A stretch of 62,946 bases of DNA, counting the filler, from Anaerolineae bacterium (GTDB taxonomy: Bacteria > Chloroflexota > Anaerolineae > B4-G1 > DUEL01), in NCBI GenBank assembly GCA_041082215.1. It is 6 parts of 6 records of this genome, joined end to end, with 100 filler letters (N's around TTAATTAATTAA, not from the genome) between each part and the next. Parts side by side here need not be neighbours in the genome. Positions count along the whole stretch, not along the records: positions 58,053 to 60,687 come from JBDOIF010000135.1; 5 more parts are not named here. One strand, written 5' to 3'. A model generated the notes under the pieces. That model was not told the DNA's origin. It saw nothing but the letters and a program-made list of their open reading frames with translations, and ran no database searches. Below are positions 1-62,946 of this stretch, one piece after another (position 1 is the stretch's first letter; every line of letters begins with the position of its first letter). The translations under genes were made by a program, and so were the position numbers.

Positions 1-618
1 AACCTGGTGCGGGGCAACTATGGCGCCCACGCCGTCTACCTGGGCTGGAGCGGCTCCCGCTTTGAGGGCAACGTGGTGGTGGATAACGCCACACGCGAAG
101 GGATCCGTCTGGTCGATAGCCCCGACCTCACCCTGGTGAACAACGCAGTGGTCCGCAGCGCCAGCAACCTGTACACCCTGGTCGCCTTTGGTTATTCCGG
201 CGGCCCGCTCACCGCAAGGCTGGTCCACAACACCCTGGTGGGCAATGGAAATGTGCCCGGCGTGTACATTGAAAGCGGCTACGTGACGCTGTTCCTCACC
301 AACACCATCATCGTCAGCCACACCTGGGGCATCACCAACACCTATCCGGCCAGTTCCACCGTCTATGCCGACCACACGCTGTTCTGGGCCAACGCCAACA
401 ACGGCATCGCGGGCACGAATCCGGTATTCGGCGACCCTCGGCTTCTGCCGGACGGCTACCATCTGGGCCCCGGCTCAGCGGCGATAGATGCGGGGGTGGA
501 CGCGGGCATTACCACTGATATAGACGGCGACCTGCGCCCCATCGGCGCAGGGTACGACATCGGAGCGGATGAATGGCAGATGCAAGTGTATCTGCCGCTG
601 GTGCTGCGGAACTTGTAG
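1..618 (+). CDS. Secreted right-handed beta-helix protein, 5' truncated, with C-terminal VYLPLVLR motif
   Basis: Open frame from the window start with beta-helix-like Asn-rich repeats, an SAAIDAG...DIDGDLRP..GYDIGADE motif and terminal VYLPLVLRNL. Confidence 0.75.
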   Translation, partial: NLVRGNYGAHAVYLGWSGSRFEGNVVVDNATREGIRLVDSPDLTLVNNAVVRSASNLYTLVAFGYSGGPLTARLVHNTLVGNGNVPGVYIESGYVTLFLTNTIIVSHTWGITNTYPASSTVYADHTLFWANANNGIAGTNPVFGDPRLLPDGYHLGPGSAAIDAGVDAGITTDIDGDLRPIGAGYDIGADEWQMQVYLPLVLRNL

Positions 619-680
619 CGGGGGCTTCAGTCTGCAGCAGGGCTGGGAATCGCACCTGCAAAGGACAGCAAAAATACAGG

Positions 681-753
681 CACCCCCGGTGGGACTCGAA
701 CCCACAGCCATCGGCTTAGAAGGCCGGTGCTCTTCCTGTTGAGCTACGGGGGC
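681..753 (-). tRNA. tRNA-Arg (anticodon TCT)
   Basis: Reverse complement GCCCCCGTAGCTCAACAGGAAGAGCACCGGCCTTCTAAGCCGATGGCTGTGGGTTCGAGTCCCACCGGGGGTG folds as a cloverleaf with GTTCGA T-loop and CTTCTAA anticodon loop; full CCA not encoded. Confidence 0.95.
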
Positions 754-763
754 CTGCGTTCTT

Positions 764-792
764 ATTCTAAGCGACCCTTACCTCCCTGTCAA
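764..792 (-). promoter_or_regulatory. Sigma70-type promoter for tRNA-Arg
   Basis: TTGACA-17 nt-TAGAAT on the minus strand, 10 nt upstream of the tRNA. Confidence 0.75.
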
Positions 793-913
793 GCCCATCA
801 CCTGGGCTTCGGACAAGGGTTCAGACCTGAAAGGGCCGTCCTAAACATACGCCCAGCGACCCACCGCCGGGCGTCATCTGCGAGCTGTAAGCTGAACAGA
901 GGCCTCGGCTCCG

Positions 914-1369
914 TTACCTTTCCAGCACAGGACGGAGCCCCTTGTAGACCATCTGGCCTGAGAGGGTGCGCAGGATCGTCTCCGCCGGCCGTCCGACCAC
1001 ATCCGCCAGCTCCCGCGGGCTGAGCGGCACGTTGCCGTTGGAGAGAAAGACGCGAAATACCGCATCTACCAGCGAGATCTGATCGCTGATGTACCCCGGT
1101 TGACGGCTGCAGTGCTCCCGGATGACGTGATGCAACCCGTCCACCCGCGTCACCTCCCCCGTCTTGGGGTCTATCCAGTCTATCTGCTCTGTGGCGAAAT
1201 GCTCTGCATAGACCGCCCGATGCTCCGGGCAGAGATGCGACCGTAACTCCACCCGCAGGTCCCGCCCCGTCCGTTCCCACCACTCCAGGCTGATGTGAAA
1301 GGGGGTATCCAGCGTAGGTTTGATCAGACTTAAATGCCTCGGCGAGGCCTTGACCTCACTCATCGTCAC
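914..1369 (-). CDS. Conserved hypothetical protein
   Basis: Protein-like ORF (PTLDTPFHISLEWW, HLCPEH, EHCS) packed directly behind the upstream gene. Confidence 0.7.
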   Translation of the reverse strand: MTMSEVKASPRHLSLIKPTLDTPFHISLEWWERTGRDLRVELRSHLCPEHRAVYAEHFATEQIDWIDPKTGEVTRVDGLHHVIREHCSRQPGYISDQISLVDAVFRVFLSNGNVPLSPRELADVVGRPAETILRTLSGQMVYKGLRPVLER

Positions 1370-1372
1370 CCT

Positions 1373-2959
1373 CTAGAAACTCTGCCCCCGGCTCCGGGCA
1401 GCCCAGTAGTTGTCGCCCATCGAGACATATCGCTCATCGAGCACCAGCGCAGCCAGAATCGGCCCCGGCGGCGTGCGCATCGCCACATTGACGGCGCTGT
1501 AGAGCGTCGCTGCGTGCACCATCCCCTGAGGGGAGAGCTTTGCCAGCTCGGGGAAGATGTCGGCGATGACATCCTCCAGGGAGAACTTCCGCTGCCGGGC
1601 CCGCTCCCCTACCGCATCCAGAGAGAGGAAATCCTCCACCCCGATGACCATCAACTCGTCGTACTCACAGGAGAGGAGATGGGGGGTCATCTCAAACGTC
1701 AACCGGCCATTCTGGACGGTCGCAACTCGCACCCATTCCCGCCGGGGCCGCGTGGGCCGACACCGGACAACAACCACCCCCGGTTCACCGGCCCGCTGGA
1801 CCTCCACATAGGCCCCCACCGGCATCCGGTACCGCTCATACCACCCGAACAGGCCGTAGACAAAGCGCCGCTCCCGCACCACCCAGCCAGGCATCTCCTC
1901 ACCCGTATCCCCATCCCGGAAGGTGAAGCGAATACGATGGGTCCGACCGGTGGGGAAGACCCGGGCGAGCCGGGGCGAGAGCGGAAGCGTACCCGAACGG
2001 CGATGGGGATAGGTCAGCACAACCGTCACCGGCCCCCCCGACTCCGGCGGGGCAACCAGGTCCGACCACTCGTCGTCCAGCCACCGCTCCAGGTTGAGCA
2101 TGCCCTCGTTCAGCAGGCGATGGTCGTATTCCAGAACCCAGGGATGGAGCCTCTCCGGCGGGTTGAGCACCTCGGCTGGCTCCAGCCGGCGCAGATACCA
2201 GAGCACCTCCCCGGCCGGCCCCACCTCATCGAACCGATCGTCCTCCTGGAGGGCATAGTTGAGGGAAAAGACCCCCAGCCGGGGATTGACCTCCTCGGGA
2301 AGGTCCAGATCGCCGATCAACACCTCGGTGGGCAACGGCCCGCCCCCGGCCATATCCAGCACCGCTTCGGCCAGATTGAGCTGCCCCGGGCTGATCTCCA
2401 CCAGCAGGTCCCTGAGAAACCACTCACCGGCCAGACGGATGAAGGCAGGTTCCAACTCGAGGCGGGTAGCCAGTGTCGCCCGGACGCGAGGGCCGAACTC
2501 GGAATAGAGGGAGTCGGGGGAACGCAGCTCAACCTCTTCCAGAGGGACTGCCTGGTTGAGTGGGTGGTCCGTCAATTCGGCAGCGAACTCCCGCAGCCGA
2601 CCGCCAGGGAACGCCACCTGGATCACCCGAAAAGGACCGTATTCGGGGTTGCGTCCTTCCCGCACCCCCACGACCTCCCCCACCTGGTACTCCAGCGCGG
2701 GGAAGACGACTTTCTCGCCAACCTGATAGGAGTTCTTGGGGAGATAGGGGGTCCCTTTGGAGAGTTCCTGAGCGATACGCTCCTCTTCCCGCCGGCAGCG
2801 GAACACCACGACGGCCTGTGCCAGCTCGTCCAGCGGGAGCGGAACCTCCCGCTCCATCAGCAGGTTGCTGAGGTACTCCAGATCCTCGTCGGTTACCCGG
2901 AAGTTCTCCCAGTAGGCCGCTTCCTGTGTGTTGCGCCGAATCACAACCGGTATCTCCAT
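1373..2959 (-). CDS. Hypothetical protein (about 525 aa)
   Basis: Long ORF with typical composition; start taken at ATG 2959, alternative GTG 2943 follows a GGAG. Confidence 0.7.
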   Translation of the reverse strand: MEIPVVIRRNTQEAAYWENFRVTDEDLEYLSNLLMEREVPLPLDELAQAVVVFRCRREEERIAQELSKGTPYLPKNSYQVGEKVVFPALEYQVGEVVGVREGRNPEYGPFRVIQVAFPGGRLREFAAELTDHPLNQAVPLEEVELRSPDSLYSEFGPRVRATLATRLELEPAFIRLAGEWFLRDLLVEISPGQLNLAEAVLDMAGGGPLPTEVLIGDLDLPEEVNPRLGVFSLNYALQEDDRFDEVGPAGEVLWYLRRLEPAEVLNPPERLHPWVLEYDHRLLNEGMLNLERWLDDEWSDLVAPPESGGPVTVVLTYPHRRSGTLPLSPRLARVFPTGRTHRIRFTFRDGDTGEEMPGWVVRERRFVYGLFGWYERYRMPVGAYVEVQRAGEPGVVVVRCRPTRPRREWVRVATVQNGRLTFEMTPHLLSCEYDELMVIGVEDFLSLDAVGERARQRKFSLEDVIADIFPELAKLSPQGMVHAATLYSAVNVAMRTPPGPILAALVLDERYVSMGDNYWAARSRGQSF

Positions 2960-3056
2960 CCAGTACGCTCTGCAATGAGAGGCCCCAAGGGCACGGAACG
3001 GATTATACCAGGCTTCGGTCGGTTTGACAAATCCACAAGCTGCTTCCCCTGCCCCA

Positions 3057-3857
3057 TCAACGGGCGACGATCCGGGTGCCGAAGGGGGCCTCCGGCTCCA
3101 GAAGAGCGCGACGAACCATGCCCGGCTCCAGGCCGGAAAGGATGTGGACAACCAGGTCCGGCCAATGCTCCACCAGCCCGACCATCTGGGCCACCTTCCC
3201 CGCCATCCCTCCCGTCACATCCACCCCCTGTGATCCGGAAAGGAAGGGACGAATGGAGGGAAAGGTCGCGGGGGTGATGCGCGGGATCACCTCCCCCTGC
3301 CCATCCAGCACCCCGGCGGCCTGGCCCACCAGCAGGATGCGACGGGGCGCAAGGACCCCCGCCAGGTAGATGAACAGGTCCTCCGTCGAGGCGATGGTCC
3401 CGCCCCGGACCTCATCCAGCGCCACGTCGCCGTAGATCAGGGGGGTTAGCCCGCGTGCCAGCGCCTCCCGGATCGTGCCGACCTCCAGATAAGCCACCTC
3501 ACCATCCCGGCAGCGGAGGGAAGCGGACGGCTGAAGGCTGAAGGCGGGGACGCCCTCCTCCAGGAACAGTTCCGTCACCAGCCGGTTCAGCCGGGCAGCC
3601 GCAGCAGCGACCTCGACAAAACCCCGCCATTGTTCGGGCGTGTGGACCCCATCCCGGGTTCCGTAAGGGGCCGCCGCATAGTGGCCGAAGGAACCGGAGC
3701 CGTGGGCCAGCACCAATCGGAGGCGGGGGCTTCGTTCCTGCGCCTCCCGCACCTCCTGCGCCAGCCGCCGCACCCGGTCCGGCAGGAGAGCATAGGGACG
3801 GGTCTTATCGGTGATCAGGGAGCCCCCCAGCTTGAGGAAAACAAGCTCTTCCATCAC
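3057..3857 (-). CDS. ipk: Isopentenyl phosphate kinase (amino-acid-kinase family)
   Basis: LKLGGSLITDK, HGSGSFGH, GDVALD and DVTGGMAGK motifs; adjacent to mevalonate kinase. Confidence 0.85.
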   Translation of the reverse strand: MMEELVFLKLGGSLITDKTRPYALLPDRVRRLAQEVREAQERSPRLRLVLAHGSGSFGHYAAAPYGTRDGVHTPEQWRGFVEVAAAAARLNRLVTELFLEEGVPAFSLQPSASLRCRDGEVAYLEVGTIREALARGLTPLIYGDVALDEVRGGTIASTEDLFIYLAGVLAPRRILLVGQAAGVLDGQGEVIPRITPATFPSIRPFLSGSQGVDVTGGMAGKVAQMVGLVEHWPDLVVHILSGLEPGMVRRALLEPEAPFGTRIVAR

Positions 3858-3864
3858 CCCAGAA

Positions 3865-4800
3865 TCAGCGGACCGTCTCCACCGCTGTGAAAAAAGTGCG
3901 GGCTGCGCCGGCCTCCGTCAACGCCGCCTCCACCTCGTCCGCCAGGCCCATCTCCACAAGGGCGACCACGTTGCCGCCCCTCCCGGCGCCGGAGAGCTTG
4001 GCCCCCAGCGCCCCGGCCATCCGGGCCGCTTCGACCAGCCCATCCAGCTCGGGGGAAGAGACCCCCATTTCCTGCAGGAGTTCATGGTTCCGATCCATCA
4101 ACATCCCCAGCTCGTCGGGGTCCCCCTCCTCGATCGCCCTCCGGGCATCCTCCACCAGCTCACCGATCTGGTCAAAGAGAAAGTCATAGTGAGCTGGCTC
4201 GGCCTCCCACCGACGCCGCACTGCCTCCACCACCCGACGGGTAGGGCTGGGGATGCCGGTATCGGCGATGAGCAGGTGGAGCGGCTCCCCCACGCGCAGC
4301 GGTTCCGGCGGCTCTCCCTGGACAAAATAGACGGGCCGCTCGTAGGCGATGACGGTGTTGTCTATGCCGCTGGGGGTGCCATGGTGGAGCTTTTCCACCT
4401 CAAAGACGAGCTGGCTGACCTCGGGCGGGGAAAGCTCTGCCCCGACGAACCCGGCCAGCGCACGGACGATGGCCGCAGAGACCGCTGCGCCGCTCCCCAT
4501 CCCCCCGGCGATGGGGATGGTGGAGGTGAGGGTGAGGACAGCGTCCGGTTCATCTGCCTCCAGGTGGGCCAGGGTGAGCCGGGCGATGGCCGCCAGCGGG
4601 TCGTCCCCAGGGGCATCCCCCAGGCGGATGCTCCGGTTCAGGTCGAGGGCCACCAGCGTAAGGCCGCTCCCCGGCGGCACGGCCTCCACCCTCGCCGTGG
4701 CCCGCACCCGGGAGACCGGTACGGCAATGGCCGGCCGCCCGTAGACCACAGCGTGCTCCCCCAACAGGATCACCTTTCCCGAAGCAGATGCATGAACCAT
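3865..4800 (-). CDS. mvk: Mevalonate kinase (GHMP family)
   Basis: GKVILLGEHAVVYGRPAIA, PIAGGMGSGAA, HGTPSGID, GAKLSGAGRGG. Confidence 0.92.
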   Translation of the reverse strand: MVHASASGKVILLGEHAVVYGRPAIAVPVSRVRATARVEAVPPGSGLTLVALDLNRSIRLGDAPGDDPLAAIARLTLAHLEADEPDAVLTLTSTIPIAGGMGSGAAVSAAIVRALAGFVGAELSPPEVSQLVFEVEKLHHGTPSGIDNTVIAYERPVYFVQGEPPEPLRVGEPLHLLIADTGIPSPTRRVVEAVRRRWEAEPAHYDFLFDQIGELVEDARRAIEEGDPDELGMLMDRNHELLQEMGVSSPELDGLVEAARMAGALGAKLSGAGRGGNVVALVEMGLADEVEAALTEAGAARTFFTAVETVR

Positions 4801-4810
4801 CGCCCCCCCA

Positions 4811-5686
4811 TCACCGAAAGAAGTACATAATCAACACGACCGCCAGCGCCCAGAGGAGCACCCCGGCCTGAAGAGGACGGTCCCGCAACACAATCTCCTC
4901 CGGCTCCCCTCCCAGCCCGCGGACCTGAACCAGGTACAGGTAGCGGAAGACGGCGTAGAGGACAAAGGGGGTGGTGAGCATCATCGTGTGGTTGGCCGGC
5001 AGGTTGGGGGCGGAAAAGGTGTAGAGGGCATAGGCAACCAGCGTGGCTGCGGTGACGATGGTGATGATCTGGTCCAGGAGCGGCAGGTTGTACTCCTGAA
5101 GGCTCTCCCGATGGGCGTTGGCGTTCTCCTTCAGCAGCACCAGCTCGTGACGGCGCTTGTTGAAGCCGATGAAGAGCGCCAGCAAGGCCATGCAGACATA
5201 CATCCAGGGGGAGAAACGTTCCGCCTCCACCAGTGGAACCCCCGCCGCCACCCGCATCACGAACCCGGCGGCGATGGTCAGCACGTCAATGATAACCAGG
5301 TTTTTGAGCAGGAAGGAATAGGCAACCTGGAGCAGGAGGTAACCCAGGAGAACCCCGCCGAAAAGGGAGTTGAGCCAGAAGCCGGCGGGGAGGCTCACCA
5401 GCGGGATCAGGATGGCTGCGGTGAGAGCCACACCGGTCGAGAGCTGACCGGAGGGGATGGGCCGGTTCCGCTTGCGTGGGTGTTGCCGGTCCTTCTCCAC
5501 ATCCACCAGATCGTTGATGATGTACACCGTTCCGGAGACCAGACACAGGAGGACAAAGCCGGCCACCGTCCGTGAGAGGTAAGTAAGGTTGAAAAGCTTG
5601 ACGTCGAAGACAAGAGGGGCAAACACGAAGACATTCTTTAGCCACTGCTTGGGACGCATCGTTTTGAGCAGAGCAATGAACCCCAC
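4811..5686 (-). CDS. UbiA-family prenyltransferase (decaprenyl-phosphate phosphoribosyltransferase-like)
   Basis: RPKQWLKN, YIINDLVDVEKDRQHPRKRNRPIPSG, KRRHEL, multiple TM helices. Confidence 0.85.
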   Translation of the reverse strand: MGFIALLKTMRPKQWLKNVFVFAPLVFDVKLFNLTYLSRTVAGFVLLCLVSGTVYIINDLVDVEKDRQHPRKRNRPIPSGQLSTGVALTAAILIPLVSLPAGFWLNSLFGGVLLGYLLLQVAYSFLLKNLVIIDVLTIAAGFVMRVAAGVPLVEAERFSPWMYVCMALLALFIGFNKRRHELVLLKENANAHRESLQEYNLPLLDQIITIVTAATLVAYALYTFSAPNLPANHTMMLTTPFVLYAVFRYLYLVQVRGLGGEPEEIVLRDRPLQAGVLLWALAVVLIMYFFR

Positions 5687-5761
5687 AGCTCGGTCTCCTC
5701 ACAGATGTGTGATTCTTGATGATAACAGAAAATGGGAATTCGCGCAAACAGCACCGCCCCA

Positions 5762-6508
5762 CTATCCTCCCTTCAACAATACTTGCAGCACCCTCCCAAG
5801 AGCGACGACCAGGACTGTCAGCATGCACAGGCCGATAACGCCCAGCACGCCGACCACAATCCAGACAGTCCTCGTCTGCCGGCCAGCCTGGGCCACCATC
5901 TCCGGAACGCCGCCCGTGGAGACGACGAGAGGCGTCTTCGGCCCCTTGCCGACGAACATCTGGCCGTCCCTCTCCTGAACCGTCCCCACAACCGTGACCT
6001 CCTCGCCCGCACGCAGTGCCCAGACCTGAATGAACCCTTCCGCCATACTCGGGGGAAGCCCCACTGCCTGCAAAGCATCCAGGCGCTCCTGCCCGGTAGG
6101 AACGATCCCCTCCCCACCGATCAGGAGAGGGTCCAGCCCGGCCGGGTCAACCCAGACCGTACCTGTGCCGTCGTCCAGCAGAAACGGCCGCGCCTGGACG
6201 CGGTCCATCTCCTGCTTCTTCTCCCCAATGCCGATCCGCAGCGACAGCCGCAGCACGGCGATATCCAGGAACGGCTGGACCGGATCGGGGACCTGCGAGA
6301 TGGTTCCCCTGAGCAGGACCAGCCCCTGGTCTGGCCGAAGGGTCGCGACCGAACGCGAAGGGACCTGGGCCAGCATGGCCCGAAGCTGCTGACGCTTGCG
6401 GCCGCTGCGAAACAGCAGGGCGAGGAAGGGGATCATCGCCACGGCGAAGAAGAGGACCAGCCCAGCACAACACAGAAGCGGAATAGCAGAACCGAAGTCC
6501 CCTGACAT
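5762..6508 (-). CDS. Membrane protein with GIDE-like central domain
   Basis: N- and C-terminal TM helices around PFLLDDGTGTVWVDP and LRAGEEVTVVG motifs. Confidence 0.55.
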   Translation of the reverse strand: MSGDFGSAIPLLCCAGLVLFFAVAMIPFLALLFRSGRKRQQLRAMLAQVPSRSVATLRPDQGLVLLRGTISQVPDPVQPFLDIAVLRLSLRIGIGEKKQEMDRVQARPFLLDDGTGTVWVDPAGLDPLLIGGEGIVPTGQERLDALQAVGLPPSMAEGFIQVWALRAGEEVTVVGTVQERDGQMFVGKGPKTPLVVSTGGVPEMVAQAGRQTRTVWIVVGVLGVIGLCMLTVLVVALGRVLQVLLKGG

Positions 6509-6554
6509 GCTGTTCTCCTTATTGGCTCAAGGTTTGCGTCATACGGGCAAAATT

Positions 6555-7445
6555 CTAGCCCCTGACCAGGTCGCGCAGGGTGCGGTAGCCTATGATATGT
6601 ATCCCACAATTTCGAATGTGGCGCCGCAGTTCTTCACTGCCGAAGGCCTGGTAGTCCCCCACCCGACACTGCCAGTCAGTGGCGGCTGCACGCAGCTCTG
6701 GAGTATCCACCGCCGCATGGACAACGAAATGGGTCAGGCCCGGCGGGAGATTTTCGAAGGCCTTCCGGGCCTGTTCCAGCCGCTCCTCCGGCCGGTCCAG
6801 CGGCAGGCCGTCCACGCGGTCGAACAGAGGCAGCCCCTGGGCCTCCAGCTCCTCCACCATGCCGGCCGCGAACCGGGCAGTCCCGGCATCCAGCCCCATC
6901 TCCCGCCAGCCCGCCTCGTCGAGCCGGAGCATCAGGGCCGGCAGGCTGTATCGGCGGGCCAGCCCCAGGTAAGCAGGGATAAACTTGAGATGGGCCACGG
7001 TGCCCATATGGGTATCCAGGTGGGTCACGTCAATGCCGGCCGCCAGGGCCCGGCTGACCTGGGCCTCGAGCTCGGCCTGAACGGCCGCAGGGTCGGCGCG
7101 CGCCTGGACGTCCTCCGGCTCCCGATAGAAGTAGCCTTCGTCGTCCAGCAAGCCCGAGGCGGGATCGCGGGTGGAGATGGGGCCCCAGCGGTAGGCGTCC
7201 CACTCGCTGTTGAGGGTCAGATGGACGCCCATATCCACCTGGGGATGCTGGCGGCAATACGCAGCCAGCGCAGGGAACCAGGAGCATGGGACCATCGTTG
7301 ACCCACAGGAAACCAGTCCGAAGTCCAGCAGATCATAGAAGGCCGACAGGGTAGCCTGACACATGCCGACGTCATCGGCGTGGATGACGGCCACGCGGTC
7401 GGTATCGGCCAGGCCCAGCCGGCGCAGCACCGGATTAGGTTTCAT
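6555..7445 (-). CDS. YdjC/ChbG-family carbohydrate deacetylase
   Basis: IHADDVGMC, GVHLTLNSEW, THLDTHMG; overlaps the GH4 stop. Confidence 0.85.
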   Translation of the reverse strand: MKPNPVLRRLGLADTDRVAVIHADDVGMCQATLSAFYDLLDFGLVSCGSTMVPCSWFPALAAYCRQHPQVDMGVHLTLNSEWDAYRWGPISTRDPASGLLDDEGYFYREPEDVQARADPAAVQAELEAQVSRALAAGIDVTHLDTHMGTVAHLKFIPAYLGLARRYSLPALMLRLDEAGWREMGLDAGTARFAAGMVEELEAQGLPLFDRVDGLPLDRPEERLEQARKAFENLPPGLTHFVVHAAVDTPELRAAATDWQCRVGDYQAFGSEELRRHIRNCGIHIIGYRTLRDLVRG

Positions 7446-8749
7446 CCTGTCCCTCCGTGGGCATGAAACTGAGGCAGATACTGCCGGTTGGTCTCCAGCA
7501 GGTCATCCAGAACCGCCTGCACCCGGTCGGCGGAGGGGCCCAGGGGATGGGCCAGCAGCGCCTGATAGGCCGCACCCCGATCCCCATGCACCGCCGCCTC
7601 GACAGTGAGCAATTCGTACATCTTCACCTGTGCCAGCAGGCCGAAGCAGACCGGCGGGAGGGGTTGGGCGGGAAGGGGGTGAACCCCGGCCCGGTCCACC
7701 CGGCAGGGCATCTCCAGCACCCAGTCGGCGGGCCAGCCAGCCACCGCGCCGGCGTGGCGGACGTTCACTATATGGACCTCGCCGCGGTCGTTATGGTGGG
7801 CATCCAGCAGTTGTGTGGCGAGGGTGGAATAGTACGCCCCGCCCCGCTTCATCAGGCCCGGGGGAGGCTCCGTGAGGTGGGGGTCGGCGTACTGACGCAG
7901 AAGCTCGGCCTCGATCTCCATCACCTGCTCGGCGCGGGAGGGAGGCCACCGCTCCTGCTCGGCCAGCTTGCGGTGGGTGTAATAGTAGTACTGAAGATAA
8001 TAGTTGGGGATCATGCCCAGGACCTCGATGGTGCGGGGGTCCCACTCCGGCTCAGCCTCGGCCCGCAGGTGGGCCAGAAACCCCTCCAGGACCAGGGGCC
8101 ACATTTCCTGTCCGTCCACGGCGAAGCCCCGGTGCCAGGTGAGGTGATTGAGGCCCAGCGTATCCAGCCGTGCCCTTTCCGGCGCCAGAGGCTCGCCCAG
8201 ATGCTGGCTCAGGCCCTGCAGGATGCCCATGGCAGTGGTGATGGCCACATTGCACACCCCCACAGCCTGGACCTGAGGCGCATAGCGGGTGAGGGCCTCG
8301 GTGACCAGTCCGGCCGGGTTGGTGAAGTTGACCAGGAGCGCGCCGGGGGCCAGTTTGGCCATCTTTCGGGCGATGTCGAGGAGGACGGGGATCGTGCGCA
8401 GCGCCTTGGCCATGCCGCCCACGCCGGTCGTCTCCTGGCCGATCAGGCCGTGCCGCCGGCCCAGGTATTCGTCGGCGCGGCGGGCAGCCATGCCCCCCAC
8501 CCGCAACTGAGTGATCACGTAGGCCGCCCCGCGAAGGGCATCCTCGAGGTCCCCGGTTGTGACTACACAAAAAGGGGCGTGAGCGGCCGCCACCATCCGC
8601 CGCGCAAGCCCCCCCACCACCTCCAGCCGCCGGGGAGCGATGTCCATCAGCCACAGCTCCTCCAGAGGGAACGAGGCCGCCCGCTCCAGAAACCCCTTCA
8701 CCAGCTCCGGCGTGTAGGTCGAACCACCGCCGATAACTGCTACCTTCAT
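7442..8749 (-). CDS. Family 4 glycoside hydrolase (6-phospho-beta-glucosidase-like)
   Basis: [45 protein letters not shown] follows GGAGG. Confidence 0.9.
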
Positions 8750-8904
8750 CCTCCTCCCTTCACCTCCACAGCAGTATACGCAGTTTCGGGGTTGAGGCAA
8801 GTGCAACAAAGGAAGAACGCAGACTTCCCACCCGCAAAAAGCCCCCTACCCCTCCCCAGCACGAGGAGGAGAAGGGGGCAACGCAGAGGCCAAACGCAAC
8901 GGGG

Positions 8905-9390
8905 TTAACCCGACCAGTCCCACACCCCTCGATCGTTCAGGCTCCAGTAGGCCCGTTCCAGAATCCGGTGATGGCCATCCTCCTCCGCGGCCAGCCTCTG
9001 GAACATAGCCTTCCCGTCCGGATCGCTCACCTGTCCGGCCAGGGTGGTATACCGCTCCCGGGCTTTGCGCTCGAACTCCATCGCCGCGGTGATGATCCCC
9101 ATCAGGCTCATCCGGTTGGGCTCCTCAAAGCCCTTCACCTCCCGATGCACCGGAAGCTTCATCTCATATCCTTCGTATGCGATAAAAGCCCCCCGTTTGC
9201 GCAGCGACTCCTCCAGGGCCTCCAGCTTGCGGTAGTGATGACGTTCGAACTCGGCCAACTGCTCAAAGAGCTGTCGTCCCAGGCTGTTGCCAGCCCTCTG
9301 CGCCGCATCGGCATATGCCGCTGCCGCCTCCTCCTCAGCCTTCATCCCAATCCGTATGGCATCCAGCAGGGTCAGTTCCTGTTCGCTCAT
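8905..9390 (-). CDS. Rubrerythrin/ferritin-like protein
   Basis: Two E..ExxH di-iron motifs (AEFERHH, AEEDGHH). Confidence 0.8.
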   Translation of the reverse strand: MSEQELTLLDAIRIGMKAEEEAAAAYADAAQRAGNSLGRQLFEQLAEFERHHYRKLEALEESLRKRGAFIAYEGYEMKLPVHREVKGFEEPNRMSLMGIITAAMEFERKARERYTTLAGQVSDPDGKAMFQRLAAEEDGHHRILERAYWSLNDRGVWDWSG

Positions 9391-9497
9391 CTTTTCTCCT
9401 TTTCTCTGTATCTGAGAGGGCTTCCAACTGCCCGGCACTTTTGTTGGCATGCAGGACGCTTATCACGAATGGCGCAAATGAGCCGAATATTATGAAT

Positions 9498-11930
9498 TCA
9501 GACATTCCGCAGCCGCAAGCTGTTGGTCACCACCGTGACGCTGCTTGTCGCCATCGCAAAGGCAGCCAGCACCGGATGGAGCTGCCGGAGGATTTCCGGC
9601 ACCACGGGGAACGGATAGAGCACACCGGCCGCCACCGGGATGAGAATGACATTATAGAAAAAGGCCCAGAAGAGATTTTGCTTGATGACCCGCATCGTGG
9701 CCCGGCTGAGAGCCAGCGCCCGGGGGACGGACCGCAGGTCGCCCCGCATCAATGTCACGTCGGCCGTCTCCATCGCCACATCGGTGCCGGTGCCCAGGGC
9801 AATCCCCACATCCGCCCGGGCCAGCGCCGGCGCATCGTTGATGCCATCGCCGACCATCGCCACCAGACGGCCCCCCTCCTGCAGCCGCCCTACCTCCTCC
9901 GCTTTGTCGGCCGGGAGCACCCCGGCCACCACCCGATCTATCCCCACCTGGCGGGCGATGGCCTCCGCCGTCCGCCGGTTGTCGCCGGTGAGCATCACCA
10001 CCTCCAGCCCCAGGCGATGAAGCTCGGCAACCGCCTCTACGGACCCCTCCTTCAGGGCGTCGGCGATCCCCAGCAGGCCAGCCGCCTCTCCATCCACGGC
10101 CACCGCCACGACTGTCCTTGCCAACCCCCGCAGACGCTCCACCTCGCCGACCAGGCCGTCCAGCCCAACCCCCTCCCCCTCGACCCACTCCGGCTTCCCC
10201 ACCAGGACCCGGCGCCCCTCGACCGTGGCCCGGACCCCCCTGCCGGGGATCGCCTCGAATTCCTCCGGGTCAGCCAGAGGAACGGCCCGCGCCTCCGCCT
10301 CGGCCACCACAGCCTCCCCCAGCGGGTGCTCTGACCCCCGCTCGGCGGAGGCCGCCCAGCGCAGGAGGGTTTCGGGATGCCCGGCATCTGAAACCACCAC
10401 ATCGGTGACCTCCGGCCTGCCCTTCGTCAGCGTGCCGGTCTTATCCAGGACGACCACCTCCAGCCGGTGGGCGGTCTCCAGCGCCGCGCTGTTTTTGAAG
10501 AGGATGCCCATCTCCGCTCCCCGACCCGTACCGACCATGATGGCGGTAGGGGTGGCCAGCCCCAGGGCGCAGGGGCAGGCGATGACCAGCACAGCCACCA
10601 GCCGGATCATCGCCGCCGTGAAGTCGCCGCCCACCCCCCACCAGACGGCAAAGGTGAGCAGGGCGACGCCGATAACCACCGGCACAAAGACCCCTGCCAC
10701 CCGGTCGGCGAGCCGCTGGATGGGGGCCTTGCTTCCCTGCGCCTCCCGCACCAGCCGGATGATCTGGGCCAGGGCTGTCTCCGCCCCCACCCGCGTCGCC
10801 TCGAACCGCAACAGCCCCTGCCGGTTGACCGTCGCGCCGATCACCCTGTCCCCCGGTCCCTTGTCCACCGGCATCGGTTCGCCGGTGAGCATGCTCTCGT
10901 CCACCGACGAACGGCCCTCCACCACCACCCCGTCCACCGGAATCCGCTCGCCGGGGCGGACCACCACCAGGTCCCCCACCCGGACCTGGCCCACCGGCAC
11001 ATCCATTTCCACCCCGTCCCGCACCACCCGGGCGGTTTTGGGGGCCAATCCCATCAGCTTCCTGATCGCCGCGCCGGTCTGCCCCTTGGCCCGCGCCTCA
11101 AGCAGCTTGCCCAGCTTGATCAGCGTCACGATGACCGCCGAGGTCTCAAAATAGACGTGGTGCCCCGCTGCTGGAAAGAGGAGCACTGCCAGGCTGTAGA
11201 AATAGGCCACGGAGGAGCCCATCGCCACCAGCGTGTCCATGTTGGCGGTCCGGTTGCGCAGGGCATAGTAGGCCCCCACGTAGTAGTCCCAGCCGGTGTA
11301 GAACTGGACCGGCGTGGCGAGGGCCAGGAAGAACCAGTTGAGCCAGGGGCCGTGGGACCAGGCCCCCAGCAGGCCGAGGTCACGGGCCATGCTGAGGATG
11401 AAGAGGGGAAGGGAGAAAAGTACACCGACCCAGAACTTGCGGGTCTGATCGGCGATCTCGGCCTGCCGGGCCTTCTCCTCTACATCCTCCATCTCTTCCG
11501 GAGTGGCGGCCTGGATCACGCCGTAGCCAGCTTCCTCCACAGCGCGGACCATTCCGGCGACCGTCGCCACGCCGGGCACGTACTCCACAGCCGCCCGCTC
11601 GGTGGCGAAGTTGACCGTTGCCTGGACCACGCCGGGGAGCCGGTTGAGGGTCCGCTCGACGGTAAGGGCGCAGTTGGCGCAGGTCATTCCGGTGATGGGG
11701 AGCTCGACCCGCGCTGTCACCACGTCGTACCCCGCCTCCCGCACCCGCTCTACCAGCTCGGCAGGATGGATCAGCGCCGGGTCGAAGACCACCGCGGCCT
11801 CCTCGGTGGCAAAATTGACCACTGCCTCGGCGACCCCTTCGGCCTTCTTCAGGCTGCGCTCGATGGTCAGGGCACAGTTAGCGCATGTCATGCCGGTGAC
11901 CGGCAGGGTAAGGCGGGTTTGGGTGGGCAA
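9498..11930 (-). CDS. copA: Copper-translocating P1B-type ATPase
   Basis: Two GMTCANC HMA domains, [35 protein letters not shown] and MATSS motifs; TTG start after GGAGG. Confidence 0.92.
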
Positions 11931-11944
11931 GCAGGCCTCCTTAT

Positions 11945-11996
11945 TGGGTGACTCGGTGACTCGGTGACTGGGTGATTGGGTGATTGGGTGATTGGG
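11945..11996. repeat. Octamer tandem array (GGGTGAYT / CGGTGACT)
   Basis: About six imperfect 8-nt units between copZ and copA. Confidence 0.85.
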
Positions 11997-11998
11997 GG

Positions 11999-12202
11999 CT
12001 AGGCAGGTGGGTAGTTGATCTCGGTGAGGGTGGCGACGATCTGCTCCCAGGTCGCCGGGGGCTCCCACTCGACGGTGACCTGCTTGCTTTCCACCTCTCC
12101 CTCGACCCGCTTCACCCCCTCCAGCGCCCCCAGCTCCCGCCGGATGGTCATCACGCAGTGATGACAACTGATGTTTGGCACCCGAAAGGTCTTGCTCTCC
12201 AT
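11999..12202 (-). CDS. copZ: Copper chaperone (HMA domain)
   Basis: 67 aa with [11 protein letters not shown], immediately upstream of copA. Confidence 0.85.
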
Positions 12203-12299
12203 AATTTCACCCCTTATCAGAGGGACGAAAGCCACTTCACTGCCTGGACGTCCACTCCCATCTCCTACCCTCATCACAGAGGTCCGGATTTCGAAGATG

Positions 12300-12328
12300 A
12301 TTATAACACAAATTGGGGGCAGTGTCAA
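12300..12328 (-). promoter_or_regulatory. Consensus sigma70 promoter for copZA
   Basis: TTGACA-17 nt-TATAAT on the minus strand. Confidence 0.75.
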
Positions 12329-12476
12329 GTGGGACGAACTCACGCGATTACTTGACTTTTCCCATAAGTCCTCTATACTTGAAATCTATCTGAAAAGTCT
12401 TGGGGCAGGCTTTCCAGCCTGCCCGGATAGCCTGGAAGGGCTGTCTGTACAAACGGCAAAAGGAGGGATTTTGAAT

Positions 12477-12923
12477 ATGGAAACACCTGCCCCGATCAAC
12501 CCGCAGGCCTATACACCTCCCCCCCTGAGTCCATCCGATGAGCGGACCTGGGCGATGCTGGCCCATTTGAGCGTGCTCCTGAATCTCGCTACCGGCCTGC
12601 TCGGGCCGATCGCCGCCCTGGTCATCCACCTGGTCTTTAAGGATCGGTCTCGATATGTAGCCTACCAGAGCCTGCAGGCCCTCATCTTTCAGCTTGTCGC
12701 CTGGCTGGGGGGTAGCTTTGTGGCCGGAATCGCCTGGGCGATCACCGGTGTGCTGAGCATTGTGCTTATCGGCCTCCTCTGCATCCCTATCGCCTTTCTG
12801 TTCACCCTGCTCCCCCTGGCGGCCATCGTCTACGGCGTCGTCGGCGGTATCCAGTGCAGCCAGGGGCAGGATTTCCGCTACTGGCTGGTCGGCGATTGGG
12901 TACGTGGAACGATGGCGGGATGA
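12477..12923 (+). CDS. DUF4870-type membrane protein
   Basis: ERTWAMLAHLS...SRYVAYQSLQALIFQ...G.DFRY pattern; AGGAGG upstream. Confidence 0.8.
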   Translation: METPAPINPQAYTPPPLSPSDERTWAMLAHLSVLLNLATGLLGPIAALVIHLVFKDRSRYVAYQSLQALIFQLVAWLGGSFVAGIAWAITGVLSIVLIGLLCIPIAFLFTLLPLAAIVYGVVGGIQCSQGQDFRYWLVGDWVRGTMAG

Positions 12924-12927
12924 GCAC

Positions 12928-12955
12928 TTGACAACACAGGAAAAGTCCTTACAAT
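12928..12955 (+). promoter_or_regulatory. Putative sigma70 promoter
   Basis: TTGACA-16 nt-TACAAT. Confidence 0.55.
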
Positions 12956-13006
12956 GACTTTTCAGATAAGTGTTCCTCAAAATACCATCCAGGAAAGGAG
13001 AGAAAA

Positions 13007-13342
13007 ATGGCAGAGGAAATGATGCGGGCACCTGCGGAGGTCACCGACGATGACAAGTTATGGGCTCTGTTGAGCTGGCTGTTCTGGCCCATCGCTATCG
13101 TTGTCCTGCTTCTGGAAGACAAGAAACAACGGCCGTTCATCCGATACCATGCCATCCAGTCCCTCGCCCTGGCTGTGGTCGGGTGGGTCATCAGCTTCAT
13201 CCTCAGCTTTGTGGTCATCGGCTGTGTCGTCGGCGTCGTCTGGCTGGTCTACGTGATCTATCTGGCGATCAAGGCTTACCAGGGCGAATGGGTCACCATC
13301 CCTTTCATTACCGATTTCTGCAAGAAGCAGGGTTGGATTTAA
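13007..13342 (+). CDS. DUF4870-type membrane protein (second paralog)
   Basis: DKLWALLSW...FIRYHAIQSL...KAYQGEWVTIPFI. Confidence 0.8.
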   Translation: MAEEMMRAPAEVTDDDKLWALLSWLFWPIAIVVLLLEDKKQRPFIRYHAIQSLALAVVGWVISFILSFVVIGCVVGVVWLVYVIYLAIKAYQGEWVTIPFITDFCKKQGWI

Positions 13343-13357
13343 AACACACCGACCCTC

Positions 13358-13385
13358 AAAAGCCCCTCCTGTGGGAGGGGCTTTT
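13358..13385. terminator. Intrinsic terminator
   Basis: AAAAGCCCCTCC-TGTG-GGAGGGGCTTTT hairpin. Confidence 0.8.
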
Positions 13386-13469
13386 CTGTCTCCCGATTAT
13401 GTGGTAAGATAACCCTCTGGGGCGTTCAACGATGCCCATTCAAACCAACCGAACAGGAGGCCCCGCTCC

Positions 13470-15197
13470 GTGCCAACCACGATCAAGCGCTGGCTGGTCG
13501 CCCAACCGGCTCCTGAGCCTTTCCTTTCCCGGCTTTCCCACCTGCACCCACTGGTGGCCCAGGTCCTCTACAACCGGGGGCTCACCACCCCCGACGACGC
13601 GCTGTCCTTCCTTGAGGGCAGGCCGGGGCCCGATGACCCCTTCCGGCTGAATGGGATGGCCCAGGCGGTGACCCGGATCCGAAAGGCGATCAAACAGGAG
13701 GAGCCCATCGTCGTCTACGGCGACTTCGACGCCGATGGGGTGACCGCCACCGCCCTGCTGGTGCTCACGCTCAAAGCGCTGGGAGGGCGGGTCCAGCCCT
13801 ACATTCCCCACCGACTGGAAGAAGGATATGGCCTCAACCGGGAGGCGCTGGCCGAGCTGGCCGCCCGGGGCGCAAAAGTCGTGATCACCGTAGACTGCGG
13901 CATCCGCTTCCCCGCCGAGGTTGCCTACGCCCGACGGCTGGGGATGGACATCATCGTCACCGACCACCACGCCGTCGGCAAAGAAGAACTGGAAGCAACA
14001 GCCGTGGTCAACCCTCACCAGCCCGGCTGTCCCTACGCTTATAAAGACCTGGCAGGCGTCGGGCTGGCCTACAAATTGGCCCAGGCCCTGCTCCGGGTCA
14101 ATCGGCAGGTGCCGGTCTGGAAAGGGAGCCAGCTTCAGGAAGAGGACCTGCTGGACCTGGTCGCATTGGGGACCGTGGCCGACCTGGCTCCGTTGACCGG
14201 GGAGAACCGCGCGCTGGTCATCCAGGGGCTGAAGCGGCTGAACTCCGAACCGCGGCCCGGCGTGGACGCTCTGATCCGACAGGCCGGCCTTCGGTCCGGA
14301 CAGGTTGACGCGGCGGCCATCGGCTACGCACTGGGTCCCCGGCTGAACGCGGCGGGACGGATCGCCCACGCCGACACAGCCTATCAGCTCCTCGTTGCTG
14401 AATATCCGGAGGAGGCCAAGCGGCTGGCCGAGCGTCTCGATAACCTGAATCAGGAGCGACAGCGGCTCACCGCTGAGGCGCAGGAAAGGGCGCAGGAGAT
14501 CGCCCGCGTCCAGCAGGCCGAACGGCCGCTCCTCTTCATCGCCGCCCCCGACTTTCCGGCTGGCGTCATCGGCCTGGTGGCCTCCCGGTTGGTCGAGGAA
14601 TTCTACCGGCCAGCCATCATTGTAGAGCTCAGCCAGGAGAAAAGCCGGGGCTCCGGTCGCTCCATCCCCGAATTCCACATCACCCGCGCGCTGGACGACT
14701 GCGCCGACCTCCTCATCCAGCACGGGGGCCACGCCGCCGCCGCTGGCTTCACCACTTTCACAAAGGACCTGCCCAGGCTCGAGGCTCGCCTGCTTGAGCT
14801 GGCATTCGAACGGCTGGCCGGGCAGGAGCTTGTCCCCACCCTCCACATTGACGCCGAGGTCCCCCTGCGGGAGATGGGGTGGCCGCTGTGGGAGGCGCTG
14901 CAACCGCTCCGCCCCTACGGCGAAGGAAACCCCGAACCCCTGTTCCTCAGCCGCAACATTCAGGTGCGGCGATGGCGGACCGTGGGAAGCGAGGGGCTGC
15001 ACCTCAAACTGCTCCTCTCTGACGGACCGGTGGTCTGGGACGGCATCGCCTTCCGCCAGGGGGATTGGGCCGACCATCTGCCCGACCGGGTGGACATCGC
15101 CTACCATCTGCAGGTCAACGAGTGGAACGGGGAACAACGGCTCCAACTGAACATCCAGGGCATCCGGCCCGCTGGCTGGGAGGGAGGATGGGGATGA
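13470..15197 (+). CDS. recJ: Single-stranded-DNA-specific exonuclease RecJ
   Basis: YGDFDADG, EGYGLN, ITVDCG, TDHH, GTVADL, GPRLNAAGR, GGHAAAAG. Confidence 0.95.
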   Translation: MPTTIKRWLVAQPAPEPFLSRLSHLHPLVAQVLYNRGLTTPDDALSFLEGRPGPDDPFRLNGMAQAVTRIRKAIKQEEPIVVYGDFDADGVTATALLVLTLKALGGRVQPYIPHRLEEGYGLNREALAELAARGAKVVITVDCGIRFPAEVAYARRLGMDIIVTDHHAVGKEELEATAVVNPHQPGCPYAYKDLAGVGLAYKLAQALLRVNRQVPVWKGSQLQEEDLLDLVALGTVADLAPLTGENRALVIQGLKRLNSEPRPGVDALIRQAGLRSGQVDAAAIGYALGPRLNAAGRIAHADTAYQLLVAEYPEEAKRLAERLDNLNQERQRLTAEAQERAQEIARVQQAERPLLFIAAPDFPAGVIGLVASRLVEEFYRPAIIVELSQEKSRGSGRSIPEFHITRALDDCADLLIQHGGHAAAAGFTTFTKDLPRLEARLLELAFERLAGQELVPTLHIDAEVPLREMGWPLWEALQPLRPYGEGNPEPLFLSRNIQVRRWRTVGSEGLHLKLLLSDGPVVWDGIAFRQGDWADHLPDRVDIAYHLQVNEWNGEQRLQLNIQGIRPAGWEGGWG

Positions 15198-16171
15198 GAA
15201 TACTCGTCACCGGGGCAGCCGGCTTTATCGGCAGCCACGTGGTTGAAGCGCTCCTGGCCCGGGGCGATACCGTGGTCGGCGTGGACAACTTCAACGACTA
15301 CTACAGCCCCGCCCGCAAACGGGCCAACGTCGCCCTCCTTACCCCCCACCCCCATTTCACCCTCCACGAGGCCGACATACGGGATGGGGAAGAGATGGAG
15401 CGCATCTGCACCGGAGCGAGCTTCGACGTCGTCGTCCACCTGGCAGCGATGGCAGGGGTCCGCTACTCCATCGAGCGCGCCCCCCTCTACACCGACGTCA
15501 ACATACGGGGCACGGTCAATCTGCTGGAGGCAGCCCGCAAGGGGGGAATCCCCCATTTCGTCTTTGCCTCCACCTCCTCGGTATACGGTCGGACCCGGCA
15601 GCTACCTTTCCGGGAGGACGACCCCCTGGGCCGTCCGCTGGCCCCCTACCCCGCCACGAAGATCGCCGGGGAGGTGATGGGGCACGCCTACCACAACCTC
15701 TTCGGCCTCTCCTTCACGGCCCTGCGCTTCTTTTCCGTCTACGGCCCCCGCGGCCGCCCCGATATGATGCCCTACCATATCACCGAGTGCATCGTCCACG
15801 ACCGGGAGTTCGTCCTCTACGAGGGAGGGGAGATGTACCGGGATTGGACCTACATCGCCGACATCGTCGCCGGGGTGGTCGCAGCGGCGGACCGGCCGCT
15901 GGGGTATGAGGTGGTCAACCTCGGCCGGGGCGAGCCGGTGCGTATGCGGGATTTTGTCGAGCTGATCGAGGAGCTGGTGGGGAAGAAAGCCCGGATGACC
16001 ACCCCCCCCGCCCCACCCAGCGAGCCTCCCATCACCTATGCGGATATCTCCAGAGCCCGCGCCCTCCTCGACTACAGCCCCACCACGTCCGTGGCTGAGG
16101 GGATGCGGCAATTCTGGGACTGGTACAGGGCCAGCGTAGAAGACACGGGAGGCAGGACACAGGGCAGATGA
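15194..16171 (+). CDS. NAD-dependent epimerase (UDP-glucuronate 4-epimerase-like)
   Basis: TGAAGFIG, HLAAMAGVRYS, YPATK, VYGPRGRPDM. Confidence 0.88.
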   Translation: MRILVTGAAGFIGSHVVEALLARGDTVVGVDNFNDYYSPARKRANVALLTPHPHFTLHEADIRDGEEMERICTGASFDVVVHLAAMAGVRYSIERAPLYTDVNIRGTVNLLEAARKGGIPHFVFASTSSVYGRTRQLPFREDDPLGRPLAPYPATKIAGEVMGHAYHNLFGLSFTALRFFSVYGPRGRPDMMPYHITECIVHDREFVLYEGGEMYRDWTYIADIVAGVVAAADRPLGYEVVNLGRGEPVRMRDFVELIEELVGKKARMTTPPAPPSEPPITYADISRARALLDYSPTTSVAEGMRQFWDWYRASVEDTGGRTQGR

Positions 16172-17802
16172 CGAAAACCTTCTGGCCTCTGGCCGTTCTT
16201 CTCCTTCTCCTTCCCCAGCAAGGACCTCCCTCTCCGGACATCCGTTTCGGGGCCGTGGAGGCTTTTCAGGACCCGGCGGCCGCTGCCGAGGCGAGCGTGG
16301 GATGGGAACGGATCCTCTTTTACTGGTCGGAGCTTCAGCCCAATGGCCCCGACGAGTGGAACGGCTACCACGTCCCCGATGAATGGCTGAACCAGGCCGC
16401 GGCGGCCGGACGGGAGGTGGTCGGCCTCATCAAATATACCCCCGCCTGGGCCACCGACGGGGAGCCAGGCTGCGGCGTACCCCGTGGGCTGGACCTGCCG
16501 GTGGACGATCCGGGAAACCTGTGGGCCACCTTCGTCCGCCGCGTTGTGGGCCTCTATGCGGGGCGGATCACCCACTGGATCATCTGGAACGAGCCGGACA
16601 TCGCCCCCGGCACCTACGGGATGGAGTGGTGCGGCTCGGTCGAAGAGTACTACCAGCTCCTGAAGGTGGCCTACCTGGCCGCTCATCAGGCCAACCCCGA
16701 CGTCGTCATCCATCTGGCCGGGCTGACCTTCTGGCACGACCGGACCTACCTGCGCCGCTTTCTTGCCGTCGCCACACAGGACCCCACCGGGCCGGAGCAC
16801 GGGTACTACTTCGACGTGGTCTCCCTGCACATCTACTTCCAGACCGAATCGGTCCCCTACATCATCAATGAGACCCGCGCGGCGCTGGCCGCCTACGGGC
16901 TGACCAAACCGATCTGGGTGAACGAGACCAACGCCTCGCCCGATTCCGATCCCCTCTGGCCCCTCGTGCGGCCCCGCTGGCGGGTTGATCTCCAGGAGCA
17001 GGCCTCCTTCCTCCTCCAGTCCTTCGCCCTGGCCCTGGCAGGTGGGGCGGAACGGATCGCAGTGTACAAATGGAGGGACGCAGGGCTGCCCGCCGGGGGG
17101 GAACCTTTCGGCGTGATCCGTCCCGATTTCAGCCGTCGCCCCGCCTATGAGGCCTTCCGGGTGATCACGACCCACTACGCCGGCACACGATCGGCCCGCG
17201 CCGACCGACAGCCCCTTTTCTACCAGGTGACGCTGGACCGGGGGGATCGGACGACGCGGGTCCTGTGGGCGCGGACGGCAGCGACGGTGACGGTCTCCCT
17301 GCCCGCGCTGGCAACGGAAGGGCTGCTGGTCTCTCAGACCGGGGAGGCGCAGCCCATACAGCCGGTGGACGGAACCTACACCGTGGTCCTGCCCGGCGCT
17401 CGCTGCGCCGACGAACTGGGCTGCATCATCGGCGGGCCGACCTATCTGCTGGTGGAGGATACCCCGGTAGGGGGCGGTCACCCGGTGGGAAACGCCGACA
17501 CAGGGGAAGGGACTCCAGCCGAAACCGAACCGGTGGCAACGGCGACCCATACTCCCACCCCCACGCCGACAGCAACGCCCTCCCCTACCCCGACGCCGTC
17601 GCCGACCCCCACGGCCACGCCTTCCCCTGCGCCTGCCCTCACACCCTCTCCCACCCCCTCACCTGTCCACTCACCAGAGGGCTCACCCCTTCCTGCTCGC
17701 CCCCTTTTCCTCCCCCACGCGCTGGGGACGTCGGCCCTCCTGCTCTCCGGCCTCCTCGCCGTGGCAGCCGTTCTGAAGAAGCGCCGCTCTCAGCGGGGAT
17801 AA
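16168..17802 (+). CDS. Exported GH39/GH5-like glycoside hydrolase with Pro/Thr linker and C-terminal membrane anchor
   Basis: Signal peptide, WIIWNEPD and IWVNETN catalytic-like motifs, TPTP repeat, TM helix plus basic tail. Confidence 0.65.
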   Translation: MTKTFWPLAVLLLLLPQQGPPSPDIRFGAVEAFQDPAAAAEASVGWERILFYWSELQPNGPDEWNGYHVPDEWLNQAAAAGREVVGLIKYTPAWATDGEPGCGVPRGLDLPVDDPGNLWATFVRRVVGLYAGRITHWIIWNEPDIAPGTYGMEWCGSVEEYYQLLKVAYLAAHQANPDVVIHLAGLTFWHDRTYLRRFLAVATQDPTGPEHGYYFDVVSLHIYFQTESVPYIINETRAALAAYGLTKPIWVNETNASPDSDPLWPLVRPRWRVDLQEQASFLLQSFALALAGGAERIAVYKWRDAGLPAGGEPFGVIRPDFSRRPAYEAFRVITTHYAGTRSARADRQPLFYQVTLDRGDRTTRVLWARTAATVTVSLPALATEGLLVSQTGEAQPIQPVDGTYTVVLPGARCADELGCIIGGPTYLLVEDTPVGGGHPVGNADTGEGTPAETEPVATATHTPTPTPTATPSPTPTPSPTPTATPSPAPALTPSPTPSPVHSPEGSPLPARPLFLPHALGTSALLLSGLLAVAAVLKKRRSQRG

Positions 17803-17815
17803 CCCCGGACGCCGT

Positions 17816-18712
17816 CTACCGATCCCCCTGCCCCCTCAGCGTGCCCAGGAGGCTGGAGAACTCCAGGGGGAAGATGAACTTGGTGGCAGGGCTCTCCCCT
17901 AATCGCCTCAGCGTATCCAGGTACTGAAGCGTCATCGTGTTGGAGTCCAGCTGCTGGGCGATGCCAAAGATATGCTGGAGCGCCACCGCGTACCCCTCGG
18001 CGCGGAGGGCCTGGGCAGCCCGCTCCCCCTCCGCCCGGAGGATATTGGACTGTTTCTCCCCTTCGGCGCGGAGGATGGCCGCCTGCTTCTCTCCCTCCGC
18101 CACCTTGATCGCCGCCTCCCGCTGGCCGTCGGCCTCGGTGACCATCGCCCGCCGGTTCCGCTCGGCGGACATCTGCCGGTTCATCGCTGCCTGGATCTCC
18201 TTGGGCGGCTCGATCTCCCGGATCTCCACACTGGTCACCTTGACCCCCCACCGCTCGGTCACCTCGTCCAGCTTGACCCGGAGCACCTCGTTGATGCGCT
18301 CCCGCTGGGCCAGCACGTCGTCCAGCATAATGTCGCCGATGACCGCGCGGAGCGTGGTGGTGGCGATGCCGATGGAGGCCCGCCGGAAGTCCCCCACCTG
18401 CAGCACGCTCAAATCGGGGCTCACCACCTTCCAGTAGATCAGGAAATCCACCCCGATGGGCGCGTTGTCCTTGGTGATGCAGACCTGATGGGGCACTTCC
18501 AGGAACTGCTCCCGCAGGTCCACCTTCACCGCTTTGTCCACCACGGGCAGCAACAGGACCAGCCCTGGCCCCTTCGTGCCGATGGCGCGGCCAAGGCGGA
18601 AAACGACCAGTCGCTCATATTCCCTGACCACCCGGATCATCGAGAGCAGGATGATCAGCAGGACCAGGCCGGCGAACAGAAGTAAGATGAACAGTCCAAC
18701 GATATCCATCAC
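17816..18712 (-). CDS. SPFH/band 7 (stomatin-like) protein
   Basis: EYERLVVFRLGR, ITKDN, TTLRAVIG, WGVKVTSVEIREIEPP, AEGEKQA coiled coil. Confidence 0.92.
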   Translation of the reverse strand: MMDIVGLFILLLFAGLVLLIILLSMIRVVREYERLVVFRLGRAIGTKGPGLVLLLPVVDKAVKVDLREQFLEVPHQVCITKDNAPIGVDFLIYWKVVSPDLSVLQVGDFRRASIGIATTTLRAVIGDIMLDDVLAQRERINEVLRVKLDEVTERWGVKVTSVEIREIEPPKEIQAAMNRQMSAERNRRAMVTEADGQREAAIKVAEGEKQAAILRAEGEKQSNILRAEGERAAQALRAEGYAVALQHIFGIAQQLDSNTMTLQYLDTLRRLGESPATKFIFPLEFSSLLGTLRGQGDR

Positions 18713-18721
18713 GACCTCCTT

Positions 18722-19153
18722 CTAATAGTTGAACAGGGATTCCGTCAGGCTGGCACAGAGCCCCCACGCCCAGGTTCCGCCCCAGAGGCAGAGCGACAAC
18801 ACACCGGCAGCCAGAAAGATCCACCCCAGAACAATAGCGACCTTCGCCAGGCTTTCCTGCTCCTGTCCCCCAGCCCGCGCCTTCGCCAGGGCCCGATACC
18901 CCAGATACAGGCCCAGGGCTGCGCCGAGGACTGGAACGAAGGACGATCCCAACACGGTGGCGATGATGCTCCAGGCGGTCAGGCTCATCCTCATACGGTA
19001 CACAGGGGCCCTATACACTGGCGGGGGCTCGGGCGGCGCTGCGACCTCCTGCTCCTCTATGAACTGGCTGCCGCAATAGGCGCACTCCCATCGGTCCGGC
19101 CCGACCCGCAGGAACTGGGAGCTTCCGCAATTAGGGCACCTGGCAGGCTTCAT
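18722..19153 (-). CDS. Zinc-ribbon membrane protein
   Basis: CPNC...CAYC at the N-terminus and two TM segments; within the nfeD-SPFH operon. Confidence 0.65.
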   Translation of the reverse strand: MKPARCPNCGSSQFLRVGPDRWECAYCGSQFIEEQEVAAPPEPPPVYRAPVYRMRMSLTAWSIIATVLGSSFVPVLGAALGLYLGYRALAKARAGGQEQESLAKVAIVLGWIFLAAGVLSLCLWGGTWAWGLCASLTESLFNY

Positions 19154-19785
19154 ATGCCCTCGTGCGAAGTGGGGGGAACAGGAACGACACGGAGCCGGAC
19201 CCCCTGCACATCCACCACCCGCACCCGCGCCCCGGCAGGGATGGGGGATTCGGCCTCAGCCGTCCATAGCTCGCTCTGCACCTGCACCGTGCCGACAGGG
19301 GACAGGTCGGTGGTGGCGACGCCTTCTACGCCGATCACCGCCCTCGGGTCAGTTTTGACCGGCAGCCGCTGAGCACGCACGACGGCGGAGAGGACCCAGC
19401 CGAAGAGCCCCAGGGTGGCCAGGGTGGCCCCTCCCACCAGCCACCGGGAGACAATCAGGTTGGAGCCAGGGCGGAAGAGGAAGAGGGAACCCAGCGCCAG
19501 CGCGGTGGCTGCCCCCAGCGTGAGCCCCGCGCTCTGCACTTTCAGGTCCACCACGAAGAGGATCATAGAGACCACGACCAGCACCAGGCCGATAAGGTTA
19601 ACCGGGAGCTGGGCGAGTCCAAGGGCGGCCAGCACCAGGCAGATGACCGCTGCCGCTTCGGGAAAGCCGGTGCCCGGCATCGCCCACGCCGCCACCACCG
19701 CCCACAGGCCGAGGATGAGAAGGCCGTAGGCAACGTTCGGATCGGTCAGAAGCGCCTCCAGTGTTTCGAGCCACCCCTGGGTCAT
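19150..19785 (-). CDS. NfeD-family protein (short form)
   Basis: DPNVAYGLL, TM helices, C-terminal OB-like IGVEG..TTDLSPVGTVQVQSELWTA; next to SPFH. Confidence 0.85.
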   Translation of the reverse strand: MTQGWLETLEALLTDPNVAYGLLILGLWAVVAAWAMPGTGFPEAAAVICLVLAALGLAQLPVNLIGLVLVVVSMILFVVDLKVQSAGLTLGAATALALGSLFLFRPGSNLIVSRWLVGGATLATLGLFGWVLSAVVRAQRLPVKTDPRAVIGVEGVATTDLSPVGTVQVQSELWTAEAESPIPAGARVRVVDVQGVRLRVVPVPPTSHEGI

Positions 19786-19870
19786 TTTTCCCCTCCCCCC
19801 TTAGCATATCCGCTCCCGCCCATTCTTCCGGACAGGCCGCCGACGGAGTGCTGACATCTGGGCGCAGCTA

Positions 19871-20473
19871 TCAGCCGCTCCGCTTCCCTTCCGCTTCGGC
19901 TACCACCTGGTTCCCCAGCTCGAAGGCCCGCTGCAGCGCTTCGGGATGCCTCAGGATCTCCAGCCGGGCATCCACCCCGCCCACCAGCAGCTCCCCCCAG
20001 TACTCCGCGCCGTACACGCCGAAGAACCCCCGCACCGTCTTCACCGCGCCGACGAAATCCGGATCGGACTCGCCCCCCACGGAGAGGAACACCCCCCACC
20101 TCCGGTCGCGCCCCGCGGCGGTTAGCAACGGTGGGGCCTTGAGGACAAACTTGCGCGCCCACTGGCACTGGCTCCGATCCACCACCGCCTTCACCTGGGC
20201 CGGGAGGTTCCAGAAGTAGAGGGGGGCAGCCAGGGCGATGACATCCGCGGCGATCAGTTTTTCGTGAAGGAGCTGGAAGTCATCCTGGACCACGCATCGG
20301 CCCTCCTCCCAGCAGCCATCGCAGGCGATGCAGCCGGCGATCCGGAGCCGTGCCAGCACCACCTTTTCCACCGTCGCCCTGCTGTTCTCCGCCCCCATCA
20401 GGAACCGATCCAGAAGGGTTTCGGTGTTCGCCCTGCGTCGAGGGCTTCCGGCAATCCCCAGAACCCGAACCAT
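19871..20473 (-). CDS. Iron-sulfur flavoprotein / multimeric flavodoxin family
   Basis: GSPRRRANT, CIACDGC...C...DD, APLYFWNL. Confidence 0.85.
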   Translation of the reverse strand: MVRVLGIAGSPRRRANTETLLDRFLMGAENSRATVEKVVLARLRIAGCIACDGCWEEGRCVVQDDFQLLHEKLIAADVIALAAPLYFWNLPAQVKAVVDRSQCQWARKFVLKAPPLLTAAGRDRRWGVFLSVGGESDPDFVGAVKTVRGFFGVYGAEYWGELLVGGVDARLEILRHPEALQRAFELGNQVVAEAEGKRSG

Positions 20474-20617
20474 TCCCCTATCTCCCCCACAAGCGCATTG
20501 TATCATGCTTGCAGGTTCTTACCAAGCCCGGCCCACCGCTTCAAAAGCCCGATCCCCCGGGCTACTTGTACATCTCCACCTTTCGGATACAATAGTTGAG
20601 CCAGGGAGGACAACGCA

Positions 20618-20806
20618 GTGAAAGTTACCTATCGGGACAGGGAATGGGAATTTGAGGGCCGGATGACCGTCCGTCAGGCGATCGAAAAGGCCGGGCTGAA
20701 CCCGGAGGCCGTCCTGGCGGTTCGGGAAGGCAGATTGCTGACGGAGGACACGATGCTGGAACCCAACGACGAGCTCAGGCTGATCTCCGTCATCTCGGGC
20801 GGATAG
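20618..20806 (+). CDS. ThiS/MoaD-family sulfur carrier
   Basis: 62 aa ending in ISGG; GGAGG RBS. Confidence 0.85.
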   Translation: MKVTYRDREWEFEGRMTVRQAIEKAGLNPEAVLAVREGRLLTEDTMLEPNDELRLISVISGG

Positions 20807-20827
20807 CCTCTCCTCTGGAGCACAAAG

Positions 20828-21404
20828 ATGAACTTCGATGTTTGGGCCGTACTGCTGGGCGCATTCCTTCTGGGTTCGCTCCCGACCGCCTACCTGGTGG
20901 CCCGCCTGGCGGCCGGCATAGATATCCGCACGGTGGGCGATGGGAACATGGGGGCCAAAAACACCTACCTGAGCGTCGGTCCGCTGGCCGGCGTGCTGGT
21001 AGGGGCTGTGGACATCGGAAAGGGAGCAGGGGCGATCGCCCTGACGCGGGCGCTGGGAGAACCGGAAGCTGTGGTGCGGGCTGCGGGACTGTGCGCGGTC
21101 CTCGGCCACGACTTCACCCCCTTCCTGCGCTTCCGGGGCGGACAGGGAATGGCGACGATCCTGGGGGTGTTCGGCATGCTATACCCCTGGGAGCTGGCCG
21201 GCGCGCTGATGGTCGTCGCACTGGCCCTGGCCCTCACCCGGAACTGGGACCTTTCGTGGGGCATCGGCTTCGGACTCTTTGCCCTTTCCCTCTGGTTCAC
21301 CGACCATACTGCAGGAGAAGCTTCCTATCCCCTTATCCTCCTGCCGACCATCGGCCTGAGCAAGCTTCTCCAGGTGTGGCGCGCCCGACGCGCGGCCAAA
21401 TATG
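20828..21404 (+). CDS. plsY: PlsY-family glycerol-3-phosphate acyltransferase (runs into gap)
   Basis: LLGSLP, DIRTVGDGNMGAKN, DIGKG, VLGHDF, FRGGQGMAT. Confidence 0.8.
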
Positions 21405-21504
21405 NNNNNNNNNNNNNNNNNNNNNNNNNNNNNNNNNNNNNNNNNNNNTTAATTAATTAANNNNNNNNNNNNNNNNNNNNNNNNNNNNNNNNNNNNNNNN
21501 NNNN
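21405..21504. other. Artificial contig linker
   Basis: N run + TTAATTAATTAA + N run. Confidence 0.98.
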
Positions 21505-21810
21505 ACCAGTGGCGCGGGCAGCCTCCAGCACGTTCTTCGTCCCGCCCACGTTGACGGCCCGCATGGTCTCCGGGTCGGCGCGGCGCTGCGGGATGAGCGC
21601 GGCCAGGTGGTGGACGACCTCCACCCCCTCGCAGGCCCGCCGCACCGCGTCGGCGTCCCGGATGTCCGCAACCACCCATTCCACATCCGGCTCCGCGTCA
21701 TCCGGGCGCTTGAGGTCCAGCGCACGCACCCCGTCCCCCCGCGCCCGCAGGCCGCGCACCAGATACCGGCCCAGAAAACCCGCGGCTCCGGTCACCAGAT
21801 GGAAGGCCAT
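21505..21810 (-). CDS. NAD-dependent epimerase/dehydratase (3' truncated)
   Basis: LVTGAAGFLG, HHLAA, VNVGGT. Confidence 0.8.
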
Positions 21811-21811
21811 T

Positions 21812-23020
21812 TCACCACCTCGCCTTCGTGTAGATCGGCTCCCGGCGCGGCTGGGCCGCCTGCGCGGCGATGTACCACTCGTACACCTGGTTGTAGAGGG
21901 CCAGTTTGTCCGGGTCCAGTTTGACCCCCAGGCCCGGCCCCGGCGGGACGCGGATGGCCCCATCCTCGTAGGGAAGCGGCCCGCCCTGAATGACGTCGTC
22001 CCCCAGGTAGTGGTAATGGACGTCCGGGGCGTGGTGAATGCTGGGCAACGACGCGGCCAGGTGGAGCACTGCCGCCAGGGAGACGCCGAATTCAGTGCCG
22101 GAGTGCATCCCCATATCCAGCCCGAAGGTCTCGCAGAGCTGGGCCAGGGCGCGGGTGGCCCGCAGTCCGCCGTACCAGTGGGGGTCCGCCAGCACCACAT
22201 CCACCGCGTCCAGCAGCGTCGCCGGAGCGACATCCTCGTAGCCAAAGCAGGCCATGTTGGAAGCCAGCGGCATCCAGGGGGCCAGCCGCTTGAGTTTTGC
22301 CATGCCGGAGAGTCCCCAAACCGGGTCCTCCAGATACTCCAGGCCGCAGTCGGCCAGTTCGCGGGCGATGCGGACCGCTGTCGTCAATGCCCAGGAACTG
22401 TTGGGGTCCAGCCGGATGGGAACGTCGGGGAAGCGGGCCCGGAGGTGGCGCACCGTCTCCGCCTCCAGGTGGGGCGGATAGACGCCGCCCTTGAATTTGA
22501 TGGCCCGGCAACCTTTCCCCTCCACCAGTTCGGCACACTTAGCCACAATCCGGGCGTCCGCCTCCTCCCATGGGAGCAGCTCCTCGCCGCCGGGCGGCGT
22601 CTCGTAGAAGATGTAGGCCGAGACCGGCACCCGGTCCCGCATCTGCCCGCCCAGCAGGTCGCAGACAGGCCGCCCCACCGCCTGCCCCTGGATGTCCAGA
22701 CAGGCGAACTCGATGGCAGCGTAGGCGTTGATCAGGTTGGGGCCGAACATACGGACGTAGAAGGGGTTGGAGACCTTCCAGCGCAGCCGCTCCAGGTTGA
22801 AGGGGTCCTCGCCCAGGATGAGCATCCGGCAGGAGCGGAGCACCTCTTCCATTTGACGGCCGCTGGGAGTGAGCGTCGTCTCGCCCAGCCCTACCAGTCC
22901 CTCGTCGGTGACGACCTGGATGATGACCCGCCCAAAACCGAGGTGGACGCCCCAGGCGTGGGCCAGCGGGACCCCCAGGGGGATGGCGACGGGGGTAACG
23001 ATCAGGTCGGTGATTTTCAT
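21812..23020 (-). CDS. Enolase-superfamily dehydratase (glucarate dehydratase-like)
   Basis: GLVGLGE, KFKGGV, RLDPNSSW, YLEDP, LASNM, LADPHWYGG, GMHS. Confidence 0.85.
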   Translation of the reverse strand: MKITDLIVTPVAIPLGVPLAHAWGVHLGFGRVIIQVVTDEGLVGLGETTLTPSGRQMEEVLRSCRMLILGEDPFNLERLRWKVSNPFYVRMFGPNLINAYAAIEFACLDIQGQAVGRPVCDLLGGQMRDRVPVSAYIFYETPPGGEELLPWEEADARIVAKCAELVEGKGCRAIKFKGGVYPPHLEAETVRHLRARFPDVPIRLDPNSSWALTTAVRIARELADCGLEYLEDPVWGLSGMAKLKRLAPWMPLASNMACFGYEDVAPATLLDAVDVVLADPHWYGGLRATRALAQLCETFGLDMGMHSGTEFGVSLAAVLHLAASLPSIHHAPDVHYHYLGDDVIQGGPLPYEDGAIRVPPGPGLGVKLDPDKLALYNQVYEWYIAAQAAQPRREPIYTKARW

Positions 23021-23032
23021 GCGCCCCTCCTT

Positions 23033-23135
23033 CCTCACCCTTCCCCCAGCGGCTTTGCCGCTACCCCCTTCTCTCTCCTGACTGAAGATCAGGAGAGGGG
23101 AGGGGGTGGCCCGAAGGGCCGGAGGTGGGGTGAGG
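23033..23135. repeat. Palindromic CCTCACCC...GGGTGAGG element
   Basis: Terminal inverted repeats plus internal hairpins; fills the intergenic space. Confidence 0.8.
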
Positions 23136-23138
23136 TCC

Positions 23139-23807
23139 TCAGAACCGTCCGTACTTCAGGAAGACGTTGAGCGGATGTTCGCCCGCGCGCAGTTCCTCCC
23201 AGATTTTCCGCTCCGTCTCCATGACCTTTTCGGCCTCCAGCAGCACCTCCACGGCCAGGTCCTGGGGGACGACGACAACGCCGTTGGCGTCGCCGACCAC
23301 CCAGTCGCCGGGGCGGATGTGGACGTCGCCGATGCGGATGGGGACGTTGATCTCCACGTAGCGCCAGCGGCCGCGGATGTCGGCGGGGGTCCTGTAGCGG
23401 GCAAAGACCGGGAAGCCCAGTTCCACGATGGCCTCCACATCCCGCACACCACCGTCTATGACCGCTCCGCCGCAGCCTTTGGCCTTCGTCGTCGTGCTGA
23501 TCATCTCCCCCCAGTGGGCGGTGCCGGGATCGTTGGAGGTGTCGTAGACCACCACCTGTCCCGGCTGGAGCGCCGCATACGCCTCCACTGCCACCTGGAG
23601 GTACTCGTCTTTGTGGATGACGGTCGGGGTGCCCTTGACGGTCAGCGACGGCCCTGCCACGCGCATCCCGGGCGCGATGGCCTGGATCTGGGGCGGGAGA
23701 ATCTGATGGAATAGCCCCTTTTGATCCAGGATGTCGGCGATGGCGGGGGTGCGCACCTGCCTGTAGCGGGCGATCATCTCTTCCAGGGGAATATCGGTTG
23801 CGGACAT
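23139..23807 (-). CDS. RraA/HMG aldolase family protein
   Basis: AHWGEM, GAVIDGGVRD, IRPGDWVVGDANGVVVVP. Confidence 0.88.
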   Translation of the reverse strand: MSATDIPLEEMIARYRQVRTPAIADILDQKGLFHQILPPQIQAIAPGMRVAGPSLTVKGTPTVIHKDEYLQVAVEAYAALQPGQVVVYDTSNDPGTAHWGEMISTTTKAKGCGGAVIDGGVRDVEAIVELGFPVFARYRTPADIRGRWRYVEINVPIRIGDVHIRPGDWVVGDANGVVVVPQDLAVEVLLEAEKVMETERKIWEELRAGEHPLNVFLKYGRF

Positions 23808-23839
23808 GTTGCACCTCCTCATATGTTGCGTACTGCGTA

Positions 23840-24604
23840 CTACGTGTTCCAGGGCTGGCCGGGTACCAGCAACTGGACGCCCAGGCCCTCGGCCCGGAGC
23901 GAATCGGCCCAGGCGGCCAGCGCGGCCTGCACCTGGTCGGCGTTATCCATTTCTATCCGCATTCCGGCGGCCCGGTCCAGCCACTTCCCGGCGCAGTGCA
24001 GGTGCAGGGGGATGGTCCAGCGGGGCCGGATGGCGCGGGCCAGGGCAGCCACATCAGGGAGCGACATCCCGTCGTCGCCGAAAAAGGGGTAATGGGCACA
24101 GGCGGCCTGGACGAGGGCCGCATCCAGGGCAAAGGAGGAGAGGGCATCCCGGAGCGCAGGGGTCCAGCGGGTATCGCCGCTGAAGTAGAGGTTCTGGCTC
24201 CCCACGACGACAAAACCCACCGCGTCGGGGGCGAGGGGGTGGTCGGCGGGGAGGGCGTGGACGGTGAGGGGGCCCAGGGTAGCCTTCTCGCCGGGCCGCA
24301 GCGCGACGGCCTCCCGGACTCCGGCCTGCCGCGCCCGCCGGGCGGCCTTCTCGGAGCCGATGACGGCGCACCCCAGCCGCCGGGCCAATGCCAGTGCCGG
24401 GTCATCCAGGTGATCTAGATGATTGTGGGAGACCAGCAGGGCATCCAGAGCGGTGATTTCGTTTGGGGAGAGAGCGGGGGGCAGAGCGCGGGGGGCCAGA
24501 CGGCGTTCCAGCCAGGAGTGCGGGCCGAACCAGGGGTCAGTGAGAAGAGCCACCCCATCCAGTTCTACCCGCACGGTCATGTGACCAATGAGGGTGAGGC
24601 GCAT
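23840..24604 (-). CDS. MBL-fold metallo-hydrolase
   Basis: LTDPWF, SHNHLDHLD, YFSGDT. Confidence 0.85.
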   Translation of the reverse strand: MRLTLIGHMTVRVELDGVALLTDPWFGPHSWLERRLAPRALPPALSPNEITALDALLVSHNHLDHLDDPALALARRLGCAVIGSEKAARRARQAGVREAVALRPGEKATLGPLTVHALPADHPLAPDAVGFVVVGSQNLYFSGDTRWTPALRDALSSFALDAALVQAACAHYPFFGDDGMSLPDVAALARAIRPRWTIPLHLHCAGKWLDRAAGMRIEMDNADQVQAALAAWADSLRAEGLGVQLLVPGQPWNT

Positions 24605-24666
24605 GCTGGCCTCCTTTCAGGAGCAGGGCAAATCCCATTTATTGGGAATTAATCTCACTAAGCAGG

Positions 24667-24694
24667 ATTATACCTCAAGCTTCTCTTCTGTCAA
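24667..24694 (-). promoter_or_regulatory. Sigma70 promoter for the MBL/RraA/enolase operon
   Basis: TTGACA-16 nt-TATAAT on the minus strand. Confidence 0.65.
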
Positions 24695-24919
24695 GTCGTA
24701 CTTTTGGCGGGGGAATGGCCGACCCACGAAACGGCCGCCGGGACGTAGCGCAGGCTTTAGCCTGCGTCGTGCAAGACGAATCCTGCGCTCCATTGCACAC
24801 AAACGGGCATCCTTCCACGCAAGTTTCCAAAGGGCCGATCTGCCAGCCCCTGTCCCAATTCGTGGTCTAACCTCAGGTACCTTTATGTACTGATCCCAAG
24901 ACTATTCCCAAATAGACTA

Positions 24920-24948
24920 TTGACAAATTGTACATACGGTGATATACT
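24920..24948 (+). promoter_or_regulatory. Sigma70 promoter for the PadR operon
   Basis: TTGACA-17 nt-TATACT followed by AAGGAGG. Confidence 0.75.
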
Positions 24949-24969
24949 TTTATTAAGGAGGATGGTTTG

Positions 24970-25353
24970 ATGTACCGAGGCGGTTGGCGATGGCATGGGT
25001 GCAGCCGTCGGGCGGTGCGCTTTATGGAACCGACGCTGCTCCTCCTCCTGCACTACGGCCCAGCCCACGGGTACACGCTTCTGGAACGGTTGGAGGAGTT
25101 CGGCCTGGGTGGGCTGAACCCCAGCGTCGTCTACAGGGCACTGCGGGATATGGAGGAGCGGGGATGGGTCACCTCCTTCTGGGACGAAGAACAGGCCCAG
25201 GGACCGCCCCGCCGGGTTTATCGCCTGACCGCCCTGGGGGACGAGGCGCTGAAGTTGTGGGCACAAGACCTGGAGGAGACACGGGGATTGATTGACCATC
25301 TGCTTGCGTCTTACCGCCATCATATGGAAGAGGGCGAAGATGAACACCATTGA
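24970..25353 (+). CDS. PadR-family transcriptional regulator
   Basis: PAHGYTLL, VYRALRDMEERGWV, GPPRRVYRLT..G. Confidence 0.9.
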   Translation: MYRGGWRWHGCSRRAVRFMEPTLLLLLHYGPAHGYTLLERLEEFGLGGLNPSVVYRALRDMEERGWVTSFWDEEQAQGPPRRVYRLTALGDEALKLWAQDLEETRGLIDHLLASYRHHMEEGEDEHH

Positions 25354-26086
25354 CCTGTTGCTGAAAAGCCTGCAGACCGATGCGCCGGTCCGCCAGGTAC
25401 TGGTGGGGGCCTTCTGGACAGCGGTAGTGCTGGATACCGATCCACCCCGCTGTGGCCTGGCTTCCACCCTGCGTGGAGAGGACCACGAAGCCGATCCGCC
25501 AGTGCCCGATGCAGGCCATCTCGCAGAGAAAAGCGCACAGGCGCTGGCTGAGCGGCTGCGCTCGGAGCACACGCTCGAGGCCAGCATCGGAATGGCAGCC
25601 TTCAACGCCTTATTGGACGTAGATGAATCAACCTGTGTAGAAATGAACGCCGAGGAGGTCATCATCGAGAGAGGAACAGGGCGACGGGTTGCTATCGTCG
25701 GCCACTTCCCGTTTGTGGACCGGGTGCGACGGGCAGCGTCGCAATGCTGGGTGGTGGAACTGCACCCACGTCAGGGCGATCTGCCCGCCGGACGGGCCTC
25801 CGAGGTACTGCCACAGGCAGATGTGGTCGCCCTGACCGGCACGTCGCTTATCAACCACACCTTCGATGACCTCATCCAGCTCTGCCGACCCGATGCCTAC
25901 GTTCTGCTCCTGGGCCCCAGCGCGCCGCTTGCCCCCATCCTCTTCGAGGCTCGCGTGGATGCGATCAGCGGCACACTGGTCACCGACCCCGACCGGGTGC
26001 TGACCGCCCTCTCTCAGGGTGCTACGTTTCGACAGATCAAACAAACCGGTGGCCTGCGCTTGCTGACAATGACGAATGACGCTTGA
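25340..26086 (+). CDS. DUF364 Rossmann-like protein
   Basis: ASIGMAAFNA, VGHFPF, DVVALTGTSLINHT, LGPSAP. Confidence 0.8.
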   Translation: MNTIDLLLKSLQTDAPVRQVLVGAFWTAVVLDTDPPRCGLASTLRGEDHEADPPVPDAGHLAEKSAQALAERLRSEHTLEASIGMAAFNALLDVDESTCVEMNAEEVIIERGTGRRVAIVGHFPFVDRVRRAASQCWVVELHPRQGDLPAGRASEVLPQADVVALTGTSLINHTFDDLIQLCRPDAYVLLLGPSAPLAPILFEARVDAISGTLVTDPDRVLTALSQGATFRQIKQTGGLRLLTMTNDA

Positions 26087-26117
26087 CGAATGACGCTTGA
26101 CGAGTGCCATTTGACGC
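26069..26117. repeat. Heptamer tandem array (TGACGAA/TGACGCT)
   Basis: Alternating 7-mers spanning the DUF364 stop codon. Confidence 0.75.
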
Positions 26118-26146
26118 CTCATACATCACGTTCGTAGGAGGAACTG

Positions 26147-27235
26147 GTGAACGAAGCACAGATTCTGGAGGCTCTACGAGGGGTGGAGGACCCCGAACTG
26201 CACAAGAGCATTGTGGACCTGGGAATGGTACACAAGATAAATATCGAAAATGGCACGGTCCGTTTCACGCTGGCGCTGACCACCCTGGCCTGCCCGCTGA
26301 GGGACCGCATTGTAGAGGACGCCCGGAGGGCGGTGCTGGCGCTGGACGGCGTCCGGGAGGTGCAGATCAGCCTGCGCGAGATGACGCCGGAGGAGAAGGA
26401 GCGCATCTGGCCCAAACAGCGCCAGCAGCAGCAACAGCCCGGGGTGGCGGCCCACCTGAACCATATAGACCGCGTTGTGGCGGTGATGAGCGGCAAGGGG
26501 GGCGTGGGCAAGTCGTCGGTGGCGGCGCTCCTGGCAACGGCGCTCCGCCGCCAGGGGAAACGGGTCGGTGTGCTGGATGCGGACATCACCGGTCCCAGCA
26601 TCCCCAGGATGTTCGGCCTCCACGAGCCGCCTCCGCTGGGGCCGGTGGGTATCCTGCCCGCCGAGACCGGAACGGGCGTCAAGGTCATGTCCATCAACCT
26701 GCTATTGCCGGATGAGGATGAGGCGGTGATCTGGCGTGGCCCCCTCATCAGCGGCGCTATCCAGCAGTTCTGGGGAGATGTGGTCTGGGGCGATCTGGAT
26801 GTGCTGGTGGTGGACCTGCCGCCGGGGACCTCCGACGCCTCGCTGACGGTGATGCAGTCCATCCCCCTCAACGGGGTGCTTCTGGTCACTTCGCCGCAGG
26901 ACCTGGCGGGGATGGTGGTGCGTAAGGCGGCAAGGATGGCCTATCACCTGAACGTCCCCATCGTCGGCCTGGTGGAGAATATGGCCTATGTCGTCTGCCC
27001 CCAATGCGGGGAGCGCATCGAGGTCTTCGGCCCCAGCCAGGCGGTGCGCACGGCGGCGATGCTGGGCGTGCCGCTGCTGGCCCGGCTGCCGATGGACCCC
27101 GAACTGGCCCGTCGCTGTGACAGCGGGGAGGTGGAGGGCTATGCCAGCGACTCCCTCGACTCTCTGGCCGAGGCAGTGCTCCAACGGCTACCAGTGACGA
27201 GAAGCATTCCCCTGTTCGTGGAACGCAAAACGTAA
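26147..27235 (+). CDS. Mrp/NBP35 Fe-S cluster carrier ATPase
   Basis: DPELHKSIVDLGMV, ACPL, SGKGGVGKS, DADITGPSIP, WRGP, DLPPGT, VENM..CPQC. Confidence 0.92.
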   Translation: MNEAQILEALRGVEDPELHKSIVDLGMVHKINIENGTVRFTLALTTLACPLRDRIVEDARRAVLALDGVREVQISLREMTPEEKERIWPKQRQQQQQPGVAAHLNHIDRVVAVMSGKGGVGKSSVAALLATALRRQGKRVGVLDADITGPSIPRMFGLHEPPPLGPVGILPAETGTGVKVMSINLLLPDEDEAVIWRGPLISGAIQQFWGDVVWGDLDVLVVDLPPGTSDASLTVMQSIPLNGVLLVTSPQDLAGMVVRKAARMAYHLNVPIVGLVENMAYVVCPQCGERIEVFGPSQAVRTAAMLGVPLLARLPMDPELARRCDSGEVEGYASDSLDSLAEAVLQRLPVTRSIPLFVERKT

Positions 27236-27250
27236 AACCTGGAGCGCAGG

Positions 27251-28132
27251 ATGACAGAACCCCCCCCTACCCTTCAGGAAAAAGGCCTCCTGGCAGCCTA
27301 TCAGCGGGACGAGATCACCGAGCATCACATCTACACCCGACTGGCACAGGCCATCCGTTCACCGGAGAACCGGGCCATCCTGGAGCGGATCGCCGCCGAC
27401 GAACTGCGCCACTCCCGCTACTGGCGCCGGCATACCGGGCGGGAGGTAAGGCCAAACTGGCCAAAGGTCTGGGCCTACACGCTGATCGGGCGGCTGCTGG
27501 GGATCACCTTTGCCGTCAAACTGATGGAGCGGGGAGAGAAGGGAGCACAGGACAACTATACTCAGATGACCGGGGTGGTCCCCGACATCGGGACCATCGC
27601 CCTGGAGGAGAAGGAACACGAGGAAGCCCTCATCGCCCTGCTGGACGAGGAGCGATTGCGCTACACGGGCTCCATCGTCCTGGGGTTAAACGACGCGCTG
27701 GTGGAACTGACCGGCGCGCTGGCCGGGCTAACCTTTGCCCTGCAGAACACCCGGCTGATCGCGATGACAGGCGCTGTCACCGGCATCGCTGCCGCGCTCT
27801 CTATGGCGGCGTCGGAATACCTTTCCACCCGGGCCGAGGAGACGGAGCGGGACCCCTTAAAGGCGGCGCTGTACACCGGCGCTGCCTACATCTTTGCCGT
27901 CCTGACCCTCATCTTCCCATATCTGTTGCTGAGCAACTACGTCATCTGCCTGGGAGCAACGCTGGTTGCAGGCCTTCTGATCATCGCTTTCTTCAACTTC
28001 TACATCTCCGTGGCCCGCGACGTACCCTTCCGGCGTCGCTTCCTTGAAATGGCAGCGCTGAGCCTGAGCGTGGCTGCGATCAGTTTCGGTATCGGCGTGC
28101 TGCTGCGTACTGTCTTCGGCGTGGAGATATGA
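27251..28132 (+). CDS. Rubrerythrin-VIT1/CCC1 iron transporter
   Basis: N-terminal ExxH motifs, LGLNDALVELTGALAG, SMAASEYLS. Confidence 0.88.
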   Translation: MTEPPPTLQEKGLLAAYQRDEITEHHIYTRLAQAIRSPENRAILERIAADELRHSRYWRRHTGREVRPNWPKVWAYTLIGRLLGITFAVKLMERGEKGAQDNYTQMTGVVPDIGTIALEEKEHEEALIALLDEERLRYTGSIVLGLNDALVELTGALAGLTFALQNTRLIAMTGAVTGIAAALSMAASEYLSTRAEETERDPLKAALYTGAAYIFAVLTLIFPYLLLSNYVICLGATLVAGLLIIAFFNFYISVARDVPFRRRFLEMAALSLSVAAISFGIGVLLRTVFGVEI

Positions 28133-28133
28133 A

Positions 28134-28198
28134 ACCGCAGAGAACGCGGAGAGCAAAGAGCTCTCTACTTCCCAAGGTTCCTCCGTGTTCTCTGTGGT
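28134..28198. repeat. Nonamer-based inverted repeat
   Basis: ACCGCAGAGAACGCGGAG pairs with CTCCGTGTTCTCTGTGGT (18 bp, two G-U). Confidence 0.8.
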
Positions 28199-28229
28199 GA
28201 AAATCCAGGGAGAAAGGAGGTGAGACGAG

Positions 28230-28607
28230 ATGCCAGCAGGTGATGGGACAGGCTCGATGGGCCAGGGACCGATGACCGGTCGGCGCGCGGGCTACTGCGC
28301 CGGTTACGGTGTGCCTGGCTACGCCAATCCTGCCGCCCCGCGGATGGGGATGGGGTGGCGATGTGGCCGGGGGCTGGGCTGGGGCCGAGGCGGCGGTTGG
28401 CGCTGGCGTCACTGGTACACCGCCACCGGCCTGCCCGGCTGGGCCCGCTGGGGCGCACCCCCGGCCTGGCCCGTGCCGCCAGCGGCTCCCTACGCCGCTC
28501 CGCCATCCCCTGAGCAGGAAGTCGAACTCCTACGGAACCAGGTGGAGTGGTTGAAGGAGCAACTGAAGGCCATAGAGAAGCGGATCGCAGAACTGCAAAA
28601 AGAATAG
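28230..28607 (+). CDS. DUF5320-family protein
   Basis: MPAGDGTGSMGQGPMTGRRAGYC, Gly/Arg-rich middle, C-terminal coiled coil. Confidence 0.85.
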   Translation: MPAGDGTGSMGQGPMTGRRAGYCAGYGVPGYANPAAPRMGMGWRCGRGLGWGRGGGWRWRHWYTATGLPGWARWGAPPAWPVPPAAPYAAPPSPEQEVELLRNQVEWLKEQLKAIEKRIAELQKE

Positions 28608-28717
28608 GGGCACAGTTCACACTGTGCCCCCGGGAGCCGGGGCGGGCGACCAAATGAAGCAGGGCCACCGTCCGCCCCGATACTCACCATTATATCCTTA
28701 CCGAAGGGAGAAAGCAA

Positions 28718-29113
28718 ATGTACATCGTCGTCTCCTCCAACGGCGCCGATCTGGATGCCCAGGCCAGTCCGGTCTTTGGGCGGTGTCCATACTTCATCTT
28801 CTGTGGAGACCGAGACTTCAGCTTTCGAAGCCGTGGGAAACCCGGCCCTGGCCTCCGGAGGCAGGGCGGGAGTACAGGCGGCCCAGTACATCATCGAAAA
28901 AGGTGCCCAGGCCGTCGTATGCCCACGGCTGGCGGGGCCACCGCCCCGGAGCACGCCGGAATGGGCCGGGGGATGGCCCACCGCGCGGCTGTTGCCGACC
29001 CCTCCCGCGAGGAGGAGATCGCCCGGTTGAAACAGGCTGCGGCGGACCTCCGCCAGCGACTGGCAGAGATAGTGGAGCGGCTGGAGCAACTGGAGAAAGG
29101 AACAGAAAAATGA
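28718..29113 (+). pseudogene. NifB/NifX-family gene with +1 frameshift and apparent internal deletion
   Basis: FGRCPYFIF continues as VETET...AGVQAAQ...GAQAVV only in the shifted frame (extra T near 28802); the tail returns to the original frame. Confidence 0.7.
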
Positions 29114-29493
29114 GGATCGCGATTTCGGCAGATAACGACTGGGGACTGGAAAGTGTTGTCAGCCCTCACTTCGGGCGCTGCCCTTACTTTGTGCTGGCGG
29201 ATCTGGAAGGTCAGGAGGTCAAGGGGGTTCAGACCATTGCCAATCCCTTCTACGGCAACCATCAGCCCGGCCAGGTGCCGGCCTTCATCCACCAGCAGGG
29301 GGCAAACGTGATGCTCACCGGCGGCATGGGCGCCCGGGCTGTCGCTTTCTTTCAGCAATACGGCATTGAGCCGGTCACCGGCGCCTGCGGCACCGTGCGC
29401 ACCGCCCTGGAGCAGTACCTGCGCGGAGAACTCCGGGGAGCCGCGCCGTGCGCCGAAAGCGTCCGGCATGGCCACGTAGAACTCCCTATTTGA
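29110..29493 (+). CDS. NifB/NifX-family cofactor-binding protein
   Basis: SPHFGRCPYF, NPF, GANVMLTGGMGARA. Confidence 0.88.
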   Translation: MRIAISADNDWGLESVVSPHFGRCPYFVLADLEGQEVKGVQTIANPFYGNHQPGQVPAFIHQQGANVMLTGGMGARAVAFFQQYGIEPVTGACGTVRTALEQYLRGELRGAAPCAESVRHGHVELPI

Positions 29494-29501
29494 GGTAAGC
29501 G

Positions 29502-29759
29502 ATGGGTACAATCTCGGCGCAGGTGAGCCTCTACCCGCTGCGTCAGCCCTCCATCGGGCCGATCATCCGGGAAGCAGTGCGGACCTTCCGGGAGCGGGGC
29601 CTGAGTGTCCGCGTCGGCGCGATGAGCACGCTGATGTGGGGGGAGGAGCAGGACGTGTTCGCTGCTCTGCAGGAGGCGTTCCATCGGGCCGCAGAGGAGG
29701 GGGACACGGTGATGGTGGTCACCCTCTCTAACGCCTGCCCCACGCCTGAGGAGCCATAG
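29502..29759 (+). CDS. YkoF/MTH1187-like thiamine-binding protein
   Basis: AQVSLYPL, VGAMSTLMWGE. Confidence 0.75.
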   Translation: MGTISAQVSLYPLRQPSIGPIIREAVRTFRERGLSVRVGAMSTLMWGEEQDVFAALQEAFHRAAEEGDTVMVVTLSNACPTPEEP

Positions 29760-30419
29760 GTGTCGTCGGATCTCTTCGACGAATCGGTGGCGGCCCACTA
29801 TGAGGGCTGGTACAGAACCCCAGAGGGGCAGCGAGCCGACCGGTTGGAGAAGGGGCTGCTGGAGTGGCTCTTGGAGCGCTTCCAGGAAGCAGCCTCTGTC
29901 CTGGAGGTCGGCTGCGGCACGGGCCACTTCAGCCGATGGCTGAGCGCGAGGGGACTGAGGGTGGTCGGTCTGGATCGCTCGGGGCCGATGCTGGCCCAGG
30001 CCCGAATGCTGGATGGCGTCTCGCTGGTGCGCGGCGACGGCCATCGCCTCCCCTTCGCCGACGGGTCCTTCGACATAGCGGTGCTGGTCACGACGCTGGA
30101 GTTCCTGGAGCAGCCGCGGGAGGCGCTGAAGGAGGCGCTGCGGGTGGCCCGGCGGGGGCTGATCCTGGGTGTGCTCAACCGGTGGAGCCTTTTGGGGGTC
30201 GCCCGGCGGCTGGCGGGCCTCCGGCGCCGCACTATCTACAACGCGGCCCCCTTCTACGGCGTGGGGGAGTTGAAGCGACTGCTGCGCTCGGTCGCCGGCA
30301 AGAAGGCGCATATCCGGTGGCGCACGACACTGTTCCCGCGCGGGTATCTCTGGGAGCGTTCAAGACTCCCCTGGGGCGGGTTCGTCGGAATGGCGGTGAT
30401 CCTGGAGAGGAAGGAGTGA
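29760..30419 (+). CDS. Class I SAM-dependent methyltransferase
   Basis: VLEVGCGTG, GLDRS..ML, LPFADGSFD. Confidence 0.88.
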   Translation: MSSDLFDESVAAHYEGWYRTPEGQRADRLEKGLLEWLLERFQEAASVLEVGCGTGHFSRWLSARGLRVVGLDRSGPMLAQARMLDGVSLVRGDGHRLPFADGSFDIAVLVTTLEFLEQPREALKEALRVARRGLILGVLNRWSLLGVARRLAGLRRRTIYNAAPFYGVGELKRLLRSVAGKKAHIRWRTTLFPRGYLWERSRLPWGGFVGMAVILERKE

Positions 30420-30461
30420 ACAGCATCCCCCATACGGAATAAGGGGTACGGGAGACAAGAG

Positions 30462-30653
30462 ATGTGTCAGGCAACCGTATACCTGGGAGAACAGGAGATC
30501 GCACGTGAAGTGACGTGGCTGGAACCGGCAGAGGGTGGCGTGCGGCTGGCGACCTTTTTTGAGGAGCCGCGCGTCATCCCTGGCCGGATCCGGCACATTG
30601 ACTTTCTGAAACATCGGGTCATCCTGGAGCCATTGGAGGGCGAGGATGAATGA
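30462..30653 (+). CDS. CooT-family nickel-binding protein
   Basis: MCQATVYL start and IDFLKH end, 63 aa. Confidence 0.75.
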   Translation: MCQATVYLGEQEIAREVTWLEPAEGGVRLATFFEEPRVIPGRIRHIDFLKHRVILEPLEGEDE

Positions 30654-30843
30654 GACGGAGAAACTGCGCGTGCTGATCCCCCACTGGATCGAACACAACG
30701 ACGAGCATGCCGATGAGTTCCGCGAATGGGCGGCGAGGGCCGGTGCGGCTCAGGCGGATCTTGAGGCCGCAGCCAACGCGCTGAAGGCGGTCAACCGCCA
30801 CCTGCAGGCCGCGCTGGAGAAACTGAGTAAGAGAGAGAAGTGA
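30646..30843 (+). CDS. Small His-rich helical protein
   Basis: KLRVLIPHWIEHNDEHADEF; overlaps both neighbours. Confidence 0.7.
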   Translation: MNETEKLRVLIPHWIEHNDEHADEFREWAARAGAAQADLEAAANALKAVNRHLQAALEKLSKREK

Positions 30844-31289
30844 AACACGCCTGCGTTGTTGCGGTTTGCCGAAGCACACGCCGCACCGACCCCAAGGTGG
30901 ATATTGGCGAGGGGGAATTACGGGCAGGCCTTGGCCTGGTTGGAGACGCCCACGCTGGAATGAGTGAGCGAGAGGTGAGCCTGCTGTCCCTGGAGAGCAT
31001 CGAGCGGGCCAACCAGGAGCACGGCATCCATGCCATCCCCGGCTCCTTCGCCGAAAACCTCACTATCCAGGGGCTGGACCTCCTCTCGCTAGAGGTGGGG
31101 GATCGGCTGCGGGTTGGTCCGGCGTTGCTGGAAGTAGTGCAGATCGGCAAGCCGCCCGATGTCGCCCATACCTATAGCTTCCACGGCGTCTCCATACTGC
31201 CCCGGGAGGGGATCTTCTGCCGTGTGGTCGAGGGCGGCCGGGTGGCCCGCGGCGACCCGGTTCGGGTGCTGCCGAAGGAGGAGCGATGA
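30840..31289 (+). CDS. MOSC-domain protein
   Basis: GLVGDAHAG, REVSLL, GSFAENL, LEVVQIGK, LPREGIF. Confidence 0.85.
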   Translation: MKHACVVAVCRSTRRTDPKVDIGEGELRAGLGLVGDAHAGMSEREVSLLSLESIERANQEHGIHAIPGSFAENLTIQGLDLLSLEVGDRLRVGPALLEVVQIGKPPDVAHTYSFHGVSILPREGIFCRVVEGGRVARGDPVRVLPKEER

Positions 31290-32107
31290 AACTGACCTGT
31301 CTGGTAGACAACGCGGTCCGGCCCTACTCCCGGTTCCGGGGAGAGCACGGCCTGTCCTTCCTCGTCGAGACAGAAGAGGGGAAGGTCCTCTTCGACACAG
31401 GGGCCAGCGGGGAGGTGCTGCTGCACAATCTGGAAGTGGCAGACGTCGCCCCAGAGGAGATCGCGGCGCTGGCCCTCAGCCACGGCCATCATGACCACAC
31501 CGGGGGCTTATCGGCGCTGCTGGCCCAGCGGCCGGGCCTGCCCATCTATACCCACCCTGATCTCCCGCGCGAGCGGTTCTCCCGGCGCGAAGGGGAGATG
31601 CGGTCGGTGGGGCTGCCGCTACCCGTGGAGGAACTCCACCGCCGGGCCGAGCTCCGGATGAGCACCGATCCGCAGGAAGTCATCCCCGGCATCTGGACCA
31701 CGGGGGAGATCGCCGACCGGCCCGAACCGGGGGGGTACAGTGACCACCACTTCGTCCGCAGCGGGGACGGCTGGATGCCCGACCCCTACCGGGACGATAT
31801 GGCTCTGGTCCTGGAGACCTCGCAGGGGCTGGTGCTGGTCAGCGGCTGCTGCCACGCCGGGCTTCTGAATACACTGCTTCACATGCGCCGAACGTTCGGG
31901 CAGGACCCGGTGGCAATAGCCGGAGGGACCCACCTCATCGCCGCCGACGAAGCCCACCTGCGCCACCTGGTGGAGGTGCTGCGAGAAATGGGGCCACCAG
32001 CCCTCTACCCCAACCACTGCACCGGTCAGACGGCCTATGTGACCATGGCCCTGGCGTTTGGGGAACGCGTCGCTCCCTGTCCAGCCGGGACTGTACTGGA
32101 GTTCTGA
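31286..32107 (+). CDS. MBL-fold metallo-hydrolase
   Basis: EHGLSF, LFDTG, LSHGHHDHTGG, GCCHAG, GGTH, HCTG. Confidence 0.88.
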   Translation: MKLTCLVDNAVRPYSRFRGEHGLSFLVETEEGKVLFDTGASGEVLLHNLEVADVAPEEIAALALSHGHHDHTGGLSALLAQRPGLPIYTHPDLPRERFSRREGEMRSVGLPLPVEELHRRAELRMSTDPQEVIPGIWTTGEIADRPEPGGYSDHHFVRSGDGWMPDPYRDDMALVLETSQGLVLVSGCCHAGLLNTLLHMRRTFGQDPVAIAGGTHLIAADEAHLRHLVEVLREMGPPALYPNHCTGQTAYVTMALAFGERVAPCPAGTVLEF

Positions 32108-32224
32108 TCGGGAGGAATACTGTCTCCCATATCAAGACCCGTTTTCCTACGGGCCAACAGCCTGCGCCACATCGCGAATTGTAACTGGTCATTCTGATCT
32201 GTACACCGAGACGCGGAGAGTGCA

Positions 32225-34564
32225 ATGGACCTGATTCCAATCGTTCTCTCCGGATTTGCGCTGGCATCTCTGGCGCCGATTGTTGTCCGGCTGGCACGCG
32301 GGAAGGCGGGCTGGCTCCTGGCCCTTCTGCCCGCCGGGCTGACCCTCTACTTCGCGCGCCTGCTGGGACCGGTTGCGGCGGGCCGAACGTTCGCCGTCTC
32401 CTATCCGTGGGTGCCCGCGCTGGGGGTTTCCCTCTCGTTCTACCTGGACGGGCTGAGCCTGCTCTTTTCGCTTCTCATCTGCGGCATCGGCGCACTGGTC
32501 GCCGTCTATGCTGGATCGTACCTGCACGGACACCCGCACCTGGGCCGCTTCTACCTCTACCTGTTGACCTTTATGGCCTCTATGCTGGGGCTGGTCCTGG
32601 CGGATAGCGTGCTGACGATGTTCGTCTTCTGGGAACTGACCGGTCTGGCTTCCTTTCTGCTCATCGGCTTTGAGCACGAACGGGAGACGGCCCGCACGGC
32701 GGCGCTCCAGGCCCTCCTGGTGACCACCGCCGGGGGACTGGCCCTACTGGCGGGACTGCTCCTGTTGGCCCAGGCGGGCGGCAGTCCCCAATTCTCCGTG
32801 CTGCTGCAGAGCGGACGATCGCTCCAGGGCCACCCGCTCTACCTGCCGATTCTCCTGCTGGTCCTGGTTGGGGCCTTCACCAAATCGGCCCAGTTTCCCT
32901 TCCACTTCTGGCTGCCGGGCGCGATGGAGGCGCCCACACCCGTCAGCGCATATCTCCACTCCGCGACCATGGTCAAGGCCGGGGTCTATCTCCTGGCCCG
33001 CGTAAGCCTGATCCTGGGCGGAAGTGAGGCCTGGCACTACCTGGTGGCCGGAGCGGGGACGGCCACGATGCTTCTGGGCGCGCTGGTGGCCCTCTGGCAG
33101 ACGGACCTGAAACAGCTCCTGGCCTACTCCACCGTCAGCACGCTGGGGGCGCTGGTGCTGCTGCTGGGGCTGGATACCGTCCTCTCCGTGAAGGCAGCAA
33201 CCCTCTTCCTGCTGGCCCACGCGCTCTACAAGGGCGCCCTCTTCCTGGTCGCCGGGGCGGTGGACCACGAGACGGGGACGCGGGACGTGACCCGTCTGGG
33301 GGGGCTGGCGCGGGCGATGCCCGTCACCGCCGTCGCCGCCGGGCTGGCCGCGCTCTCTATGGCCGGGCTTCCGCCGATGCTGGGCTTCATCAACAAGGAG
33401 TTGCTCTACGAGGCCAAACTGCAGGCGCCGCGTGCGGCCCTCTGGGTGACCGGCGCCGGTGTCCTGGCGAACGTCTTGCTGGTGGCGGTGGCGGGAACGG
33501 TGGGGCTGGCACCCTTCCTGCGCCGCCGCGCTGATTTGCCGAAGAAGCCGCATGAACCGCCGCCCGCGATGCTCCTGGGCCCGGTCGTCCTGGCGGGGAT
33601 GAGCCTCTTCTGCGGCCTCTTCCCGGAGACGGTCGCCAACTCCCTGCTTTCGGCGGCGGTCAGCGCCGTCCGGGCCGAACCGACGACGGTGGAGCTGAAA
33701 CTCTGGCATGGGGTCAACCCGGTCTTCGCCCTGAGCGTCCTCACCCTGGCCGCCGGGGCCGTCCTCTTCGCGACGCGGGACGTCCTGCGCCACGCTGGGG
33801 CCCTGGGAGACGCGGTCGGCCGGTTCGGGCCACAGCGGTGGTATGAGGGGCTCCTGGCGGGGCTGAATGGACTGGCCCGCGCCCAGACGCGGCTTCTCCA
33901 GCACGGCTACCTGCGGCTGTACTTGATGACGGTCGTCCTCACCACCGTCGGGCTGGTGGGGTCGGCGCTCTTCCTGGGGGGTGGCCGGGTCGGGCCGGTG
34001 GGCACCCTCGTGGACGTCCGCTTCCACGAATGGATCATCGCCGCGCTTATCCTGCTGGGGGCGCTCATGGCTGTGCTGACCTCCTCGCGGCTGGCGGCGG
34101 CGGCCGCGCTGAGCGTCATCGGCTACGGTGTGGCGCTCATCTACATGCTCTTCAGCGCGCCGGACCTGGCGATGACCCAGTTCGCTGTGGAGACCCTTAC
34201 GGTCATCCTCTTCGTCCTGGTCGTCTACCGGCTGCCGCGCTTCGCGGCGCTCTCGTCCCGCCGGACGCGCGTCCGGGATGCCCTCATCGCGCTTTCAGCG
34301 GGCGGGCTGATGACCGCGCTGGTGCTTGCGGCGACGGCTGTCCCCCGCGAGCTGCACCTGGCCGCGTTCTTCGCCCAGAATAGCTGGCTTCTGGCGAAGG
34401 GCCGCAACGTGGTCAACGTGATTCTGGTGGACTTCCGCGCGCTGGACACGCTGGGGGAGATTACGGTGCTCTCAGTGGCCGCGATTGGCGTCTACGCGCT
34501 GCTGCGGCTGGTCCTCACCCCACCCCCTGGCCCCCTCCCGCCCGAAGGGCCGGGGGAGGGGTGA
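32225..34564 (+). CDS. mrpA: Mrp Na+/H+ antiporter subunit A
   Basis: [63 protein letters not shown]. Confidence 0.95.
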
Positions 34565-34566
34565 GG
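34513..34566. repeat. CCTCACCC...GGGTGAGG element forming the mrpA 3' end
   Basis: Same termini and GCCCGAAGGGCC core as 23033-23135; contains the mrpA TGA. Confidence 0.75.
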
Positions 34567-34577
34567 AAGGAGGTCCG

Positions 34578-34985
34578 ATGTTCTCGCTGATTCTCTCCAC
34601 CGCTGTCCGCTATCTGTTTCCTCTGATGCTTCTGTTCTCGGTCTTCCTGCTCCTGCGGGGGCACAACGAGCCGGGGGGTGGATTTGTTGGGGGACTGGTC
34701 GTGGCGGCGGCCTTCGCCTTCTATGCCATCGCCTACGGGGTCCCGGCGGCCCGCCGGACGCTGGGGGTGGACCCGCGCGCCCTCATCGGCGTCGGGCTGC
34801 TGGTCGCCGTCGCCAGTGGGCTGGTATCGGTGCTCCTGGGCCAGCCCTTTATGACCGGCCTCTGGGCGGAGCCGACCCTGCCGGTTCTGGGGAAGGTTGG
34901 GACGCCGCTCCTGTTTGACGTGGGTGTCTACCTGGTCGTCATCGGGGTTATGGTAACGATCATCTTCACCCTGGCAGAAGAGTAG
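34578..34985 (+). CDS. mrpB: Mrp subunit B
   Basis: [24 protein letters not shown]. Confidence 0.93.
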
Positions 34986-35009
34986 GACAACTGCAAGCAG
35001 TTGTCCTAC
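34982..35009. repeat. GTAG-type REP-like palindrome
   Basis: GTAGGACAACTGC-AA-GCAGTTGTCCTAC, perfect 13-bp arms. Confidence 0.8.
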
Positions 35010-35029
35010 GGCGTTACGGAGGAATCGCT

Positions 35030-35374
35030 GTGGAAACCGTTCTGGCCTTTGTCATCGGAGGGCTCTACGCGGCCGGGCTCTACATGTTGATGCGGCGGAG
35101 CCTGGTCAAACTGGCCATCGGCCTGGCGCTTCTGGGCCAGGCGGCTAACCTGCTCATCTTCACCCTGGGCCGCCTGCTCCGGGGCCGCCCGCCCCTCATT
35201 CCGCCCGACGCGACCGCTCTGGCAGGCCCTTACGCCGATCCGGTCCCCCAGGCCCTGATCCTGACGGCCATCGTCATCGGCTTCGGCGTCCATGCCTTCA
35301 CCATCATCCTCATCAAACGCGCCTACCAGACAGTGAATTCTGACGACCTGGACGATTTCAGAACAGAAACGTAG
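35030..35374 (+). CDS. mrpC: Mrp subunit C
   Basis: [17 protein letters not shown]. Confidence 0.93.
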
Positions 35375-35420
35375 CGCGGGCCGCCAGGCCTGCCAGATGC
35401 AGGCTAACAGCCTGCGCTAA
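35371..35420. repeat. GTAG-type REP-like element
   Basis: GTAGCGCGGGC...GCCTGCGCTA, similar to 36899-37000. Confidence 0.75.
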
Positions 35421-35442
35421 AACTGAGGGTGAAAAAGAGAAT

Positions 35443-36888
35443 ATGACGCTTATTCTCCCGATTCTGATCCCGTTTCTGACAGGCGTCGCCGGGCTTCTGG
35501 TCTGGAGCCGGCAGCCCGTCCAGCGCGCGCTGAGCGTCGTGGGTGCGGCGGGGTTGCTGGGCGCAGGGCTGGCGCTGCTGGCTTCCGTCTGGCACGAGGG
35601 GGTCCAGACGCTGCAGGTGGGGGACTGGCCCGCGCCCTTCGGTATCTCCCTCTCCGCCGACCTCTTCAGCGCCATTATGGTGGTGCTGGCGGGGACTGTT
35701 GGCCTGACCGTCGCCGTCTACTCGCTGGGGAGCATAGACCCGGACCGGGAACGGTTCGGGTATCACCCGCTCCTGCACATCCTGCTGATGGGCGTCTGCG
35801 GGGCTTTTCTGACCGCCGACCTCTTCAACCTGTACGTCTGGTTTGAGGTGATGCTCATCGCCTCGTTCGTGCTGATGACGCTGGGCGGCGAGGGAGCCCA
35901 ACTGGAAGGGGGCATTAAATACGTCGCCCTTAACCTGATGGCATCGGCCCTTTTCCTGGCGGGAGTGGGCATCCTGTACGGGGTAACCGGCGCGCTGAAC
36001 ATGGCCGACATCGCCCGGCGGCTGGTCCAGGTGGAACAGCCGAGCCTGGTGACGGCCATCGCGCTCCTTTTCCTGGTCGCCTTCGGCATCAAAGCAGCCC
36101 TCTTCCCGCTCTTCTTCTGGCTTCCAGCCTCGTACCACACGCCGCCAGTGCCCGTCACAGCCCTCTTCTCCGGCCTGCTGACCAAAGTGGGCGTCTACGC
36201 GCTGATCCGCGTTTTCACACAGATGTTCGCTCACGACCTGGAGTACATCCAGCCCTTGATTCTGGCCATCGCTGGACTGACGATGGTCACTGGCGTACTG
36301 GGCGCGGTCGCGCAGACCGAGATGCGTCGTCTCCTCTCCTTTCACATCATCAGCCAGATCGGGTATCTGCTGATGGGGCTGGGGTTGGGCACGCCGCTGG
36401 CGCTGGCGGGGGCCATCTTCTTTACGGCCCACGTCGTCCTGGCGAAGGCGGCGCTCTTCCTGGTCAGCGGCATTGTCCACCGGATGCAGGGGACTTATGA
36501 CCTGAAGAAACTGGGCGGCCTGTATCGAACGCAACCGGTTCTGACTGTCCTCTTCCTGCTCCCGGCCCTCTCCCTGGCGGGACTCCCGCCGCTTTCCGGC
36601 TTCTTCGCCAAACTGGCGCTGGTCCGGGCCGGGCTGGAGGCTGGAGAGTTCGCTATCGTCGCCGTCACCCTGGGGGTGAGCCTGCTGACCCTCTTCTATA
36701 TGACCAAAATCTGGAACGAAGCCTTCTGGAAGCCATTGCCAGAAGAAGGTAAGGCAACTGCGAGCAGTTGCCCTACCGTTCTCTGGCTGCCGCTGGGGCT
36801 GCTGGCCGCGCTGACGGTCGTCCTCGGCCTGGCTGCCGGCCCGCTCCTCACCCTGAGCCTGCGGGCGGCGGAGCAGTTGATGAGGTGA
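35443..36888 (+). CDS. mrpD: Mrp subunit D
   Basis: [41 protein letters not shown]. Confidence 0.95.
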
Positions 36889-36898
36889 CGGCGCAAGC

Positions 36899-37000
36899 GT
36901 AGCGCAGGCCGCCAGGCCTGCGGAAACAGGCGAACAGCCTGTGCTACGGTGTAACAGGAGCCGTCAGGCCTGCCGGACGCAGGCGAACAGCCTGCGCTAC
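36899..37000. repeat. Two tandem GTAG-type REP-like units
   Basis: GTAGCGCAGGC...GCCTGTGCTAC and GTAACAGGAGC...GCCTGCGCTAC. Confidence 0.8.
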
Positions 37001-37016
37001 GTGGTCGGAGGAGTAT

Positions 37017-37493
37017 ATGAGCGCGTTTCTGCTTAACCTTCTGCTGGCTCTGGCCTGGGTTGCGCTGACGGGGCGGTTCAACACGGTCAACTTCGCCTTC
37101 GGCTTCGCCCTGGGCTACGGGGTCCTCTGGCTGGCCCAGCGGGTGCTGGGGCCCTCGTCCTACTTCGGCAAGGCGCGCCGGTTCCTGGGGTTCCTGCTGT
37201 TCTTCCTCTGGGAGGTCGTCAAAGCGAACCTGCACGTGGCCTACATTGTCCTCAACCCCCGCTATCGGCTGCGGCCCGGCGTCGTTGCTGTCCCGCTGGA
37301 CGCGCGGACGGACGCAGAAATCACCCTGCTGGCCAACCTCATCACCCTGACGCCCGGCTCCCTGAGCATAGACGTATCGGCTGACCGCAAGGTCCTGTAC
37401 GTTCACACGATGGATATGGGAGGGGACCCGGACCGGTTCCGGCGGGAGATCAAGGAGGGGTTTGAGCGACGATTGCTGGAGGTGATGCGGTGA
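37017..37493 (+). CDS. mrpE: Mrp subunit E
   Basis: [25 protein letters not shown]. Confidence 0.93.
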
Positions 37494-37762
37494 GTCTGGC
37501 GGACCTGATTCTGTACATTGTCCTGCCGGCGATGAGCCTGGCGATGTTGCTGGCCTTTGTCCGCCTGGTGCGGGGGCCCACCCTGCCCGACCGGGTGGTC
37601 GCGCTGGACCTGATCGGGACGCTGGGGATGGGGATGATCGCCGTCTACGCCATCGCCCGCGACCTGCCGGTGCTGCTGGACGTGGCGATCGTCCTGGCGC
37701 TGCTGTCGTTCCTGGGGACGATTGCGTTCGCGCGCTATCTGGAACGGAGGGTCGGGCCGTGA
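37490..37762 (+). CDS. mrpF: Mrp subunit F
   Basis: [27 protein letters not shown]. Confidence 0.93.
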
Positions 37763-38397
37763 GGGAGGTCGTCAGCGGGGCTCTGGTCCTGATCGGGGCG
37801 CTGTTTGCCCTGGTGGCGAGCGTGGGTATCCTGCGCATGCCCGACCTCTACACCCGGATGTCCGCCACGACGAAGGTCGCCACGCTGGGCGTCGGCTCCA
37901 CCCTGCTGGCGGTAGCGATCTACTTCGGCGAGCTGGGCATCGCTGCCCGCGCCCTGGCGGCGATCGCCTTCGTCTTCCTGACGTCGCCGGTGGCAGCTCA
38001 CATGATTGGCCGTGCGTCCTACTTCATCGGCGTACCGCTGTGCCGGGAGACGGCGCTGGACGAACTGCGTGGCCATTACGACCTGCGCACCCACGAACTG
38101 GAGTCGGTCTGTTTTCCCGAACTGGAACTGCAGTTGCCGGACCTGCAGGTGGGGCGGCTGCGGATTCCCGACAGGGCCGCCGTCGCCGGGATGACGCTGG
38201 CGGAGACGGAACTGCGCCAGCGCCACGGCGTGACTGTCCTGGCGATCTGCCGGGGCACATATACGATCCCGAACCCGGACGGCGATGTGCGGCTCCTGCC
38301 CGGCGATGAGCTGATCCTCATCGGCCCACCGGAGCGGCTGGACGAGACGGCCGAGGCGCTGCACAAGAACGACCCGACAAGCATTACCGGGGAATGA
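37759..38397 (+). CDS. mrpG: Mrp subunit G fused to a TrkA-C/RCK_C domain
   Basis: [29 protein letters not shown], then [23 protein letters not shown]...PNPD...[11 protein letters not shown]. Confidence 0.85.
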
Positions 38398-39130
38398 TGT
38401 AAACCTCCCGTCGGTACGGCTTCACCTGCTCCGCCACCCCCTCTTTCATGATATGGCCGGAGATGTGCATGATGGTATCGTTAAAGTCGGGGTCCTTCCC
38501 CATCCCGGCCAGGCAGGGGTAGTGGTGGTGGAGCATCCCGGCCTGGAACTCCGCCTCGTCCACCGAGACCCCCACCAGCCCCTGGGCCACGTAGCGGGCA
38601 CACCCGCAGACGGTGTCCCGTACCACCTCCACCTCCGCAATCGTCCGGGTCTTTGGGTCCACGGTGATCCGCAGTTCCGGCCTCCCAAAGTAGCGGGCGA
38701 ACTCAGCGATGAGGGGGTCGTTGTACTCGACCCGGTGGCGACGGATGTTGTAGGAGTTCTCAGTAAGGGAACAGAGGGGCTTCGGGGTGACGCAGGCCAC
38801 CCCCATCTGGGCCAGCCAGCCGCGCAGTTGACGGGCCAGCCCTCTCGGCAGCCACTCCTCCCGGTCCACCGGCGCGATGACGGCCCGCGCGCCGGTCCTC
38901 TTCACCACCTCCGGCACCAGCTCCGCCACCCCCTTGTGCTCCCCGAAGGCCAGCACCAGATCGGCCGGGGGCAGATCGTCGGGCAGGTAATCCTCCGGGT
39001 AGTCTATGACGAGCGGGTAGGACGACGGCGCCCGCCAGACGTGAATCTCCCAATCCCCCGGCGCGTGGGCGCGGATGTTCTCCACGTGCCGCTGGCCATA
39101 CTCACCGGTGATGATAGCTAAAATGCGCAT
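38384..39130 (-). CDS. DUF166-family protein
   Basis: IDYPEDYLP, PKPLCSL, FGRPE, VVRDTVCGC, HHHYPCLA. Confidence 0.75.
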   Translation of the reverse strand: MRILAIITGEYGQRHVENIRAHAPGDWEIHVWRAPSSYPLVIDYPEDYLPDDLPPADLVLAFGEHKGVAELVPEVVKRTGARAVIAPVDREEWLPRGLARQLRGWLAQMGVACVTPKPLCSLTENSYNIRRHRVEYNDPLIAEFARYFGRPELRITVDPKTRTIAEVEVVRDTVCGCARYVAQGLVGVSVDEAEFQAGMLHHHYPCLAGMGKDPDFNDTIMHISGHIMKEGVAEQVKPYRREVYIIPR

Positions 39131-39140
39131 AAGGGCCTCC

Positions 39141-39168
39141 TGTAGCGCAAGATTAATCTTGCGCTACA
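39141..39168. repeat. Perfect 28-bp GTAG-type palindrome
   Basis: TGTAGCGCAAGATTAATCTTGCGCTACA; contains the DUF438 gene stop. Confidence 0.8.
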
Positions 39169-40430
39169 TCATCCAGCAGCCGCCGCTCCCCCTCCAGCGC
39201 GCGGATGTCGGTGACGTCCTGCACCACCTCCAGGGTCCCCCGGTACTCGCCCCGTTCGTCCCGCAGGGGGAAATAGCGGATGTGGATGAACCGCCCCTGC
39301 ATCTGAATCCAGAACTCCGCCACGTCCCGCCGACCGGCCCGGAAGCCGTCCAGGATGCGCTGGACCCGGTGCAGGCTGGCGGGCGGGTGGCACTTCTGGA
39401 CCTTGCGCCCCAGGGCCGCCGGAGGCCGCAGGAAGGTCCGCTCCCGGGGCTTGTTGAAATAGCGGACGGTGTCCTCCGCGTCCACGTAGGTGATCTCTAC
39501 CGGCATCACGTTAAGGATGAGGTTGACCTCCTCCGGTGTCAGGGTGCCTGTATCCAGGTGGAGCAGGACGGAAGCCAGGGCCCGGACCTCCGGCGGCGGG
39601 GTCGGCGCGACCTCCACGGGCGCCGGACCTGGCGCGGGTGCCGCCACCACCCCCTCCGACGGCCAGCGGTCCCCCGGCTGGACCCAGGCGTAGCCTGCCT
39701 CCGGCTCCTGCGCCCTGATCGCCCGCCAGTCCTTGTCGGTCAGCAGTTGCAGCGCGGTGGGAAAGAGGATGTTCTCCTCCTTGAAGAACATCTCCCGGAT
39801 TGCCGTCGCCATCGGCCCAAAGACCCCGCCTATCCGGGCCCGGAAGTCCTCCGGGTCGTTGCCCGGACCCGCCTGCAGCAGCGCCTCCAGTGCCTTCCAG
39901 CCGCCCCGGATGTCGTCGTGGATGGCCCACATCACGGTGGAGGGGCCGGTGAAGCCCTTCCGCTCCAGGTACGGGAAGAGGAAGTTCTCCTTACGCCGAT
40001 AGTGCCTCTCGTACTCCCGCAGTTCCCGTAGCCGCTCCCGCGCCGCGGCCAGCCGGTCCGGGTCGGTCGGCGCGGCCTTCAGGGCCTCTATCGCCTCCTG
40101 GAGACGGTCCAGGGCCTGGGCCGCGGCGCGGTTCTCGGCCCGGAAGGTGTGCACCGGGTGGCCGGGCAAACTTTCCGGCGGCACCTGCGCCTCCAGCGAC
40201 TCCCGGAAGACGGCGACATGGACGTCGCAGAGCCGCTTGATCTCCATTTCCGGGAAGCCCTCCTCAATGAGGGCCTGCTCTATCTGGGCGATCTCCGTCG
40301 GCCCGACCTCTCGCAGCAGAGCGGCGAACTCCGCCTTCACCTCGTCCACGCTCCGGCCCTCGTGCAATTGCCGGATGATTCCTTTCAGGATTTCCCGACG
40401 ATGGGTGGAGTTCTGGATATATTCGCTCAT
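39153..40430 (-). CDS. DUF438-hemerythrin-PAS domain protein
   Basis: RLCDVH, GHPVHTFRAEN, HYRRKENFLFP, VMWAIHDDIR, KEENILFP, VQKCHPPAS. Confidence 0.88.
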   Translation of the reverse strand: MSEYIQNSTHRREILKGIIRQLHEGRSVDEVKAEFAALLREVGPTEIAQIEQALIEEGFPEMEIKRLCDVHVAVFRESLEAQVPPESLPGHPVHTFRAENRAAAQALDRLQEAIEALKAAPTDPDRLAAARERLRELREYERHYRRKENFLFPYLERKGFTGPSTVMWAIHDDIRGGWKALEALLQAGPGNDPEDFRARIGGVFGPMATAIREMFFKEENILFPTALQLLTDKDWRAIRAQEPEAGYAWVQPGDRWPSEGVVAAPAPGPAPVEVAPTPPPEVRALASVLLHLDTGTLTPEEVNLILNVMPVEITYVDAEDTVRYFNKPRERTFLRPPAALGRKVQKCHPPASLHRVQRILDGFRAGRRDVAEFWIQMQGRFIHIRYFPLRDERGEYRGTLEVVQDVTDIRALEGERRLLDDVAQD

Positions 40431-40918
40431 TGGACGTACTCCGTGTTACGTATTCCGTGTTGCGTATTCCGTGTTTCGTGTCTTCGTGCCTTCATAGTGA
40501 GAATCCACAAAGCCAGGGCGAGCAGGAAGAGGGCGATGCCAGCGTCTATGGCGAACAGGATGGGACGGGCGGGCGCCGTGCCGGGTTGGCGGAACAGGTA
40601 GAACTGGACGGCCGCGAAGGCCAGGACGGAGCCCGCCAGCACTCCCCAGCCGACGACCTGGCGAAGCCACCCCCGCGCCCCCAGCCGGTCCACCACCAGC
40701 AGGAATCCGACGGCCGCCGAGAGCGCCGCCAGCACATGCCAGTGGCCCACAGCGAAGGCCCGCTCCCAGGCCGGGTCGCCCGCCCGCACCGCCTCCAGAT
40801 TGACGGCTACCCAGACCCCCGGCACCGTCACCACCAGGTTGACGAAGAGCAGGTGGAAGAGCATCCCGAAGCGGATCGGGTCGCTCAGGAGCGCCCGCCA
40901 GGCCGGACGGTCCGGCCG
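40427..40918 (-). CDS. Membrane protein, 5' truncated at gap
   Basis: Several TM helices and GHWH; tail encoded by a heptamer repeat (RNTQHGIRNTEY). Confidence 0.6.
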   Translation of the reverse strand, partial: RPDRPAWRALLSDPIRFGMLFHLLFVNLVVTVPGVWVAVNLEAVRAGDPAWERAFAVGHWHVLAALSAAVGFLLVVDRLGARGWLRQVVGWGVLAGSVLAFAAVQFYLFRQPGTAPARPILFAIDAGIALFLLALALWILTMKARRHETRNTQHGIRNTEYVQ

Positions 40919-41018
40919 NNNNNNNNNNNNNNNNNNNNNNNNNNNNNNNNNNNNNNNNNNNNTTAATTAATTAANNNNNNNNNNNNNNNNNNNNNNNNNN
41001 NNNNNNNNNNNNNNNNNN
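40919..41018. other. Artificial contig linker
   Basis: N run + TTAATTAATTAA + N run. Confidence 0.98.
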
Positions 41019-41231
41019 CTTGACGGAAAAGAGGAACCCTTCTGGTACTTTATCCACTATCTGAGCCAGGGTGGAGGGGCTGGGGATGCGATAGAAGGTG
41101 AAGTTCAGCTCGCACGTTGGGAACTCGCGGGCGTAGAATGGGAGCCACTCCGCCCTGGGCAGGTCCGACGGATAGACCAGGCCGACCCAGTCATCGTAAC
41201 TGAAACCGCTGGTACCGATCAGAACAGGCAT
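41019..41231 (-). CDS. DUF72-family protein (3' truncated)
   Basis: IGTSGFSYDDW, ELNFTFYRIP, FLFSVK. Confidence 0.85.
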
Positions 41232-41496
41232 TCTTACCCGCCCCCTGAGGACTGGTTGCTGGTTACTCGCTGCTCCTTGTGGTTTTTCATTTGCTGCAAG
41301 TGTGCACGGGCTCTGTCATTTTAATATGGAGTAAGGATTAGTCAACCTGTAAGCAGGCAGGCGTTTCCCCTTCCAGCACGTTGATCGTGTGGCTTAAAGC
41401 CGTCGCCTTTCCATCTCGAAATTTGACCGGCGGCCCCATCCCACTCAACGGTGGGAGGAAGGGGGCCGTCGGAGCAGGCCAGAAGCAACTGGCGTA

Positions 41497-41970
41497 TCAG
41501 ATGGGCCGGAAGTACACTATGTCCAGGATGCTCCCCCTTCGCTCCGCCCTGTCCTTAAAGACAGGCTCCACACACATCCCGATGCAGACCTGGTCCGGTT
41601 CCACCTCGCCCAGGTAGTGGACCAGCCCGCCGTCGGAGCCGTCCAGCCGGATAAAGGCCAGGACGCGGGGTTCAGGCAGGGGGTTGCCGTCCAGGTCGAG
41701 ATGGACGATGGTGTAGGTGTGGACATGTCCGGTGCCGGGCACCTCTACCCATTCTTCGAGATGGGCAAAGCACCGCTCGCAGTAGAGACGGGGCGGAACA
41801 TACACCAGGTCGCACTCCGGGCATCGGGTGCCGAGGAGCTGGCCGTTGTCCTTGATCTCACGGAAGAACCGCTCCCCAGCTATCCCCATGGTGTACCGGT
41901 TGGAGATCGGGATCTCCCCTTCCCATGCCAGGGCATCCCGCAGGTGTTGGATTCGATACATCAGGCTCAT
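41497..41970 (-). CDS. DUF35 Zn-ribbon/OB-fold protein
   Basis: GTRCPEC..VYVPPRLYCERC, GHVHTYT, IGMCVEPVF. Confidence 0.88.
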   Translation of the reverse strand: MSLMYRIQHLRDALAWEGEIPISNRYTMGIAGERFFREIKDNGQLLGTRCPECDLVYVPPRLYCERCFAHLEEWVEVPGTGHVHTYTIVHLDLDGNPLPEPRVLAFIRLDGSDGGLVHYLGEVEPDQVCIGMCVEPVFKDRAERRGSILDIVYFRPI

Positions 41971-42527
41971 TTTGCACCTCTTTTACTCTGGGGACTGGGT
42001 GATTGGGTGATTGGGTGACTGGGTGACTGGAGGGGTTTGAAGTAGAGGATGTCGGTGATGGCTCCTTCGCGTTCCTCTTCTGGCTTCCAGACCGCCTGTA
42101 CCCGCATCCCGATTTTCACCGCCTGCGGGTCAACTTCCCCCAGCAGGTGGAGGATGCCCATCCCCCGCGAGGCTCCGTCAATGGCGATGACGGCGGGAAT
42201 CTGGGGCTCCTCGACGCGCTCCATGTCCCAGGTGACATAGCAGAGGGAAAAGGTGACTACTGTACCGGTGTCCTGAAGGGGGACGAACGCATCGGCGGGA
42301 ACGAAGCAGTGCTCACAGAACATCCGCGGCGGGACCATCACCCGGTCGCATTGGGGGCAGTGGGTGCCGATCAGACGGCCTGCCTTCAGTCCCTGAAGGA
42401 ACCGGCCGATGGCGACTCCCGCGTCCCAGGCGTAGCGGGCATTGGGGTCCCAGGTTTCAAAGAGGACGCGCCCCTCCTGAAAGTCCTTTTCGCTCAGGTA
42501 GATGCTCTCGTAAACGTGTTGCTTCAT
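41967..42527 (-). CDS. DUF35 Zn-ribbon/OB-fold protein
   Basis: GTHCPQC...PPRMFCEHC, GTVVTFS, IGMRVQAVWKP; repeat-encoded tail. Confidence 0.88.
   Translation of the reverse strand: MKQHVYESIYLSEKDFQEGRVLFETWDPNARYAWDAGVAIGRFLQGLKAGRLIGTHCPQCDRVMVPPRMFCEHCFVPADAFVPLQDTGTVVTFSLCYVTWDMERVEEPQIPAVIAIDGASRGMGILHLLGEVDPQAVKIGMRVQAVWKPEEEREGAITDILYFKPLQSPSHPITQSPSPQSKRGAK
41989..42030. repeat. Octamer tandem array (GGGTGAYT)
   Basis: Same unit as 11945-11996. Confidence 0.8.
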
Positions 42528-42537
42528 CTCCCGCCTC

Positions 42538-43704
42538 CTAGATCCCCAGCACGATCACGGTGCCGACCTGCATCAGGTCGCCCCAGGCCTGGGCGACGCC
42601 CCGTTTTGGCTGGCCCGGCACCTGGCGGGCGCCCGCCTCGCCGCGCAACTGCCAGAAGAGCTCGGCCACCTTCATCAGGCCAGCGGCGGCGATGGGGTTG
42701 CCCACGCCCAAAAGGCCCCCGCTGGGGCAGACCGGCAGGTCACCATCCCGCTGGGTGATGCCCAGGGCTGTGGCCTCCGGCGCCTTGCCCCTGTCGAACA
42801 GCATCAGCCCCTCCAGATGGTGGAGTTCCTTATAGTCGAAGGGGTCGTAGGGTTCGGCGATGTGGATCTGCTTGCGCGGCTCGGTGATGCCGGCCATCTT
42901 ATAGGCCATCCGCGCCGCCTCCTCCACGTAGGTGGGGTAGGAGAGGTCCCGGCTGGTCCAGTAGGCGGTGTCGAGGCTCCAGCCCACGCCCTCCACCCAG
43001 ACCGGCTTGTCGGTCACCCGGCGGGCGACATGCTCGGCGCACATCACCAGCGCCACCGCCCCATCGGTGACGGGGCTCACATCCAGCCGCTGCACGGGCC
43101 AGGCGAGCACCTCCGAATTAAGCACATCTTCCACCGTGATGTTCGGATCCCCCAGCAGCGCCGCCGGGTGGTCGGCCGCGTTCCGCTTGTTCTTTACCGA
43201 CACCAGAGCGATGTCCCGCTTGTCCAACCCGTACCGGCTCATATAGGCATTCATCTCCAGGGCGAAGATCCACAGGAGGTTCGGTCCCAGCGGCCGCTCG
43301 GTGGTGTGGTCGAAGATGGTCAGGAAGGCCCCTTGCGGGTGGGGCTGGCAGGAGGACATTTTCTCCTCGGCGACGACGAGGACGGTGTCGAAGAGGCCGC
43401 TGGCGACGTGGTACCAGCCCTGGATAGGGGCGAAGACCCCCGTGCCGCCGCCGACATAGCCACGGATGACGGGCTTGCCCCAGCCGCCAGCGCCATCGGA
43501 GAGGTATTCGCTCTTCATATGAACGCCGTCGAAAGCCTCTGGGGCGCTGTCTACGATCACGGCATCTATATCGTCCAGCGTCAGCTCGCAGGACTCCAGC
43601 GCCTTGCTGGCGGCCTCCCAGGCCAGTTCCTTGGCCGTCTCCTGGGCGCGGCGGACGAATCGGGTCATCCCCGCGCCGACAACTGCAACTCGATTTCGTC
43701 CCAT
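42538..43704 (-). CDS. Thiolase-superfamily (SCP2/Ltp-like) protein
   Basis: VAVVGAGMT, AEEKMS, SPVTDGAVA, AEPYDPF, PVCPSGGLLG. Confidence 0.85.
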   Translation of the reverse strand: MGRNRVAVVGAGMTRFVRRAQETAKELAWEAASKALESCELTLDDIDAVIVDSAPEAFDGVHMKSEYLSDGAGGWGKPVIRGYVGGGTGVFAPIQGWYHVASGLFDTVLVVAEEKMSSCQPHPQGAFLTIFDHTTERPLGPNLLWIFALEMNAYMSRYGLDKRDIALVSVKNKRNAADHPAALLGDPNITVEDVLNSEVLAWPVQRLDVSPVTDGAVALVMCAEHVARRVTDKPVWVEGVGWSLDTAYWTSRDLSYPTYVEEAARMAYKMAGITEPRKQIHIAEPYDPFDYKELHHLEGLMLFDRGKAPEATALGITQRDGDLPVCPSGGLLGVGNPIAAAGLMKVAELFWQLRGEAGARQVPGQPKRGVAQAWGDLMQVGTVIVLGI

Positions 43705-43714
43705 CGCCCGCCTC

Positions 43715-44866
43715 CTAATTGCTCAAGATCACGGCCGCGCCGCTGGTGGTGGGCACGCCGCGCCAGGCGAAGGCCAGCCCGGTCTCCACCCCTTCCAGCT
43801 GACGGTCGCCGGCCTCTCCCCGAAGCTGGAGCACCACCTCCAGCATACGGGCCAATCCCGTGCAGTCCAGCAGATGTCCCTCGCCCAGCGCACCGCCGGA
43901 GGGGTTCACCGGGAACTCTCCGGTCATTGCAGTGCCTCCCTCCAGGGTCCACATCCCCGCCTCCCCCGGCCGACAGAGCCCCAGAGCCTCCAGGTGCTGG
44001 AGTTCCTTGTAGGCGAAGGTGTCGTCCACTTCGGCGAAGTCAATCTCGTTGCGTGGGCTTCTGATCCCGGCGGTGCGATAGGCCATCTGCCCGGCCAGAT
44101 AGGCGTAGCCAGCCTGGCCCCAGGGGCGGCTTTCCAGCCAGAAGGTGTCGTTGGCCCAGCCGATGCCGCGGATCCAGATGGGGCGGTCGGTGAGGGCTCG
44201 GGCGGCCTCCCCCGAGGCCAGCACGAAGACCACCGCCCCGTCGGCGTGATCGGCGCAGGCCAGGCGGGTGAGGGGCTCCGCCACCGGCTCGGAGGCCAGC
44301 ACGTCGTCTATTGTGAGCTGGGCCCCGTAGCCGGCCAGGGGGTTGGTCAGCGCGTTGGCCCGGTTCTTGACCACCACCTGGGCGCAGGCCTCGATCGGCG
44401 TCCCCGACTCGGCCAGGTACCGCTGCATCTCCATCCCGGCGATGGCGTAAGGATGGAAGGCCAGCGGGCGGTTGAAGACGGGGTCCATCGCGTAGGCCAG
44501 GATATAGGGCAGGGTGAGGATGTTGGAGGCCTTGCTGTGGGCTTCGACCACCACAATGTCAAACTGACCGGTGAGGATCTGCATCACCGCTGCCGCGACG
44601 CCGTGGATGCCGTCCCCGGTGATGGTGTGGTTGGGACGGAGCGCCCCGCCCAGCTGGTCGGGCGTGTATTCATCGAAAATGCTGGTCCCTTCGTTGAAGT
44701 CCTCCGCCACAGTGACAAAGCTATCCACATCCCGACGGGGGTCCACGCCGGCATCCTCATAGGCGCGGACGGCGGCTTCATATATCATTTCTTTGTACGA
44801 GACATCGGGTGTGATGGAGCGGAAGGGGCTCCACCCCACCCCCACGATGGCCACTTCTCGGATCAT
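43715..44866 (-). CDS. Thiolase-superfamily (SCP2/Ltp-like) protein
   Basis: VAIVGVG, ADGAVVFVL, AEVDDTFAY, PVNPSGGALGEGH. Confidence 0.85.
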   Translation of the reverse strand: MIREVAIVGVGWSPFRSITPDVSYKEMIYEAAVRAYEDAGVDPRRDVDSFVTVAEDFNEGTSIFDEYTPDQLGGALRPNHTITGDGIHGVAAAVMQILTGQFDIVVVEAHSKASNILTLPYILAYAMDPVFNRPLAFHPYAIAGMEMQRYLAESGTPIEACAQVVVKNRANALTNPLAGYGAQLTIDDVLASEPVAEPLTRLACADHADGAVVFVLASGEAARALTDRPIWIRGIGWANDTFWLESRPWGQAGYAYLAGQMAYRTAGIRSPRNEIDFAEVDDTFAYKELQHLEALGLCRPGEAGMWTLEGGTAMTGEFPVNPSGGALGEGHLLDCTGLARMLEVVLQLRGEAGDRQLEGVETGLAFAWRGVPTTSGAAVILSN

Positions 44867-44958
44867 AGCTCGGACCTCCTGGAAAAATACAGGTGGCAGG
44901 TTGGCAGGTAAGCAGATTGGCAGGGTTATGCACTGCGGTTCTCCGTGTTGCACCTCCT

Positions 44959-45876
44959 TCAGTGCGTTTCCATATGATGTTGTAACAACGCCTCTTCGAA
45001 AAAGGCGACCACCCGCCGTTCCCACTCCTCGGCAGCTACGTCCAGGTACGCTCCATGGCCACAGCCAGGGACGATCCAGAGCTCCTTTGGCTCGCGTGCC
45101 CGGCCCAGAAGCCTCCACGGATGGGTTGTCGCTGTCTCCCGGTCCCCATAGATGAGGAATAGAGGGCGGGGGCTGATGCGGTCAATGACGGAGATGGGGC
45201 TGATCTCTCCTGCGTTCACCCCCGCCTCAAGTCGGAAAAAGAAGAGGATCGCGTGGTAGAAAGGAACCGCCCACCAGGGGCCGTTCCCGTCGTTGAGGAT
45301 GTCGGCTTTCAGGTCGTAGAAACCCCCTTCTGCTACCACCGCCTCGATCCGGGGGTCGCTGGCTGCCCCCAGGATACCGGTCACCCCTCCCAGGGAGAAG
45401 CCCAGCACCCCAACGTGGGCCACGCCGGGCTGGGCCAGCACCCATGTCACCGCTTCTGTCAGGTCGGCTGCCTCCCGGTAGCCCAGGGAGCTTTCCCCCT
45501 TCGGGTGGGCGCAGGAGCGGAGTTCGGTGAGCAGAAGGCCATAACCGTGCCGGGCCAGGATCGCCCCTTCCCGCAGCATTCCCTCCCGCGCCCCGCCCCC
45601 GCCCGGCAGGAGGATGATCACCGCGCCGTTCTGAGGGGGAAGATACCAGGCCCGGAGGGTCAGCCCGTCGTGGCTGGGGTAGGAGACCTCCTGCGCGTTC
45701 TCGATGCCCACGCTGGCGGGGGTGAGGCCAGCCTCTGCACAACCGGGATGGGTGAGATAGTGGGTATAGAGGTAACTCGTCGGCAATATCACACCGGAAA
45801 GGACCCCAAGCAGGGTCGTGAAGGTCCAGAGCGTCAGCCGCAGCCAGTGCCCCCGGTTCCTTTGCACAGGCTTCAT
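44959..45876 (-). CDS. Alpha/beta hydrolase with N-terminal anchor
   Basis: DGLTLRAWY, GFSLGG, YGDRE, GCGH. Confidence 0.82.
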   Translation of the reverse strand: MKPVQRNRGHWLRLTLWTFTTLLGVLSGVILPTSYLYTHYLTHPGCAEAGLTPASVGIENAQEVSYPSHDGLTLRAWYLPPQNGAVIILLPGGGGAREGMLREGAILARHGYGLLLTELRSCAHPKGESSLGYREAADLTEAVTWVLAQPGVAHVGVLGFSLGGVTGILGAASDPRIEAVVAEGGFYDLKADILNDGNGPWWAVPFYHAILFFFRLEAGVNAGEISPISVIDRISPRPLFLIYGDRETATTHPWRLLGRAREPKELWIVPGCGHGAYLDVAAEEWERRVVAFFEEALLQHHMETH

Positions 45877-45905
45877 TTTATACCAAAGCCGGGAATTTGG
45901 GAAGG

Positions 45906-46706
45906 CTACCGGCCGCTTCTTTCCACTTCTTCCAGGAACCGCAGCACCAATCGGTTGAAGACGGCCGGGCGGTCAACTGGCGTGGCGTGGCCGGAACGGG
46001 GGATCACCTCCAGCCGGGCACCCGGGATGCCCGCTGCCAGCTCCTCCTTAGCTGCCAGATGCACCGTGGTGTCCTCTGCTCCGGCCACCACCAGGGTCGG
46101 TACGTGGATGCGGGCCAGGTCGTTTCGGCCGTCGAAGCGGGCAGCCGCCTGGATCGCGGCCCAGTAGGCGGCGGGGTCGTTGGCCCGCAGCCGCTCCAGC
46201 GCCGCCCGCCGCACCGTTTCCTGGCCGGGGTGAGGAAACATCCCCCGCGCCACCACTTCCGCTTGCTTTTCCAGCCCCCCGGTCAACAGCGCCAGCGTCC
46301 GCCGCAGAAGGGTCCACCAGCTCCGGAACCCCCGGGGACGGAGCCGGGCGAAGGTGTTGACCAGAACCAGGGAACGGACCCGCGATGGATGGTGGACGGC
46401 CAGCGCCTGGGCCACCAGGCCGCCGAGGGAGAGCCCAACCACATGGGCCGCCCCGATCCCCAGCCCCCTCATCAGGCCGGCCACGTCCTCCGCCATTTGA
46501 GGGATCGTGCAGGGGCTGGTTGGCCGGTCGGTCCGGCCGTGCCCCCGCAGGTCAGGCGCCACCACCCGGTACCGCCCGGCGAAGGCGGGGAACTGGAGCC
46601 ACCAGTCCTCAGCGCAGGAGCCCAGCCCGTGGATGAGGAGCACCGCCGGGCCATATCCCTGGACCCGATAGTATATCCGCAGGCCGTTGACGATCTGGTA
46701 GGGCAT
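45906..46706 (-). CDS. Alpha/beta hydrolase (enol-lactonase-like)
   Basis: IHGLG, DLRGHG, GLSLGG, GAED, SGH. Confidence 0.88.
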   Translation of the reverse strand: MPYQIVNGLRIYYRVQGYGPAVLLIHGLGSCAEDWWLQFPAFAGRYRVVAPDLRGHGRTDRPTSPCTIPQMAEDVAGLMRGLGIGAAHVVGLSLGGLVAQALAVHHPSRVRSLVLVNTFARLRPRGFRSWWTLLRRTLALLTGGLEKQAEVVARGMFPHPGQETVRRAALERLRANDPAAYWAAIQAAARFDGRNDLARIHVPTLVVAGAEDTTVHLAAKEELAAGIPGARLEVIPRSGHATPVDRPAVFNRLVLRFLEEVERSGR

Positions 46707-46718
46707 TTCCGCTCCCTT

Positions 46719-47936
46719 TCACGCCGCTGGCACCAGTTGCAGGAAATGTCGTTTGCCAACCCGCAAAACCGCCTCACGAGGTTCGACCATCAGGTCAACG
46801 TCGGCGACCTGCTCCTCATCCAGCCACACCGCTTTCTGCTGGATCAGCCTTCGCGCATCGCTCTTGGAACGGCTGAAGCCTGCCTCAAAGATCAGGTCCA
46901 CAATATTGATCGGGCCGCTCAGCTTCCGGACCGGCATCTCTTCCGGCAGCTCTCGTTTCTGAAAGACGGTGCGGAAGTGCTCCTGGGCAGCGTCCGCCGC
47001 CTCCGAGCCGTGGAAGATATCCACGATCTCCCAGGCCAGCCGCATCTTGGCATCGCGGGGATGGACCGAGCCGTCGGCCAGGCCGGCCTTCAGGCGTTCG
47101 ATCTCCTCCGGGCTCCAGCGGGTCACCAGGTCGAAATAGTTGGGCATCGCCTCATCGGGGATGGACATCACCTTGCCGTACATCACCTCCGGCGGCTCGT
47201 TGATGCCGATGTAGTTGCCCATGCTCTTGGACATGCGCATCTTCCCGTCGGTGCCGACAAGGATGGGGAAGGTGATGCAGATCTGGGGCTTCTGGCCGAA
47301 GGCCTCCTGGATCTTCCGGCCGGCCAGCAGGTTGAAGAGCTGCTCCGTGGCGCCGATCTGGACATCGGCCTGCAATGCCACGGCATCGTACCCCTGCATC
47401 AGCGCGTACATAAACTCATGCAGCCAGATAGGGTCGCCCCGGTTGTACCGCAGGGCGAAGTTGTCCCGCACCAGGAACTGCTGGACGGTAAAGAGGGCCG
47501 CCAGCTCGACGATCTCGCGGAAGGTCAATTTGGAAAGCCACTCCCCGTTATATCGCACCTCGGTCCGCTCGGGGTCAAGGATTTTGAAGGCCTGTTGAAC
47601 GTAGGTGCGGGCATTTGCCTCCACCTGCTCCAGCGTGGGGCGGGGACGGGCTTTATCCCGGTCGGAAGGATCGCCGATGAGAGCGGTAAAGGTTCCGATG
47701 ACGAAGATCGCCTGGTGGCCCAGTTCCTGGAACTGACGGAGTTTACGCATCGTGACCGTGTGGCCCAGGTGGAGATCGGGGGCAGTGGGGTCGTAGCCGC
47801 AGTAAACCCGAAGAGGGCGGCCCTCTGCCAGCCGGTCCCGAAGTTCCCGGGTCATATGCCCTCTGATCTGCTCATCGCCGAACTCAGCGCCGTGCATCAG
47901 GACAGCCACCTGCTCGTCTATGGACAGTTTCCGCAT
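46719..47936 (-). CDS. tyrS: Tyrosine--tRNA ligase
   Basis: GYDPTAPDLHLGH, IGDPS, YALMQGYD, RMSKSMGN, C-terminal S4 domain; GAGGAGG RBS. Confidence 0.95.
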   Translation of the reverse strand: MRKLSIDEQVAVLMHGAEFGDEQIRGHMTRELRDRLAEGRPLRVYCGYDPTAPDLHLGHTVTMRKLRQFQELGHQAIFVIGTFTALIGDPSDRDKARPRPTLEQVEANARTYVQQAFKILDPERTEVRYNGEWLSKLTFREIVELAALFTVQQFLVRDNFALRYNRGDPIWLHEFMYALMQGYDAVALQADVQIGATEQLFNLLAGRKIQEAFGQKPQICITFPILVGTDGKMRMSKSMGNYIGINEPPEVMYGKVMSIPDEAMPNYFDLVTRWSPEEIERLKAGLADGSVHPRDAKMRLAWEIVDIFHGSEAADAAQEHFRTVFQKRELPEEMPVRKLSGPINIVDLIFEAGFSRSKSDARRLIQQKAVWLDEEQVADVDLMVEPREAVLRVGKRHFLQLVPAA

Positions 47937-47969
47937 GTCGCTCCTCCTCAGAAAAAGGTGGCGGGGAAC

Positions 47970-47991
47970 AAAAAAGCCCAACCTGTGGGCT
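47970..47991 (-). terminator. Intrinsic terminator in the tyrS leader
   Basis: AGCCCA-CAGGT-TGGGCT followed by a T tract, just upstream of the tyrS RBS. Confidence 0.65.
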
Positions 47992-48029
47992 GGGGATAGC
48001 GGATTGCAGCGCCGACCGACCCGCAGGCG

Positions 48030-48077
48030 CTACAATCCGCCGGTATAGATATAGGCAGAAGCGCTCCAGACGCCCAT
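48030..48077 (-). CDS. Candidate tyrS leader peptide MGVWSASAYIYTGGL
   Basis: 15-codon ORF with TAT-ATC-TAT, between TATAAT (48093-48098) and the hairpin/terminator. Confidence 0.4.
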   Translation of the reverse strand: MGVWSASAYIYTGGL

Positions 48078-48426
48078 CGTTCTTTGCACCGTATTATAAT
48101 CGAATTAATCCAAACGGCAACTGCTGGAGAAGGAGAAGGACCATAGAGACACGGGGAAATGGAGACGCGGAGACGCGGAGAGACGCCGGGGAACCTCCAG
48201 ACCTTCTGAGGGACTCCTGGGCCTCCGTGGTGAAAATCTTCGAACACCCGGCGCAGATCGGGCTTGCGCTTCAGGGAGGGGATGATATAATGAAAACAAC
48301 CCCTGGTTATTGCATCTTTCCAAGTTGATCCGACAAAGGCCAAAGCCGCCGGGTGGTTCTTTCAATCGCAGAGGAGGCAGAGGGGATAGGGAAAAAGGCG
48401 CTGCGAGCCCGGCCATCCGGTTTGGC

Positions 48427-48481
48427 CCTCACCCTACCCCCTGGCCCCCTCCCCTCTCCCGCCGCGCGGGAGAGGGGAGGG
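48427..48481. repeat. CCTCACCC-type palindromic element
   Basis: Shares ACCCCCTGGCCCCCTCCC with 34513-34566; CCCTCCCCTCTCCCG/CGGGAGAGGGGAGGG stem. Confidence 0.75.
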
Positions 48482-48721
48482 TTGCCTGGCTATTGGCATA
48501 ATAAATAATAATTTGTCAAGCTGCAACTGCCAGGGGCGTTTGAGGCTTTTTCCGCCGCCTGTTTGAATGGATGGCGGCCCTGATGGCAGGTTGGGAGTTG
48601 GAGACAGCCCGGTGGGCGAAAAAGAGAAACTTTGCCGTGAGGCCGTGCCCGGCGCCCGGCGGCACCGGATGACGGCCTTTTCTTATCGGTCTGCCGCAAT
48701 GATCAGAAAGGGAGCATAACT

Positions 48722-50104
48722 GTGAGCCTGGGCGTTGTGATTCTGGCCGCCGGCCAGGGAACCCGAATGCGGTCGCAGGTGCCGAAGGTGCTTCACACTC
48801 TGGCCGGACGACCGATGGTCCTCTATACCGTCGAAGTTGCCCGCGCCCTCACCCCTCTCCCGCCGGTACTGGTGGTGGGCTGCGGGGCGGAAGCGGTGCG
48901 GCAGGCGGTGGGCAGCGCGGCAACCTATGTGGAGCAGGCTGAGCAGCTCGGCACCGGCCACGCCGTGCTCCAGGCCCGCCCTGTCCTCGAAGGGCAGGCA
49001 TCGGAGGTCCTGGTCCTCTACGCCGATATGCCCCTGCTGCGGGAAGAGACGCTGCGGAGGCTGTGGGAGCACCAGCGGGCCGGATCAGCTCCCCTCACAA
49101 TGTTGACAGTGGTCCACGGCGACCCCCACGGCTTCGGGCGGGTGATCCGCGATGGAAGCAGGGCGGTGGTCCGCGTCGTCGAAGAAGCAGCGGCGACGCC
49201 GGAAGAGCTGGAGGTCCGGGAGCTGAACGCCGGCGTCTACTGCTTCGACGCAGAGTGGCTGTGGGCCCATCTGGACCGGATCCCCCTCAGCCTGCCCAAG
49301 CGGGAGTACTACCTCACCGACCTTATCGGCATGGCCGCGGCGGAGGGGCGGCCGGCGAAGGCGATCCCGGTCGAGGACCCAAGCGAGGTCCTGGGGATCA
49401 ACACCCGAGTCCATCTGGCCGAAGCGGAGGCTGTCCTGCGGGAGCGGATCAACCGCCGGTGGATGGAGGAAGGGGTAACGATGGTGGACCCGGCGACGAC
49501 GTACATCGAGGCGGAGGTGGTCATTGGACCGGACACGGTGATCTGGCCGAACACCGTGCTGCGAGGGCGGACGCGGATCGGCTCTAACTGTCGGATCGGC
49601 CCCAACAGCATCGTTGAGGACAGCACCATCGGCGACGGATGCCGGGTGGTGGCTTCGGTGGTAGAGGGTGCGGTGATGGAGGAGGGGAGCGATGTGGGGC
49701 CCTTCAGTCACCTGCGGCGAGGGGCCTATCTGAAGGCCGGGGCCCATGTGGGGAATTTCGGCGAGGTCAAGAATGCCACCCTCGGGCCGGGGGCCAAGAT
49801 GGGCCACTTCAGCTATCTGGGCGATGCCGAGGTGGGGGCTGGGGCCAACATCGGCGCCGGCACCATCACCTGCAACTTCGACGGGGAGCGGAAACACCGC
49901 ACCGAGATCGGAGAGGGGGCTTTCATCGGTTCCGACACCATGCTGGTCGCCCCGGTCCGGGTCGGCAGGGGGGCAAAGACGGGGGCTGGCTCGGTCGTCA
50001 CGCGGGATGTGCCGGACGGCGCAGTGGTCTACGGCGTGCCAGCGCGGGTCCGAAGGCAGGCGAGCGAGAGGGGCGGAGAGACGGGGGAGGAAGATGGGAC
50101 CTGA
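48722..50104 (+). CDS. glmU: Bifunctional GlmU
   Basis: ILAAGQGTRMRS..PKVLH, QLGTGHAV, EYYLTD, GNFGEVK, HFSYLGDA, NIGAGTITCNFDG. Confidence 0.96.
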   Translation: MSLGVVILAAGQGTRMRSQVPKVLHTLAGRPMVLYTVEVARALTPLPPVLVVGCGAEAVRQAVGSAATYVEQAEQLGTGHAVLQARPVLEGQASEVLVLYADMPLLREETLRRLWEHQRAGSAPLTMLTVVHGDPHGFGRVIRDGSRAVVRVVEEAAATPEELEVRELNAGVYCFDAEWLWAHLDRIPLSLPKREYYLTDLIGMAAAEGRPAKAIPVEDPSEVLGINTRVHLAEAEAVLRERINRRWMEEGVTMVDPATTYIEAEVVIGPDTVIWPNTVLRGRTRIGSNCRIGPNSIVEDSTIGDGCRVVASVVEGAVMEEGSDVGPFSHLRRGAYLKAGAHVGNFGEVKNATLGPGAKMGHFSYLGDAEVGAGANIGAGTITCNFDGERKHRTEIGEGAFIGSDTMLVAPVRVGRGAKTGAGSVVTRDVPDGAVVYGVPARVRRQASERGGETGEEDGT

Positions 50105-51422
50105 GCACTGGATCGGCCTGGCAGGGGTTGTGGTGCTGGTAGCGGTGCATGCAACCCTGGCCGCAGCCCGGTCGGCCTTTGCCAGTGTGCGTCGGAGCCA
50201 GTTGAGGGAGATGGCGGAGGACGGCCTTCCCTATGCCAGGTTGGCTGCCCGGCTGGCTGAAGATGCCAGCCGGCTGCTGGGGACGCTTTATCTGGCCAAG
50301 GCGTTGGCGGCGACGATGGCAGCTGTTCTGGCTGCCCTGGTTCTGATTGCCCCCCTCGCGGCTCCGCTGGTCCAGGTGGGCCTGCCAGACCCCTGGGCGA
50401 AGGGGGTGGCGGCGGTTGTGGTGGTAGGGGGATTGGCCCTCTTTAACGCCACCACGGGGCGGCTGGTGCCGGAGGCATTGGCCGCTGCCAACCCGGAGAA
50501 ATGGGCCCTCCGACTGGCCTGGCCGGTCAACGGACTGGAGATCATGCTCTGGCCGCTGGTCCGCCTGACGGTCTGGCTCAGCAACCACCTTGCTGTCTCT
50601 CTGGGTGGAGTTCCCTTCAGCGGCGCCTCGCTGATCACCGAGGAGGAGATCCGCATGCTGGTGGACGCCGGGGAGGAGGAGGGGGTCATCGAAGAGGAAG
50701 AAAAGGAAATGATCTACTCCATCTTCCAGTTTGGCGATACCCTGGCGCGGGAGGTCATGGTCCCCCGCATTGACATCGTGGCTCTGGAGGCCGACACCCC
50801 TCTTCAGGAGGCACTGGAGGTAGTGGTCCGGGCCGGCCATTCCCGCATCCCGGTCTATGAGGAGACAGTGGACCACATCATAGGGTTGCTCTATGCCAAG
50901 GATCTGTTGATTTACCTGCGGGGCGAGGGGCCGGAGCCCGGGCTGCGGGAGATCCTCCGTCCGGCCTACTTCGTGCCGGAGACAAAGAAGGTGGACAACC
51001 TGCTGCGGGAGATGCAACAACGGCGGGTCCATATGGCCATCGTGGTGGATGAGTATGGGGGGACTGCCGGGTTGGTGACGGTGGAGGACATCCTAGAGGA
51101 GATCGTCGGGGAGATCCAGGACGAATACGACGCCGAGGAGCCGGTCTTCCAGCAGGTCGGTGAGGAGGAGTACATCCTCGACGCCCGGATGGACCTGGAC
51201 GACGTGAACAGACTGCTGGGGACTCAGTTGCCGACGGAGAAAGGCGACACCCTGGCGGGTCTGATCTATAGCGACCTGGGGAAGGTGCCCGCGGTGGGGG
51301 AGCAGCTCCGCATAGACGGCCTGCTCATTGAGGTGCTGACCGTGACCGGGCGGCGGATCCGTCAGGTGCGGGTACGGAGGGGACCGGCAGAGGAGATGGC
51401 GGATGGAGGCGTTCGATCGTGA
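50094..51422 (+). CDS. CNNM/DUF21-CBS-CorC hemolysin-family protein
   Basis: TM domain, [46 protein letters not shown]. Confidence 0.92.
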
Positions 51423-51819
51423 GGAGCTGATCGCCCGGGCAAGGGAGGCCCGGGAGCAGGCCTATGCCCCCTATTCCGGTTATCGAGTAGGGGCAGCCCT
51501 CCTTGGCCGCTCGGGGCGGATCTTCACCGGCTGTAATGTGGAAAACGCTGTCTATCCGCTCTCCATCTGTGCCGAGCGGACGGCTGTTGTCAAGGCGATC
51601 TCCGAGGGGGAAAGGGAGTTCGTCGCGATCGCGGTGGTCACCGAGAACGGTGGGAGTCCCTGCGGCGCCTGCCGGCAGACGCTGCGGGAGTTCGGCGAGG
51701 GGATTCGGGTCCTTATCGCCGACGTCAGGGGGAACTACCGGGAGACCACCGTTGCCGCCCTGCTACCGGATAGCTTCAGTGAAGCGGATCTGACAAAGGG
51801 AGAGGGTTCGGGTTGCTGA
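51403..51819 (+). CDS. cdd: Cytidine deaminase
   Basis: AYAPYS.YRVGAA, GCNVEN, CAER, PCGACRQ. Confidence 0.95.
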   Translation: MEAFDREELIARAREAREQAYAPYSGYRVGAALLGRSGRIFTGCNVENAVYPLSICAERTAVVKAISEGEREFVAIAVVTENGGSPCGACRQTLREFGEGIRVLIADVRGNYRETTVAALLPDSFSEADLTKGEGSGC

Positions 51820-51823
51820 GCGC

Positions 51824-51851
51824 TTGACAACTTTCCCCTCTGTGGTATGAT
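51824..51851 (+). promoter_or_regulatory. Sigma70 promoter with extended -10
   Basis: TTGACA-16 nt-(TGn)TATGAT upstream of the riboswitch. Confidence 0.7.
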
Positions 51852-51879
51852 TAGGCAAAATTTCATAGCCCCGGCGGCA

Positions 51880-52012
51880 CTCTTATCCAGAGAGGCGGAG
51901 GGACCGGCCCTGTGAAGCCTCGGCAACCGGACCGGCGGCTGGTCAGCGACGAGCAACCGGCCCCGAGTCACGGTGCCAATTCCGGCAGAACGGAGGTTCT
52001 GGAAGATAAGAG
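51880..52012 (+). ncRNA. SAM-I riboswitch (S-box)
   Basis: CTCTTATCCAGAG-AGGCGGAGGGACCGGCCC..GAAGCCTCGGCAACC...GGTGCCAATTCC...GAAGATAAGAG, with P1 CTCTTATC/GATAAGAG. Confidence 0.93.
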
Positions 52013-52029
52013 GTGGTACGCCTGTCGTG

Positions 52030-52060
52030 CCCCTTCTGTCCTCCAGAGGGGGTTTTTTTT
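52030..52060 (+). terminator. Riboswitch expression-platform terminator
   Basis: CCCCTTCTG/CAGAGGGG hairpin followed by T8. Confidence 0.8.
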
Positions 52061-52140
52061 GCCCGCTTCCATAGCTGGAGCGGCGAGGCGGGCTGGCTCT
52101 TTGGTGGGGGATCGTCCGGCCGGGGGAAAGGAGAGCAAAA

Positions 52141-53328
52141 GTGACGGGACGGAACATCATTGTGACGGAGGCCACAGGTCAGTATATCGAGGACCTGCCG
52201 GTCGAGATCGTCGAGCGGAAGGGGATCGGCCACCCCGATAGCCTCTGCGACGGGATCGCTGAACGCATCTCCGTGGAATACTCCCGCTGGTGTCAGGAGC
52301 ACTTCGGCACCCTCCTGCACCACAATTTCGACAAGGTGCAACTGGTCGCCGGAGAGGTGGAGGTGGGTTACGGCGGCGGCTATATGATCCGCCCCATCCG
52401 CATCCAGATCGCCGGGCGGGGAACGCCGGCCTACAAGGGGCAGAAGATCCCTCTGGACACGATCGCCATCGAAGCGGCCCGGACGCACATCCGGGAGACG
52501 ATGCGTCACCTGGACCCCGATCGGCACATGGTCATTGACTCCTTTGTGGGCCGGGGGGCGGAGGAGCTGGCCTATGTGGTGGATCGAGTCACGGCCAACG
52601 ACACCAGCTTCGGCGTGAGCCACTGGCCCCGCTCCGGCCTGGAAAGGACGGTCTACGAGACCTCCCGGTACATCAACTTCCAGTTGATTGACCGGTTCCC
52701 CATCGGCGAGGACGTGAAGGTGATGGGGGCACGACACGACGACCAGATGGTCCTTACCGTCGCTCTCCCCTTCATCGCCGGACAGGTCCACGACGCGGCC
52801 GAGTACGTCGAGCTGCGGCGAGCTGCGCAGGAGGCGATCCAGACCTTTGCTGCGGAGCTGGATAGCCGCAAGGTCATCGTTCACGTCAACACCGCCGACG
52901 ACGTGGAGGCGGGTGCGGTTTACCTGACCCTCACAGGGACCTCGGCGGAGATGGGGGACGACGGCGCGGTGGGGCGGGGCAACCGGGTCAACGGGTTGAT
53001 CACCCCCTTCCGGTCCGCCAGCCTGGAGGCGGCCTGTGGCAAGAACCCCATCTCCCACGTGGGCAAGGTCTACAACGTCCTGGCGATGCTGGCAGCACGG
53101 GCTATCGTGGAGCGGGTGCCCACGGTGAAGGAAACGACGGTCTACCTGCTTTCCCAGATCGGCGCGCCGCTCGACCGGCCGCTGGTGGCGACGGCCTGCG
53201 TCCGCCCCGTCTCCGGCTCCCTCACCTCCAGCATCCGGGCGGACGTGCAGGCGGTGCTGGACGAATACCTGGCTCAGGTCCATACGGTGCGGGACCGGAT
53301 CCTCAGTCGGGAATTTCCGCTGTTTTGA
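52141..53328 (+). CDS. mat: Archaeal-type methionine adenosyltransferase
   Basis: [65 protein letters not shown]. Confidence 0.92.
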
Positions 53329-53359
53329 TCGTAGGGGCGACCTGCGGGTTGCCGTTGGT

Positions 53360-53459
53360 NNNNNNNNNNNNNNNNNNNNNNNNNNNNNNNNNNNNNNNNN
53401 NNNTTAATTAATTAANNNNNNNNNNNNNNNNNNNNNNNNNNNNNNNNNNNNNNNNNNNN
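53360..53459. other. Artificial contig linker
   Basis: N run + TTAATTAATTAA + N run. Confidence 0.98.
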
Positions 53460-53789
53460 ATCTTCACCCGAACGTACGATTTCATCACCTGGCTTCTGCC
53501 GGTGACCAACCACTTCCCCCGCGCGCATCGCTTCACCTTCACCCGCCGGCTGCTGGATGCCGCCTTCGATCTGCTGGAGCGGCTGGAGGAGGCCAATCAC
53601 CGCCAGGGGAAGCTTCGTCTCGCGCTGCTGAAGGAGGCGGACATCTATCTGGATCGGGTGCGGCTATACCTGCGAATGGCCACACGCTGGGAGTGGCTCT
53701 CTGCCGGTCAGTACCGTCATGCTGCGGAGATGGTGACGGAGATCGGTCGCCTTCTCGGAGGCTGGCAGAAGGTCACCCATGAAGAATAG
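53460..53789 (+). CDS. avd: DGR accessory variability determinant Avd (5' truncated)
   Basis: IFTRTYDFITWLLPVTNHFPRAHRF...LYLRMA..WEWLSAGQY......EIGRLLGGWQK, directly upstream of the TR. Confidence 0.9.
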   Translation: MFTRTYDFITWLLPVTNHFPRAHRFTFTRRLLDAAFDLLERLEEANHRQGKLRLALLKEADIYLDRVRLYLRMATRWEWLSAGQYRHAAEMVTEIGRLLGGWQKVTHEE

Positions 53790-53868
53790 GAGGCAACTCG
53801 CGGCCCAACCATCGGGCCGCCGTTGCGGGGGCGGGCCGGCAACTGCCGCCGGGCTGTGGAAGGGTGGG

Positions 53869-53990
53869 CCCGCGCGGTGCGCGGCGGCTCCTTCAACAAC
53901 AATCGCCGCAACGTGCGCTGCGCCTACCGCAACAGGGACAACCCCGACAACTTCAACAGGAATCAGGGGTTTCGTCCGGTGGCGGCCACG
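53869..53990 (+). repeat. DGR template repeat (TR)
   Basis: 122-nt ungapped match to the VR; nine AAC/AAT triplets in the target reading frame. Confidence 0.95.
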
Positions 53991-54182
53991 CTTTTCCGGT
54001 ATGCCGGAACTGCCCGGCGGGGAGGGCAACAACCAGAGTTGCCCCTGCCTTCCGGGCCGAGGCGAGAAAAACGGCGCGGCCCGCCCCTGGCCGGCGGGCC
54101 CTTCCCCCGGGATGGGATCCGCCGGGCGAATACGGAAGCGCCCTGCCCCCTGGGTTCATCTCTGGGGCTGGGCACGCCGCAG

Positions 54183-54215
54183 AGGTGCCAGGCGCCTCGA
54201 AGGCGCCTGGCACCT
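54183..54215. repeat. Perfect 14-bp hairpin upstream of RT
   Basis: AGGTGCCAGGCGCC-TCGAA-GGCGCCTGGCACCT. Confidence 0.8.
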
Positions 54216-54226
54216 GGCCCCAGCAA

Positions 54227-55279
54227 ATGTATACTCAACTCTGTTCGTGGGATAATCTGCTCCTGTCCTATCGCCGCGCCAGCAAGGGAAAGCGTGGCCA
54301 TCCATCCGTGGCCGCCTTCGAGTACCGCCTGGAGACTAATCTGCTCCAACTCCAACAGGAGCTGGCGACGAAGCGGTATCAGCCAGGCCCTTACAACTCC
54401 TTCTACATCCACGATCCCAAGCGCCGCCTCATCTCCGCTGCCCCCTTTCGGGATCGCGTGGTCCATCACGCCCTCTGTAACGTCATCGAACCTCTCTTCG
54501 AGCACCGCTTCATCTTCGATTCCTATGCCAACCGGGTGGGTAAGGGCACCCACCGGGCACTCGATCGGTGCCAGCAGTTTGCCCGCCGCTTCCGTTACGT
54601 GCTCCAATGTGATGTGCGCCAGTTTTTCCCCGCCATTGACCACGCCATCCTCAGGGAAACCCTGGGCCGCGTCATCGCTGACTCCAACGTGATGTGGCTG
54701 GTGGGCCGCATTCTGGAGAGCGGCGTTGGTGTGCTGAGCGAGGAGTACGAGATGGTCTACTTCCCCGGCGACGATCTCTTCGCCGCCCTCCGCCCCCGCG
54801 GCCTGCCCATCGGCAACCTGACCAGCCAGTTCTGGGCCAACTGCTACCTGGACCCCTTCGACCACTTCGTGAAGCGGGAACTGCGGTGCAAGGGGTATCT
54901 GCGATATGTAGACGATTTCCTGCTCTTCGCCGATGACAAGGCAACACTGTGGGCCTGGCAGGAGGCGGTGATGGCCCGGCTGGCCCAATTGCGACTCACG
55001 CTCCACGAAGAACGGGCACACCCTCGTCCGGTAACCGAGGGCATCCCCTTCCTGGGCTTCGTGGTCTATCCCACCCACCGGCGGTTAAAGCGGCGGAAGG
55101 GGATCGCCTACCGGCGGAGGCTAAAAGGGCTGCTGCGAGCATTCGCAGCGGGCCAGGTCTCGCTAGAACAGGTGGACGCTTCCGTTCAGGGATGGATCAA
55201 CCACATCCGGTACGGTGACACCTGGGGGTTGAGGCGGGCAGTATTTAACAGCCTGCCCGTCCATCCCCCTCCGGTATGA
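54227..55279 (+). CDS. DGR reverse transcriptase
   Basis: PKRRLISAAPFRDRVVHHAL, GKGTH, CDVRQFFPAIDH, GLPIGNLTSQFWAN, YLRYVDDF, FLGF; 350 aa with no maturase or endonuclease tail. Confidence 0.95.
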   Translation: MYTQLCSWDNLLLSYRRASKGKRGHPSVAAFEYRLETNLLQLQQELATKRYQPGPYNSFYIHDPKRRLISAAPFRDRVVHHALCNVIEPLFEHRFIFDSYANRVGKGTHRALDRCQQFARRFRYVLQCDVRQFFPAIDHAILRETLGRVIADSNVMWLVGRILESGVGVLSEEYEMVYFPGDDLFAALRPRGLPIGNLTSQFWANCYLDPFDHFVKRELRCKGYLRYVDDFLLFADDKATLWAWQEAVMARLAQLRLTLHEERAHPRPVTEGIPFLGFVVYPTHRRLKRRKGIAYRRRLKGLLRAFAAGQVSLEQVDASVQGWINHIRYGDTWGLRRAVFNSLPVHPPPV

Positions 55280-55325
55280 TCAGACGGCCGGCACCCGCTA
55301 CGACCAGAGGGACCAGAGACCAGAG

Positions 55326-57614
55326 CTATACCGGGGCCGCCACCGGACGAAACCCCAGCCTCCTGAGGAAGACGTCGGGGAAGTCCCCGCCGCGGTAGGC
55401 GCAGCGCACGAAGCGGCGACCGAGGTTGAAGGAGCCGCCGCGCACCGCGCGGGGGGCCGCCCCCTCCAGGCCGTTATCTTCCCTCTCCAGGTAGCCCCCG
55501 TAATCCCCTACCCACCTGGTGGCGCACCACTCCCACACGTTGCCGGCCATATCCGCCGCCCCGTAGGGGCTGTCCCCGTCGGGGGAGTACTGACCCACCG
55601 GGGTCGGGCGGCCAGGGCCGCCCTCGGCGCTGTTGCACCGCCTGGGATCCCATTCATCCCCCCAGGGGTACTTCCGGCCGTATTCGCCCCGCGCCGCCTT
55701 CTCCCATTCCGCCTCGGTGGGTAACCGGATCTGCCATCCCTCGGGCAGGGGCGCAGCGCGCTGCGCCCCTGCGGCCTCCACCGGCTGCCGCAACCGCTCC
55801 GTGAGCCAGCGACAGTAGGCCACTGCCTCGTACCAGGAGATGCCAACCACCGGTTGCAGGGGGTTATCAAACCCCTTATCGCGCCAGTAACGAGGTTCGG
55901 TCCAGCGCTCCTTCTCCTTCGCTGCCCATCCAGCCTCCGTCCAGTATCTGCGCTCCTTGTACCCACCTGCTTCCACGAAACGGCGGAACTCCTGGTTGGT
56001 CACCGGATAGCGGCCGATCCAGTATTCATAGGGAATGTCATAAGTGTGCCGTGGTTTCTCGTTGTCATAAGCGTCCGGGTCGTCGTCCGCGCTGCCCATC
56101 AGGAAGGGGCCGGCCGGGACGCGGACGAACTGGTCCATCACGAACTCGCCAGGGGACTCCGGCTGCCGCTCCAGCAGGCGGGGCGCAACCCGCCTCGGGG
56201 TGGGCTCCTCCACCTCCCCCACCGGCGGGGCGGTGAGGTGGATGTAAAGGTGGAGCTCCTCCGGCCCGATCTCGAATCCCTCCAGCTGGGCCAGCACGCC
56301 CTGCAGCCGCCGGTTCTCGCCGATCATGGCCTTCAGTTGGGGGTCAATGGGAGGTCCTCCCTCGTCGGCTTCCCTCCCCCGTTTTATGAACGCGATCCCC
56401 TCCCGGATGCGCTGGGGCCGCTCCCTCTCCGGCAATTGCTCCAGCCAGGCCCGGAACGTCTCCCCGCCTGCCTCTGTGAGCACCAGCCACAGATGGAAGT
56501 GGTCCCGATTCGCTCTCTCCGCCTGCCCGGAATTGAGCAGGAGCGCCCACTGTAGCTCGGCATAGTTGATAAAGGTCTTGATGCGGCGGGGGTTGGTCTC
56601 CCCCCCCCGGGTCAGCAGCCTGAGGCTTTCCACCAGCGATGGGTTGGCTTCCGCCAGCCGCTGTTCGCCGGCCCGGAGACCGTCCAGGAAGTCAGCCAGG
56701 CTCTGCTCCCCCTCCGGCTGCAGGGGCGGCAGATCGAACCGGACCTGGATGATCTTATCCAGATACCGCTGGCTCTCCCGCCGCAGTCCCTCGAAACTCC
56801 TGTAGTGGGCAGCCACCGCCTCCTCCACCACCTTCCGCGAGGCTCCGATCACGAAGACCGTGCCGGGCCTGTCCATCATCAGTTTGATCGCCTCCAGCAC
56901 CTGGACCGTCTTTTCCGGCAGGCAGCGGTCCAGGTCGTCTATAAAGATGGTCAGCACGCCGCGGCGGTCGTCAATGCATCGGTCGGGTGCATCGTCCCGG
57001 TAGAGCCACCAGCCCACCAGCCGGTCGAAGACCTCCAAGAACTCGTCCAGGAAAGCCAGGTTGGCCCTGAAGCGGGATTCGGCCTCAAAGCGGGTCAGGT
57101 CCAAGTCAATCTTGCCCAGGGAGAAGACCTGGGAGAGGGTACTGAGGACGGCCTCGGGAACCCGGAGTTGCGTTTGCTTGGGATCGGAGAGGGCAGCGTA
57201 GAGTCTGGTGATGGTTCCATCCCGCCGCATCTCCCGGAGCACTTCCTCCACCAGGGCGACGAAGAGAGCCTCCTCCCGGCTGTACTTCCAGGCGTTGAAC
57301 CAGACAGTGCGTACGGGACGGAACTGCTCATCGTCAGGCCACTTCTCCCCTTCTGCGATGAATCCAGGCCGCTTCTTGCGGTCGGTCGTCTGGTCCAGAT
57401 AGGCCCGCATCGCCCGCATCAGCGTCGTCTTGCCCGATCCCCACTCTCCGTGGATGCCGATGGTGAGGGGAGTGCAGGTATGCCTGGCGGCGATGATGCG
57501 GGCGAAGGTGCGGGCGTAGCTGTCAAACTGGAAGTAAGAAGGCTCTTCGGGCCGCAGCGGCTGGTCGTTGAAGATGAGCGGGGTGATCCAGCGCGGTTTG
57601 CTTTTCTCTGCCAT
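55326..57614 (-). CDS. DGR target: KAP-family P-loop NTPase fused to an FGE-sulfatase-type (CLec) domain
   Basis: GEWGSGKT, FNAWKY, FIDDLDRC, YLDKIIQ, NPRRIK; then FLMGS, YPVTN, PVVGISWYEA, RLPTEAEWEKAARG, DMAGNVWEW, VRGGSF...LGFRPV; ATG after GGAGG. Confidence 0.93.
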   Translation of the reverse strand: MAEKSKPRWITPLIFNDQPLRPEEPSYFQFDSYARTFARIIAARHTCTPLTIGIHGEWGSGKTTLMRAMRAYLDQTTDRKKRPGFIAEGEKWPDDEQFRPVRTVWFNAWKYSREEALFVALVEEVLREMRRDGTITRLYAALSDPKQTQLRVPEAVLSTLSQVFSLGKIDLDLTRFEAESRFRANLAFLDEFLEVFDRLVGWWLYRDDAPDRCIDDRRGVLTIFIDDLDRCLPEKTVQVLEAIKLMMDRPGTVFVIGASRKVVEEAVAAHYRSFEGLRRESQRYLDKIIQVRFDLPPLQPEGEQSLADFLDGLRAGEQRLAEANPSLVESLRLLTRGGETNPRRIKTFINYAELQWALLLNSGQAERANRDHFHLWLVLTEAGGETFRAWLEQLPERERPQRIREGIAFIKRGREADEGGPPIDPQLKAMIGENRRLQGVLAQLEGFEIGPEELHLYIHLTAPPVGEVEEPTPRRVAPRLLERQPESPGEFVMDQFVRVPAGPFLMGSADDDPDAYDNEKPRHTYDIPYEYWIGRYPVTNQEFRRFVEAGGYKERRYWTEAGWAAKEKERWTEPRYWRDKGFDNPLQPVVGISWYEAVAYCRWLTERLRQPVEAAGAQRAAPLPEGWQIRLPTEAEWEKAARGEYGRKYPWGDEWDPRRCNSAEGGPGRPTPVGQYSPDGDSPYGAADMAGNVWEWCATRWVGDYGGYLEREDNGLEGAAPRAVRGGSFNLGRRFVRCAYRGGDFPDVFLRRLGFRPVAAPV
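55332..55453 (-). repeat. DGR variable repeat (VR)
   Basis: Last ~40 codons of the target; 19 mismatches to the TR, 18 at TR adenines. Confidence 0.95.
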
Positions 57615-57782
57615 CGAGCCCCCTCCTAAAGTTGTTTCAGGTGGCGGAGCTTGCGCGGTTTCTTCACGTACCGTTTTGAAGTATAATCGTCTCGAAGAAT
57701 CCGCGCAAATCCGCTCATTCGTGTCATCTGGCCCATTCGTGGTATTCGTGATCCGCAAGCGCTTAGTTAGAGGGATGGGAAG

Positions 57783-57952
57783 ATGCCGTTTCTGGAAATC
57801 CGTCGCCTGCACAAATCCTACCCCGACGGCTGGACCCTTTCCGACGTCAGTTTCTCCGTCGAGGAGGGGGAGATCCTCTGCCTCCTGGGCCCCTCCGGCT
57901 GCGGCAAGACGACCCTGCTGCGGCTCATCGCCGGGCTGGAGGTGCCGGACGG
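57783..57952 (+). CDS. ABC transporter ATP-binding protein (3' truncated)
   Basis: [20 protein letters not shown]. Confidence 0.88.
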
Positions 57953-58052
57953 NNNNNNNNNNNNNNNNNNNNNNNNNNNNNNNNNNNNNNNNNNNNTTAA
58001 TTAATTAANNNNNNNNNNNNNNNNNNNNNNNNNNNNNNNNNNNNNNNNNNNN
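57953..58052. other. Artificial contig linker
   Basis: N run + TTAATTAATTAA + N run. Confidence 0.98.
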
Positions 58053-58400
58053 GGAGCCAGATACAACATCAAGATCAACACCATCGCCCCCATCGCCGCC
58101 ACCCGCCTCACCCAGGATATCCTCCCACCCGACCTCCACGACCGCCTCACCCCAGACTTCGTCTCCCCACTCGCCCTCTACCTCTGCTCCGAACAGTGCC
58201 CGGTGAGCGGCCGCATCTACCAGGCCGGGGGCGGCGTCTACGGTCGGGCCGCCGTGGTGAGCGGGCCGGGGGTCAGGCTGGGCACCGACAAGCCCCCCAC
58301 CCCCGAGGAGATCGCCGCCCACTGGCAGGAGGTCCTCTCGCTGGAGGGGGCGAAGGAATACGAGAACGCGAATGAGGCGTTGATGAGCATGTTGGAGTGA
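58053..58400 (+). CDS. C-terminus of an SDR oxidoreductase (hydroxyacyl-CoA dehydrogenase-like)
   Basis: GARYNIKINTIAPIAATRLT...PDFVSPLALYLCSE...SGRIYQAGGG. Confidence 0.8.
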   Translation, partial: GARYNIKINTIAPIAATRLTQDILPPDLHDRLTPDFVSPLALYLCSEQCPVSGRIYQAGGGVYGRAAVVSGPGVRLGTDKPPTPEEIAAHWQEVLSLEGAKEYENANEALMSMLE

Positions 58401-58469
58401 AACGTCAAACGTCAAACGTCAAACGTCAAACGTCAAACGTCAAACGTCAAACGTCAAGCGTCAAAGGTC
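58400..58469 (+). repeat. Heptamer array (AAACGTC)x8 plus 2 degenerate units
   Basis: Counted directly from the sequence. Confidence 0.95.
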
Positions 58470-58484
58470 AACGAGGGAGGAGCA

Positions 58485-59006
58485 GTGGATTACGAGGAGT
58501 GGCTGGTGACAGTCCCAGAGGAGATCAGGGCCGATTCTTTATGGAGAGTAACGGCCTACCGTCTGGCCCTGTTTTTGGGTGACCTGGGATGGCACGACAC
58601 AGCGAGGCTGGTCGAGGACCGGCGAATGGTCAGCCTGGCCGATCAGTTGTACCGGGCTTTGGGATCCATCAGCGCCAATCTGGCTGAAGGATACTCACGA
58701 GGGACTGGCAGGGACCGTGCCCGCTTCTACGAATACGCCCTTGGTTCCGACCGAGAAAGTCGGGATTGGTACTTCAAGGCCCGGCACATTCTTGGAGAGA
58801 CCGTGTTCCGGCACCGTCTACAATTGCTCACGCGGCTGATCCAGCTCATTCTGGTTATGATCCCCCAACAACGGGGGCGCTCCCTGCGGGAGCCGCTGGC
58901 CACCTATGGGCCGTGTGCCGACCAGGCAGAAATAGACAAGACTCATAGCGAGCTGGAAACCTCGCTCACCGCCCTACTCCACCATATCCCTCTCCCTGAC
59001 GCCTGA
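58485..59006 (+). CDS. Four-helix-bundle protein (23S rRNA IVS protein / bAvd-like superfamily)
   Basis: DQLYRALGSISANLAEGYSR...RFYEYALGSDRES motif; GGAGGAG RBS. Confidence 0.85.
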   Translation: MDYEEWLVTVPEEIRADSLWRVTAYRLALFLGDLGWHDTARLVEDRRMVSLADQLYRALGSISANLAEGYSRGTGRDRARFYEYALGSDRESRDWYFKARHILGETVFRHRLQLLTRLIQLILVMIPQQRGRSLREPLATYGPCADQAEIDKTHSELETSLTALLHHIPLPDA

Positions 59007-59052
59007 TGCCTGACGTATGACGTATGACGTATGACGTATGACGTATAACGTG
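58997..59052 (+). repeat. Heptamer array (TGACGTA)x5 plus degenerate flanking units
   Basis: Counted directly; near reverse complement of the upstream array. Confidence 0.95.
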
Positions 59053-59067
59053 CAACGGGAGGAGACC

Positions 59068-60687
59068 ATGATCGGCATTATCTCCTACGGCGGCTACATC
59101 CCCCGGCTCCGGCTCAGCCGGGCCAGTATCGTGCAGAACATCGGCTGGCTGGCTCCGGCGATCATCACCGTCGCCCAGGGGGAGCGGTCCTTCTGCAACT
59201 GGGACGAAGATAGCCTCACCATGGCGGTGGCCGCGGCACGCGATTGCCTGACGGGGACCGAAAGGCAGGAGGTGGACGGCCTCTACCTGGCCTCCACAAC
59301 CCTCCCCTTCGCCGACCGGCTCAACGCCGGCATCGTCGCCACCGCCCTCAACCTGCGCGAGGACCTCCTCGCCGCCGATTTCACCTCGACGCAGCGGGCA
59401 GGGACCACGGCGCTGGTCGCCGCGCTGGAAGCGGTGCAGGGCGGAGCACGGAAGCGGGTGCTGGTGGCTGCATCAGACCGGCGGGAGGCAAAGGCTGGCT
59501 CCTTCTACGAGATGTGGTTCGGCGACGGGGCCGCCGCCCTGCTGGTGGGGGATGGGGACGTGATCGCCGGGTTCAAGGGCGCCCACTCCGTCTCCTGCGA
59601 CTTCGTGAGCCACTACCGGGGCGCGCTCCGCCGCTTCGATTACGCCTGGGAGGAGCGCTGGGTGCGGGATGAAGGGTATGCCCGGATCCTCCCCGAAGCC
59701 ATCCAGGGGCTCCTGAAGAAACTGAACCTCTCCATCGAAGAAGTGGACAAACTGGCCTACCCCTGCTTCATCAAACGGCAACACGGCCGCATCGGCCGGG
59801 AGCTGGGGGCCAAACCCGAACAGATCATGGACAACCTCCACGAACTCTGCGGCGAGACCGGAACCGCTCACCCGCTGGTCCTGCTGGTCCACGCCCTGGA
59901 GACGGCCCAGCCCGGCGAGCGGATCCTGGTGGCCGGCTTCGGCCAGGGCTGCGACGCTCTCCTCTTCGAGGTTACCGAAGCCATCCGGGACCTGCCCCCA
60001 CGGACCGGCATCCGTGGCTCGCTGGCGAACAAGAAGAGCACCGACAACTACCTCAAGTTCCTCAAGTTCCGCGACCTGATCGTCACCGAAGAAGGGATCC
60101 GGGCCGAGGCTCCAAAGCAGACGGCCATGACCACCCTCTGGCGGAAGCGGAAGATGATCCTGGGGCTGGTCGGCGGTCGGTGCACTGTCTGCGGCACGCC
60201 CCAGTTCCCCAGGATGGACATCTGTGCCAACCCCGACTGTGGCGCGGTGCACACCCAGGAGGACTACGAGTTCGCCGACCGGCCCGCTGTGGTCAGGTCC
60301 TTCACCGGCGACATGCTGGCCGTCTCTGTGGACCCGCCCGCCATCTATGGAATGGTCCAGTTCGAGGGGGGCGGCCGGATGATGGCCGACTTCACCGACT
60401 GCGAACTGGAGGAGGTGCGGGTGGGGATGCCGGTGCGGATGGTCTTCCGGCGGCACCACGTGGACGAGGAGCGCGGGTTTGTGGGGTATTTCTGGAAGGC
60501 GGCGCCCGTTGTGGAGGCGGGGAAGCGTGCCGAGAGGGAGATCCGCTTTGATGGTCGGGTGGCGGTGGTGACGGGCGCCGGACGCGGCCTGGGACGGGCC
60601 TACGCACTGGAGCTGGCCAAGCGCGGCGCCAAAGTCGTCGTCAACGACCCCGGCGTCGCTCCCGACGGCTCCGGCGGCTCCACCCAG
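59068..60687 (+). CDS. HMG-CoA-synthase-like + DUF35 + SDR fusion protein (3' truncated)
   Basis: [35 protein letters not shown]...C...C and [44 protein letters not shown]. Confidence 0.8.
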
Positions 60688-60787
60688 NNNNNNNNNNNNN
60701 NNNNNNNNNNNNNNNNNNNNNNNNNNNNNNNTTAATTAATTAANNNNNNNNNNNNNNNNNNNNNNNNNNNNNNNNNNNNNNNNNNNN
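60688..60787. other. Artificial contig linker
   Basis: N run + TTAATTAATTAA + N run. Confidence 0.98.
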
Positions 60788-61322
60788 CGACCAGGCTCCC
60801 CAGGAGCAGGTAGAGGGTCAGTTTCATCGCCCCGTACTCCCGCAGCGGCTTCCAGCCCCAGTTGACGATGAGCAGGTAGATTGGGAAGAGGACCAGTTCG
60901 TAGAAGAGGACGAGCAGGAAGAGGTCCAGGAGCGTGAACGCGCCGAAGACCCCCACGCCCATCAGCAAAAGGAGGGCGAAGAACTCGCGGGGCCGCTCTT
61001 CTATGTGCCAGGAGATGAGGACGGCGCAGAAGAGGAGCAGCGCGTTCAGCAGGACCAGCATCACCCCCATCCCGTTGACGCCCACGTAGTACGAGGAGCC
61101 GATGACGGGAAGCCAGGGCATCTGCTCCACGAACTGGTAGCCGCCGAGGGTCCGGTCGTAGGCCAGAAAGACCCAGACGGCCATGAAGAGGGAGATGAAG
61201 GCGCCGGCCGCCGCCAGCACCTTCGGCTCCGTCTGCCGGTCTTTGGGCAGAAGCAGAATCAAAACCGCCGCAATCGCCGGTGCGAAGATGATGACGCTGA
61301 GGAATGGGAAATTCATTGCCAC
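60788..61322 (-). CDS. nuoM: Complex I subunit M, second copy (3' truncated)
   Basis: YQFVEQMPWLP, YYVGVNG, DLFLLVLFYELVLFPIYLLI..WG. Confidence 0.8.
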
Positions 61323-61355
61323 CTCACCTCGTGAGTTCCTGGTTGAGGATGTTCT

Positions 61356-62915
61356 CTACCCAATCAACCGCATCACCGCCGCGTTGAACAGATTGATCAG
61401 CCACGACGGCCACACGCCAATGACGAACATCAGTACCATCAGCGGCGCCAGCGCCACAACCTCGCGGGCGTTAATCTCCGGCATCTTCTCCCAGCGCGGG
61501 TTCAGCGGCCCCAGGAGCACCTTCTGAATCATCCAGAGCAGGTAGGCCGCCACCAGCACCAGCCCAATCGTCGTGGCGGCGGTAATCGCCGGGAAGACTG
61601 CCCAGGCCCCCCGGAAGACCATAAACTCGCTGACGAAGCCGTTCAGACCCGGCAGCCCCAGCGAGGCCAGGGTGCAGAAGAGCAGAATGCCACCGTAGGC
61701 CGGGACCACCACTCCCAGCCCGCCGAAGTCCTTCAGGTTGCGGGTGTGGGCCCGCTCATAGACCACCCCGACCAGGGCGAACATCGCCGCCGCAGTGATG
61801 CCGTGGTTGAACATCTGCAGGACCGCGCCGTTGGCCGCCAGCGCCGCGTCCAGCGCGTTCACCCCGCCGCCCAGCGCCTTCGCCGCCACCGCGACCCCCA
61901 GCACCACGAAGCCCATATGTCCCACCGAGGAGTAGGCCACCAGCCGCTTGAAGTCGTCCTGGGCCAGCGCGGAGAGGCCGCCGACCACCGCCGCCAGCAG
62001 CCCCAGCAGCGCCAGCACCCACGCGTACTGCACCGACTGCTCCGGGAAGAGCGGGAGCACCAGCCGCAGGAAGCCGTAGGCCCCCAGTTTCAACAGCACC
62101 CCGGCCAGAATCATGGAGCCTGCCGTCGGTGCCTCGGTGTGGGCATCGGGCAGCCAGGTGTGGAAGGGCCAGATCGGGACCTTAATGGCGAAGGCAATAG
62201 TGAAAGCCCAGAATCCAATGGCCTTAATGACCGAAATAGGCAGGCCGAAGAGGGAGCCGGTGAACGCGGGCCAGATTTTCTGCAACTCCACGATGTCAAA
62301 AGTCTTTGCCGTCAGGCCGATGACCTGGATAGCCAGCAGCAGCCCCAGCGACCCCGCCATCGTGTAGAGCAGGAACTTGAAGGCCGCGTAGGTCCGCGCC
62401 GGGATTTTGTACCCCCGCCAGAGTTCCCGCTCCCCGTGTGCGCTCCCCCAGCGGTTGATGAGGAAGAACATCGGGATGAGCCCGATCTCCCAGAACAGGA
62501 AGAAGATGAGCAGGTCCAGCGCCACGAAGACCCCCAGCATCCCCGTCTCCAGGAACAGGAAGAGGGCGAAGTAGGAGCGGACCTCCTCGTGGATGCTGAA
62601 GGAGATCAGAAGCGCCAGCGGCGTGAGGAAGGTGGTGAGGAGCACCATCACCAGGCCGATGCCGTCAATCCCCACGTGGTACGAGGAGCCGATGAGCGGG
62701 AACCACTCCAGCCGCTCCTCAAACTGGAAGCCGGGTGCATCGGGCTGGAAATTGATCCACACGATGACCGACAGGGCCAGCGGGATCAGGCTGATGATCA
62801 GCGAGACCCACTTGATGAGCCGGTCCTGCTCCTTCGGCAGGAGCATCACCAATCCGGCCCCGACCAGAGGGACGAAGAGAATCAGGCTGAGCAGATGTTG
62901 CCAGAAGAACTCCAC
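61356..62915 (-). CDS. nuoM: Complex I subunit M
   Basis: GIDG, FWEIGLIPMFFLI, KVPIWPFHTWLPDAHTEAPTAGSMILAGVLLKLG, AYSSVGHMG, GLPGLNGFVSEF. Confidence 0.95.
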   Translation of the reverse strand: MEFFWQHLLSLILFVPLVGAGLVMLLPKEQDRLIKWVSLIISLIPLALSVIVWINFQPDAPGFQFEERLEWFPLIGSSYHVGIDGIGLVMVLLTTFLTPLALLISFSIHEEVRSYFALFLFLETGMLGVFVALDLLIFFLFWEIGLIPMFFLINRWGSAHGERELWRGYKIPARTYAAFKFLLYTMAGSLGLLLAIQVIGLTAKTFDIVELQKIWPAFTGSLFGLPISVIKAIGFWAFTIAFAIKVPIWPFHTWLPDAHTEAPTAGSMILAGVLLKLGAYGFLRLVLPLFPEQSVQYAWVLALLGLLAAVVGGLSALAQDDFKRLVAYSSVGHMGFVVLGVAVAAKALGGGVNALDAALAANGAVLQMFNHGITAAAMFALVGVVYERAHTRNLKDFGGLGVVVPAYGGILLFCTLASLGLPGLNGFVSEFMVFRGAWAVFPAITAATTIGLVLVAAYLLWMIQKVLLGPLNPRWEKMPEINAREVVALAPLMVLMFVIGVWPSWLINLFNAAVMRLIG

Positions 62916-62946
62916 GGTCGGACCTCCGTCATTGAGTTGCTTTGGC

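Follow-up and report, generated by a model that had tools for sequence, protein, structure and literature searches.

The window analysed here, a stretch of 62,946 nucleotides from an Anaerolineae genome (Chloroflexota), consists of six contigs joined by N-linkers. One of them, the 4,493-bp contig C52, carries a diversity-generating retroelement (DGR) with the following features.

53460..53789, + strand: avd (accessory variability determinant), truncated 5' by the contig edge; NF033474, PF22296
53869..53990, + strand: TR1, with IMH* as its last about 25 nt (53966-53990)
53991..54226, + strand: structured, putatively Sp-like spacer between TR and RT, closed by a 15-bp hairpin at 54183-54215
54227..55279, + strand: DGR reverse transcriptase (RT), 350 aa, intact, with GNLTSQ and YVDD in its translation and an RVT_1 match
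55280..55331, - strand: 3' flank of target 1 (last codon and stop) with short heptamer-like repeats; 51-nt gap at about 55303/55304
55326..57614, - strand: target 1, 762 aa, with a KAP-family P-loop NTPase (residues 30-350), a helical region, a linker and an FGE-type C-type-lectin (CLec) fold (494-758)
55332..55453, - strand: VR1 with IMH (about 55332-55356); 17/24 TR adenines changed and one non-A change
55454..55545, - strand: 92-nt block upstream of VR1, near-identical in target 2, with no TR counterpart
55745..55772, no strand assigned: perfect palindrome of 28 bp lying in frame within the CLec coding region; target 2 has it too
57783..57952, + strand: 5' part of a thiQ-like ABC ATPase gene; right island border, continued on contig C123

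A preliminary description of this DNA had placed avd (cut off by the contig edge), TR, RT and VR at these positions, and all four were recovered there. The avd product scores 97.8 bits with NF033474 (cut-off 80) and reaches an E value of 3.5e-21 with PF22296, and the RT starts at the same position in its relatives. TR1 contains 24 mutable adenines spread over 15 codons. The RNA fold of 53780-54230 has a z score of -5.2, and the spacer, which resembles the sequence 3' of a second TR on contig C154, may have an Sp-like role by analogy with BPP-1. Among solved structures the RT is closest to 8ub7 (169.8 bits), which we take to be the RT of the BPP-1 DGR (bRT), while group II RTs reach at most 73 bits. 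This affinity, together with the TR/VR pairs found at 91 of the 163 loci of related RTs, upholds the identification as a DGR.

Self-BLAST of the window returned a single ungapped inverted match of 122 nt (53869-53990 versus 55453-55332) with 19 mismatches. As the manual alignment of the preliminary description had indicated, 18 of these fall at TR adenines (hypergeometric P = 5.7e-15), and all seven codon changes quoted there are present; the only non-adenine difference is T>G at TR position 95. The tally of 18 changed adenines out of 25 stands, but as a mutagenic load it has to be lowered to 17/24 (0.71), because one of the changes is a fixed IMH/IMH* mismatch: an A>C at TR position 120 lies beyond the invariant GC-rich 3' segment, and the same terminal mismatch occurs in the second VR of this genome. 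An exact 22-nt IMH pattern was found in none of the metagenome contigs and none of the viral contigs searched, sets from which near-identical records may be missing. The VR had also been called heavily mutated, but its load is only in the upper range: among 102 unique related pairs the median is 0.59, and 11 reach at least the value seen here (binomial P = 0.17). Nor does its stop-free frame carry the meaning once attached to it: none of the 15 variable codons is able to give a stop, so an open VR is uninformative, and a reading in terms of selection was dropped. Each target has the coding potential for 8.9e13 peptide variants, with zero stops.

A search of the whole genome with the TR, proposed earlier as a check, found exactly two VRs, on C52 and on contig C90. 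The latter contig encodes target 2, a membrane-anchored NACHT–CLec protein served by the same TR1, and VR2 differs from the TR at 16 positions, 15 of them adenines (P 7.8e-12). Eleven adenines are changed in both VRs, to the same base in only 5 cases, as independent draws predict. One TR has written both VRs, which supports the past activity that had been proposed for the element. Five runs contain the stretch wholly or in part, all as contigs and none of them listed as RNA, and no listed piece spans VR1; at 80% identity most of the aligned pieces came from paralogues in other organisms, and run X4, with its small share, was left out. The FGE-domain genes on contigs C111 and C118 were rejected as targets of either TR, with 41-49 non-A mismatches. 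The 3' ends of the two targets are 86% identical over 286 nt, and the 92-nt shared block points to a graft or gene conversion between them; among same-strand relatives with two targets, 7 of 21 rows share at least 34 nt upstream of the VR. The preliminary description had left the target unnamed and had overlooked both the second target and an absent hairpin at VR1.

The VR1 sequence forms the C-terminus of target 1, in frame and within the CLec fold. The KAP domain was recognised by Pfam and the FGE-type fold by Foldseek matches to the structural model, which has an overall pLDDT of 81.4 and low confidence in the linker between helical region and CLec. Neither a transmembrane segment (hydropathy maximum 1.0) nor an N-terminal effector domain was found in target 1, a soluble KAP-NTPase–CLec protein. 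Its KAP domain is nearest to the PADLOC models QatA (E 3.6e-29) and PifA (E 4.7e-23). The P-loop domain is what it has in common with QatA of QatABCD and with PifA; here, in contrast, KAP is fused to a DGR-diversified CLec, the matches are partial (119 bits against a cut-off of 600), and the island contains no ORFs for QatABCD or Pif partners. Target 1 lies on the strand opposite its TR, an orientation seen in none of 114 related pairs and in one case below the filter.

The earlier statement that the element is chromosomal, its contig running into an ABC transporter, is substantiated by an exact 147-base overlap between the 3' end of C52 and the 117,731-bp chromosomal contig C123. The end of C90 has an exact 147-base overlap with the 74-kb chromosomal contig C66, which carries a TPP riboswitch, a binding protein and a permease. 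Both overlaps place the element in a thiamine ABC-transporter operon, apparently between thiP and thiQ. In relatives, thiP and thiQ are at most 152 bp apart in 7 of 13 cases; thiQ has no adjoining thiP match in 5 of 13, three of these with 1.5 kb of upstream sequence. No contig of the assembly bridges C90 and C52, and we infer their join, and with it an island of about 7 kb. The related locus L106 does span the two contig ends, which are some 45 nt apart there, and in those relatives whose avd is most similar (11 of 160 loci with a match) the same hairpin arm lies 45-89 nt ahead of the equivalent of the C52 start. Most likely, thiP, target 2, the hairpin, avd, TR and RT follow one another on one strand, target 1 converges on them, and thiQ comes last, in the first direction. 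Besides avd, TR, RT and the two targets the island contains nothing further; no effector or adapter gene was found on it, its borders show no att-like repeat of more than 8 nt, and a promoter/terminator scan stayed at chance level. Codon-3 skew of the flanks gives conflicting replication directions (z +4.6 for C66 versus -2.3 for C123), and windowed skew is weak.

Related RT stretches number 169 in the genome collection and 346 in the metagenome collection. TR/VR pairs were scanned on both strands, and the scan missed loci L098 and L122, which have too many non-A differences. In a quick tree of 67 rows chosen from about 170 (L016 left out), the RT falls within a clade of 62 rows that is separated from group-II-like RTs (SH-aLRT 100). 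The same clade includes VGOB01 contigs, whose RTs are 73-74% identical to this one; the RTs of L003, a same-family genome, and L050, titled Anaerolineae, are identical. KAP–CLec targets with VRs recur in L038, L056, L126 and L136. Clade 5D of Dore et al. (2024, PMC10907252), described from multicellular bacteria, has two NTPase-CLec targets, sometimes with KAP, and Chloroflexota among its hosts; at least eight Chloroflexota rows of its Dataset S3 are 5D, one of them of genus VGOB01. The element matches clade-5D DGRs by its targets and by these host rows, and its RT is a candidate member of the clade. Like Thiohalocapsa PB-PSB1 DGR 3 and 6 of that clade (PMC10907252), it is chromosomal, in a genome with several DGRs, and it has two targets, each pairing a central NTPase (NACHT, sometimes KAP) with one FGE-type CLec at the C-terminus. 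It differs from clade 5D in the NTPase classes of its targets (KAP soluble, NACHT membrane-anchored), in their facing genes, in lacking the adapter or effector gene found near some 5D loci, and in its insertion into a thiamine transporter operon.

The Bordetella phage BPP-1 element, to which the preliminary description compared this one, remains the prototype of the mechanism; the cellular clade-5D group, however, matches more closely. With the BPP-1 DGR (architecture B1, avd-TR-RT; Wu et al., PMC5758913) it shares the core order avd-TR-spacer-RT, adenine-specific TR-to-VR changes, an AAC-rich TR, IMH/IMH* and a hairpin, here after VR2. Whereas BPP-1 diversifies a tail fibre, the element described here is cellular and has intracellular or membrane NTPases as targets, two in number, one of which lacks the hairpin and is encoded on the opposite strand, and the RTs are as distant as the 169.8-bit score implies. 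In DGRs, RT-Avd reverse-transcribes the TR-spacer RNA, making errors opposite its adenines, and the resulting cDNA takes the place of the VR, starting at the IMH and proceeding upstream. The same established steps, from TR-spacer RNA through error-prone cDNA to replacement of the VR, would operate here, and copying of the target 2 3' end would have brought target 1 under TR control. We regard it as very probable that the locus is a chromosomal DGR of clade-5D type, on a ~7-kb thiP–thiQ island, with one TR writing two targets that may act as sensors.

The flank of VR2 contains a hairpin with a 12-bp stem, and in the flank of VR1 the 51 nt holding this stem are absent. Given its opposite facing and the hairpin missing from the assembly, target 1 probably diversifies at a different, lower rate than target 2. 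The gap might instead be an artefact, produced when the polymerase slipped from one short direct repeat to another during library preparation or when a minority allele was assembled, and both targets would then be full-rate. Direct repeats do flank the deletion, and the C90 assembly stops 12 nt past its intact hairpin. Elsewhere in the stretch, contigs of run X1 break off at hairpins; of its pieces, the one closest to VR1 runs out at the deletion point, 55303, and carries 10 letters misfitting the window. We nevertheless hold an artefact to be somewhat improbable, as C52 is continuous across the hairpin-less junction, 29 of 72 related VRs likewise lack a perfect stem of at least 7 bp within 130 nt, and only 34% of DGRs have a hairpin after the VR (PMC5758913), so that it is not needed for DGR membership. 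Target 1 could also be frozen, its VR1 no longer retrohomed but an old record of what target 2 once carried, acquired by copying: the TR cannot supply the 92-nt upstream block or the identical downstream flank, the hairpin is absent, and hairpin deletion in BPP-1 severely impairs retrohoming. This seems unlikely, however, since residual activity without the stem-loop has been reported, and VR1 differs from the TR at 1 non-adenine in 97 positions versus about 4 in 95 nt of the shared upstream block, which suggests, on small numbers, that VR1 was refreshed after the copying.

The convergent layout turns the shared 3' ends into inverted repeats of roughly 290 bp, through which the avd-TR-RT cassette might flip, C90 and C52 then possibly representing different orientations or strains. 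The terminal 12 nt of C90 are identical to the RT-side flank on C52, each contig stops on the cassette's avd side, and in L098 the TR and the RT naturally occupy opposite strands. We consider flipping quite improbable: the island has no recombinase, hairpin dropout accounts equally well for the contig break, shared flanks are common in the same-strand two-target loci mentioned above, and there is no flip joint among the joints listed for four runs. A literature search, weak and partly swamped by unrelated matches, found no paper on an invertible DGR cassette. An extended form is equally speculative: the soluble KAP sensor and the membrane NACHT sensor would mutate at different rates, dictated by their opposite orientation to the replication fork and their unequal hairpins, and the flipping cassette would carry the hairpin from one target to the other and shuffle VR halves. 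If true, it would be a natural counterpart, with a phase switch added, of the rate-programming idea derived from reconstitution in E. coli (PMC12875486). It is extremely improbable that a phage or plasmid carries the element as a DGR for tropism switching, or that the RT is that of a group II intron or retron with repeats next to it by chance. DGR-like RTs do occur in 158 phage records and the RT has a weak match to TIGR04416, but at 137.6 bits this is far under the cut-off of 300, Rfam gives no intron or retron RNA above its thresholds, the best phage RT is 38.5% identical, viral contigs hold no close relative in a search sensitive to close relatives only, and both island flanks are chromosomal.

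For the two-target clade-5D-type DGR, we lean slightly towards a role in defence, in which the CLec tip would bind a phage or other foreign ligand and switch the fused NTPase, the effector being encoded off the island. STAND-associated CLec domains are experimentally uncharacterised (PMC10907252). The targets might rather be signalling or housekeeping receptors or FGE-like enzymes, given that EgtB, OvsA and FGE enzymes are the top structural matches, that no effector domain or gene is present, and that PADLOC yields no match for either NACHT target. This appears rather unlikely, since the DGR variable protein TvpA has the same fold (2y3c, E 4e-7), the KAP domain is closest to the QatA and PifA models, and hypervariable residues would fit a binding site better than an active site. 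The DGR kind itself is already known and the target type was described in 2024; unusual here are only the facing target genes and one target without the efficiency-boosting hairpin. With one TR, two opposite targets and unequal hairpins, the effects of orientation and stem-loop, so far known only from reconstituted BPP-1, could be tested in nature by deep reads of a single locus. The effector-less soluble KAP–CLec protein would be a compact candidate for the idea of DGR-diversified NTPase-CLec immune sensors. The palindrome inside the CLec-coding region of both targets is presumably REP-like.

In the window, the DGR lies on one of the six contigs joined by N linkers, C52 (53460-57952, 4,493 bp). 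In such elements, the complex of reverse transcriptase (RT) and Avd copies the RNA of the template repeat (TR), making errors at adenines, and the resulting cDNA replaces the variable repeat (VR). The computed alignment of TR (53869-53990) with the VR on the same contig (VR1, 55453-55332) spans 122 nt without gaps and contains 19 differences; of the 25 TR adenines 18 are affected (P = 5.7e-15), and the remaining difference is a T>G change, which confirms the adenine bias and every codon change quoted in the preliminary description. In profile searches avd scored above the NCBIfam DGR cut-off. The RT is intact (350 aa), its start position agrees with that of its relatives, and its closest PDB entry is 8ub7 (169.8 bits), which we take to be the BPP-1 DGR RT, as against 73 bits or less for group II RTs. 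The DGR machinery is intact, save for the unassembled avd start; the element has every feature required of a DGR and works like that of BPP-1.

A genome-wide scan with TR, proposed earlier as a check for remote VRs, revealed exactly one besides VR1, on contig C90 (VR2; 16 differences from TR, 15 at adenines). Eleven adenines are changed in both VRs, with the same base in 5/11, which is compatible with independent events. Two VRs with adenine-biased changes from one TR show past retrohoming into both, so the element has been active, as had been claimed. The targets and the other DGR loci of the source genome are as follows.

55326-57614, minus strand: target 1, 762 aa, KAP NTPase at 30-350, FGE-type CLec fold at 494-758, C-terminal VR1
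Contig C90: target 2, NACHT-CLec protein of 998 aa with hydrophobic N-terminal helices, ending in VR2
Contig C154, 94-4858 (L021): second complete DGR, RT-avd-TR, then a 999-aa membrane NACHT-CLec target
Contig C119, 1-1370 (L015): another DGR-type RT, the third in the genome, 69% identical, next to an incomplete avd; TR and target are missing from the assembly

The CLec domains of targets 1 and 2 are 58% identical, and the two genes are nearly identical both in the 92 nt preceding the TR boundary and in the flank downstream. Near-identity outside the TR span is not explicable by retrohoming, so the 3' end of one target was copied onto the other. Such sharing was seen in 7 of the 21 two-target rows of relatives, 3 of the 7 being near-duplicates. 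A 28-bp palindrome (55745-55772) lies in frame in the CLec domain of both targets, and a variant form of it is present in the target on C154; the genome has five copies at up to two mismatches, three of them within DGR targets.

The structure model of target 1 (pLDDT 81, with a low-confidence linker) has the FGE fold as its structural matches, and no membrane segment was found in this protein. QatA/PifA are nearest to its KAP domain, but the match is far below membership. KAP-CLec targets bearing VRs were seen again in loci L038, L056, L126 and L136 of the related set. The element matches the clade 5D DGRs as described by Dore et al., which have two NTPase-CLec targets, sometimes KAP, and basal members from Chloroflexota (PMC10907252); this affinity is by target type and host. 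We slightly favour the reading that the CLec tips are ligand sensors that would control the NTPases to which they are fused, with defence as the likeliest role; no effector gene was found on the island. The genome also encodes a KAP-CLec paralogue (C118:31219-33522, L024) and an FGE-domain gene (C111:281-970) adjoined by a protein-kinase-like gene. Neither matches either assembled TR, and they could be undiversified relatives or targets of a missing third TR.

VR1 had been described as heavily mutated, with 18/25 TR adenines changed. The count stands, but not as a measure of mutagenic load: the final adenine difference sits past the invariant GC-rich segment and occurs again in VR2, which marks it as a mismatch between the TR-side (IMH*) and VR-side (IMH) 3' segments, so the load is 17/24. 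Among 102 unique TR/VR pairs of related loci the median load is 0.59 and 11 pairs are at or above 17/24 (binomial P = 0.17 for VR1 against the family rate), so the mutation of VR1 was overrated. For BPP-1, a load of about 50% in vitro has been reported (PMC6182149). Likewise, too much was made of the absence of stop codons from the VR: none of the 15 variable TR codons can give a stop, so the open frame is a property of the template, and the peptide space open to the VR is 8.9e13. In the pooled spectrum of the 102 pairs (L025-L184, mutually related), the first A of AAC is changed in 77% and the second in 50%, the latter to C in only 4%. The BPP-1 RT has been reported to misincorporate G at 26.8% in the NAC context, which would show as C in the VR; the scarcity of this change may reflect another RT bias or protein-level selection.

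RT-related stretches numbered 169 in the genome collection and 346 in the metagenome collection, and 80 of each were retained; about 73 of the 80 retained genome stretches bear titles that we read as Chloroflexota. The RT is patchy in kin, with any match in 9/31 genomes and full-length close copies in only three besides the source genome; the RT of one same-family genome is identical to one titled Anaerolineae. The two additional RTs of the source genome fall in other subclades. In the C154 DGR, all 19 TR/VR differences are at adenines, and the contig ends within the hairpin located after the VR.

The VR of target 1 lies on the minus strand, opposite TR and RT on the plus strand, whereas VR, TR and RT share one strand in all 114 pairs (from 91/163 related loci) obtained with a pipeline that does recover the pair in the window. 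DGR components on different strands were already noted by Wu et al. (PMC5758913), inverted BPP-1 targets are reported to be functional (PMC3240598), and in E. coli orientation relative to the replication fork is reported to alter rates up to 44-fold (PMC12875486). Below the pair filter, locus L098 (7826-9896) has TR and spacer opposite RT and avd, and one VR opposite TR; the TR there comes downstream of a second, convergent target, and the locus is a natural example of a rearranged layout. A perfect 12-bp stem follows VR2, and the VR1 flank is the same minus 51 nt, the gap falling between short direct repeats. Deletion of the stem-loop impairs retrohoming severely, not completely. A two-speed or flipping avd-TR-RT cassette appears improbable to us. 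The hairpin-less junction may be an artefact, because the nearest contig of a public sequencing run, possibly of the source sample, breaks off at 55303 and includes 10 letters that cannot be fitted to the window; the same contig reads without differences through the stop codon of the RT gene and on into the flank on the target side. Given this possible artefact, and since 29/72 related VRs are without such a stem, little can be read into its absence at VR1.

The chromosomal location proposed earlier is borne out by exact 147-base end overlaps of C52 with C123 (117,731 bp) and of C90 with C66 (73,972 bp), among 53 shared ends of this kind in the 174 contigs, and no phage genes were found on the island. 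A search of viral contigs yielded no close relative of the RT, the best phage RT being only 38.5% identical. The DGR contig does run on into an ABC transporter: the ATPase gene (thiQ) is on C52/C123, and the end of C66 carries a TPP riboswitch, a binding protein and the permease (thiP). Among 13 relatives, permease and ATPase are at most 152 bp apart in seven, and 831 bp apart in one; in the other five the fetched locus does not have the two together. No overlap between C90 and C52 was found; the hairpin arm ending C90 occurs 45-89 nt before the point where avd begins on C52 in 11/160 loci, and L106 aligns with both ends, leaving a gap of about 45 nt. The layout is thus very probably thiP, target 2, hairpin, avd, TR and RT, facing a convergent target 1, and then thiQ in the forward direction. 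No call was made by the promoter scan at a TATAAT box between target 1 and thiQ (57683-57688), which is followed by short degenerate tandem repeats (57700-57760); L187 has a comparable box ahead of thiQ, and thiQ may have its own promoter, separate from the TPP riboswitch. In L186 and L191 the thiP-thiQ junction, upstream of thiQ, holds another small inserted gene, so this site may be prone to insertion.

The next contig carries, unrelated to the DGR, heptamer tandem repeats (58398-58470) and then a four-helix-bundle (23S rRNA IVP-like) gene (58485-59006). On the preceding contig, 51880-53328 holds a SAM riboswitch and, downstream of it, the gene of an archaeal-type methionine adenosyltransferase (PF01941).

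Follow-up and report, generated by a model that had tools for sequence, protein, structure and literature searches.

The gene studied here lies within a window of 62,946 nucleotides (the whole stretch of DNA that was analysed), in which contigs of the MAG of an Anaerolineae bacterium (GCA_041082215.1) are placed end to end. The MAG originates from hot-spring metagenomes. The true neighbourhood of the gene is limited to positions 53460-57952, which correspond to contig C52 (JBDOIF010000119.1), and the rest of the window consists of other contigs of the MAG joined by spacers. Outside these limits, the housekeeping genes that seem to adjoin it, whether before 53460 or beyond 57952, are an artefact of the concatenation. 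The direct-repeat family D1 has the same origin and was rejected as a genomic feature.

The contig carries the parts of a diversity-generating retroelement (DGR) and its target within 4.2 kb (Table 1). The accessory gene avd, the template repeat (TR) and the reverse transcriptase (RT) gene adjoin the target gene, which encodes a KAP NTPase-FGE protein (KAP-FGE), and converge on it. The open reading frame of the ABC-transporter ATPase gene at the right boundary begins at an ATG (C52:4324) and runs on into contig C123, the end of C52 and the start of C123 sharing an overlap of 147 nt with 100% identity. The real flanks of the locus are ABC-transporter genes, with no defence island.

Table 1. Features of the DGR locus, in positions of the window
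Position	Strand	Feature	Evidence or remark
53460..53789	+	avd, DGR accessory four-helix-bundle protein	about 4 N-terminal residues lost at contig start
53869..53990	+	template repeat TR, 122 nt, 25 adenines	sequence RAVRGGSFNNNRRNVRCAYRNRDNPDNFNRNQGFRPVAAT
53991..54226	+	non-coding spacer between TR and RT	from TR end to RT start codon
54227..55279	+	DGR reverse transcriptase, 350 aa, ATG at 54227	Pfam RVT_1, E 4.4e-16
55326..57614	-	target gene 1, soluble KAP NTPase-FGE/CLec protein, 762 aa	open reading frame, Pfam and AlphaFold model
55332-55453	-	variable repeat VR1, residues 721-761 of 762, last 41 codons	match to TR 53869-53990
55341..56135	-	non-catalytic FGE-type C-type-lectin fold, residues 494-758	Pfam FGE-sulfatase PF03781
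56148-56231	-	flexible linker, residues 462-489 (about 28 residues)	pLDDT <50
56232..56564	-	helical domain, residues 351-461	AlphaFold2 helices at 342-460
56565..57527	-	KAP-family P-loop NTPase domain, residues 30-350	Pfam KAP_NTPase PF07693
57615..57782	.	divergent intergenic region	contains the GGAGG ribosome-binding site of the target
57783..57952	+	5′ end of ABC-transporter ATPase gene	right boundary of DGR island

The longest open reading frame of the target extends from 55326 to 57812 with a GTG start (828 aa), and an ATG at 57614 gives a protein of 762 aa. The frame stays open to the contig end at 57952, a stretch made of intergenic DNA and the start of the divergent ABC gene. The ATG at 57614 is favoured as the start by a GGAGG motif 9 nt upstream in an AT-richer stretch, by the near invariance of M1 among 116 aligned homologues, by the KAP profile starting at residue 30 and by the divergent ABC-ATPase gene starting at 57783. 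The AlphaFold2 model of the 762-aa protein has a pLDDT of 84.7 and contains the helical linker that the preliminary description of this DNA had placed between the two domains.

The N-terminal part had been described as a KAP NTPase, and the Pfam profile search agrees (E = 1.6e-36, 126.5 bits vs a cut-off of 20). All motifs quoted at that time are present in the translation, namely Walker A GEWGSGKT, Walker B FIDDLDRC, YLDKIIQ and NPRRIK, and their core residues are invariant in the family: G59, G61, K62, T63, D226, D227, D229, N341, P342, R343 and K346 do not vary in 116 sequences. Transmembrane (TM) helices inserted in the P-loop domain are reportedly typical of many KAP proteins, an observation said to go back to Aravind et al. 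in 2004, and they are not a requirement of the KAP profile PF07693. In the AlphaFold model, a helical and soluble insert separates Walker A from Walker B, and no TM-like segment is found anywhere in the 762-aa protein (maximum Kyte-Doolittle mean of 1.01 over a 19-residue window), as had been proposed; the protein is therefore filed as a soluble member of the KAP profile.

The best match of the NTPase and helical parts among solved structures is RADAR RdrA (8fnt_B), with Z = 15.8 and an rmsd of 5.2 over 323 aligned residues, followed for the NTPase part by ORC/Cdc6 and NLRs. By sequence, the NTPase part gives partial matches to the PADLOC profiles QatA, PDC-S20 and PifA (E = 4e-29 to 5e-23). 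The NCBIfam QatA model reaches 119.3 bits on this part only, against a cut-off of 600, and qatBCD genes are absent beside the KAP-FGE gene. A search of solved KAP structures with the sequence of residues 1-480 gave nothing below E = 0.018. A two-copy prediction of residues 1-465, made with an alignment, returned a score of 0.01, which gives no answer on self-association. The NTPase part had no tblastn match at E <= 1e-5 in 50,697 phage records, and a plasmid search with it returned 118 generic KAP matches of at most 33% identity, none of which spans 80% of the query.

The C-terminal domain, previously described as an FGE-type C-type-lectin (CLec) domain, was recovered with even better scores (Pfam FGE-sulfatase, E = 7.6e-60, 203 bits vs 23.3). 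By VIA-align, its structure matches the DGR variable proteins TvpA (2y3c, Z = 25.8), Mtd (1yu0, 13.4) and TaqVP (5vf4, 12.2), and the sequence match to 2y3c, which spans the variable repeat (VR), has an E value of 1.1e-8. An earlier statement that no effector domain is visible also holds: neither an effector nor an EAD adaptor was found in the protein by Pfam and alignment, and the conserved N-terminus belongs to the KAP domain.

The Avd protein matches the Pfam bAvd profile PF22296 (E = 3.5e-21, profile positions 5-105 of 107) and exceeds the cut-off of the NCBIfam DivGenRetAVD equivalog (97.8 bits vs 80). The RT carries the motifs IGNLTSQ and YVDD, the former an instance of [ILV]GxxxSQ, the DGR reverse transcriptase signature. 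The TR transcript presumably includes the spacer that leads up to the RT start codon. A protein at 58485-59006 matching PF05635 was considered as the accessory gene of this DGR and rejected, since its contig is a different one (C53) and positions 53460-53789 hold the true avd.

The last ~40 residues had been proposed to form the VR. Indeed, VR1 differs from the TR at 19 positions of 122 nt, and 18 of these 19 mismatches fall at TR adenines (binomial P = 6e-12), with 96 of the 97 non-adenine positions identical. The codons changed are 731, 732, 735, 742, 743, 745, 748, 750, 752, 753 and 761, and the same columns are hypervariable across the family too. A second target of the same TR is a membrane-anchored NACHT-FGE protein on contig C90, whose repeat (VR2, G000:C90) shows 16 mismatches to the TR, 15 of them at TR adenines (P = 6e-10); taken together, 21 of the 25 TR adenine sites are altered in at least one VR. 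One TR has thus diversified two VRs independently. The sequence evidence shows a complete chromosomal DGR, with avd, TR and RT at 53460-55279, that has two targets, the KAP-FGE gene being one of them. In four of six public runs, covered as assembled contigs only, a single variant over the VR was found, and its 15 listed changes make it equal to the VR of the second target on C90 letter for letter; VR1 has no cover in the contigs of runs X2 and X3.

The genome encodes three DGR RTs and four NTPase-FGE proteins of two NTPase classes, namely KAP-FGE on C52 and C118 and NACHT-FGE on C90 and C154. In the family at large, 2098 homologous proteins were found at E <= 1e-5, and PF07693 and PF03781 are both present in all 120 matches listed. 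These homologues are common in Chloroflexota-like genomes, mostly MAGs named as Chloroflexota, and Walker A, Walker B and NPRR.K are invariant among the 116 that were aligned. At the nine columns templated by AAY codons, 1018 of 1032 cells hold residues that NNY codons can encode; the remaining 14/1032 are to be compared with 1013/3467 residues that NNY codons cannot encode in a further 31 variable columns of that domain. Six homologue loci have an A-biased TR/VR pair of their own, and one of these six, in a Desulfobacteraceae MAG (L048), shows the same arrangement of KAP-FGE, avd, RT and NACHT-FGE. Of 22 homologue loci flanked by 3 kb or more on each side, only 6 contain DGR parts. A bAvd search in five genomes of homologues with no nearby DGR gave two matches over the cut-off and a weaker one; in these incomplete assemblies, the three bAvd loci showed no A-biased match to the VR of the genome's own KAP-FGE gene, so that no trans-acting TR was identified there.

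Besides Avd and RT, no recurrent neighbour gene and no recurrent effector were found among the 111 ORFs scanned out of 154 found around 23 homologue loci. Defence-type neighbours are sporadic (SLATT_2, SIR2 with nSTAND1, AAA_21/RloB, and ParE). A full-length KAP-FGE protein was found in 2 of 30 relatives, a patchy distribution like that of accessory genes.

The preliminary description had offered this protein as a candidate for an undescribed system. This is not supported, since its kind is described in the relevant passages of two papers, and the architecture is abundant, with the 2098 homologues mentioned above. Kaur, Burroughs, Iyer & Aravind 2021, eLife (PMC8195603) report DGR-linked NTPase-FGS systems, proposed as hypermutating intracellular receptors and potential analogues of adaptive immune receptors, and state in their account of these systems that the STAND NTPase “might also be displaced by ... 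the KAP ATPase”. For DGR targets, Dore et al. 2024, PNAS (PMC10907252), in its text and supplementary file 6, gives KAP as one of the NTPase types. Concept and architecture are both in print already, and the KAP-FGE architecture is not new.

The present locus resembles the systems of Kaur 2021, as far as the sections concerned describe them, in the order of an NTPase (NACHT, MNS, nSTAND1 or KAP ATPase) followed by a C-terminal FGS domain, in an RT and a four-helix accessory protein encoded nearby or elsewhere in the genome, and in the presence of several NTPase-FGS paralogues of different NTPase type per genome. However, those systems typically have an N-terminal EAD or effector domain, and copies of it fused to separate effectors, whereas here we found neither, nor a linked effector gene. 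The N-terminal effector-associated domain is frequent but not obligatory in the systems covered by those parts of Kaur 2021 and Dore 2024. With the clade 5D targets, in the description given by Dore 2024, the locus shares a pair of target genes for each DGR, both encoding one CLec domain and a central NTPase, as well as cytoplasmic or membrane-anchored products and several related DGRs per genome. The clade 5D hosts in that description are multicellular bacteria, while the host here is an uncultured MAG from hot-spring metagenomes. The NTPase-CLec targets are called uncharacterised in the same source.

Individual parts of the protein can also be compared with better-known proteins. Like TvpA of Treponema denticola, Mtd and TaqVP, it has an FGE-type/CLec fold with the VR at the C-terminal end, but those three lack an NTPase and are located at the surface or in phage tails, and the protein here is cytoplasmic and fused to KAP. 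PifA, QatA and the single-gene KAP systems are likewise described as having the KAP P-loop domain at the N-terminus and a variable module at the C-terminus. The preprint 10.1101/2025.10.07.681051 reports, in the part that concerns them, single-gene KAP NTPases with varied C-terminal regions and a Walker-B-dependent block of phage. EF_KAP, in its available description, has TM helices and a Walker B-dependent defence activity, in contrast to the TM-free protein described here, whose C-terminal module is a DGR-diversified lectin. With RdrA (8fnt; Duncan-Lowey et al. 2023, PMC9994260), it has in common an ATPase core that carries a helical insertion, together with an alpha-helical lobe at the C-terminus. 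Heptameric rings are described for RdrA; at a sequence identity of 14%, ring formation of KAP-FGE is an analogy only.

That the gene is a DGR target with KAP-FGE architecture is nearly certain, and the earlier proposal of a mutable receptor coupled to an NTPase stands to the extent that a DGR-diversified receptor is the best-supported reading. Under the mechanism that we favour, mutagenic retrohoming would keep generating new binding faces of the lectin domain, and a variant would recognise, inside the cytoplasm, a non-self macromolecule, most probably a protein or glycoconjugate of a phage or mobile element. In the manner of STAND NTPases and RADAR RdrA, the bound ligand may then make the NTPase switch state or assemble into a ring in an ATP-dependent way, and this would set off a protective response. 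Since the protein lacks an effector or adaptor domain and has no conserved partner beside its gene, the output may be intrinsic, by ligand sequestration or ATP-driven assembly, or may pass through an unlinked partner. KAP-FGE would then be a minimal, adaptor-less form of the “NTPase-FGS antigen sensor” model set out in the relevant parts of Kaur 2021 and Dore 2024. We consider the model as a whole, comprising DGR target, lectin-NTPase architecture and defence sensor switch, somewhat more probable than not; the defence-sensor mechanism is its uncertain part, immune function being a matter of inference both here and in the literature.

A bolder version would make KAP-FGE a self-contained, single-chain programmable receptor with no dedicated effector, in which the lectin face written by the DGR takes hold of an invader molecule in the cytoplasm and an RdrA-like ring neutralises or reports the invader. 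The gene, its DGR and the NACHT-FGE twin would form a cassette of at least 7.5 kb, apparently inserted into an ABC-transporter operon with the permease gene on one side and the ATPase gene on the other, and one TR would programme both a soluble and a membrane-bound sensor. We hold this version to be rather doubtful.

The most serious alternative is a tunable sensor that serves regulation or kin recognition, in which the ligand is endogenous or derived from kin and the NTPase feeds, for example, receiver proteins in the social or developmental control of a filamentous bacterium. Several gene contexts are compatible with such a role. The KAP-FGE paralogue on C118 shares 4 nt with a gene just downstream that encodes a receiver and a degenerate GGDEF domain (SGGGRF instead of GGDEF), a homologue locus (L034) has the order HK-RR-RR-KAP-FGE-RT-avd with all genes in one direction, another (L045) has a hybrid HK upstream of KAP-FGE, and the flanks of the present locus are housekeeping genes. 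Kin recognition is also offered as an alternative role in the passage of Dore 2024 (PMC10907252) on these targets. However, two-component genes are common and occurred at few of the 23 loci surveyed, the nearest matches of the NTPase part are defence ATPases (the QatA, PifA and PDC-S20 profiles, and RdrA), and the accessory-like patchiness among the relatives also speaks against regulation. We give this alternative about one chance in a handful. A relic target, that is, a gene that a once active DGR no longer diversifies and that is left with one fixed specificity, would fit the observation that most well-flanked homologues have no adjoining DGR. Here, however, Avd, TR, RT and VR are all intact, one TR has diversified two VRs independently, and the near identity of VR1 and TR outside the adenines argues for recent homing and against a relic, which makes this explanation improbable.

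The names given to homologues by NCBI and JGI (“SUMF1/EgtB/PvdO family nonheme iron enzyme”, “formylglycine-generating enzyme”, “iron(II)-dependent oxidoreductase”) suggest instead a SUMF1/EgtB/PvdO-type enzyme to which the NTPase is an accessory, and EgtB and FGE are indeed the top fold matches. Against this, all equivalog models score far under their cut-offs (EgtB, 141 bits vs 360; SenA, 123.5 vs 420). In the alignment, the VR stretch NLGRRF and a gap stand opposite the Cys pair of the T. curvata FGE (LCHESYC), so this pair is absent here, and its site is the hypervariable VR. A site that is rewritten at random cannot be a conserved active site, and we regard an enzymatic role as highly improbable.

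The DGR-diversified receptor with a proposed role in defence is compact (one soluble 762-aa protein, with its DGR in 4.2 kb), has neither adaptor nor effector, stems from hot-spring metagenomes and gives a confident model, and these properties make it a sensible choice for biochemistry and structural studies of how the lectin domain is coupled to the KAP domain. The finding adds an instance and family-level statistics to a published concept and does not introduce a system of a new kind. Among bacterial proteins, the NTPase-lectin proteins diversified by DGRs come closest to a somatically hypermutating intracellular receptor.

The pieces between the five 100-nt spacer blocks of the window (44 N, TTAATTAATTAA, 44 N each) are exactly contigs C47, C48, C51, C52, C53 and C55 of the source genome (174 contigs, 3.53 Mb, 96% complete). 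Gene neighbourhood across the spacers is therefore not real, and the KAP NTPase-FGE gene (target 1) has as its real context only positions 53460-57952, that is, C52 (4493 nt). The "housekeeping flanks" of target 1 were rejected as neighbours, as they sit on other contigs of the window, and repeat family D1, picked up by the repeat search, was discarded as being composed of spacers. A four-helix-bundle gene on C53 was likewise rejected as the accessory gene (avd) of the target 1 element; its product resembles Avd, and the genome has five matches to the 23S_rRNA_IVP family. Elsewhere, the window holds an archaeal-type S-adenosylmethionine synthetase in this bacterial MAG (52141-53328, plus strand; PF01941, E 1e-142) and two divergent internal/tandem repeat pairs, 11585-11702/11789-11906 (73% identity, inside the long minus-strand ORF 9498-12206) and 42619-43210/43796-44384 (58% identity).

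The 762-aa gene of the preliminary description is present on the minus strand. Its ORF opens at an upstream GTG, and the ATG at 57614 is favoured because of four results: a GGAGG 9 nt 5′ of it within an AT-richer stretch, a first methionine almost invariant among the 116 aligned homologues, a KAP profile beginning at residue 30, and a divergent ABC-transporter ATPase gene starting at 57783, beyond the ATG. The Pfam search placed a KAP NTPase at the N-terminus and an FGE-type lectin domain at the C-terminus, both as originally proposed. AlphaFold2 modelling from the alignment of 116 sequences (mean pLDDT 84.7) gives a P-loop core with helices inserted between the two Walker motifs; a helical domain extends to residue 460, followed by a linker of low confidence (residues 462-489) and a confidently modelled lectin domain, which bears out the suggested helical linker. 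No TM-like segment was found in the 762-aa protein (highest Kyte-Doolittle 19-residue mean 1.01) and no effector or adaptor domain on the protein itself; the lack of a TM helix and of a visible effector had been anticipated.

The lectin domain matches the fold of EgtB (Z 29.1). Among variable proteins of diversity-generating retroelements (DGRs), it matches TvpA at Z 25.8 over 223 aligned residues, Mtd at Z 13.4 and TaqVP at Z 12.2. An enzymatic role was rejected: in the alignment, the two catalytic cysteines of T. curvata FGE fall in the variable repeat of target 1, where the pair is absent, and the protein scores far under the cut-offs of enzyme equivalog models. The domain is thus a predicted binding module, not an enzyme. 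For the NTPase and helical part, sequence search returned no solved relative. Its best structural match is RADAR RdrA (Z 15.8, rmsd 5.2, 323 residues aligned), an ATPase that forms heptamers and has a helical insertion as well as a C-terminal lobe made of helices (PMC9994260), followed by ORC/Cdc6 (Z 13-15); plant NLR ZAR1 (Z 12) and BrxC (Z 11) are further matches. Matches of the PADLOC profiles QatA, PDC-S20 and PifA to the NTPase part are only partial.

When the window was compared with itself, a single strong match in inverted orientation emerged, between 55332-55453 and 53869-53990; of its 19 mismatches, 18 fall at adenines of the latter copy (binomial P 6e-12). This identifies the latter as the template repeat (TR) and the former as the variable repeat (VR1), which occupies the end of target 1 much as first described (the last ~40 residues). 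The avd gene adjoins TR on its upstream side (bAvd E 3.5e-21; NCBIfam DivGenRetAVD 97.8 bits vs a cut-off of 80) and is short of about 4 residues, being cut by the contig start. A 236-nt spacer 3′ of TR leads to a 350-aa reverse transcriptase (RT) with IGNLTSQ and YVDD. By these sequence features, target 1 is a DGR target.

Coordinates of the features of the window and of related contigs (C-numbers) of the same genome
Feature	Position	Strand	Details
TR	53869-53990		122 nt, 25 A; self-comparison of window
VR1	55332-55453		residues 721-761, last 41 codons of target 1
Target 1 ORF	57812 (GTG) to 55326	minus	762-aa form from ATG at 57614
KAP_NTPase	residues 30-350		762-aa protein; Pfam, E 1.6e-36
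FGE-sulfatase	residues 494-758		762-aa protein; Pfam, E 7.6e-60
Target 2	C90:86-3193	minus	off window; two N-terminal TM segments, NACHT, FGE, about 1000 aa
VR2	C90:92-213		C-terminal end of target 2; 15/16 mismatches at TR adenines
Spacer blocks	21405-21504, 40919-41018, 53360-53459, 57953-58052, 60688-60787		
23S_rRNA_IVP family protein	58485-59006	plus	C53, 173 aa, four-helix bundle, PF05635, E 5e-12
C154 TR	C154:1540-1659		
C154 VR	C154:4719-4838		19/19 mismatches at A
KAP-FGE paralogue	C118:31219-33522 (= L021:9669-11969)	minus	766 aa, at contig end

A third genomic match of TR lies on C90 and is the variable repeat (VR2) of target 2, a NACHT-FGE gene. VR1 and VR2 together alter 21 of the 25 TR adenine sites, and the two targets are identical in the final 55 nt of the comparison, which reach from downstream of the VR into its end. 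A single TR programmes a soluble KAP and a membrane-anchored NACHT putative sensor. C52 shares its last 147 nt with the start of C123 (100% identity), and the ABC ATPase gene runs on into C123. An exact 147-nt overlap likewise joins the other end of C90 to the end of C66, a contig that encodes the solute-binding protein and permease of an ABC transporter. These overlaps give the order C66, C90 reversed, an unclosed gap, C52 and C123, so that the DGR and both targets lie between two genes of one ABC transporter, those for the permease and the ATPase. The ABC ATPase was searched in 30 relatives, and nine loci returned were compared: in five, the orthologues of permease and ATPase lie side by side (gaps of 28, 29, 46, 47 and about 112 nt), in one they are about 0.84 kb apart, and in three the permease was not seen in the short flanking sequence. 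Because the two genes flank the DGR here yet adjoin each other in five relatives' loci, we infer that an island of at least 7.5 kb, made up of the DGR with both of its targets, was inserted between them; the C90-C52 gap is unclosed.

The genome has three DGR-type RTs, one each on C52, C154 and C119, and five FGE-domain ORFs. C154 (4904 nt) carries RT, avd and TR along with a target of NACHT-FGE type that has TM segments, and C119 (1370 nt) only RT and a partial avd. The second of the two KAP-FGE proteins, on C118, is 31% identical to target 1; no TR for it was found in the assembly, and its stop shares 4 nt with the start of a gene that encodes a receiver domain and a degenerate GGDEF domain (SGGGRF). 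On C111 (locus L025), an ORF truncated where the contig begins (2-982) fuses an Mrr-type restriction-endonuclease domain to FGE; given the K and Q residues in its C-terminus, it is probably not DGR-diversified. It is followed by a gene for a 1072-aa Ser/Thr kinase-TPR-SH3 protein (784-4002).

The survey of KAP plus FGE proteins does not favour the suggestion of an undescribed architecture: 2098 homologues were found at E<=1e-5 among 7999 candidates scored, and all 120 of those listed have PF07693 and PF03781. Most of the 120 are 714-873 aa long, the closest is 81% identical to target 1, and named sources are mostly Chloroflexi or Anaerolineae MAGs. After four short or odd rows were dropped (P0045, P0058, P0108, P0118), the 116 aligned sequences show no variation in Walker A, Walker B or NPRR.K, and in the VR columns invariant scaffold residues (R737, R741, G754) alternate with hypervariable ones. 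At the nine AAY-templated columns only 14 of 1032 residues are not NNY-encodable, compared with 1013 of 3467 at 31 other variable columns of the lectin domain; this scarcity therefore marks a DGR signature in the whole KAP-FGE family.

Among the best 80 loci in species-representative genomes the fused gene occurs at 36, including Nitrospirota, Desulfobacteraceae, Brocadia, Latescibacterota and others; a full-length form was found in 2 of 30 relatives (45% and 42% identity). Such a patchy distribution is as expected for an accessory gene. An A-biased TR/VR pair was seen at six homologue loci, and DGR parts at 6 of the 22 with at least 3 kb on each side. One locus from a Desulfobacteraceae MAG (L048) has the same arrangement of KAP-FGE, avd, RT and NACHT-FGE, with two VRs per one TR. 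Across 23 homologue loci (111 of 154 ORFs, the outermost and smallest dropped), the only recurrent neighbours are Avd and RT; genes of defence type occur among the neighbours only sporadically (SLATT_2, SIR2+nSTAND1, AAA_21/RloB+HD-CE, ParE and a methylase), and two-component genes stand beside KAP-FGE at L034 and L045.

Nor is the system undescribed, since architecture and idea are both in print. Wu et al. 2018 already listed DGR targets combining NTPase and FGE-sulfatase domains (PMC5758913). Kaur et al. 2021 described NTPase-FGS systems with DGR parts, in which the KAP ATPase may take the place of the STAND NTPase, and proposed an analogy to adaptive immune receptors (PMC8195603). Dore et al. 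state that CLec-STAND proteins are experimentally uncharacterised, and their supplementary file 6 has KAP_NTPase PF07693 among its domain categories (PMC10907252). A preprint (10.1101/2025.10.07.681051) reports phage protection by single-gene KAP NTPases whose C-terminal regions vary, and this protection requires Walker B. The mechanistic reading of the preliminary description, a putative diversified receptor on an NTPase, is the best available. The protein belongs to a large family, and its architecture and idea were published before; what it adds is a minimal form that lacks both adaptor and effector, one TR serving soluble KAP and membrane-anchored NACHT putative sensors, an element resembling an island within an ABC operon, and an NNY signature measured across the family.

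What the first reader, a model, noticed from the sequence alone, without database searches (positions are those of the whole stretch)
58400..59052. Four-helix-bundle gene enclosed by complementary heptamer arrays inside an operon
Seen: (AAACGTC)x8+2 starts at the SDR stop, and (TGACGTA)x5 plus degenerate units spans the stop of the four-helix-bundle ORF. The units are reverse complements at 6 of 7 positions (AACGTCA vs TACGTCA), so the transcript could form a ~50-bp periodic stem looping out the whole gene and its RBS between two lipid-metabolism genes. Established: this family was first seen in excised 23S rRNA intervening sequences and is structurally related to DGR Avd. Inference: a compact mobile or RNA-excised cassette, or an mRNA-processing module, with no transposase. 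I know of no mechanism for it.
Basis: partly seen in the sequence, partly recalled or inferred. Interest (0 to 1): 0.72.

Follow-up and report, generated by a model that had tools for sequence, protein, structure and literature searches.

The report
Gene cassette bracketed by complementary repeat arrays
A small four-helix-bundle gene of the family first found inside ribosomal-RNA intervening sequences sits between two operon genes, enclosed by two mutually complementary arrays of 7-base repeats, and the same layout recurs around its relatives in many bacterial phyla, which points to a little-known kind of selfish gene cassette.

Summary
TRF finds (AAACGTC)x10.3 at 58400-58471 and (TGACGTA)x5.9 at 59011-59051. 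They bracket a 173-aa PF05635/TIGR02436 ORF at 58485-59006.

Such arrays are common in this Thermoflexales-like hot-spring MAG: 406 period-7/8 arrays. Even so, this gene ranks 1 of 2553 for flank-to-flank complementarity.

The layout is family-wide:
- 24 of 30 homologue loci in relatives have complementary flanks.
- So do 70 of 80 loci from named MAGs of about ten phyla, against 2 and 7 of 80 in controls.
- So do 19 of 26 other PF05635 genes in four distant genomes.

The repeat units differ between loci but the two arms co-vary. The variable base of ACGT-N-AA / TT-N'-ACGT is Watson-Crick concordant in 56 of 70 loci. The orthologous site is filled in some congeners and nearly empty in others.

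Best reading: a promoterless, IVS-like cassette whose arms close a long imperfect stem, probably RNase III-processed. Processing is not shown, and a wobble test gave no RNA-specific support. I found no description of this in print.

The parts
58056..58400 (+). 3' end of the upstream SDR-domain gene, cut by the contig start; stop TGA at 58398-58400
   Evidence: NCBIfam PRK07791 SDR match, 1e-10, profile positions 190-286, below the curated cut-off. ORF listing.
58400..58471 (+). Upstream (5') arm: tandem array (AAACGTC)x10.3, A-rich; it starts on the last base of the upstream stop codon
   Evidence: TRF score 130, 95% matches. Paired to the downstream array in both the MFE and the centroid.
58473..58482 (+). 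Shine-Dalgarno-like GAGGGAGGAG, 2 nt before the GTG start of the four-helix-bundle ORF; it lies inside the loop, not in the stem
   Evidence: Read. Position relative to the stem.
58485..59006 (+). Four-helix-bundle protein gene (173 aa, GTG start), S23p / 23S_rRNA_IVP / TIGR02436 family
   Evidence: Pfam and NCBIfam hits. AF2 pLDDT 90.5. Foldseek best matches 2GSC, 2RLD and Avd 4DWL. PDB profile hits 2gsc 3.1e-6 and 2rld 1.1e-4.
58995..59015 (+). Degenerate units (CCTGACG)x3 that encode the last codons and the stop of the ORF and lead into the downstream array
   Evidence: TRF; sequence.
59011..59051 (+). Downstream (3') arm: tandem array (TGACGTA)x5.9, complementary to the upstream unit at 6 of 7 positions
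   Evidence: TRF score 75, 97% matches. 55-nt ungapped complementarity. Fold.
59057..59064 (+). Shine-Dalgarno-like GGGAGGAG of the downstream gene, just outside the stem
   Evidence: Read.
59068..60687 (+). Downstream gene: HMG-CoA-synthase-like/thiolase-like domain + OB fold (ChsH2_C) + start of an SDR domain, cut by the contig end
   Evidence: PF08541, PF01796 and PF00106. PRK04262 1.8e-55, below the cut-off.

Best explanation
The locus is one copy of a widespread, promoterless gene cassette. Its order is [array of a short A/G-rich unit] - RBS - PF05635 four-helix-bundle ORF - [array of the complementary unit]. It sits in an intercistronic spacer, co-oriented with the host operon. It is the non-ribosomal counterpart of the 23S rRNA intervening sequences that carry the same ORF.

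Proposed working:
1. The host operon promoter transcribes through the cassette.
2. In the transcript the two arrays pair into a roughly 50-bp stem of 6-bp helices interrupted by one mismatch per unit. The cassette's RBS and ORF lie in the loop, and the two host cistrons are brought together.
3. RNase III, as for rRNA IVSs, cuts the stem. This separates the four-helix-bundle message from the host cistrons.
4. At the DNA level the same palindromic arms keep each other alike by intramolecular templating or conversion, and they promote loss of the whole unit, leaving short inverted remnants.

Shown: the recurrent architecture, the co-variation of the arms, presence/absence at an orthologous site, the predicted stem, and the S23p/Avd-like fold.

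Inferred: transcription-through, pairing in vivo, RNase III cleavage, how the cassette spreads, and what the protein does.
For: Own genome:
- This gene is rank 1 of 2553 for flank complementarity.
- The only spaced inverted array pairs that enclose a single small gene are the two PF05635 genes on C53 and C135.

Relatives:
- Arrays lie on both flanks in 23 of 29 loci by my reading of the TRF listing.
- The complementary flank score is >=12 in 24 of 30 loci.
- In named MAGs of about 10 phyla it is >=12 in 70 of 80 loci, against 2 of 80 (reversed control) and 7 of 80 (complemented control). TRF finds arrays on both flanks in 54 of 80.
- In other PF05635 subfamilies in four distant genomes it is >=12 in 19 of 26 genes, against 0 and 1 of 26 in controls.

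Co-variation: the majority N/N' is Watson-Crick concordant in 56 of 70 loci, where about 28 are expected from the marginals.

Orthologous SDR/HMGS-like junction:
- Filled in the window's genome and in 4 congeners of the sister genus.
- In 4 other genomes it holds only 1-2 units per arm, a solo hairpin or a plain hairpin; a fifth has a different upstream region.
- Cassette protein identity (about 70%) matches that of the neighbouring gene (72-75%).

Transcript-level hints:
- The RNA MFE and centroid close the cassette.
- The MFE closes 85 of 102 cassettes, against 24 of 90 size-matched control genes.
- The upstream arm is purine-rich in 80 of 90 stems.
- No promoter- or terminator-like site lies at the arrays.
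- Neighbours are mostly co-oriented: 69 same vs 25 opposite upstream, 79 vs 19 downstream.
- An RNase III gene is present.

Precedent: IVSs are bordered by complementary sequences, hold this ORF and are cut by RNase III (PMC4990558, abstract and introduction read).
Against: - No RNA data exist for this locus, so no processing is shown.
- In 93 stems the mismatches compatible with G.U pairing on the sense strand (122) do not exceed A.C mismatches (168). Selection on a sense-RNA helix is therefore not visible. DNA-level palindrome maintenance, or protein-binding sites in inverted orientation, would give the same complementarity.
- Control genes also often pair their flanks in MFE folds (24 of 90).
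- About a fifth of neighbours are called on the opposite strand by a crude method.
- The loci are related to each other, so the counts overstate independent support.
- The host genome carries some 400 such arrays, most of them unrelated to PF05635 genes.
Confidence: 0.5

Rival explanations
1. DNA-level element. The two arrays are terminal inverted repeats, that is, reiterated binding sites in inverted orientation for a protein. That protein could be the encoded pentameric four-helix-bundle protein or a host nucleoid protein. It would mediate looping, autoregulation or excision/integration. RNA pairing would be incidental.
For: - There is no sense-strand wobble excess (122 G.U vs 168 A.C).
- Orthologous sites differ in presence or absence.
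- Many distinct insertion contexts exist, the gene is multi-copy (up to 8 matches per relative; 16 PF05635 matches in one Chloroflexia genome), and it is spread over many phyla.
- Units differ between protein subfamilies.
- Paired inverted tandem octa-/heptanucleotide sites in Geobacter metallireducens were proposed as IHF/HU-type binding sites (PMC2700814, passages and rows of supplementary file 15 read).
Against: - A symmetric dsDNA function does not explain why the purine-rich arm is upstream on the coding strand in 80 of 90 stems.
- It also does not explain why cassettes sit co-oriented in operons without their own promoter.
- No recombinase lies nearby.
- No binding was tested.
- The protein was not found on plasmids or phages.
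Confidence: 0.3
2. Cis-regulatory spacer. The arrays tune expression of the flanking cistrons, for example through mRNA stability, translational coupling, or insulating the inserted gene. No excision is involved. The four-helix-bundle gene is simply a frequent passenger in such spacers.
For: - The arrays fill the spacers from the stop codon to the RBS.
- 88 of 97 ACGTCA-type arrays lie outside gene interiors.
- 17 adjacent inverted pairs exist without any gene.
Against: - The association with PF05635 is far too specific: rank 1 of 2553, and the only single-gene enclosures in the genome.
- It holds in genomes of other phyla.
Confidence: 0.12
3. Chance. Two independent members of a genome-wide class of intergenic heptamer arrays happen to flank a small gene.
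For: The genome has 406 period-7/8 arrays. It has 97 arrays of the ACGTCA/TGACGT type, against 3 in a reversed-sequence control. Other genes, such as the RNase III gene, are flanked by direct arrays.
Against: The same complementary bracketing occurs in 24 of 30, 70 of 80 and 19 of 26 homologue loci, with controls near zero. The arms co-vary.
Confidence: 0.03

Closest known systems
23S rRNA intervening sequences (IVS) carrying an S23p ORF (Leptospira, Coxiella, Brucella)
   Same: The ORF belongs to the same protein family. [quoted passage not shown] It has no transposase. Its distribution is sporadic, which suggests gain and loss. RNase III excision is documented for IVSs (PMC4990558, abstract and introduction).
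   Different: This element lies between protein-coding genes of an operon, not in helix 9/25/45 of 23S rRNA. The stem is built of tandem 7-8-nt units with periodic mismatches. The ORF has a strong RBS and is conserved. Cleavage has not been shown.
Miniature inverted-repeat elements co-transcribed with operons and cut in their hairpins (Neisseria Correia/NEMIS, enterobacterial ERIC); recalled, not read here
   Same: They lie in intercistronic spacers, have inverted ends that fold in the mRNA, carry no transposase, and are present or absent between strains.
   Different: Those elements are non-coding and have unique-sequence ends. This one carries a conserved protein gene, and its ends are tandem arrays whose unit varies from locus to locus.
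Short tandemly repeated repetitive (STRR) heptamers of heterocystous cyanobacteria; recalled, only search listings seen
   Same: They are abundant tandem heptanucleotide arrays, mostly intergenic and within operons, in several unit families.
   Different: They occur in a different phylum with different units. I know of no reported pairing of complementary arrays around a specific gene family.
Paired tandem octa-/heptanucleotide sites of Geobacter metallireducens (Aklujkar 2009, PMC2700814)
   Same: Pairs of tandem-repeat sites on opposite strands, at variable distance, in intergenic spacers such as proB-proA. They resemble the 17 solo hairpin arrays of this genome.
   Different: They were interpreted as global-regulator (IHF/HU) sites. 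The passages and supplementary rows I read do not mention an enclosed four-helix-bundle gene.
Avd, the accessory protein of diversity-generating retroelements
   Same: The four-helix-bundle fold is shared (4DWL_C TM 0.82, 8UBE_D). PF05635 is the commonest DGR-associated family (PMC10053308, passage).
   Different: This locus has no reverse transcriptase and no template/variable repeat. The genome's DGR lies on another contig (53460-57952).
Integron gene cassettes
   Same: Both are promoterless single ORFs with an imperfect inverted repeat, expressed from an outside promoter.
   Different: There is no integrase and no attC at a single end. Copies are solitary and scattered through housekeeping operons rather than stacked in an array.

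Membership tests
PF05635 / TIGR02436 (23S_rRNA_IVP, S23p, four helix bundle protein) | Match to the family profile above the curated cut-off | tested here: met
   PF05635: 46.4 bits against a cut-off of 33.8. TIGR02436: 53.8 bits against a cut-off of 24.
PF05635 / TIGR02436 | Four-helix-bundle fold like Xcc0516 (2GSC) and BT_0352 (2RLD) | tested here: met
   AF2 model with pLDDT 90.5 and four long helices, plus N- and C-terminal extras. Foldseek TM (target-normalised): 0.86-0.87 to 2GSC and 0.90 to 2RLD_E.
PF05635 / TIGR02436 | Homopentameric toroid | not tested
   No complex was predicted. The pentamer is known for 2GSC only from the literature (PMC4990558 introduction; PMC10053308 reference list).
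23S rRNA intervening sequence | Inserted in a 23S (or 16S) rRNA gene helix | tested here: not met
   It is flanked by protein-coding genes. No rRNA or other Rfam match lies on the contig.
23S rRNA intervening sequence | Bordered by complementary sequences that form a stem-loop around the ORF | tested here: met
   55-nt complementarity, rank 1 of 2553. The stem appears in both MFE and centroid.
23S rRNA intervening sequence | Excised from the transcript by RNase III without religation | not testable with these tools
   No RNA run holds the locus. An RNase III gene is present in the genome.
DGR accessory protein Avd | Encoded next to a DGR reverse transcriptase with a template/variable repeat pair | tested here: not met
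   Contig C53 holds only the SDR fragment, this ORF and the HMGS-like gene. The genome's DGR is on contig C52.
MITE-like intergenic repeat (Correia/ERIC type) | Short non-coding element with terminal inverted repeats and no transposase | tested here: not met
   Inverted ends are present and there is no transposase, but the element encodes a conserved 173-aa protein.
Integron gene cassette | attC recombination site and an array next to an integron integrase | tested here: not met
   No integrase lies on the contig. Cassettes are solitary, between housekeeping genes, in all loci inspected.
Tandem heptanucleotide intergenic repeats (STRR-like) | Tandem 7-nt units, many copies per genome, mostly outside coding sequence | tested here: met
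   Period 7 is the commonest period: 232 TRF rows with >=3.5 copies. There are 406 merged period-7/8 arrays. 88 of 97 ACGTCA-type arrays lie outside gene interiors. The name STRR and its units are recalled, not checked.

The most novel reading that the evidence does not exclude
These cassettes are the free-living form of rRNA intervening sequences: a transposase-less selfish element found in ten or more phyla. In this reading, the encoded Avd-like pentamer recognises its own flanking tandem repeats, as RNA or DNA, and drives their processing, copying (perhaps with a host reverse transcriptase) or excision. The many gene-less inverted arrays in these genomes would be footprints of lost cassettes. 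Protein and repeat unit would then co-evolve, which would explain the locus-specific units.
Probability: 0.2. Interest if true: 0.92.

Novelty: new variant of a known kind. Interest (0 to 1): 0.8.

Why it matters
PF05635/S23p proteins are abundant, have solved structures and still have no known function. How rRNA intervening sequences arise and spread is also unexplained.

This work shows that free-standing members of the family are nearly always enclosed by co-varying complementary repeat arrays, in operons of many phyla, with filled and empty orthologous sites. That gives both questions a concrete and testable object:
- a defined RNA/DNA structure to cleave, bind or delete;
- a natural set of covariation data;
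- cultivable relatives (Thermoflexus, Anaerolineae) in which to test it.

It also gives a possible origin for part of the puzzling short tandem arrays of Chloroflexota and other bacteria. Finally, it warns annotators and assemblers that these arrays break contigs around such genes.

Tried and rejected
- RNA.duplexfold between flanks is uninformative in this 65% GC genome. All genes give -46 to -114 kcal/mol, and the finding ranks 169 of 2553. I replaced it with an ungapped complementarity score.
- Sequencing runs: no RNA holder is listed. Seven DNA runs of hot-spring metagenomes hold half or more of the sampled words.
- Laid contigs show 'joints' skipping 540-558 nt between the arrays. The commonest carries the six letters found in the loop of the solo hairpin on contig C102 of the same genome. 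These are therefore other loci, not excision products.
- The wobble test for an RNA-level helix gave no support: 122 G.U vs 168 A.C.
- Rfam finds no family in the contig.
- The promoter/terminator scan finds nothing at the arrays.
- Protein searches of plasmids (E<=1e-10) and phages (E<=1e-8) find no match.
- Literature searches found no description of PF05635 genes flanked by tandem arrays. Subscription journals are mostly not covered.
That count was dropped, and only the count read from stored loci was made.
- Chance juxtaposition was considered and rejected on the family-wide counts.

Full report
**What the window is.** The 62,946-base window is six contigs of one metagenome-assembled genome joined by N44-linker-N44 spacers. 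They map to contigs C47, C48, C51, C52, C53 and C55 of a 3.53-Mb, 174-contig assembly. The finding lies on C53 (window 58053-60687, 2635 bp). DNA runs holding it are hot-spring metagenomes. Four loci of unnamed relatives are identical to named records titled Thermoflexus sp., Thermoflexia or Anaerolineae bacterium. The organism is therefore a Thermoflexales-like member of the Chloroflexota.

**Observation.**
- TRF finds (AAACGTC)x10.3 at 58400-58471 (95% matches), (CCTGACG)x3 at 58995-59015 and (TGACGTA)x5.9 at 59011-59051 (97%).
- The first array begins on the last base of the upstream stop codon.
- A GAGGGAGGAG box and a GTG start follow it.
- The 173-aa ORF (58485-59006) ends inside the degenerate units of the second array.
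- A second Shine-Dalgarno box and the ATG of the next gene (59068) follow that array.
- The ORF is PF05635 and TIGR02436.
- Upstream is the C-terminal part of an SDR. Downstream is an HMG-CoA-synthase-like/thiolase-like domain fused to a ChsH2-type OB fold and the start of an SDR.
- The units are complementary at 6 of 7 positions, with an A.A mismatch per unit.

**Is it more than chance?** Heptamer arrays are a genome-wide feature here.
- Period 7 is the commonest TRF period (232 rows with >=3.5 copies).
- There are 406 merged period-7/8 arrays.
- There are 97 arrays of the ACGTCA/TGACGT type, against 3 in a reversed-sequence control.
- 88 of those 97 lie outside gene interiors by my crude gene caller (2802 genes).
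- Seventeen sites have two complementary arrays directly adjacent, forming hairpins without a gene.

A chance pairing was therefore a serious rival. Against it:
- An ungapped complementarity score between the two flanks of each of 2553 genes puts this gene first. It scores 30 over 55 nt; the next best is 18.5 and the 99th percentile is 11.7.
- Of the other PF05635 genes of the genome (6 matches), a truncated one on C135 ranks 32 with (CTGGTTG)n upstream and (CAACGAG)n at its 3' end.
- A 62%-identical paralogue on C83 ranks 17 for direct flank repeats.
- One on C26 has an 8-mer array upstream.
- One on C154 has none.
- One is the Avd of a DGR at a contig edge.
- Spaced inverted array pairs that enclose a single small gene occur only at C53 and C135.

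**Relatives.** The protein has homologues in 30 of 41 genomes of the same family and order, own genome included, with up to 8 matches per genome.
- In the 29 loci fetched from relatives, TRF shows arrays on both flanks in 23, on one flank in 3 (two of them cut by a contig end) and none in 3, by my reading.
- The complementary flank score is >=12 in 24 of 30 loci, own locus included. The median is 18, against 7.5 for mismatched locus pairs.
- Units differ between loci but the arms stay complementary. Examples: GCAGATT/AATCTGC, GGCAAGTT/ACTTGCCC, AGTGAAT/CCATTCA, AGCGAATC/TTCGCTGA.

A scan of one genome per species found 591 relatives. The best 80 come mostly from Chloroflexota. Others come from MAGs labelled Acidobacteria, Poribacteria, Verrucomicrobia, Binatia, Calditrichota, Marinimicrobia, Latescibacterota, Rhodothermales, Ignavibacterium and Pseudomonadota.
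- 54 of 80 have TRF arrays on both flanks, 10 upstream only, 12 downstream only and 4 none.
- The complementary score is >=12 in 70 of 80, against 2 of 80 (downstream flank reversed) and 7 of 80 (complemented). Direct similarity is >=12 in 12 of 80.
- In this subfamily the unit is ACGT-N-AA upstream and TT-N'-ACGT downstream.
- Among 106 non-duplicate loci, 70 have at least two such units on each side. In 56 of those 70 the majority N and N' are Watson-Crick partners (A:T 17 of 20, C:G 8 of 11, G:C 31 of 39). About 28 would be expected from the marginals.
- The loci are related, so these are not independent events.

**Other subfamilies.** I took all PF05635 matches with a locus in four distant genomes, reached through loci titled Poribacteria, Rhodothermales, Binatia and Chloroflexia. 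In 19 of 26 genes the complementary flank score is >=12 (controls 0 and 1 of 26). The units are again different, mostly tandem and, by eye, A/G-rich.

**Orthologous site.** The HMGS-like gene has orthologues in 10 of 41 genomes.
- The cassette lies directly upstream of it in the window's genome and in four genomes of the sister genus (L120, L121, L123, L125).
- In one congener the 37-nt spacer holds only one or two units of each arm.
- In another, one upstream unit and two downstream units follow the stop codon.
- In a third there is a gene-less hairpin of 8-mer units with a 27-nt loop.
- In the closest other genus there is a plain hairpin.
- A fifth has a different upstream region.
- Where present, the cassette protein is about 70% identical to ours, the HMGS-like gene 72-75% and the SDR end 65%. 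This fits vertical descent with later losses, although gains are not excluded.
- Cassettes also occupy other conserved contexts: before a thiolase-like gene, an MvhD-like gene and a FolD-like gene.

**Protein.**
- An alignment of 24 homologues (A1) shows a conserved N-terminal motif and, in long forms, a C-terminal LLxDVPLP-type end that abuts the array.
- AF2 gives pLDDT 90.5 with four long helices.
- Foldseek ranks Xcc0516 (2GSC, TM 0.86-0.87) and BT_0352 (2RLD, 0.90) first. DGR Avd follows (4DWL_C, TM 0.82; 8UBE_D).
- A profile search of PDB sequences finds 2gsc (3.1e-6) and 2rld (1.1e-4).

**RNA or DNA?**

For a transcript-level role:
- The MFE and centroid of 58380-59080 pair the arrays. 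z = -4.72, 0 of 20 shuffles.
- In 85 of 102 cassettes the MFE pairs >=20 nt of the upstream flank with the downstream flank, against 24 of 90 size-matched genes of the own genome.
- The upstream arm is purine-rich in 80 of 90 stems, median 0.68. A symmetric dsDNA function does not predict this strand asymmetry.
- Neighbours are mostly co-oriented: 69 same vs 25 opposite upstream and 79 vs 19 downstream, by a crude longest-frame call.
- No promoter- or terminator-like site lies at the arrays.
- RNase III is encoded.

Against:
- In 93 stems (2655 of 3234 positions Watson-Crick), sense-strand G.U-compatible mismatches (122) do not exceed A.C (168).
- No RNA data exist for the locus.
- The complementarity could therefore be kept at the DNA level, either by palindrome templating or because both arms are the same protein-binding site in inverted orientation.

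**Comparison with what is known.**
- The layout (complementary borders, S23p ORF in the loop, no transposase, sporadic presence) is that of 23S rRNA intervening sequences, which RNase III excises (PMC4990558, abstract and introduction).
- The element fails the defining feature of an IVS, because it is not in an rRNA gene.
- It is not an Avd of a DGR at this locus.
- It is not a MITE, because it codes for a protein.
- It is not an integron cassette.
- Gene-less paired tandem repeats were described in Geobacter metallireducens as putative regulator sites (PMC2700814, passages and rows of supplementary file 15).
- My searches of the held library found no paper that links PF05635 genes to flanking tandem arrays. 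Subscription literature is largely outside that library.

**Caveats.**
- Gene calls and ORF ends come from simple scripts.
- Thresholds were set from the own-genome distribution, with slightly smaller flank windows.
- Many loci are short MAG contigs that end in the arrays.
- The contig's two ends are joined in a metagenome contig through 407 further bases at about 2-3 times the depth. The SDR part is therefore probably a collapsed repeat.

Noticed in passing
window 53460-57952 (contig C52): A complete diversity-generating retroelement. It has an Avd-like PF05635 ORF at the contig start (about 53469-53759), a reverse transcriptase (ORF 53864-55279, RVT_1), and a target gene on the minus strand (55326-57812, KAP NTPase + FGE-sulfatase/C-type-lectin-like domain). 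The template repeat is 53869-53990 and the variable repeat 55332-55453. They are 122 nt long and 84% alike, and 18 of 19 differences fall at template adenines.
   Followed up: yes
window 21405-21504, 40919-41018, 53360-53459, 57953-58052, 60688-60787: Each of the five spacers is N44, a 12-base six-frame stop linker, then N44. The window is six separate MAG contigs, so adjacency across these spacers means nothing.
   Followed up: yes
window 58060-58199 and 60541-60680: A 687-nt metagenome contig joins the end of contig C53 back to its start through 407 other bases. Its depth is 43.6, against 11-18 for the rest. The SDR domain is probably present twice and collapsed in assembly, which explains the short contig.
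   Followed up: partly
G000:C24:20256-21087 (L157): The genome's RNase III gene (C24:20634-20990, minus strand) is itself flanked on both sides by direct arrays of GACGTTT units.
   Followed up: partly
G000:C123:42586-42616: A heptamer array of the ACGGAAT/ACGCAAT type lies in frame inside an AMP-ligase-like ORF and adds about ten residues. A hairpin of the same unit family precedes the gene.
   Followed up: no
L118:330-400: In the closest other genus, the SDR is fused to an SCP2-like domain through a Glu/Lys/Gly-rich linker encoded by degenerate GGAAGCA-like heptamers. Here an array seems to have been taken into a coding sequence.
   Followed up: no
window 11945-11996, 26064-26103, 40434-40493, 41988-42030, 44890-44924: Further period-7/8/14 tandem arrays in the window (units TGGGTGAC, TGACGAA, ACGTATTCCGTGTT, CTGGGTGA, CAGGTTGG). 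They belong to the roughly 400 such arrays in the genome.
   Followed up: partly
G000: C1:6143-6199, C7:22789-22838, C14:9770-9894, C99:18760-18829, C102:24387-24472, C128:58780-58843, C134:13161-13259 and others: Seventeen sites have two complementary arrays directly adjacent, forming gene-less hairpins with one mismatch per unit. Both arm orders occur. They may be footprints of lost cassettes or independent elements.
   Followed up: partly
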